The notes under the pieces: model-generated
The model's input: the letters and a program-made list of their open reading frames with translations, nothing else
Databases searched by the model: none
Told to the model about the DNA's origin: nothing
Shown: in pieces, positions 1 to 41,284 of the stretch
How the letters are laid out: each line of letters starts with the position of its first letter
Position numbering within the stretch: the stretch's first letter is position 1
Position numbers and translations under genes: made by a program
Source of the DNA: Hyphochytrium catenoides
Lineage: Eukaryota > Protista > Hyphochytriomycota
Length of the DNA: 41,284 nucleotides
Direction of reading: 5' to 3'
NCBI GenBank assembly: GCA_900088475.1
Contig: FLMG01002024.1
Coordinates: 1 to 41,284 of the forward strand

Positions 1-1130
1 CCGGCTTTCACTACCAGCATGAAGAATGAGATATAGAACCATCGGTCCAACATGTCCTACAACAAAGCCAATGATGGAGAAGGAGTTGGTCCTTCCGTTT
101 TTTGCTCTTAGCCAAGTTTGTAGAGGCCTTGATTCTTCTGAATGGCCGTTTGAGTAGAACTACCACTTGCATGAGGACTCTCAAGTGCGAGAAATGTGGG
201 TTTGTTACGAGGCCTCACCCACCCATAGTTCGGTCGATCAAGCTTGCCACAACACTCGTACTAAGTGATCAGCCAGGCATCGGCCCATCCATCCGGCTTT
301 CACTACCAGCATGAAGTAAGAGATATAGAACCATCGGCCCAACATGTCCTACAACAAAGCCGATGGAGAAGGAGTTGGTCCTTCCCTGAATTACTCTTAG
401 CCAAGTTTGTAGAAGCCTTGATTCTACTGAATGGAAGCACTTGCATGAGGATTTCCAAGTGCGAGAAATGTGGGTTTGTCACGAGGCCTCCCCCACCCAT
501 TGTTCGGTCGATCAAGCTTGCTACAACACCAGTACTAAGTGATCAACCGGGCTTTGGCCCATCCATCTGTCTTTCACTACCGCATGAAGAATGAGATATA
601 GAACCATCGGCCCAACATGTCCTACAACAAAGCCAATGAAGGAAGTAGTTGGTCCTTCCCTGAACTGCTCTTAGCCTTGAGGAATTTGTAGAAGCCTTGA
701 TTGTTCTGAATGGCCGCTTGAGTAGAACTACCACTTGGCTGAGGATCTACTAGTGCGAGAAATGTGAGTTTGTCACAATGCCTCGCCCACCCATATTCCG
801 GTCAATCAAGCTTGCTACAATACTTGTACTAAGTAATCAGCCAGGCATTGGCCCATCCATCCAACTCTCACTACCATCTTGAAATGAGAGATATAGAACC
901 TTCAGCCGAGTATGTCCTACAACAAAGCCAATGGAGAAGGAGTTGGTCTTTCCCTGAATTAGCCAAGTTTGTAGAAGCCTTGATTGTTCTGAATGGCCTT
1001 TTGAGTAGAACTACCACTTGGCTGAGGATCTCCCCCACCCATAGTTCGGTGATTCAAGGTAGCTACAGCACCAGAACTAAATGATCAGCCAGGCATTGGC
1101 CCATCCATCCGGCTCTACCAGCATGAAGTA
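1..1130. repeat. Degenerate tandem array, unit ~250-295 bp, 4 copies plus a short partial copy; window starts inside the array
   Basis: The motif ccggctttcactaccagcatgaag...gagatatagaacc...catgtcctacaacaaagcc...aagtttgtagaagccttgatt...ggcccatccat recurs, with unit starts at about 1, 293, 567, 861 and 1109. Copies differ by substitutions and internal deletions. Confidence 0.95.
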
Positions 1131-1554
1131 CTATGACTCTCTAAATAAGGTATATTATTAATTATCTCTTGTTTATAAATGGCCATAAAAGTTGGATATT
1201 CAGCACGTTGTAGAGTTGAGGGGTGCCGTACGCACCCTCAGCCCCCGTCCCTCTGGTGCTTCACCTCCACTGCCTGTACCAAAGAGCCTGGATGGCTGGT
1301 CAAGGCGATCACAAACGGAGTTGGGGTCGATTGAAGGGTGAAATATTGCGCGGTGAAGGGCGTCCTTTGCTGAATTATTCCAAGTTATGTTTGACAGAGA
1401 TTTTGCCAGAAAGATTGTGGCTGCCAGAAAGCTTTCATGTGAAAGTTTAGTACTTAGTTCGATATGGGATATAATCATGAGAGCCCGGCATGTGAGACGG
1501 CAGTCCCAGTGATTCTAGGTATAGGGTACTGAGTGATTGTATGCAACACAGGAG

Positions 1555-1650
1555 GCTCTCATAGGTACCCCTAGAGGTAGAATGACAGCACTGCAACAGC
1601 TTGCTCTCATAGGTACCCCTAGAGGTAGAATGACAGCACTGCAACAGCTT
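1555..1650. repeat. Perfect 48-bp tandem duplication
   Basis: gctctcataggtacccctagaggtagaatgacagcactgcaacagctt at 1555-1602 and 1603-1650. Confidence 0.95.
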
Positions 1651-1899
1651 GCTGCCACTGCGCTTGAAGACTCCGTGTTCCAGCTTCGTGACCACGAAGA
1701 GCAGTGCTGCATGTGGCGGAACGGCAATAACAAGGACAACCACGTCATCAGGTTGTCGGGTATTCAGACATCATTGTGCCGATCTGTCTAGAGATAGGTG
1801 CCGCATGGGAAGCGCCTTCTGTCTAGCGCCCGCTCAGATGCTGGGCTTAGCTGTTGCTTTAGCTCGCAAGGACCATGAATCACAAGATTGAGAAAGAGT

Positions 1900-3180
1900 T
1901 TATGACTTTAGACTGAAGGATCCTCGACTAGTTGAACTCGATACTGGTGACGGACTAGTGCTAGCTAATGCGGCTTCTAACTCGTCGTAAGCCTAGGATT
2001 AGAGAGGAGTTTGAGAATGACCAGCTCTATAAGTATCAGGAAGCGCAGCGTACCTGTTTTTGCATGATCTGGGTATTCTTCAACCTCATAATGAGCTCCA
2101 GCTCCTCGCGTTCCATCTTCGCTACCTGGATTATGAATGATATTGGATAGTCAGACATAACGTGGTCCTCTTCCCCATTCATTCATCCGTCATATATGTC
2201 GCTCCTTACCAGATCTTCTTTGGCTTTAATCTCTGCCTCTTGCCGCTTTACTTTCTCGTCATATATTTGTTTAGCGCGCTTCTTCTGCTCCTCCTTTAAC
2301 ATTGTACCGGCGGCTGTTAGTGGAAATTTTGCGATGACGGGAGTATAGTGCTTACTTCTCGAAGTTTTTTCTTAAGCCGTAGCTCATCCTCTCGCTTTTG
2401 AATGATCTCTTTCTGTCTCTGCGCAGCTTCCAACTCTTCAAGCTTTTGGAGCTGTAGGCCAGTGCAATGATGAGGCCAATAAGTTTGACTGGAAAGCTTG
2501 GACGGAGTAGCACTTACATCGCGGTCCTCGCGTAGCTTCTTTTTCTCCTCTTTCAGCTTTTTAACTTCTTCAAGCTTCTTCTTCGTCTGCTGCTCGATCA
2601 GCTCCTAAAAACAAAAGCTCAGTCCCTTGGCCTGGCTACCCATCCGCTACTCTCTCTACTTCCCCAGCTCACTCCGACTGGCCCCATGCCTGGCATTCTC
2701 TTCCCTATCCACGTCATTCTTCATCTGTAAGTACTCTCATATCCATTGGGTGGTACCTGCTTGGCGTTATTACTATGTGCCTCCAGGATGACGGTCCGTT
2801 GCTCAAGTAGACTCCGCGACTTCTCTGCCAGAAGGTTGTCCTTCTCTTTTAGACGCCGCTCATTCTCTTCTCTTAGCCTCATTATCTCAACAGCTCGCTG
2901 CTTTGTCCTTTCTATTTTCCTCAATGCCTTTTCCTCCTCGGTCTGAAAGAATGATGTCAGGACGAAGTCAAGGCCATAGTCTACGTGCTCTTCACCTTCA
3001 GCAGCGCGATGCGATTCTCTAAGAGTAGGGCATCCTGTGCCGCTTGTTTCCGTCTCTAAATGGGACAGCGACAGGATAAGTGTGGCACAACCTTGTGAGC
3101 TACTCAAGATCTCGGGTTACCTGCTGAGCTGCAAGCAGCTTGCTAGGATATGGCATGCTACTGCTCTCCTGTAAGCTCAT
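1900..3180 (-). CDS. Conserved uncharacterised coiled-coil protein (~245 aa, 8 exons)
   Basis: Exons 3180-3121, 3055-2996, 2942-2757, 2604-2518, 2451-2356, 2293-2210, 2125-2054 and 1992-1900 join by GT-AG introns into one 738-nt frame: MSLQESS...QDALLLENRIALLKTEEEKALRKIERTKQRAVEIMRLREENERR...VAKMEREELELIMRLKNTQIMQKQAYDELE...SLKS*. It is E/K/R/Q-rich, and the LL.NRIALLK and MEREE.ELI.RL.NTQ motifs resemble a family I recall from flagellated/ciliated protists. Confidence 0.8.
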
Positions 3181-3954
3181 ATTTTGTGGAACGCGTTCTC
3201 AGGAACCGCGGGCTTGCCTTATACACTTCTCATTGCAAGCTTAAAAGCTCAAAACTCGTGCTCATCTTTTGATGATTTACATCCAACCAAGGCATCTGCG
3301 TGGCTCCCTATGTCACTCACTCATCAGGTGCTGATGCCCCCGGGACGAGTGGCTAAGACAGAGACCCAACAGCGTGACCAAGCACGCAGGAGCTCCTGCC
3401 TCTCAAGTTCACTTCTCCCTCCGCAGAAGCCAAAAGCCAAGGAAAATGCAAGTGAAACCAACAAGAGAGCCGCTAACGTCCACCTCCACATCATCCATCC
3501 CAAAAGCTCTGTGAAGAAAGAAGAAAGACAAGACGAAGAGTGACAGACTCGTTGAGTCAGCGTAAGAGGTGGCGCAGCCCGTCCCAGTTATCGGTGTATA
3601 TTGCCGCTATCGCATTCGTGCAGACGGGAAAGACGATACAGTCCTCTGTACGCAACGCGACCACTGACAATCATCGCTTTCACTCTCAGCCTTGGTGAAA
3701 GGGGCAGCAGGAAAATGGTTCTATCCGGGTAATGGGACAGTCCATACATAGGAAAGCAATACATTTAGGTCGACACGGCGGGTGACATACAATATGACTA
3801 TGTTCTGCTTCTCATACAAAGGAATCTGATATTGATGCTACTGTTATAGCTTTTGTCACTGAAGGACGGGCGTTGACCGTCTAATAATTACGGAGCCGAG
3901 TACCCGCAAGAAGCCATGGACTTCCAGTGGCTATGCATGGCGGGCCTTCCCATC

Positions 3955-5739
3955 TCAATGGCGGTGGCACTGCTTTCCTTCACTATCATCCTCCTCAGAG
4001 AACTCATAGTAACTCCACTCTTCAAATGGATCCTCCCATTCCTCAAAGTCTTCTCCTCTATAGTGCACCATCTCGTCCTCCCTAAGGAGACAGCTATCTA
4101 ATCCCGACCTAATCTTTGCGATATCTCCATCGTCAGCCGAAAATTTGCCGATGAAAACTAGTTCCTGCCGCTTGTCTCCGTCTTCTCTGGCCATTAGCTC
4201 TTCGTAGTTTGGTAGCTCTTTCATGCTGCGAGTTCGACGCTCTTCTGGAAAGTCAATCATCCACATTCCTCCGTTTGATAGCGTGCAGTACAGCCCGGCC
4301 TGCGACCACATGCCATAGTTCTTGGGCCGGGTAGCCAGCCAGAAGACGCCTTTGCTGCGGAGAAGGTTCTTGAAAATACCTTTTCTCTTTTCGACAAGTC
4401 TTCTTCGGACTACATCCTGGTCCAGAGGATCTTCTCCGTCGCTATCCTCCGCCTCGTCCTCTGCCATTGGGTCATCAATCTCTTCCTCGCCATTTTCCTC
4501 AGCCCTCTCGTCGGCCTCTTCCTGCTCCTCATCCATGTGCTCCTCGTCCATGGGTGGCGGTGGTAAGTCTGGTGCTTCAATAATGACAAGCTCCTTCTGA
4601 AGAAGGTTCATTAGCCTCTGGGGATGAAAGGGTTTCCTTGCAGAATAGATGAAGGCACCAACGCCATACTCTTCTGTCTCTGGCACAACGCGTGAAAGAG
4701 ACAGAGACTCCAGCCAACCATTGTGGGACGCAGCGCGTTCAAAGCTGAACTTCTTGGTGCCTAGGATATTCTTAGGGTCGATTCTACCCTGAACGCTCTT
4801 TACCAGGGTTGCATAAGGATTGAACCGCTTAATCACTCTCTCTACCCTCTCTACCTCTTGTGGAGAAACGAGATCCGTTTTGTTCAGGACGATAACGTCC
4901 GCGAACTCTATCTGGTCGCAGAGAAGATCTGTCAGAGTCCGCGTATCGTCCTTCGGAAGCTCGTCCTTGTGTGCGTCTAGTTGACAAAGAAGTCGAGTAT
5001 CCTCAAAAACGGAGGAAAAGTTGGCAGCGTCTACCACAGTGACGCAAGTGTCCAGGATGGCGATATCTTTGAGCTGCGGCATTGCTCTAACGTGTTCTTT
5101 CACCGAAGAAGAAGAAGAAGAAGGATCCTGTTCTCCCGTCATTCCTATTTCCGTGGACTTTGGTGGAGTCTGGCTTCGGGAGCGCTTGGATGGCCGCCCA
5201 GCTACCTGTCCGTCCGTTGTTTCCTCTTCTTCCTCTTCCTCCTCTTCCATCATCTCTCTCTCAGGCTCAGGAGAAGAGCCGGAAGGATGGCCCTTCTTCT
5301 CAAGGCCGCTTGAAGGTAGCTCAAAGGCGAAGGTCTCTGCTACCTGCATTGGCTCACTGATCCCTGAGCTCTCTATGATGATATAGTCCACCTCCCCATT
5401 CCTTGCGATGTTTGCGACCTCCTCTAGTAAATCAAGGCGCAACGTACAGCAGATGCACCCGTTCTCCAGTCTCACTAGCTGCTCCTTTCTCTGTAGGATG
5501 CCGCTTTTGGCCACTAAGTCTGCGTCAACATTGACCTCCCCCATGTCATTGACAATGACAGCGACTCGGAGACCGTGCTCTTTGTTCTTGAGAACGTGCT
5601 GGAGAAGGGTAGTCTTTCCACTGCCTAGAAATCCTGATAGCAGGGTGACGGGAAGGCGTGGCTGCCCTCTTGAAGTCTGGGACGAAGAAGAGTCAGCAAC
5701 AGCTGTTACTTCTGTGGCTTCTGGGGGTAAGGGAGCCAT
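3955..5739 (-). CDS. COG0523 (CobW/G3E family) metal-chaperone GTPase, YciC/ZigA-like, intronless (~594 aa)
   Basis: Walker A GFLGSGKTT, VIVNDMGEVNVD, metal motif GCICC, IIESSG, VTVVDA and NKTD. The CobW_C domain has PETEEYG, PFHPQRL, LLRSKGVFW, WSQAG, QELVFIG and a terminal DPFEEW. The first ATG is at 5739; the ORF track extends to a TTG at 5778. Confidence 0.95.
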   Translation of the reverse strand: MAPLPPEATEVTAVADSSSSQTSRGQPRLPVTLLSGFLGSGKTTLLQHVLKNKEHGLRVAVIVNDMGEVNVDADLVAKSGILQRKEQLVRLENGCICCTLRLDLLEEVANIARNGEVDYIIIESSGISEPMQVAETFAFELPSSGLEKKGHPSGSSPEPEREMMEEEEEEEEETTDGQVAGRPSKRSRSQTPPKSTEIGMTGEQDPSSSSSSVKEHVRAMPQLKDIAILDTCVTVVDAANFSSVFEDTRLLCQLDAHKDELPKDDTRTLTDLLCDQIEFADVIVLNKTDLVSPQEVERVERVIKRFNPYATLVKSVQGRIDPKNILGTKKFSFERAASHNGWLESLSLSRVVPETEEYGVGAFIYSARKPFHPQRLMNLLQKELVIIEAPDLPPPPMDEEHMDEEQEEADERAEENGEEEIDDPMAEDEAEDSDGEDPLDQDVVRRRLVEKRKGIFKNLLRSKGVFWLATRPKNYGMWSQAGLYCTLSNGGMWMIDFPEERRTRSMKELPNYEELMAREDGDKRQELVFIGKFSADDGDIAKIRSGLDSCLLREDEMVHYRGEDFEEWEDPFEEWSYYEFSEEDDSEGKQCHRH

Positions 5740-6030
5740 TGTTTGAGCGCTATCCCACAAGCCCTGCTTGTTGCTCAATGTTACGCTCTGTGTGGAACGA
5801 CGTGTGTTCTAGGGCGACTCAGAGACTAATCTTTAGAGTAAAGGGCAGTGACGATAGAGTGCTGGTGTCAGTAAGAGCTCTGATTGATTGATAAAGGGTG
5901 TTAAGTGATAAGCTAAATTTCCCAGAGAGAGGAATGTTCGGGGAGTGAGTGAAGCGCTGAGTGGAGGCGGCTTGCGAATGCTCACCATCCTTCACGGTAG
6001 CTCTCTTTACATCCTCTGGTGGGGAAAAAT

Positions 6031-6044
6031 TGATAGCGCTATCA
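6031..6044. promoter_or_regulatory. Perfect 14-bp palindrome TGATAGCGCTATCA, candidate transcription-factor site in the divergent COG0523/ZIP promoter
   Basis: The palindrome is directly visible. It lies between the COG0523 start (5739) and the putative ZIP 5'-UTR intron donor (6350). Regulatory function is inferred only. Confidence 0.4.
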
Positions 6045-6500
6045 GCCAAGCTCTCAACCACTGGCTGTCACGTAGTCATGCGCTGAAATGGAAGACAGAT
6101 GCCTTGTCTAGCTTCACTTTGGCGGAAGGCTTGCTAGTCCTGCCACCACCTTCAAGTCTTTCGTCAGAGCTCTCGGTCTCTCTGAAGCCAGCTCCGGTTC
6201 TTAATATCTTTCCTGTTGCCTCATCGCTTTACCTCCCACGTCTGAATGACTGATACTTCCCACTCTGAAGTACCAGGTGCCTATCCGACGGGCATCTTAT
6301 CCGTATGACGGGTCGTCCCGGCCATCGTCTTGGGGGCACGGAAAGGAAGGTAAGAGGTTCAGAAAAGGTCCTCTGATGAGTGCACCATGCTTCTCGGGGT
6401 GTACGCTTCTGTCTCTCTCTCTCTGCACTCTTCTGCTGGCTCTGCCCTTGATGTGAGTCTTCTGGTCGCCACAAGAAGTTCTTGGTGCGACACCCCTCTA

Positions 6501-6628
6501 TTCTCCCTTTTCTCTCTCTCTCTCTTTGTCTCTCTCTGTCTCTCTCTCTCTCCTCCCTCTCCTCTCTCTCTGTCTCTCTCTCTGTCACTCACTCTCTCTC
6601 TCTCCCTTTCTCTCTCTCACTCTCTCTG

Positions 6629-6660
<32 letters not shown>

Positions 6661-6670
6661 TCTCCCCCCT
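6501..6670. repeat. Imperfect (CT)n microsatellite / polypyrimidine tract
   Basis: Long ctctct run with ctgt interruptions, probably inside a ZIP 5'-UTR intron. Confidence 0.95.
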
Positions 6671-7529
6671 GGTCAAGCCCTTAAGAACCACTCTGCAGAA
6701 TCTGTCAACATCAATCCGAAGGCGCTTGCTGCCCTAGGTATTACTACTGCCACTACTCTACTGCCACCACCCCTCTGATGGTATGCCTATTATTATGACT
6801 AGTACCATCGGATAGCAGGTGTCCGAAGGGTTGTGAGGGCTTCTGATTCGTGGCTACCTTCCTTCCTGGTCTCTCTTCCCACTCTCGTGACTCCCAGTCT
6901 CTCTCTCCTTGTCCCGGGCCCTCTTCTTCTTGGTTACGCTCTCTCCTTTCTCGTGCTTGACTCCTCTTGCCTTCCTACAATTTCTTCTCTCTTTTACTCC
7001 CTTGAGGTCTCCTCCTAGAACCAAGGAATTATTGATCGCCTCTCTCTCTCTCTTTGCTGCAACCCCTGACAAGGATATGCCCCTCTGCTATTATCTCTGT
7101 CGTCCTACATTCTTACCGTCGACCATCGGTTTCCTTCTGCTATTATATAAGCCCAGCATGCACTGAGATTGCCAAGACCTTCCACTCCTTCACTTAGATG
7201 CCCTGTTTGATAAGCAAGACAGCTCCAGTTCTTGCCCATACTTCCTAGTAGGCGCTGGTCTTCCCATGACCTGTACTTGCGGTGACAGCACTCTGGAGAA
7301 GAGGAGCATCATTGGAGGACGCTTAGAGCGAGGGAAGAAGAGAGACAAGAGACAAAGGGAGAGAGGGAGAGGGAGAGAGAACCACGGGGAGGGAGAAGAC
7401 GCTTAGTCTGGGTACTCATGTCTGAGGAGCCACAATCCGTCTTTCCCAAATCCATCAAGATAATCTCAAGGATATTAGACACCTTTTCCCTAGCAGACTT
7501 GATAAGCGTGTGATCATCGTCTTCGCATC

Positions 7530-9061
7530 ATGGAGCCGTCTCCAGCACCGGCCTCTCTTTCGTCCAGCGCTGGTTCTGCTCATGACTGCGGAGGCCCAAC
7601 AGGGAGAGGAAACGACTATGATCTTCCCCTACATATAGCTTCTGTCTTCATTGTTTTTTTCATCTCTCTCTTTGGTTCTCTCTTGCCAGTCCTCGGGAAG
7701 AAGAGTCCCACCTCATGCCTGAGCCTAAATAAAAGACTCATCAACAGCTTAACGGGCTTTGGAATAGGCGTTGTCATCGCTACTGGCTTCGTCCACATGG
7801 TGCAGCCTGCCATGGAACAGTTGAACGATCCCTGTCTGGGCCTAGCGGAGTCCTATCCTGCCTTCCCTATGGTCATTATCGTCTTCACAATCCTCCTCCT
7901 GCAAGCCATGGAGACGGAGTTTGTCCGGCATGTGATGCACAAGGAGGACATGTCCATGTCTCCATCTTCTTCGCACAATCACGAGGCCATGCGGGCTATT
8001 CGCCTTACAGAGAGGACGCCTTTGACTGAAGGAGGGCGGCAAAAAATAGCAACCGCAGAGGGTTATGATGTGCCCGTACGGGCACCCTCTTACCATGGAA
8101 AGTTGGAGAATGACGAAATGGAGAAGCCAAGAATGGAAACGTTAGAGATCGGCCCGGTTCATGTCCACCTGCACCATGCGCACGAGCAGGTAGTGGTTGC
8201 CACTGGGAAGGCCAGGGAGAAAATAAGGTAATTGTAAAGGGGCAGGATGCTCTGTCTCTTGGTGGGTGGACATAGTGCTCAATTCTCCCATCCCATCGAC
8301 TTCTTTCCTGTCTTCTACTTTTCTCAAAGATTTGGAGCATTGTTCTCTCCTATCGCCGAGCCCAAGGTAGCGCCATCTCTCTCTTTCAGTCTATTGCTGT
8401 GAGATCTACCCGACGCTATGCGCGCCACATCATCCCTTTTCCAACTGACACAATTCCTGGCCTCTTTTCACCTATCGCTCAGGGTCAAGGTCACAACAAT
8501 GTTCTTTGAAGTCGGGTAAGTTTAACCTCTTGCCACGGAGCTCCAGGTGCTTGGTATTATTCTCTTCTAACAAGATCTTGCCCTCCTCTGTCAATCATCT
8601 GCTCTTCTGATAGGGTCTACATGCACTCAGTGCTTATTGGTGTGGGTCTCGGAGTGCTGTCTTCCCCGTCACAGTTTACTAGTCTGTTGATAGCCCTCTG
8701 CTTCCATCAGTTCTTCGAGGGAATTGCCGTTGGCTCCATGGGTGCTGAGGCCTTCTCTTCCCTCCGTTCAATGGTTGCAGTGTCTGCGCTTTATGCTGCC
8801 ACCACCCCCGCAGGCATCATCATAGGGATTCTATTCTCCTCTGTCTATTCTAAGACCTCTCCCTCCGCGCTACTGCTGGAGGGCGTACTAGACTCTGTGT
8901 CGGCTGGTATCCTTATTTATGCTGGCGTCGTGGAGCTTCTTACCTACAAGATGACGAGAAATAGCGAGTTCATCGAAAAGTCAGGCTGGGAGAGGGGCCT
9001 GGGGTACGTGTGTGTGTGGACGGGAGCAGCAGGAATGGCAGTCATCGGCAAATGGGCCTAA
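7530..9061 (+). CDS. ZIP-family (Zrt/Irt-like) zinc/iron permease (~392 aa, 3 coding exons)
   Basis: Exons 7530-8227, 8483-8515 and 8614-9061 (1179 nt, GT-AG). Motifs: DYDLPLHIASVF, FGIGVVIATGFVHM, His-rich loop HVHLHHAH, TM4 HSVLIG, TM5 CFHQFFEG, TTPAGIIIG, SAGILIY, and C-terminal MAVIGKWA. Confidence 0.95.
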
Positions 9062-10325
9062 GCGGATGTGTCATATTGCGGAAAGATAGTGACTCCGGAC
9101 TGACTGCCGCGAGAGGAATCTGATTTTCCAGCTTCAATGCCCAAGCCTACACGCAAGTAAGGAGCTCGTTACATTGACATCGCGACGATGCAAGGCAACC
9201 GAAAAAGCGTGGTTTTCTATCCACTGTGCAATTTTTACCGCCATAAAGCTCAAGTCTTAGGCACCGGTTTAAACGATATATTTTAAAGCTATTTTTCACC
9301 TCTAGTAGGGGAAGTCAGCGGCTACGATCACTCGTGACGGGCAACAGCGAGCGAAAGGCCAAGCGGCTTCGAGCTCAAATCTAAAGATGTACTCCGGAGT
9401 AATAGGAATAAAGGTCGCATCAGCCGCATCGGAGGTGTCTTCCAGACCAGACAAAGCCTCTGTGCCCGACATGCTGCTTCCTTCCTTCCTCTTGATTGCA
9501 AAGTAACTCTTGCGGAGCAGACGACATCAAGACCAATGGGCAATCACTGATTCTCACTCTGCTGACGTTGAGCGACGGGAGATCAACACGAGGCGGCGAT
9601 GAGTCTTCGTTCACTAGGAAGTGCAGCAGTAGCGTCTCTTCGTACACTCCTCGTCTTTTTGTCTGCAAATGAAGGATGCTTTTATGGAAGATTATTGCGC
9701 TTTTTTTATCCAATTTATTACTCCGTAGAATTAAAATTCTATTTGCAGTTTTTGTAGCTGTTTCATTCCAAGTACAGTATTATGAGGGGGCAGTGTCAAT
9801 ATTTTATAATAACCTCACTGGAGGCCCCACCACCCATACAGCCATAAAAAAAATAAAAAATTATCAGAAAGGTTTGTTCCCTTCTTTACTTGTTCATGCC
9901 ATTGGTTTAGGGCCGTGGTCCGAGGGGAGCTCTGAGGTTTCTCACACTCCTCATCAGAAGCTTGCTGAAGAAGGCCGAACAGCGTGGAACGGGAGGAGCA
10001 GGGCTCACTGCTCCTCTTCTTGCGCTTGCGCTGCAGTCATTGGGGACAATTTTGGCAGCAGAAGCTAGCCGTCATCAGAGTCATTGCCTCTTCGCTGTGG
10101 CTTACTAACTCTACTCTTTCGCCTTGAAGTTGCCGCGCCTGGTCCCACTGTCCATTCTACTTGCTCGGGTTCATTGAGCTCGTGTTGTCTTAGGCAGAGA
10201 GCGATTCATATAAGTGCTGTTCTCCTGACCAGCAACCACCAGGCTTGTTAGCGTACGCGATATTGTAGGCTTCCAGTTCACTTCTTGGGGTCGTGGGCCT
10301 TCGCTTCCTGCTTTCTTAAGTAATC

Positions 10326-12359
10326 ATGACGCTTACCTGCACTGCCTGCAATCTGACCTTTGAGACTAGTGGCGAGCAGAGAGCTCACTATAAAGCCGAG
10401 TGGCACAGGTAGGACGAACTTTGATACACTGAGAAAATGGTCGCTCACAACTCCATCATATATTAATCGTCTGTCGTCTCTGGATGGTCCTTAGGTATAA
10501 CTTGAAGAGAAAGGTGGCGGGGCTTGGGGGTGTTTCTGAGGCAGACTATGAGAGAAGAAAAGAAGCAGCTCTGATACGCACAAAAACCGCCGAGCCGGTA
10601 GAGTTCAGTGGAAGATGTCACAACTGCAAGAAGAACTTTTTGAGCCAGAAGGCCTTCGACCAACACCGCCAGTCTAAGAAGCATCGTTTGGAGGTTAACA
10701 AACATGGCAATGGCTTAGAGCGCTTGGAAGTGAATGGTGTGATGATAGGGGAAGAGGAAGTTGTTGCGGACCGAAAGGATGAGGCCAGCGCTGTCAAGAA
10801 GAGCACCTCGATGGTTTCTCATCTGGAGAGACAGCGAATGACAGAAACTAATTTTGCACCTCATGCACCCGCTGAGGATAGTGAGAAAATGGACGAAGGG
10901 GAAGAGGAAGTTGCAGAAGGGGAGGAGAATCTTCAAAATAAGGACCTCACAGTGGACGATGTCAGCATTCTGGATTGCATCTTCTGCAATGTGAAAGGCA
11001 GCGACCTGGAGAGGTGAGAGCCTACGACATCTAACATTGGCTACACACACCAGAGAGCATTGGTTCCCTACACTTCTTCTTGGTACCTGATCTACGCCCA
11101 TTGTCCTTGAGCAAGACGATCGGTGTTTGATTACGTAACCCTCTTCTTGCAGATCGCCTCTTCCCCTGTCTTCTTCAGGTCCTTATGTTCTGCTTTTACC
11201 TCTTCAAAGTGACTGTGTTTCTAACGCCTCTTTCCCTCATTCTCCGTTTCCTTATTAGTATGGTGGCTCACATGCAAAAGGAGCACGGATTTTTCATCCC
11301 CGACATTGAGTACTTGGTGGACATCGAAGGGCTCCTGAAGTACCTATCATGCAAGGTGAAGATTGGACGCATTTGCCTTTACTGCAACGGCAAGGGGAAG
11401 AGCTTCAAGGCCTACGGAGACTGTCAGAAGCACATGCTTACCAAGTTTCACTGCAAACTCCGCTACGAGGAAGACAATGACTTGGAAGAATATGCTGAAT
11501 ATTATGACTTCTCTTCATCTTATGAGGGGCTAGAAGAAGAAGGAGATGATGCTGAAAGGAATCCTGCAGACGTGATGGAGGAAGAAGATGATGATGACTG
11601 GGAGACTGACGAGGAAGATGGAGAAGGTGAAGAAGATGATGATGCGGAGAACAAGCCCCTTGTCAGGAGGTAAGCTCTTCGAACTAGCGTCTTTCCCTTA
11701 TTAGAAGAAAACAATAGCAGTGTAATTGAATAAGCACCGCAGTGAAAGAGATAGAAAGAGGAAGGAAGGGAATGAGAGAGAAAATGAGAGAGCCAAACGT
11801 TGAGTCGGAACGTTTGGAAGAGATTTCTGAGAAGGATAGAAGCATTGCTCGCGATTTACTCTTCCGTACCTGCACAGGACGATTCGGATAGCTGATAATG
11901 GCGAGCTTGTCTTGCTGGACGGACGACGAGCAGGACTAAGAGAATTCCAGAGATATTATAGGCAGCATCTGAGGCCGAACGATGAGAGGGAGCAGGTGCT
12001 TGCGAACTCAAGAGAAAGGCTCCTCCTCATGTATAAGGATGCAGGCGTGAGCACCAAGACCGAGCTGGCAGTGACTTACCATAGCTCAATTGTGGTGAGC
12101 CATTTACATCGATTACAGACCTCTTTCTCTGTCTTTGTGGATGTTCTACAAAGGTTTCGCTAATCTCTGCTGCATCCCTAGTGTTCCTTGCATATGCCAT
12201 TGCCTTCCCACTCATCTTCTTTCCCTTCTGACCTTCGTGGTTCTTTGTGCCTTTCAGCGTCAAATCAAGGCCAGATTAAAGACCAAGAATCCCCACGAGC
12301 GAGCCCAGAGCAAACTCGAACGGCGGGCCCATAAGCTGCAAACTATGAGCTTTAGATGA
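10326..12359 (+). CDS. REI1: C2H2 zinc-finger 60S maturation factor REI1/REH1/ZNF622 (~435 aa, 5 exons)
   Basis: Exons 10326-10408, 10495-11013, 11259-11669, 11878-12070 and 12258-12359 (1308 nt). Motifs: MTLTCTAC...QRAHYKAEWHRYNLKRKVAGL, CHNC...HRQSKKH, CIFC...HMQKEHGFFIPDIEYLVD, CLYC...HMLTKFHCKL and GLREFQRYYRQ. The 3' end is less certain. Confidence 0.92.
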
Positions 12360-13157
12360 GCAACAGAATGTGGCCAGCATTACCCCTCTACATTTTCTTC
12401 CTGGCGGCTCTTCTGGTCTTTGCCCGCGTTGTGGTGCGAGTAAACCACTCGTCAGCTGGCTCTCAGTTCTACGTTTTAAGCTTCCAAAAGCTCCTCTTCG
12501 CTAGTAGTACTGAGGTCAAGCTAACTTCATGTGGTGAGTGGTGCAAGAGGCCCAAAGTGGCCGAAGTATCACATGCATAGCGGCGAGGACTACTCGCGTG
12601 GCTATCAGGCTGCCCAGGACATTGTCAATCGAGCCGCTTCAACAATGCCTTTTGAGCTGGGCTGCAGGACAGTTAGTTATATTAGTAGAGAAGTGCCAGA
12701 TGTACATAACTGGTACTCTCAGTATTACTAACCAAGAAGTTTTATAACTCTTTCCTTGGCAGTGTAAGTCTCTATCTAACATTCGCCTGATAGAGGTGAA
12801 CTCTTTGCTGCTTCTCACCTCCACTGCATCCGAGAGAGAACGTGACAGAGTAAGAGAATGTCCATCTACATGGGACTACCCTTTCTCCTTCTTATTACAG
12901 CTGAAGTCATCGCGACACCATGGATTCACTCTGCGCTGCCTCACCGCTGCGTGCTCTTGTTTCGCGACTGCTGAGTTGATATTGGATCTATTTGATATCT
13001 ATCTGCCGTCTATTGGTTGGAGTCCCTAAGGATAACCGTAAGGCTGCCTCTTCCGGTCAGCATGACCGGATATGGTAGGTACCTTCCCCATGAGCTTCAA
13101 TGTAGTGATGGACACAGGTCCTAGTGTATCCGCTTTCGCACAGCCTCGAAGGCCGCC

Positions 13158-15183
13158 TTATACATGTTCTTCTTTGCTGGTCCTTCCGATGTTGCCCTCC
13201 TCATTTCTTTCTTCGTCTTCCGAGAGGAAAGGTACCGCCATCTCGACTTCGGTCTCATGCGTACCATCCTCCATTCGGCTGGAGGTCCGCTTGACACGGT
13301 ATCCCTTGTCATGGGATTGGCGATCACCTACTGATATCAGTAGCACACCAAATATTAAAGCTGTCACCGCTATCGCATAGACCACATAGTGCCACAACGC
13401 CAAATCCCTCATCTCTTGGAAAACGATGAGGCCGCCCAGGCTGCCAAAGAACAGAAGAACGCCTTCATAGACCTGACAGACATACAGGGCACCCTTGTGC
13501 TCCCTGATCGCCACGTTCAAAATGAAAAGGCCGCCCAGCGCTGTGCTGATTGCCCCAAAGAGCATGAAATACGTAAACGGAGAGCGGAACACTCCCCATC
13601 CGTTATTAACCAGCAGCATGATCCCCTTCAGAAAATAGAGTTGCCCACCCACGAGCCCTACAAATTGAAAAAGAAAGCTCAGCGGGACACAAGGAACGCT
13701 CTTGCTACCGAACCGTGGCCACATTGTCCGGAGGTGGTCATGAAGGCCAGAAAGGAAGCTGAGTAGGGCAAACAACGGAACTGGACTCAACTATGCTTGC
13801 AAAAACAGAGGTGGAAACAAGTGGCAGAAGGCCGGGTACATAAAATATAGCTCAAAATGGGTGACAAGCTAGGATACGCTCAGCGGGTAATGGCAATGAG
13901 AGCCAATGTAGTCACAGCTCAGTCAGCACCTCCTCACCTGCTAGTAAAGATAACAGAAACTGACGCCAGCGAGGACCTAAGCAAAATCTTCCAGGCAAAC
14001 AGACAGACTGGAAGCGTGAAGAAGACAGGAGCTTGTGAGAAGAGGAGTGATTAAAGCAGTAACAAGCTGTCTATCAGAACAGCGACAGCGAGAGAAAGAG
14101 GATACAGGAAAGAGATAAGTTACAATAAAGAAGCAAGTGTTTGCGATGGCAGCGTCACACTCTCTTCCTCCTCTTACCGTCGTTATGGCTGCTACACCTA
14201 ATGCAACGGCGCTGAGATAACCCTGTACCGCAGGGTGCGCGAAGTGCTCCTGCAGTTCCTCAAGGTTCATGTCGGCTGTCTCATGGCTGCCTGACAGACT
14301 AACCTATTCACGACGAGGCACGATGAGAAGGATTAACACCCACAAAAGAGAGTGGAAAGATAGAGTAAGACTAGCAGGAGTATGGAGAAAGAGAGAACGT
14401 TAGCTTGGCGTGTTGATGGCTTAGGAAGAAATACACGAGGGCAAGAGAGAACTGTCTCTCGGCTTACCGCTACGGCGCCCACCAAGATAAGGCCGGTGGC
14501 TATCAAGGTGGAGGTAGAGACCTCTTCATGCAGCATCTTATTGCAAAGAAGCGTGTTGAAGGCCACGGTCAGACCTGTGGGCAGGGAAAGAGTGAAGAAG
14601 AGGAAGGTCACAGGTGATCAGCACAAGACACAGAGGCGCGAGAGGGCCAGAGAAACACTCTCTGAGGCCCTGACGCCAGGAAAGTGCCCCACAGGAGGAC
14701 AATAGTCAAGAAGGATTATGGTCAACACGGCAGAAGAGACAGAGATGGAGACATAAAGAAGAGTCAACAGAACACGAGTCCAGAAGGAGGATCTCTCAGG
14801 AGGTAACAAGACGACAGAGAGGATACAGTAGGGACTATGACAGAGGCGCCAAGCGAGAGTAAGATTACCGGAGACCGCAGTGGCAACGGGGTAGAAAGGA
14901 CGGAGAGAGTGTCAGATGGGCGAGGAAAGCGTCGTTGGCTTTAAAGATAGAGATGTCGGGTGTGGCTTGACAGACCTGCCATAGGCACCAGGATGGACTG
15001 CGCAGCGAACAGACAAGCCACAGCGGAGAGCGCAGGGTTCATCACTATCAGACAGCCCATCCCCAAGTACCAGCGCATAGGCGAGTGCTGGAGGTGGGCA
15101 ATCTTCAGGAGGACTTTGCCCAGAGAGCTGAAGACACAGGCGCATATTGACAAACCTAGCCCTAAGACCCATGCATACCCCAT
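13158..15183 (-). CDS. NIPA-family (DMT superfamily) putative magnesium transporter, multi-exon
   Basis: N-terminal LGLGLSICACVFSSLGKVLLK, W.LGMGC...FAAQSILVPMAGLTVAFNTLL...LHE, and QLYFLKG...YQ-like VYEGVLLFFGSLGGLIVFQE. About 9 hydrophobic segments and GT-AG introns. Confidence 0.8.
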
Positions 15184-15599
15184 GGCCCCACGAAGAGCGA
15201 GCGAGCGAGAGAGACAGAGAGAGAGAAAGAGAGAACGGAGAAAGCTCGGAGACGCCGCTAAAGCGTAAGGACCAGGAGGCAGCGGGTCTGCGGTTGTCCA
15301 GCAGAGTCTTCACCCACTACGAACTACCTCTTTCGCATCGCTTCGACGCTCTCTTGTTGGTTCTCTTATCGCTGTGGCGAAGCAGACCTTAGGGAGCTTT
15401 AGCGTTGCGAGTCTAAGTGGCTTGGAGCGAGCAGCAATGGGGACAGAAATGAGCGGCGGCGCGGGAGGAGTTTGTACCGGGGAAGAAGCTCTGGTCTGGC
15501 GGGAGGAAGGCGCTCATGTGACTTGGACTGGCGACAGAGGAGAGGAGGAACCTGAAGATAGATAGAAAAGGGCAGGTGACACGATGAAATGAGAGGAAG

Positions 15600-15678
15600 T
15601 TGGGAGAAAGGAGAGAGAGAGTGAGAGCGAGAACGAGAGTGACCTGGAGAGAAACACATACAGAGAAAGAGGGAGAAA

Positions 15679-15725
<47 letters not shown>
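15600..15725. repeat. (GA)n microsatellite
   Basis: Pure GA run at about 15684-15722 with purine-rich flanks. Confidence 0.95.
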
Positions 15726-15727
<2 letters not shown>

Positions 15728-15973
15728 AGATTCATGTCTACTTCAAATCAAGTGAAATCGCACAAAGGCCCGACTAATCCTATTCCGCCCTCAGAGGATC
15801 TCAACCCTAGCAGTCTCATAACGATGGAACGAGAAGATCTGATTGTAGGCCGCTTGAATCTCCTTAGTCATCACCGACAATGACGCTAACGGCTAGCCCC
15901 AGGAATGTTGATGAAGGTGGTTGAAAGAGGAAGAACGAAGATACTCGGCCCAAGACAAATACCTCTCCGTTTT

Positions 15974-15978
<5 letters not shown>

Positions 15979-16019
<41 letters not shown>

Positions 16020-16030
16020 TCTCCCTCTCT
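15979..16030. repeat. (CT)n microsatellite
   Basis: Near-pure CT run upstream of the glutathione synthetase start. Confidence 0.95.
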
Positions 16031-16193
16031 GGATGGGGCCGCTTGTTCATCCCTTCTGGCTCATCCCCGAATCTTACCCTTGTAAGCATCAAGAGCTCAT
16101 TGGCGAGAGGACAAGGAATCGGGCTTTATATCGTCATCAGGAGACTGGCAGACGAGAAAGAAGCTCAGTTAGGTTCGTGGAAGTTCATATTCT

Positions 16194-19100
16194 ATGGAGG
16201 AGTTTCAGCAGCTGTCACTCCCTGATGAGGAGCTGAGGGACCTCACGGAGCAAGCCATCTCCTGGGCACTCTCTCATGGGCTGTTGATGACCAAGCAGCC
16301 CGGAGAGGCGCATCATGTCCCGTTCTCTCTTCTTCCCATTCGGGTGAGACTTTGTTTTTCCTGGCCTTAGTTCTTCGTAGAGCTCCTCCCCCCAATCTCT
16401 CTCTGTCCTTCCTTCTCTCTCTCTTCCCAACCTCCCCCATCCTCTCTCTTTGTCTCCGCCTCTCTCCCTTTTTCTCTTGTTCCTCTTCTTCTTCCCTTGC
16501 TAGCTTAGCTTGAACTATCTGCCTAGCCTCCGCCAGTCACCAAGAGCTTTTTCTTCGCTGTGACACTCCCTTCTTCCCTAACACTTTTCTGGGCTGGTTG
16601 CTCTCTGTTTTATTGTCTTAGTACCCCGCCTCGGAGTTTCAGAAGGCGACAGAGCTTTCTCGACTCTTTTGCAAGATGACAGATGCAATTAGCCGAGATC
16701 CAGAGTGGCTCTGCAGGACCCTGGAGCCGTAGGTCCATCTTTTGAATGTCTTCATATCTCTTTGCCACTCCTCCTGCTCTCTGGTTTGTATCCATTCTTC
16801 TCTCTCACATCCTCTCTCTGTGTTGTCTCTTCTTCTGACCGCCTGAAGCTGTCTCCTACTCTCTCGACAGAGTCCTCGAAAAGGACGACTTCACAGCTAG
16901 GCTGGTCGACATCTATCGCAAGGTCACCGCAGAAGGACCAGTACAGGTAAATATAGGGCCATGCCCTAGTGCTACACGCTCAGAGATAGCGGAGAGAGAA
17001 AGACACACACAAAGTGACAGAGCGATGGGCAAAGCCACCTAAGAGGACTGCGTGGGACTGAGTTGGCAAAGGAGAAGAAGAAGCAGCTGAGATTCAGAGG
17101 CTATACATCACGGCTTACAAGCACTACTTCTCTCGCGCCTTCTCCTTCTCTCACTGTTACTGCTCAGAGCTGTTCTCTGGGGATCTTGCGGTCGGACTAC
17201 ATGCTGCATGAGGTGGATGGAGAGGCTCCTCGACTATTGCAAGTAGAGCTGAATACTATCTCCTGTGCCTTTGCGGGCCTCAGTACGTTGACGTCCCAAC
17301 TGCATAAGTAAGCGGCTCATTCTCTACATTCCTGCCTATACCTGCAGGTCTACCCCTAACTATTTCGTGCCCAGAAGGTTCTACTCTACTCGATAAGCGA
17401 AGTGGCCTAGGGATAGCGGAGTTGTATCTCGTATCTCTCAGCCCCTAGTGTTGAGTCATGTCCTCTCTCCCTAATCTCGCCACTTTGGGCTTACAGCCCG
17501 GGCTTTCTGTTGGGGGTGACTTACATTTTGTCTGGCACCTGTGCCGCTTAGGTACATGGTGGAGCGTCTAGGACCGCAATATCCGTCCATATTGCGCTTT
17601 CTGGGCCTTGAGAGTGTGAATCCAGAAAAGAACCAGCGCATGCCGGAGAATAGAGCGGTGATGGAGCTGGCCAAGGCTATAGCAGGAGCTCATGAGTACT
17701 ATGGCAAAGACAAGTAAGGACCTTGGCTTTTCTCCCAGTCACGCACCTCCGCCTAGGTCCAATGAAGTTTAACTGTCCCTGGCAGTTGACCCATCCTTTC
17801 CTTCTTTGTACCTCTTCTGCGTTGAAAGAGCATGGGTGCTTAGTCGCTTCCGTATTGCTCTTCCACATTGTCTCAGCGATTCCTTTTTTTTCGGCTTCTC
17901 AAATTGTCTGGATCTTCTGCCTCTACTCGTAGGGCCTTTGTTCTCTTTGTGGTTCAAGAAGGAGAAAAGAATAACATCGACCAGCGATTGTTGGAATATG
18001 CGCTCTGGGAAGGTCATAGAGTGAAGGTTATCAGACGATCGTTAGGGCAGGTACATAGTCTGGGATGTATCTATGTCCAACTCCTCCTTCGTCTACTTTC
18101 TCTCCCGTCCATCCCTCTCCCTCCATCTCTAGCCCCTGCTCTTCCCCTTCGTTTCTATCTCCAACTCTCATGTTTTCACCCGTGTCCCCGTCTCTTTCAA
18201 ACGCATTAGTTATTGTCACTTTTACCAAGTTTTGGAATTTCAGATTGCCGCTCAAGGCCGGTTGGAAGGGGAAGGGAGAGTGTTGATGCTGGGAGACCTT
18301 GAAATATCTGTGGGATACTTCAGAGCCGGGTAGGTAAGGGAGCGGGCGGAAGAAGAGACTTGAAGGAGAGAGACATCATGGTAGCAGCAAGGAAAAGTGG
18401 TAGAGAGAGAGAGAAAGAGAGAAGAGAGACAGACAGACAGAAATGGAAGGATATTTTCAGGAGGTTAGAGTAGTCATTTGGGGAAGGCAGAGAGAGCGAC
18501 GATTGCATCGAGAGAAGTTCCACGGCTCTGATGGCCCCCGCCCTTCTCTTCCTTGGCCTAGGTATACTCCCAGAGACTTTCCAAGTGAGAGAGAATGGGA
18601 CGCCTTGCTTCTTCTGGAACGGTCTGCAGCTATTCTCTGTCCTTCTCTTGGTTATCATCTAGCAGGAGCCAAGAAGGTGCAGCAGAAAGTGGCTGGGAAG
18701 GGACAGGTCGAGCGCTTTCTACCGAAAGACGAGAGCGAAAAGGTTCGGGAGAGCTTTGCAGGGCTTTGGGGACTGGAGAAGAACTCGCCCGAGACGGAGA
18801 GGTACAGCGTAATGGGTTCATGCTTTAGGGCTCTCCTAAGCTTTGATCTAGACTTTCCTTTTGGGTTCCTCGTGGCTCCTTCTTGTCTCTGTGTGAATGA
18901 CTAATCCTTTCTCCTCGCGCAGAGCTGTCTCCCAGGCCCTAGAGACTCCTGAACTCTTTGTCATGAAGCCTCAAAGAGAGGGCGGCGGGAACAATTACTA
19001 TGGACAAGATGTTAAGCAGGCGTTAGAGAGAATGTCAGGAGAGGAGAAAGCTGCGTACATCCTCATGGCCAGAATATGTCCCAAGACGCAGTCAGCTGTA

Positions 19101-19741
19101 CGTTTTCACTGCTCTTCTTCTGCCTTTCTGTCACACTCTTGGTATGATATACTATCTGTTTCTCGTCTGCTCTCTCTCTCTNNNNNNNNNNNNNNNNNNN
19201 NNNCTCTCTCTCTCGTTCCCTCGCCTCTCTTGCTGCCAGTCTGCTGCTTCCCTTTCTGCACCCATCGAAGTAAGGTCTTAGGGCTCTCCTATGAATGTCT
19301 TCTACGCCTAGTTGCCCGGTCGAAACTTGCTCAATTCGTTCTTGTATGTGCTGGCCCTTTCTTTCGATTGACTCCGTTATACTTCTTTCGTTCTTACATA
19401 TGCACCTCGTGTCCCGTCGGGAGTTCTTCCCTCAGCTCTACATTTCCTCTCCTACCGTCTATAAAGAAGCTCTCTGACTGAGCTCCATCCGTTCTCCGCA
19501 GATCCTAGTCCGGAATGGTCAAAGTCAATGTGGTCCAACCCTCAGCGAGCTTGGGATGTTTGCTGTTTGCCTGTTCGACGAGGAGAAGATAGATACAGCC
19601 GATGAGAGGGTGAATCCGCGGAAAGGAAGAGAGATCTTCAGCAGACACGCAGGACACTTACTCCGAACAAAGCTGGACGGCACAAATGAGGGCGGCGTGG
19701 CTTCAGGTTACGCTGTGTTGGCCAGCCCACTGCTCTGTTAG
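16194..19741 (+). CDS. GSS: Eukaryotic glutathione synthetase, multi-exon
   Basis: Spliced segments MEEFQQ...WALSHGLL...[99 protein letters not shown] and [15 protein letters not shown] are the ATP-grasp GSH synthetase signatures. Confidence 0.95.
19182..19203. other. Assembly gap (N run) inside an intronic CT repeat
   Basis: 22 N bases flanked by ctct. Confidence 0.99.
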
Positions 19742-19905
19742 ACAATAAGTAGAGCTCAGAGCTCTTCTATAAATAAGCCCATTCAAACATTCTCATGTAA
19801 TCACTTCCATTTTCTTCGAAGACGCTGCCAGCGAGAGAGAGAAAGAGAGAGAGAAACATTTATAAAAAGAAAGGGAAAAAGAAAGAAAAGGAGAGAGAGA
19901 GAGAG

Positions 19906-19939
<34 letters not shown>

Positions 19940-20310
19940 CCTTGGAGGGCACGTATGATGTCCGCAGAGTGCAGCAGAAGGAAGAAGAGGGAGGTCAGGT
20001 TGGTTGCTGAGGCCTTTCAACTTCAAGATTCTGATCAGACCATGAACGCCTCCTGAATATTAGCCGCCCCTCTGCAGCCAGTAAGAATATACTCCGGAGT
20101 ATAAAAGTATCTGTACCTGAAGATACACCGCCTCGTCAGACCACACTCAAGTCAACAGCTCGCTCTCACTCTTTCTCTCTCGCTTTCTTTCTCACAGTCC
20201 CTCTGTCTCTCCGTTCTGGCCCTCTCTGTCTCTCTCTCACCTTCACCTCTCTCCTCTCTGTCTCGGTCTGCCTTTAGCTCTTTTTAACAAAATTTTATTC
20301 CCAAAGTCTC

Positions 20311-20347
<37 letters not shown>

Positions 20348-20356
20348 NNNNNNNNN
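20348..20356. other. Assembly gap (N run) following a CT repeat
   Basis: 9 N bases after (CT)n. Confidence 0.99.
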
Positions 20357-20446
20357 CATCAGAAGCTCCTGCTCTAAGGCCAGAAGAACACTGAGGCGCC
20401 AGAAGAGCTTGAGCAGTAAGGGCCTAGGCAGGGGCAACACCCGAAG

Positions 20447-22260
20447 ATGGGTCAAGTCTCCAGCTGCTGCTTGGGCAGTGCGGATGACGGTATGCGAGCT
20501 CCTTTCTTTTATGTCCCCTCTCTTCCTCAAGTGTCTCCCTGTCTGTCTCACTCGTTCTCTCTCTCTCTCTCTCTCTCGCGCGCTCGCTCGCTCGCGCCCC
20601 CACACTCTGTGTCCTCTCTCATATTCTGGTCTTCCCTTTGTGGTAGATCCTAAAGTGAATAGCTCGCGGACTGGCGGGAAAGGTCTGTTTGGGCAGTTGG
20701 GCTCCGGAGAGGAAGATGGGAAACCTGAAGCCAAGTAAGCACCGGCGACCACTCTCTTTCTCACACTCTCTCTCTCTCTCTCACTCCCTCCCCCCCACAC
20801 TCTTACTCCTTCTCCCTCTTATCTCTCTCCTTCACACGCACACAGACATACTTCTTACTGTACTCGGTCACACCTTCTGCTTGCATCCCATCCTCTCTGC
20901 ACCTTGCGTCAAGTCTTCACCTTCTGACTTTCCTGTTGGCCGTCTGCTAGCAGTCATGAGCAGCAAGAAGTGGAAGAGCAGCGAGAAGCACTAGAGCAGC
21001 AACGGATTGCCCAGCTTGTTCAGCGCACTGAGGAGTAAGTTTATGGGTGGCTGAGGATAGGAAAGTGCTCTTAGGCAAAAGTGGCTCTACTCGTTATCTG
21101 AAATCCACGAGAGACTCTGCTTCGACTAGCCCCGCACTTGGAGACAGAGACGTATGTGTATGTATAAAGAGACAAGAGATGAGAGAGAGTGGGAGAGACA
21201 CAGAAAGAGGGAGGTTGAGAGAGATAGCGAGAGAAGAAGAGGACGGGCGAGGTGCCTTGCACAGCCTCTTAACGGAAGGTGAGACGACGGCACGTAAGAG
21301 AGACAGGAGAACAAGAGAAGGCAGATAGAGGAGGAGGGAAAGGACTTGCATCGTCCGAAGATAGGGCGGCAACCCAGTCGTTATGGCTCTAACGCTGAGA
21401 GTGGCTATAGGGCATTTTTTGATGTCTCTCTGAAGCGCGAGTCATTAGACAAGGAGGATCTACAGCAGCACTCGGAAGCCTACAGGTGAGAGATAGACGC
21501 GTCCGCCCTCCGTCTTTCCATTTACATCCTTTTCTATTGCTTGCATCCCTGGCTTGATAGGGAGAATCTCCGGCTCTTAACTCTAATGATTATTTTCCAC
21601 AGCCTTCTCTATCCTCTGCCGGCACCCCAAACCGTGGGTCTGGAGAATGGGATATCCCCGTTCTTTCTCTTCTCATTTTTGTCGTGAGCATTCCTTACAT
21701 CTCTCAGCTATTTTTTCGTCATATCTTGGTACTTCCATCAATAACCCTTTTGCTTGCCTTTGTCGCTAGGTCTCATCTGAAAGAGAGTCATCTGGACGAT
21801 GTCGCCCTTTCTGCCCTCTGGACCCTGCCTCAACGCCCAAGTTCCGTCCCTGCGGTAGTTGAGATTCTGAAGTCGGCCTCTCACACAGCCGAAGACTCAC
21901 AACTGGTGAATTTACTCGAGCTGTGGACTTGCCCTTGGCAAGCCTTTTTCTCTGTGTCAACCTTCCCTTGTTTTCCGAAGACTATCGTCTGCTCTATGTG
22001 CCTATATTTGACCTTACTACTTTGCCTGCCATGTGGCGAGACCTTAACTTGCCTCCTCTCTTTTGCCTTCCTGTTAGCCATATAAGGGTCCGGTCATACT
22101 CTCCTTCTGTTAAGCCCTTAAGATTTTCTTCTTCTGCCATCTTCGTCGTTGTGACTTCTATCATCAGGTCCAGAAGGTGTGGGCCCATCTGGAGTCATCG
22201 ACAAGGAAGGAGCTCATGCCCGCTTCAAGGCTGAAGCTTGTAGTTGATGCAACGAGCTAG
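20447..22260 (+). CDS. LAMTOR1: LAMTOR1/p18/Ego1-like lipidated Ragulator anchor subunit (~172 aa, 6 exons)
   Basis: Exons 20447-20489, 20647-20734, 20951-21034, 21411-21485, 21770-21905 and 22168-22260 (519 nt, all GT-AG, one frame). The N-terminus MGQVSSCCLG has a myristoylation Gly and palmitoylatable CC. The core EQQRIAQLVQRTEEAFFDVS...LDKEDLQQHSEAYRSHL parallels the LAMTOR1 EQ.LL..IL.KT...IIDVS...EY..R..QY...L pattern, and the protein ends in LVVD. Confidence 0.75.
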
Positions 22261-22652
22261 CCTCGGGACCCCCTAGTAGGACCCTGATTACCATATAGAG
22301 AAAGAAAGCTAGACGACGCGATAGAGAGATGAGGTGAAGATGGAGAGAAGTATTCTTTGCGCACAGACAAAGCAAGAGAGACAGAGAGAGAAGAGGGACA
22401 GAGAGAGAAGAGGGACAGAGAGAGAAGAGAAGAGACAGAGAGAGAATAAGAGCCACGAAGCCCAAGAGATGAAGCCCATTGGATCGTGGCTTTTACAGGC
22501 AGAAGACAAAGGTTTTGCGATAGGCATATAGGCCAGAGACATGGCGAAAGCTCACAAAATTTTAACAGCAGTGTGGCTCTCTGCTGGAAGAGAGAGGCCA
22601 TTCATAGACAGTAACTATGATAACTTCTCTCTGCGTCTAGACTACTTGCTGG

Positions 22653-29479
<6,827 letters not shown>

Positions 29480-30409
29480 TCACTATCCGTATCGTCTTCC
29501 TCTTAGGTTCCTCCAATCAGTTCGTTCTTGCTCTTATATGCTTCTCCATACTCGCTCACCTCACTTCTGCTTGTCACTACCGTCTCACAGTCTTTGAGCA
29601 AGTAGCCGCACACTGTCATACTTTTATTCTCAAACTCACCTGCTGGGATAAGCGTACGCCACCGTTCTCGAACGAAGAGTACCGCGATTCCACTGAGTTT
29701 CGCCATTCTAGATGCCCGGCGCCTTCGCTCTGCTGAGAGCCGCCATGACGACTCCGGGGCCTGGAGGTACTGGAATCCATCCTTCCAACTAATGCCAGGC
29801 CTTAGAGTCTGTCAGCGCGCGATCTTCGGAAACCGTGGCCTATTAGCACCCCGCTCTCAGCGCCTCAGCGAATGCGACTGGCGTGGTACTGATGCTGACA
29901 GAATCCATCGCTCGTGGCAACCTCAGGTTAATCTCTCCTCCTTACTCCTCAACCTGCATGTCGACCGTCAAGGATCCTAGTTGATGACCGGAAGGAATGC
30001 CCTGGAGTGGCGAGAGCGTCCGCTGGTCAGATCAAACGCAGTCCTAGCATCTAACTGCAGCTTGTCTGATGAAAGGAAAATGTTGTCACGCTGCCCCTTC
30101 CTGCCACTCAGACGAGATGGTGATACGTATCTTCGGTCCAAAGCCTCACAGCTTGTCTCTTGAGATGCACGTAGTCTGGTGCACCACAAAGAGAGATAGG
30201 CGATGTGGCTGTGGCAGGCAAGTGAACCAAGCTCTGTATCGTCTTCCCTTTGCCTCTTCTATTCAGCGTATCATACTGCAAGCGAGACTGGAGTGCGATC
30301 GCGGGTCTGTGTAGAGAAGGTAGGCGGGAGCAGCGGGTATGCCATACCCGTAGCTGGGAGACCGAGAAGCCAAGATGCACCAGGAAAGAGACAGACACAT
30401 GATGCGGAG

Positions 30410-30456
30410 AGAGGGAGCGAGAAAAGAGAGAGAGAGAGAGAGAGAGAGGGAGCGAG

Positions 30457-30495
<39 letters not shown>
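30410..30495. repeat. (GA)n microsatellite
   Basis: Two long GA runs upstream of the MAPK gene (CT on its sense strand). Confidence 0.95.
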
Positions 30496-30497
<2 letters not shown>

Positions 30498-31249
30498 GAG
30501 ACATTCAGATGCTCATGTAGAAAGATGAGTGAAGGGAGCTCCTGAAGTAAGAAGGGCTCGTTAGAGCATGAAACCCTATGAAAGTGGCCCAGAACTGTTG
30601 TCTTTGTAGGAGTATTGGGTCACTTCTGGGGAAACCTTAGGCACTAGCAAACAAGAACCCATTCAGTCCCAAAACAATTTTGTCCCAAGAATACCCCTGG
30701 AGCCTGCACTGACCCAACAGTGTCATCTTGCATCATGACTATCGTCTTACATTTGGAATAACACTTCTATATGTTTGGGACAAGCATGTTCTTGCTGGGT
30801 TGCTCTGGAATAACGCCAACATCTAGGAACTGAATAGTGATAATCATCCAACCCAGCATCAACCAGAAATCAACACCAACTTTTGTCGTTACCTGGGTCA
30901 TCAGTCATCAGTTCTAGTAAGATAGAAATAGCGACAACCAACCTTGCTACTGATAGAGAAGAGGTGCGGCCATCACAGAACTTTCATTCAGCGAATCGAC
31001 GCCTGGCTTGCTCTTCATCGCTTCGTCATCTTCGTCTTCTTCAGTTTTCTTACACCAGGCCTTTGACTAACAGGATAGTCTGTAACATAGAATACCTGCG
31101 GGCTTCTCTTCCTATTTTTGTCGGCAGCAGCTTGTCCTCTGTCCTCTGCGTACTACAATCAATGATAACAACCCATTATATCGTGCTAATAACGATAAAA
31201 ATCCTTTATTTCTCTTTACTGATCTCTCCCGTTTGACCCGTTCCACCTT

Positions 31250-32698
31250 TTAGAATGAAGACGGGACCAAAAGGCGGGCCATTCTACTTTTGTTGTGCTG
31301 ATGATATGCCCAATGGCTGTGACTTTCGTCGTGTAGTTCTAAGCTACCGACAGCGGCTCCATTTTCCCCTAAATCCAGTTGCTCGCTATCCCTTCGCCCC
31401 TTATTAGTTAAGTGTGTGAGCAAGCAGCATGTACTTTTTGCAGCTGAGGGGGCGATTGACTTCCTGAATGTTTGTGGGCACTCGGAGACATCAATCGACA
31501 AATAAATCCAGTCCAGCATGACCTCGAACGACCATTCGGCGGCCATAATCCGGATCGTGTAAAGCACCTGCTTCCGCCCTCAGATATCATCAGGTGACTA
31601 TTTGACCAGCCACGATCCAGAAAGTCATCAGCAGTATGCTGCTAACAAACTAGAGGTTAAACCAACATCTTCGCCATCCAAAATTTGAGATAATACATAC
31701 TCCTAGTTCTGGAAGTACGACGGTAAAGTAGAGCTACTATGGATGAGAAATGTACCTTGAGCAAGATAGAGGCAGCTTCTTTTATCACGCTATAACAAAA
31801 GATAAAAGGTCTTTTTTGCCCTCCATAAGAAGAAAATCTGCGTCGTCGTCTAGCTCTATAAGATGGGGAGCTGCTGTCTATAAAGCCCATCCAATGTACC
31901 ATCACCTTGTCAGGGACGTGTAGTTGCCGCATAAATATTTTAAGGTAGCAAATAACTACCTGAGGTTGCACTCCGTGCCCCGGATAACCGAACTCGACCA
32001 TCTTTAGGCACGTCTGCAGTGCAGAACTGGAGATTGTGAGGATAGCACGAGACTTCCAAGGTATGCGTCAATATCCTTGGGAAGCTCGCATGTCTTGATG
32101 CAGCTAGGTGACAAAGGGATCAATCTTTTGCGCTTGGCGATATCGCTAGACGCACGCTTCCGAAATTTGTTACCGCCCAACTCAAAGGAACCCATAGCCG
32201 GTGAGCTGGTGAGAGAGGATTCGCATTGTTTTCTCTTCCTTGCTACCGGAAGCTGTGCATGCCTTGGGAGGCTCTTTCCTTCTACGCCGTTCCCAGATCG
32301 GTGTAGAAGCTCCATCGGCATCAGAAGGTCTCCAGTGTGGACTATCAAGTTGGGCATCCTGTCTCTGAACGTCTTCATTCTTGAGTGGTTGTTCCTCATC
32401 ACAGCTAGACTGTTTGCTTTCGCGCCGACTTCCTCACTTGCGTCTTGGACCAAACCCGTTCTCGATGTCTCCGGAAGCAGATCCGGCTCTCCAAATATGA
32501 ACGGGCGCGATATTGATGAGTTAGCTGACCCAAACGGAGAGGCTCCATTGCTCAGTTGCTTCCCCATCTTACAATTCAGCGCTGAAACATCCAACGGTGG
32601 GACTGGTTTGTGGCTGTCGGTAGAAGGGCCAAGGTGGACAGGAGATGGCGCTGGCGGTGGAGGACAGGTAATCGCTGGACTAAAGTGCGGGACCATGC
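31250..32698 (-). CDS. Hypothetical multi-exon protein, model uncertain
   Basis: Long Pro/Ser-rich open frame (ATG near 32698, MVPHFSPAITCPPPP...; basic RKRK/KRKR patches) followed by short protein-like segments (VIKEAASILLK, EYVLSQILDGEDV, VLYTIRIMAAEWSFEV) bounded by plausible GT/AG sites. No family recognised. Confidence 0.4.
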
Positions 32699-35600
32699 CA
32701 GCGGGACAGGTAAACAGCCTCCCAAGAGAGAATTGCACTAAATCAAAGTCGGAACTATTCGGGCAGCTCAACAAGGTCCACTCGGTAGCCTTTGCTCAGT
32801 AGAGAGGGTCTGACGTAAACAGTTGCTCTTGTTGGTGGAGGACGTTCCTGGTTCTTGCTTCCAGCCACCTTTTCCGTTTGACCGCTGCTCTTTCCAAAGC
32901 AAGTCTCCTCTCGAGCGCGCCAACTAACGTACCTCTTCGATGAGCAATGTTATCCCGACCAGCAGCAAGAATGAGGAAAGGTAGAACTCTACGAGCAGAG
33001 TGCAATAGCGAAGCTGGTAGACCGTAAAACAAGCCTGGTTATTATAGAACTAATAGACTGAGGCGCATAGAGAGAGGAGCAGTTTTGCCGCTGCTTCTTT
33101 GACTGGCCGACTAAGATGAGTTCTGCGCTTCAATGACTGTTAGTCCCTGGCCAGGCCAGTCGGACGGACAGTACACTGGGAACTAGTGGCAACCGTTGAG
33201 CATGAAGGCTTTTTATCTGCAACTTGACCTCTTCGAGTCCAAGGCGCTGTGTAAATGTATGGAGATTGAGAGGTTATGACTCCTCGTGCGATGTGCGACA
33301 GAAGATATTACTACTGCGGAAGTGTGGTGCTTAGACGGTAATTTGGAGACAAAGGGTCATCATATTACTACTGGAAGTTTCTGTGAGGTGGCTGTGTGGG
33401 GGCCAGATGGTCATTACCTCTTCAAGCTCCCATTTACCCTCTATTTGGAATAATGAAGGAGAAACCGTTGCTATCACCAATTACTATAGGGCTTATTCCC
33501 TATTTGTCGTGGTGATCGTTAGTGTAAGAAAGCGTGAGCCGTCTTACTACGCCTAGCCTCATGGCTTAGCTATAGAGTTTATAAGGGTCTTATCCCATCT
33601 AGCTCCTGCCCTATTACTACAAATCGATTGAACCAAACAGAATCTCCATGAGGATGGGTGGGACGGTGAGAGATGGTTATAAAGGTACTCAACAGAGCCA
33701 AATTAGGTGGGTGGGGCGCAACCGTTATTTTCATTGTGTTGTCTTGCAAAGACTGAGGATTTTGTGGATACGTCGCGGTGTCGAGACAGAGTCATCGATT
33801 AGACACGATAGAAACTGAAGGAGACGCCTAAGTGACACAGGAGGAAAGCTGCCCCACAAGACAGAGAGACAGAGGAATGGAGAGAGCTGACCACATGATG
33901 GGACGGGAGCCATCATTCCTCACATACTGGAGACTGGAGACTACTCATCAGACAAGTGACGAAGGGAAGTTGCTGGAGTCCGAGCAGCTACCTAGACGTG
34001 GATGTAGACCGTGTCCAACGTACCCTACTAGCAGCGTCAGGAGTCAGGAGGAGGAGATCGAGGGCGGGCTAGCGAAGGTCTGGCAGAGGGGAAAATGGGG
34101 GGAAAAAAATCGAGGATTTCTCGGACAGTGATCAATAGAAGAACTACTGCAGCAAAGGAAGAAGAAGTTTCATCAGGAGGTGGCTGACGGACTGAAGGAG
34201 GCTATCTTTTTCCCGCCAAAAACGATCGCGAAAGGTCACACAACATAATATCACCACCGCTGGTGCAGCACCCCGGCAGCTAGCAGCAGCAGCAGTGTGG
34301 CCGAGCGATCAACTTGTACCTCCTACTGGGGATCCATAGGTAACCCCGATGATGATGAGGAGAAGTCCTGGCACTTTGTCACTACTACTAGTCAATCCAC
34401 CAAACTGCGCCTGGCTCTTGGCATTGAAAAGCCAATCCTCCGACAAACTCGTCCGTAAGTGACACACTCGTTTCACGGCATCCTCTTCTCCACTAGAAAG
34501 AGCAGTTGTTCGTAAGTCAGATCGTCATATTATTGCTCCTGTTCTCGTCAAAATTCTTGTATGATGTTAGCTTATGTTAGCGACGTCAGACCGAAGATGT
34601 CAATCATCATGAATGTTCATTCTTTACACTACCTTTTCTTCTTCGGTCATCAGCGACGTCTGTCTCAGCAGACCCAAAGAAGAAGCAGGGGTCGTTGGTG
34701 CGACGGTTGCGACAGAACCCTTCATCTACTACTTCATTGGTGGCTCTTGATGCTGCTGGGAGCTGGCGCTACTGCCGCTGCCTACCTGGTGTTGGCCTAC
34801 CTACCTGGTGTTGGTGGTGTAAGAGGAGATGATGATGCGGTAGTAACGATGGACTGGGATAGAGCAACGGCAGAAAAAAGGAGGATGTTCGGTGGTGGTC
34901 GAGTTCCGCCTAAGTAGGGACAGGAGGAGGTCTCCCTCTTCCCCACCGTCACGTGGGATTGCAATTCTTCTGTTGCCCTACTAGTAGTAGCTGGCTGGCT
35001 GTTCTCAATTTCTATTTCACACAAGTTTTTTTTTGACCTGATCGCTACCATAACGGGTCGGTGCTTTCTACTCATAACATAAGGGCGCTGGCCACCACCC
35101 TGCCAAGAAAAACAGCAAGCGAGGTGAGTCGCCTTGGCAACCCCGACCTTCCTTCTTCTTGTCATCACAAGAGGGTTTTTAATAACCTTAGCTCTCACCT
35201 TCACGACGTCGTGAAAGACGAGCACAGAGATTTACTGCTGTTGATCATCGATCGTGCAGCAATAAAAAGCCATCATATCTTCTTCATTCATTGTGCTATT
35301 CAGAATCTCGTGTCGTGCTGGACTAGGAGTCGATCAAGCTCAGTTTGCCATTAGTAGTTCATATTATCACCACCAAGATCAGAAGTACGGCATCTACTCT
35401 AAATAGTTAGATGAAAAGTGACATTCGTGTGACATCATAACCATCGCTGTGTGGAATGTGTCTGAGGTCAAGGTGAAAAATCAATTATTGATGAAGGTAC
35501 ACCTAGAGGTACTAGTAAGGAGCTACTGATATGTAAGACGTGCTCCGTAGAATTGCAATGACGTTGATTCTTGCGTTCTGAATGATCCCACCCTCTGCGT

Positions 35601-35791
35601 TACTATCACCGCACCGCTGATGACGCAGGTCGTTAGACTGCATGAGGATGGCAAAGAATAGCGAGCTAGCAGTCGTGTCGGGCGTGTCCTGCAATGCCTT
35701 GCTTTAGATTCTCCCCCGTGACTGATGAACAGCGCTTCAATAATTGTGAAGGAGATTCACGTGTCGAGCTACAGACGCGCGGACGGACTAA

Positions 35792-37621
35792 TCAAAGGGC
35801 ACCAAGATCGGCTCGGATTCCGCGAAATTTTTCCCGGATGTAGTCCTTAAGCGCAGTGGACAGGCCATTCTCAGGGTTAAAGTGCGCCAAGTGAGCCCGG
35901 TCACAGGTTGAACCTACTTCACTACCCCCCTTGCAGCCCTGAGCGGAGACGAACCGAAGACAGAGTTGTTTGCCATCCTTCTTTGGTACGTCGCGACTGA
36001 TATTCGCCAAAGTCATGCTGCTCGCCAACCGGCTGTTCTTCCCACCACGTTCAGCCCGCGGTGATGATGAAGAACCTGATTTGTCTGAATGGAGACGATC
36101 GCCAGAAGAGGGCGAGTTCCTGGGACGCTTATTGTGGTCATGATGGCCATGGCCAGCGCTGTCCTCGTCGCGGTAGTACGTCTTTGTTGCTGCATCCTCG
36201 GTAACCACCTCAAGTTGAGCCTTTCTCTTGTGTTTCCGGTGATCCGATTCGTCGGGCGGCGAGTTCATATGGTGGACAAGCCCAGTGGACAATGGTGCAC
36301 TGGCAGACTTTTCTCTTCGGCGACGATCAGTAGGAGACATTGACCGTTCTCTCTGCCGTTGATAGTCCCGGTCGTCTCCTTCTTCATGCTCACTAGACAA
36401 GGAGCGTTCCCGCCGATGTCGATGCTCCTCTTTGAGCTTGTTGGCACTGGCGATCATTGCCGCCAGCGTTGGCTCCTTCCTGGAGAATAGCCTGATAACT
36501 TCAGCAGCAGCAGCTGGCAAGCCGCTGAGGGCGGAAATAGGTGTCTGCGCGACGACCCGTTGCCACTGCTCAAATACTGAGTCAAGCCACGTCACAAATC
36601 CCATTAGAAAGGTGGCATCTGTGGGCATAGAGTGGGTTTCTTCCATGCAGAAGTCGTACGCTGCATTGGTAATGGAGCTCGTTGCCTCCGAGTAGAAGTC
36701 ATTGGCAAACAGGTACAAGGAGTGCAACGCCCAGACAATGTCTGCCATGCTCCGGGGTTCCGTGTATGGAGGAAGCTTCGCACCTCTAGAAAAGTCTGCC
36801 ATACTGATGCCATGAGGGTTGCGAGTAGGTATCCGATTAACAGGGATGAAGTGCATAATCGATAGGCCTCGTACACCAAAGCCGAACTCATAGGCCCGCA
36901 TCAGAAGAGCTGGAAAAGGCTGGAAGCGGACATTTTCGTCATTCTGCACACTTTCTAGGAGGGCGTCTGCACAAGAGTATTTTCCATCATGCTTTGGGCT
37001 CTTAATCTTGTTGTACATCTCTTTCTGATAGGGCGAAGGCAGAAAAGAGAACTCATCTGCGGGCAAAAGAGCAGAAGCAGCAGCAGCTGCTTGCTGTTGT
37101 TGTTGCTGCTGAGCCGCTCTAAGTGCTGAGGAGAGAGCTGAACTGCCAGCAGATAAAAAGTCCGGGTTGTTGGGAGCTCCGACTACGTTGCTGTTGCCGC
37201 TGGAAGAATTTGTCGTTGTAGGTGACAATAAGATGCCGTGACTCTGAGATTCCGCAGTACGGTCCCGCATAAGAAAAGAGGTGCGCGCAAAGAGGTCGTC
37301 TATCCGTTCCTGCATCTGGCTAGTCTGAGCTTGAAATGCTTGTTGAAAAGTGAGGAGCGTAATGCGGAACTCGTTTTGCTGCTCTAGCAAACGCATTAGC
37401 AGATCGTTAGCTGCTGTGGTTGTGGCCAGAGGAATGCTTCTGACCGAGGGAGGAGGATGCTGCAGCCTGCCATGCTGATGACTGGCTATAGAGAGAGGAA
37501 GAAAAGGCAAAGAAGAAGAGGATGAGGACTGGTGAGTGGTATGTGGGCCGGCGGGAAATGAAGAAGAAGGTTGACGAGATTGAGCTGCCGCTGCAGCTTG
37601 GGACGATGGGGGCAACGCCAT
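35792..37621 (-). CDS. Intronless 609-aa protein with a low-complexity N-terminus and a C-terminal CCCH-like finger; possible retroelement gag-derived gene
   Basis: Uninterrupted ORF with poly-S/Q/A tracts, a short coiled coil, a globular core (FGFGVRGLSIMHF, DFSRGAKLP, WLDSVFEQW), RS-rich charged linker and GKQLCLRFVSAQGC...C...H..HF. The core motifs resemble repeated oomycete hypothetical proteins as I recall them; not verified. Confidence 0.75.
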   Translation of the reverse strand: MALPPSSQAAAAAQSRQPSSSFPAGPHTTHQSSSSSSLPFLPLSIASHQHGRLQHPPPSVRSIPLATTTAANDLLMRLLEQQNEFRITLLTFQQAFQAQTSQMQERIDDLFARTSFLMRDRTAESQSHGILLSPTTTNSSSGNSNVVGAPNNPDFLSAGSSALSSALRAAQQQQQQQAAAAASALLPADEFSFLPSPYQKEMYNKIKSPKHDGKYSCADALLESVQNDENVRFQPFPALLMRAYEFGFGVRGLSIMHFIPVNRIPTRNPHGISMADFSRGAKLPPYTEPRSMADIVWALHSLYLFANDFYSEATSSITNAAYDFCMEETHSMPTDATFLMGFVTWLDSVFEQWQRVVAQTPISALSGLPAAAAEVIRLFSRKEPTLAAMIASANKLKEEHRHRRERSLSSEHEEGDDRDYQRQRERSMSPTDRRRREKSASAPLSTGLVHHMNSPPDESDHRKHKRKAQLEVVTEDAATKTYYRDEDSAGHGHHDHNKRPRNSPSSGDRLHSDKSGSSSSPRAERGGKNSRLASSMTLANISRDVPKKDGKQLCLRFVSAQGCKGGSEVGSTCDRAHLAHFNPENGLSTALKDYIREKFRGIRADLGAL

Positions 37622-40600
37622 GGCGCTGGGGAGCCCGCCGCTTGCAATAGCGCGATACTGGGTTTATGCTAGCAATAATAACTGCTTGGTGTTGGGTGGC
37701 AGCAGGGAGCCATTCACACAATCTACCGGTCCTATTGGTAGAAATAGCAAACCAAAGAATGGCCCGACAATAGGTGCCCTGCAGAAGAGCCCAACTGAAC
37801 GTAGCTGAAAGCGAGAGAAAAAGGCATTAGTATTGGTGGGGCCACTGAAGAAAGTTCCAAGCTATAGTAGCAGGTTAGAAGGTTAGCCAAGCTAGAGTGC
37901 AGCGGAGTAGCAGCAATTCGAAGCCTTCCGATTGCTCCTTGTTGATCTCTCTCTTTCTTATGAAGTTTTCTTTAAGGGGAGCATTTGTGCAAGGGCTAGT
38001 GCCTTATTGCGGAAGTGGGGCAGAGGGGATATAGTTGAATGGCAGTAAATGTGTTGCCAGGAGGGCGACGTCATAAGGCACAGCTTGATCCTCGAGCGAG
38101 GAACAGGGGAGGTGGAGACCATGGCAGTTGAGGAATCGTAGTACTAGGGGTGATCTAAGGCAAAGAGAGACCCAAAAGTGGTACGGCTCCCGTGGCGACC
38201 AGCGACCCCGACGACAATAGTTGGCGCTAGCTGTTTGCTAGAATGCCAGTAGCAAGCGGGGTCATGATGATGATGGTCACAGAGGTAGCACGGCAAATAG
38301 ACTACAAGAAGGTGCGGGAATGTCCCTGTGGTCGTGGTGGTAACTACTAAGGGCAAGGCAGTAGAGCGAACGACCACGACTGCGCAGAAGAGGACGCCCC
38401 ACCACCAGTTTGCCGCATCAGTTGAGCAGGAATAATGAAGACAACAAAGGAAGGAGCAGGATCACTGTCCGTGCCGGTAGTAGTCAAAAGATAGCTTACC
38501 TACTATCTAACTGCTGAGTCTTTCTACCGAAGGATCAGCGTCTGAGGCTAATGAGAAGGACCTCATTAGCAGTGGCGACAACAACCTAAGGGTGAGCCCC
38601 CGTCACAGCCTTTGTCTGAGACGCTGCCTCTTCCAGAAGAAGTACGTCCAATCGTAGACGACGTGGTGCCCTCCTCCTCCTTCACTTCTCCGTTGCCGCC
38701 GCTGCCCCTACTACCTCTATCGACGACGACAGTCACAACTTTTATAAGTTTAAGCTTCAGCAGTCAGATGGATGACTTCTCATCGACCATCTCCTCTGAC
38801 CTGCTTGCTTTGCTTTGCCAGGGGCTGGTGCTGTTTTCTGACTGCTGTTGGCTGATGGCTTTGGAAGTAGCATCATCATTGTTTAGTAGGAAGAACACTG
38901 CTCGCTGATGGCTTGATGGCTGCTGGATGAAGGATCAGAACCCAAACAGTAGGTACACGAGCGCTTATCGGGAATACTAAAGTCCGATGGCTTCTTATGT
39001 CACCTGTCTGTATTTGGGGGTACAACTCCCTACCTTAATGTAAGCCAATAGTATACACCACATGGTCTCTAACAGGGAGTACGCACATGAAGAAGTTGCA
39101 AGGGCAGATTCGTGATGATATGTAGCAGAATATGGAATAGGAAACAACTTGTACCACCGAAATGACAGAGCCTTCCTCGTCAAGGCACACACACCATGAC
39201 GGTGGTCGTACGCACAGTACCTCAAGATCTGTTGACAAACTCCAAACCTGGTCGCTGAGCCCTCAGCTGTCCCTCATGATGATGATGATGACACATGATG
39301 AAGGAGGAGGAGGAGAAGAAGAAGGGAAAAGTATAGTGATGATGGCTTTCTTCTTCCATCGTCGATGCTGCTGCGTCTTCTTTCTTCTTCTTCTTTACAT
39401 AGTTTCCTGATGGTAACACTACTGTCTAATCATCATCCTCCGTCCTGCCAAGCCTAGTTGACCCTTCTCCTTCGTCTGATCGCTCAATGATGATGATAGA
39501 TGATTGTGATGTCATCATCGATGTCCTCATCACGACCACCGACGACCTGTTGAAGTGGGAAGCAGTGGCCAGCCGTCTTTTTTCAGCAGGGATGACCAGC
39601 AGACGACGACCGTCAGTAGGAGGAGGAATGCTGATGATTGATGACAGCTTCTGCTTGCGGCGGTTCTGCTCACGCTTTCCTCCCGCTTCATATTTTTTGC
39701 CAGAGTGAAGATATAGAAGTACTAGCTAACTCGCCGCGGCTTGTTGTCTTCTGCAAGCGCTTAATATGTCTTCTGGTGGTGGATAATAGCTAGATATAGA
39801 TATAAACCCCAGCCCTGAAGAAACTAACTATCGGATCAACACCAAGAAGAAGAACAGTTAGTAGGAGGACGAGTAGGAGGAGGAAAGGACAAAAGAAGGT
39901 CAAAATAGAGAAGAGTTTCTTCCTTTACATCGACTTCTTTAGCATCATCAGCCATCGTGATAGATAGCAGTACTCAACGACACGTGGGTATGACACTATT
40001 TAGGCGACCCAGACCCATGGCTCTTCTTCTACTAATTTTCCGACAGCACTATTATGAAGCCATCAACAAGGACTCGCGCCTTCTTGTTTAATAAAATGCC
40101 AAGGTGTACCTTACTTCGAAAGTAGTGGGGCACGATCTGCCGCTCCCTAAGAAGTGACTCTGAAAGACGTGAAAGGCAAGTCCGTGGGCATCGGGCGACA
40201 AGACAGAGTGAGACATAGACAGCAGCAGCAACACGAGAAGAGCGGTGACTACTGGTTAATGGGCCTACAATACGGGAAAGAGGAGACGAATATGTTGATA
40301 CGGTCCACCACCGGGAAGTTCATTCTCAAAGTAGGAGGGAGACGACACAGAAAAGTCAACGGTCCCGGTCCGAGTGTTTTAGCAGTGGAGGAGGCAACTA
40401 GAAGAAGGTAGCAACCAGAGTCACATGAACCGAGAAAGGGCGGATGTCTTGTCAGCTAGGAGGATACAGGAAGAAGGATGATGGGGAGAAATCAAGTAAA
40501 AGCACCCTGGAAGAACGAACGGAGAAAAAAGGTGATAACCACTGCCTCAAGTAGGGCCCCAGGACCCTTTCCAACCTGCTATTCCCCCGTCCAACCCACC

Positions 40601-41267
40601 TCTCCGCATTTTATCTCTGTCTCTATTACTGCTATTATGCGTCTTCTCCGCTACCGACAAAGCCTAGGAAGCGGCTCGCTGTTGTTAACTCTAGCTTGCT
40701 TCTTCAGAACAGGAGAAAGCGCCTCATCAACAAGAGAACATTAGGTATAAAGACAGAACAACCACCGACGACAAGCAGAGCCCATGATGACGATGTTGAT
40801 AATAACGGGAACCGAGTATGATAGAGCCGAGATGCTGCCACCACTTCTAACAACCTTCTCAAGATCTCCTTCATTATGCTGACAACAGCACCACAACCCC
40901 ATTGATCTTCGTCATATATATTATAATGACGGCCGCTGCTGCAGGTGTCATCAGCTCCATCCACCTCCTTCGTCGTCACCAAGAACCCTTTGTCTCGTCG
41001 TCGCTGCTGTCGATCGTGGGTTGCAATCCGGTCCACCGCTGCTAATAATCAGAGGTCGTCGGTCCTCGTAGTCCTTCGTTAGCTGCAGCTCCAGCAGCAG
41101 GGAGGAGAAGAGCTGATGATGATAATGATGGTGGTGGACAAGGTGGTGGATCTTGCTGCAGTGACAAGAGTTATTCTTCCTCTTCTTGTTGTTAGACCGA
41201 CCGTTACAGAAGATTTCTTAGAAGGGTGGTGCCACCCCTACCACGGCCTCTCTGTTTACTGTTGTAT

Positions 41268-41284
41268 TCTCTCTCTCTCTCTCT
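41268..41284. repeat. (CT)n microsatellite at window edge
   Basis: ctctct run truncated by the end of the window. Confidence 0.85.

What the first reader, a model, noticed from the sequence alone, without database searches (positions are those of the whole stretch)
3955..9061. Head-to-head COG0523 metallochaperone + ZIP importer: candidate eukaryotic zinc-starvation module
Seen: a YciC/ZigA-type COG0523 GTPase and a Zrt/Irt-type ZIP are divergently oriented. Established: YciC/ZigA proteins are Zur-regulated in bacteria, COG0523 and ZIP genes are co-induced by Zn limitation in algae, and fungi use a divergent ZIP + zincophore pair (Zrt1/Pra1, ZrfC/Aspf2). Inference: an analogous import-plus-allocation cassette under one promoter, in a lineage where I know of no characterised zinc regulator.
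Basis: partly seen in the sequence, partly recalled or inferred. Interest (0 to 1): 0.8.

Follow-up and report, generated by a model that had tools for sequence, protein, structure and literature searches.

The report
Zinc carrier and chaperone gene pair
A water-mould relative has a zinc-importer gene and a zinc-chaperone gene back to back, and the DNA between them carries a short signal that water moulds also place in front of their own unlinked copies of such genes, which points to a shared, still unidentified metal switch.

Summary
A single-exon ZigA-like COG0523 GTPase (minus strand, 3955-5739) and a three-exon Zrt1-like ZIP (plus strand, 7530-9061) are divergent, 1,790 bp apart. The genome is sister to oomycetes, probably Hyphochytrium.

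The linkage is not conserved. None of 9 eukaryotic COG0523 loci and none of 4 oomycete ZIP loci has the partner gene nearby. No RNA run holds the locus, so co-expression could not be tested.

I did find a conserved promoter motif. TATCCGACGG / TTGCCGACGGCGG (core CCGACGG) is the most enriched word upstream of oomycete ZIP, ZigA-like and ZNG1-like genes. It occurs in 17 of 19 such promoters against 6 of 32 control promoters, and two hold-out loci fetched afterwards confirmed it. The window's only two TATCCGAYGG copies in 41 kb both lie in this intergenic region, at 6282 and 6805.

The pair therefore probably belongs to one conserved regulon, presumably zinc-responsive, rather than to a conserved cassette. 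The scan noted two more ZIP head-to-head pairs elsewhere in this genome; I could not check them. The motif's function and the metal signal are inferred, not shown.

The parts
3955..5739 (-). ZigA-like COG0523 (nucleotide-dependent metallochaperone) gene. Single exon, 594 aa. Two acidic inserts, one inside the G domain and one between the G domain and the C-terminal domain.
   Evidence: Pfam cobW and CobW_C. NCBIfam ZigA at 420 bits is the best model. It aligns over its full length with oomycete orthologues at 56-60% identity. In the ML tree it is sister to all oomycete members at 100/100 support, in a clade separate from ZNG1/CBWD-like proteins.
5740..7529 (.). Shared 1,790-bp intergenic region between the two start codons.
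   Evidence: No Pfam-bearing ORF and no Rfam family. No Zap1 ZRE, ZafA ZR core, plant ZDRE or Loz1 LRE.
6282..6291 (+). Site A: TATCCGACGG, an exact copy of the oomycete consensus core. It lies 543 bp from the COG0523 ATG and 1,239 bp from the ZIP ATG.
   Evidence: It holds the only TCCGACGG in the 41-kb window. Its 11-mer TATCCGACGGG is identical to a site 128 bp upstream of an Aphanomyces euteiches ZIP. The second allele differs at flanking positions but not within the motif.
6805..6814 (-). Site B: TATCCGATGG, inverted relative to site A. It lies 716 bp from the ZIP ATG and 1,066 bp from the COG0523 ATG.
   Evidence: It is the second of only two TATCCGAYGG matches in the window, where shuffles expect 0.06. 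The same variant CTATCCGATGG occurs upstream of ZIP genes in two Aphanomyces species.
6713..6722 (+). Weak motif-like site AATCCGAAGG (2 mismatches).
   Evidence: Four of the six TCCGA[ACT]GG matches in the window fall in the intergenic region. The status of this weak copy is uncertain.
6820..6829 (+). Weak motif-like site TGTCCGAAGG (2 mismatches), next to site B.
   Evidence: Status uncertain.
6400..6680 (.). (TC)n-rich low-complexity tract lying between sites A and B.
   Evidence: Logan contigs break here.
7310..7400 (.). (GA)n-rich tract 130-220 bp upstream of the ZIP ATG, flanked by a direct repeat GA(G/A)GACGCTTAG.
7530..8227 (+). ZIP exon 1: N-terminus, TM1-3 and a His-rich cytosolic loop with HVHLHHAH (10 His in 105 residues).
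   Evidence: Pfam Zip, profile positions 3-131. Loop composition.
8483..8515 (+). ZIP exon 2, 33 nt, encoding the start of TM4.
   Evidence: GT-AG borders. The frame joins exons 1 and 3 into a continuous ZIP alignment.
8614..9061 (+). ZIP exon 3: TM4-8, with the metal-site motifs HSVLIG and HQFFEG.
   Evidence: Pfam Zip, profile positions 187-322. TIGR00820 at 141 bits. 53-54% identity to Aphanomyces ZIPs.
6031..6044 (.). Palindrome TGATAGCGCTATCA. It was flagged separately by the scan and is not supported here as an element.
   Evidence: The window holds six real 14-bp perfect palindromes, so one in this spacer is unremarkable. The outer base 6044 is polymorphic between alleles. It does not recur in oomycete target promoters.

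Best explanation
Two intact genes of metal-homeostasis families lie head to head. One is a plasma-membrane-type ZIP importer of the Zrt1/Irt subfamily. The other is a ZigA-like COG0523 GTPase, which would bind metal at its CxCC motif and hand it to client proteins when supply is short. They are most likely controlled by the same, still unidentified, sequence-specific regulator. That regulator would act through a conserved element: TATCCGAYGG here and in Saprolegniales, TTGCCGACGGCGG in Peronosporales, with the shared core CCGACGG (CCG-N-CGG). Oomycetes place 1-8 copies of this element within about 500 bp upstream of unlinked ZIP, ZigA-like and ZNG1-like genes. This organism has one copy nearer each gene in the shared spacer. 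The physical pairing is a lineage-specific rearrangement of two members of one regulon, not an inherited cassette. The signal is most probably zinc limitation, because these three families are the classic zinc-deficiency set in bacteria, fungi, algae and plants. What is shown: the gene models, the family assignments, the non-conserved linkage, and the motif's enrichment and its presence in the spacer. What is inferred: that the motif is functional, that it acts on both genes, and that the signal is zinc.
For: Motif discovery without reference to the window: CCGACGG is in 10 of 14 target promoters against 0 of 32 controls (Fisher 2.5e-7). TATCCGA is in 9 of 14 against 0 of 32, and TCCGACGG in 9 of 14 against 0 of 32. 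These are the top-ranked 7-mers and 8-mers.

Density: TCCGACGG occurs 12 times in 10.2 kb of target upstream sequence and 3 times in the other 113 kb of the same loci, a 44-fold difference.

Per promoter: 17 of 19 targets have at least one site, 49 sites in all, and 15 of 19 have two or more. Among controls, 6 of 32 have one site and none has two (Fisher 8e-7 and 1e-9).

Hold-out loci fetched after the motif was defined: the P. infestans ZNG1-like gene has sites at -120, -219, -247, -327 and -356 (P 1.7e-6). The Plasmopara ZigA-like gene has sites at -130 and -154 (P 0.016).

Negative controls: Coccidioides, Chytridium and an unknown 43%-identity homologue have no sites. High-GC bacterial ZigA loci show no enrichment.

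Window: TATCCGAYGG matches twice, where shuffles expect 0.06, and both matches are in the spacer. The Poisson probability of two in 1.79 kb is 2.3e-5.

Family knowledge: Chlamydomonas COG0523 genes are induced by zinc deficiency (PMC2770081). A. fumigatus mchC, named a COG0523 homologue in PMC9785309, is induced more than 1000-fold by ZafA (PMC6070888). zrfC-aspf2 share a ZafA-bound divergent promoter.
Against: There are no expression data. No RNA run holds the locus, so co-induction and transcription start sites are unknown.

I first met the motif by intersecting window k-mers with oomycete promoters. The strictly window-independent test on the two top 7-mers gives only P = 0.017 for the spacer. 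A 16-position PWM built mostly from Peronosporales sites puts the window site first but tied with two others.

The sites lie 543-716 bp from the nearer ATG, further than the usual 60-420 bp in oomycetes. In A. fumigatus, ZafA sites more than 1.2 kb from a start codon do not confer regulation, so each site may serve only the nearer gene.

The Aphanomyces ZIP promoters are paralogous, so their counts are not fully independent. The non-redundant counts remain significant.

Linkage is absent in all relatives I could check. ZIP subfamily I also contains Fe and Mn transporters, so the metal is not established.
Confidence: 0.55

Rival explanations
1. The two genes are chance neighbours. Each is regulated on its own, and the two motif copies in the spacer are coincidental or act on one gene only.
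For: Linkage is absent in 9 COG0523 loci and 4 ZIP loci of relatives. The 1.79-kb spacer is about what I expect for an average intergenic distance in a genome with about 18,500 genes averaging 3.64 introns (PMC5795050; my estimate). The COG0523-proximal 350 bp differs between alleles at about 10 positions. The window-independent 7-mer test is only P = 0.017.
Against: The exact consensus 10-mer and an Aphanomyces-type variant are the only two such matches in 41 kb, and both fall in this spacer. The scan noted two further ZIP head-to-head pairs with metal-related partners in the same genome, which I did not verify. Adjacency of these two families by chance is expected in well under 1% of genomes.
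Confidence: 0.2
2. The motif is real and shared, but it answers to another signal, such as iron, manganese, general metal or oxidative stress, or a life-cycle stage. The pair would then be co-regulated, but not as a zinc-starvation unit.
For: ZIP subfamily I includes Fe/Mn transporters such as IRT1 (family knowledge). No zinc experiments on oomycetes turned up in the paper library. The regulator is unknown. The Aphanomyces ZIP arrays could serve several metals.
Against: The motif is shared by three families whose common denominator in bacteria, yeast, algae and plants is zinc limitation: ZIP, ZNG1-like and ZigA-like. ZNG1 is a zinc-specific chaperone of MetAP1 (PMC10642216).
Confidence: 0.15
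3. It is an inherited import-plus-allocation cassette under one compact bidirectional promoter, analogous to ZRT1/PRA1.
For: The orientation is divergent and no gene lies between. Both motif copies sit in the shared spacer.
Against: There is no conserved synteny in any oomycete or fungus examined, whereas PRA1-ZRT1 is syntenic in 61 of 87 fungi that have both genes. The spacer is 1.79 kb against 884 bp for aspf2-zrfC. Oomycetes achieve the same motif sharing on unlinked genes.
Confidence: 0.08

Closest known systems
Aspergillus fumigatus zrfC-aspf2 and Candida albicans ZRT1-PRA1 divergent pairs
   Same: A ZIP importer lies head to head with a second zinc-homeostasis gene. Repeated copies of one short regulator-binding motif sit in the shared spacer, and the fungal pairs are co-induced by zinc limitation (PMC6070888; PMC5751234).
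   Different: The partner here is a cytosolic COG0523 GTPase, not a secreted zincophore. The spacer is twice as long. The linkage is not conserved in relatives, whereas 70% of fungi with both genes keep theirs. The motif (CCGACGG core) is unrelated to the ZafA CAAGGT or Zap1 ACCTTNAAGGT elements, both absent here. Regulation is untested.
Bacterial ZigA (NCBIfam NF038288), a Zur-regulated zinc metallochaperone GTPase
   Same: It is by far the best-scoring model: 420 bits here, and 430-442 for the oomycete and Coccidioides orthologues. The protein has a G3E GTPase domain, a CxCC motif and a CobW_C domain.
   Different: The score is below the curated cut-off of 600. The protein is eukaryotic, carries two acidic inserts and is 594 aa rather than about 400. 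No Zur exists in this lineage and no client protein is known.
ZNG1 / CBWD, the eukaryotic zinc chaperone of MetAP1
   Same: It belongs to the same COG0523 superfamily and has the same motifs. The oomycete ZNG1-like genes carry the same upstream motif.
   Different: It is a different clade, split at 100/100 support. Outside the G domain the window protein and the oomycete ZNG1-like protein do not align meaningfully. Oomycetes keep a separate ZNG1-like gene of about 396-460 aa.
Zap1, ZafA, Loz1 and bZIP19/23 zinc regulons of fungi and plants
   Same: The logic is the same: one regulator, one short element, and targets that include ZIP importers and COG0523 chaperones.
   Different: The element has a different sequence. 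The regulator in stramenopiles is unknown. I found nothing on it in four oomycete promoter-motif papers or in full-text searches.

Membership tests
COG0523 / nucleotide-dependent metallochaperones (NMC) | G3E P-loop GTPase domain (Pfam PF02492) with Walker A, Walker B/ESSG and NKxD | tested here: met
   PF02492 at 177.6 bits. GSGKTT, ESSG and NKTD are seen in the translation and the alignment.
COG0523 / nucleotide-dependent metallochaperones (NMC) | CxCC metal-binding motif between switch I and Walker B (definition in PMC10642216) | tested here: met
   GCICCT is invariant in the alignment with 14 homologues.
COG0523 / nucleotide-dependent metallochaperones (NMC) | CobW C-terminal domain (PF07683) | tested here: met
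   55.6 bits against a cut-off of 22.
ZigA equivalog (NCBIfam NF038288) | Whole-protein score at or above the curated cut-off of 600 bits | tested here: not met
   420 bits in three stretches interrupted by inserts. ZigA is still the top model by a wide margin, so I call the protein 'ZigA-like' and not a member of the equivalog.
ZNG1 / CBWD | Membership of the ZNG1 orthologue clade | tested here: not met
   The ML tree separates the two clades at 100/100 and the window protein falls in the other clade. The oomycete ZNG1-like proteins match proteins named CBWD2 at 54-58% identity.
ZNG1 / CBWD | N-terminal extension that binds the MetAP1 zinc finger | not testable with these tools
   Interaction assays would be needed. 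The N-terminal 28 residues are not conserved even among the oomycete orthologues.
ZIP (Zrt/Irt-like) transporters, subfamily I | Pfam PF02535 across the protein | tested here: met
   Exon 1 scores 60 bits and exon 3 scores 101 bits against a cut-off of 35.1, and they cover profile positions 3-131 and 187-322. The spliced protein aligns over residues 29-392 to full-length ZIPs.
ZIP (Zrt/Irt-like) transporters, subfamily I | TIGR00820 score above the cut-off of 231 bits | tested here: inconclusive
   Only the separate exons could be submitted by reference. They score 62 and 141 bits. The spliced protein was not scanned.
ZIP (Zrt/Irt-like) transporters, subfamily I | Metal-site residues in TM4 (H-S) and TM5 (H..E), and a His-rich TM3-TM4 loop | tested here: met
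   HSVLIG, HQFFEG and HVHLHHAH are in the translation. The assignment of these motifs to the metal site rests on family knowledge.
Fungal-type divergent zinc module (ZRT1/PRA1, zrfC/aspf2) | Divergent orientation with a shared spacer that holds the regulator's binding sites | tested here: inconclusive
   The orientation is confirmed. Two copies of a candidate element are present, but its function and regulator are unknown.
Fungal-type divergent zinc module (ZRT1/PRA1, zrfC/aspf2) | Synteny conserved across many species | tested here: not met
   0 of 9 COG0523 loci and 0 of 4 ZIP loci have the partner gene. A tblastn check of all fetched loci also found none.
Fungal-type divergent zinc module (ZRT1/PRA1, zrfC/aspf2) | Co-induction of both genes by zinc limitation | not testable with these tools
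   No RNA run holds the locus. Only DNA contigs could be laid on it.

The most novel reading that the evidence does not exclude
TATCCGAYGG / TTGCCGACGGCGG (core CCG-N-CGG) is the zinc-responsive element of the Pseudofungi (oomycetes plus hyphochytrids). A still unidentified regulator binds it and controls a regulon that includes ZIP importers, ZNG1 and the ZigA-like chaperone. In this genome two regulon members have been brought head to head and work as one bidirectionally regulated import-plus-allocation unit. This may be one of several ZIP-centred divergent pairs in the genome.
Probability: 0.4. Interest if true: 0.75.

Novelty: new variant of a known kind. Interest (0 to 1): 0.6.

Why it matters
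I found no described zinc-sensing regulator or zinc-responsive DNA element for stramenopiles. That group includes the oomycete pathogens of crops and fish, for which host zinc withholding is likely to matter. If the motif found here marks a zinc regulon, it gives a direct route to the regulator by DNA-affinity capture or one-hybrid screening. It also gives a way to predict the regulon in any oomycete genome. The head-to-head pair in this free-living relative would then be a compact natural reporter of that circuit. If expression tests fail, the pair is an ordinary lineage-specific adjacency of two well-known gene families.

Tried and rejected
1. RNA evidence. Laying their contigs on the locus gave allele differences but no transcripts.

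2. Known zinc elements. The Zap1 ZRE, the ZafA CAAGGT core, the plant ZDRE and the Loz1 LRE are absent from the spacer. GATA-like sites number 8 against 4.7 expected.

3. The 14-bp palindrome TGATAGCGCTATCA. The window holds six such palindromes, its outer base is polymorphic between alleles, and the 9-mer repeated at 5746 is at chance level once all pairs are counted.

4. Metagenome scan for closer relatives. All 80 loci appear to be bacterial. The 24 I first took for eukaryotic because of long match spans are high-GC contigs with two tandem COG0523 genes. They say nothing about eukaryotic synteny and I do not count them. None has a subfamily-I ZIP, and the motif is not enriched there.

5. 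PWM scan of the window. It was not discriminating, because the matrix is dominated by the Peronosporales 3' CGGCGG extension that the window's sites lack.

6. PDB sequence search. It returned only YjiA for the GTPase and nothing for ZIP exon 3.

7. Look-up of the scan's findings by sequence.

8. Hidden gene or ncRNA in the spacer. None was detected.

9. I could not tell whether A. fumigatus mchC, which is strongly ZafA-induced, is the ZigA-like paralogue.

10. The spliced ZIP protein has no reference, so I never submitted it whole to the remote tools. I used it only inside scripts.

Full report
WHAT IS THERE. The window is eukaryotic, with about 50% GC and many short exons. On the minus strand an uninterrupted ORF (3955-5778; the probable ATG is at 5739, giving 594 aa) encodes a COG0523 GTPase. 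It matches Pfam cobW (2.4e-52) and CobW_C (5e-15). The P-loop GSGKTT, the CxCC motif GCICCT, ESSG and NKTD are all intact. A 33-nt middle exon and two GT-AG introns of 255 and 98 nt complete it, at 7530-8227, 8483-8515 and 8614-9061. The 392-aa product aligns end to end with full-length ZIPs. It matches Pfam Zip and TIGR00820. It keeps the TM4 and TM5 metal-site motifs (HSVLIG, HQFFEG) and a His-rich loop with HVHLHHAH. The start codons are 1,790 bp apart. In between I found no Pfam-bearing ORF and no Rfam family, only a (TC)n tract at about 6400-6680 and a (GA)n tract at about 7310-7400.

WHICH FAMILIES, WHICH ORGANISM. The best relatives of the GTPase are oomycete 'CobW C-terminal domain' proteins from Pythium, Phytophthora, Plasmopara and Peronospora, at 56-60% identity over the full length. 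Fungal homologues are near 40%. The ZigA model of NCBIfam scores far above all others for the window protein (420 bits), its Pythium orthologue (430) and the Coccidioides homologue (442). All three stay below the 600-bit cut-off. Oomycetes also have a second, shorter COG0523 of about 396-460 aa. It matches proteins named CBWD2 at 54-58% identity and scores best on the YjiA-type model. A maximum-likelihood tree splits the two families at 100/100 support. It places the window protein as sister to all oomycete members of the long family (100/100; oomycetes without the window 95/88). The protein is therefore ZigA-like and not ZNG1. That branching fits a lineage sister to oomycetes. Several details point to Hyphochytrium catenoides: the scan's own notes, three genomic runs from one study, a proteome not deposited at NCBI, and 3.64 introns per gene. 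Run and organism names are coded, so this identification is an inference. ZIP exon 3 finds its closest relatives, at 53-54% identity, in Aphanomyces euteiches and A. cochlioides, the latter annotated 'high-affinity Zn(2+) transporter zrt1'.

IS THE LINKAGE CONSERVED? No. I examined the orthologous or homologous COG0523 locus in nine eukaryotic sources:
- Pythium oligandrum, Phytophthora sojae, two unnamed oomycete assemblies and an unknown 43%-identity homologue;
- Coccidioides and Chytridium;
- with shorter flanks, P. infestans and Plasmopara.

None has a ZIP gene nearby. From the ZIP side, Saprolegnia has an unrelated neighbour, and the two Aphanomyces species carry tandem arrays of 5-7 ZIP genes with no COG0523 within 10 kb. 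A tblastn of five ZIP proteins against every fetched locus agrees. By contrast, PRA1-ZRT1 is syntenic in 61 of 87 fungi that have both genes (PMC5751234). A metagenome scan meant to find closer relatives returned what appear to be only bacterial loci. The 24 that looked eukaryotic by match span are high-GC contigs with two tandem COG0523 genes, and I do not count them.

A CONSERVED PROMOTER MOTIF. Expression could not be read because no RNA run holds the locus. I therefore asked whether the spacer shares short words with the upstream regions of the oomycete ZIP and COG0523 genes already fetched. One family of words stood out. I then repeated the discovery without any reference to the window. 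Among all 7-mers and 8-mers in the 600 bp upstream of 14 non-redundant oomycete targets (six A. euteiches ZIPs, one Saprolegnia ZIP, five ZigA-like genes, two ZNG1-like genes), compared with 32 control promoters from the same loci, the top words were:
- CCGACGG: 10 of 14 against 0 of 32 (Fisher 2.5e-7);
- TATCCGA: 9 of 14 against 0 of 32;
- TCCGACGG: 9 of 14 against 0 of 32.

TCCGACGG occurs 12 times in 10.2 kb of target upstream sequence and 3 times in the remaining 113 kb of those loci, a 44-fold difference. Thirty-four instances give the consensus TTTATCCGACGGCGGC. There is a Saprolegniales flavour (TATCCGACGGG, TATCCGATGGG) and a Peronosporales flavour (TTGCCGACGGCGG, TTTCCGACGACGG). The core CCG-A-CGG is an inverted repeat. 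I then counted a loose pattern, CCGACG[GA] or TATCCGA. It is found in 17 of 19 oomycete target promoters, 49 sites in all, and 15 of 19 have two or more. Among controls, 6 of 32 have one site and none has two (Fisher 8e-7 and 1e-9).

Two loci fetched after the motif was defined served as hold-outs. The P. infestans ZNG1-like promoter has sites at -120 (TATCCGACGGCGG), -219, -247, -327 and -356; all three CCGACGG in its 7.4 kb lie there. The Plasmopara ZigA-like promoter has sites at -130 and -154. Fungal homologues and an unknown distant homologue have none. High-GC bacterial ZigA loci show no enrichment, with 16 observed against 13.2 expected.

THE MOTIF IN THE WINDOW. TATCCGAYGG matches the 41-kb window exactly twice: at 6282-6291 on the plus strand (TATCCGACGG) and at 6805-6814 on the minus strand (TATCCGATGG). 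Dinucleotide-preserving shuffles expect 0.06 matches, and none of 100 shuffles reaches two. Both matches lie in the COG0523-ZIP spacer, on either side of the (TC)n tract. Site A is 543 bp from the COG0523 ATG and site B is 716 bp from the ZIP ATG. Their 11-mers are identical to sites upstream of Aphanomyces ZIP genes. TCCGACGG occurs only once in the window, at site A, and four of the six TCCGA[ACT]GG matches fall in the spacer.

Three qualifications apply. My first encounter with the motif was window-guided. The strict test using only the two de novo 7-mers gives P = 0.017, while the Poisson figure for two TATCCGAYGG in 1.79 kb is 2.3e-5. A long PWM dominated by Peronosporales sites ranks site A first but tied with two others.

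OTHER FEATURES OF THE SPACER. The Zap1, ZafA, plant ZDRE and Loz1 elements are absent. The 14-bp palindrome at 6031-6044 is not special: the window holds six such palindromes and its outer base differs in the second allele. That second allele, seen in the genomic contigs, differs at about 10 positions in the 350 bp next to the COG0523 start. Within the coding region it differs at eight SNPs and one in-frame 6-bp deletion. Five of the SNPs and the deletion lie in the N-terminal tail or the acidic loop. The other two SNPs lie in the C-terminal region. None touches the G-domain motifs or site A.

MECHANISM. Family knowledge suggests the following. The ZIP imports Zn2+ (or another divalent metal) into the cytosol. 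The ZigA-like GTPase binds metal at its CxCC motif and delivers or buffers it for clients in a GTP-dependent way. The motif data suggest that both genes answer to one regulator that also controls ZNG1-like and other ZIP genes across oomycetes. Zinc limitation is the likeliest signal, because these families are the recurrent zinc-deficiency set:
- two Chlamydomonas COG0523 genes are induced by zinc deficiency (PMC2770081);
- diatom ZCRP-A becomes abundant under Zn/Co limitation (PMC9010474);
- ZNG1 and ZNG2 act in acclimation to poor zinc nutrition in Arabidopsis (PMC10642216);
- A. fumigatus mchC is induced more than 1000-fold by ZafA, and zrfC-aspf2 share a ZafA-bound divergent promoter (PMC6070888).

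The same A. fumigatus study found that sites more than 1.2 kb from a start codon do not confer regulation. Here each site may therefore serve mainly its nearer gene. 'One shared regulator' is better supported than 'one promoter'.

WHAT IS KNOWN. The motif strings are not in the text of four oomycete promoter or TF-specificity papers. Full-text searches for them return only primers. Searches for oomycete or stramenopile zinc regulation found nothing relevant. Figures and most supplements were not searchable, so prior description cannot be excluded.

VERDICT. The gene pair is real and correctly identified. It is not an inherited cassette. It probably unites two members of a conserved, presumably zinc-responsive, regulon whose candidate cis-element is reported here. 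My confidence in that reading is 0.55. I file it as a new variant of a known kind, a metal-regulated divergent pair and regulon with a different partner protein and a different element. Interest is 0.6, because it makes the unknown zinc regulator of oomycetes and their relatives directly testable. The scan also noted two other ZIP head-to-head pairs on other pieces of this genome, one with a secreted His-rich protein and one with a multicopper oxidase. I could not read those sequences.

Noticed in passing
L003:752-4278 (Logan SRR15309491 contig). Probably also the contigs that carry P0002+P0125 and P0005+P0126.: In Pythium/Globisporangium-like assemblies the ZNG1-like and ZigA-like COG0523 genes are tandem neighbours on the same strand, about 580 bp apart, and each has its own CCGACGG sites upstream. 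In P. oligandrum the two genes are on different contigs.
   Followed up: partly
L009:7546-21068, L012:4759-14270: Aphanomyces euteiches and A. cochlioides carry tandem arrays of 5-7 Zrt1-like ZIP genes. Most members have 1-4 motif copies 59-540 bp upstream. The first gene of one array and the last of the other have none.
   Followed up: partly
window 3955-5739, second allele seen in run X1: Seven of the eight allelic SNPs in the COG0523 coding region are non-synonymous, and there is an in-frame 6-bp deletion at 4446. Five of the SNPs and the deletion are in the N-terminal tail or the acidic loop. Two SNPs are in the C-terminal region. None is in the G-domain motifs.
   Followed up: partly
window 6297-6312: Just after site A there is a split look-alike, TTATCCGTATGACGGG. 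The other allele differs at two of its positions (6299 and 6310), so it is probably not constrained.
   Followed up: partly
window 7081-7146 and 7315-7406: Two short direct repeats lie near the ZIP 5' end: CCYTCTGCTATTAT twice, 52 bp apart, and GA(G/A)GACGCTTAG twice, 80 bp apart, flanking the (GA)n tract. The 11-mer TCTGCTATTAT and the 9-mer GACGCTTAG occur nowhere else in the window. Their meaning is unknown.
   Followed up: partly
window 6271-6291 and 6803-6822: Both motif copies are preceded by an E-box-like hexamer: CAGGTG-CC-TATCCGACGG and, on the other strand, CACCTG-C-TATCCGATGG. This may be chance. I did not test it against the oomycete sites.
   Followed up: no
window 10484-11673 (+): The downstream neighbour of the ZIP is a C2H2 zinc-finger gene with Pfam zf-C2H2_jaz and zf-C2H2_2 domains, spread over at least two exons.
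   Followed up: partly
window 18443-19481 (+) and 19182-19203: Glutathione synthetase exons (Pfam GSH_synthase, GSH_synth_ATP) are interrupted by a run of N, which is an assembly gap.
   Followed up: no
L058-L091 (metagenome contigs LFCJ, LKMJ, LFFM and others): Many high-GC bacterial contigs carry two ZigA-like COG0523 genes in tandem. At first sight the long match spans mimic intron-bearing eukaryotic genes.
   Followed up: partly
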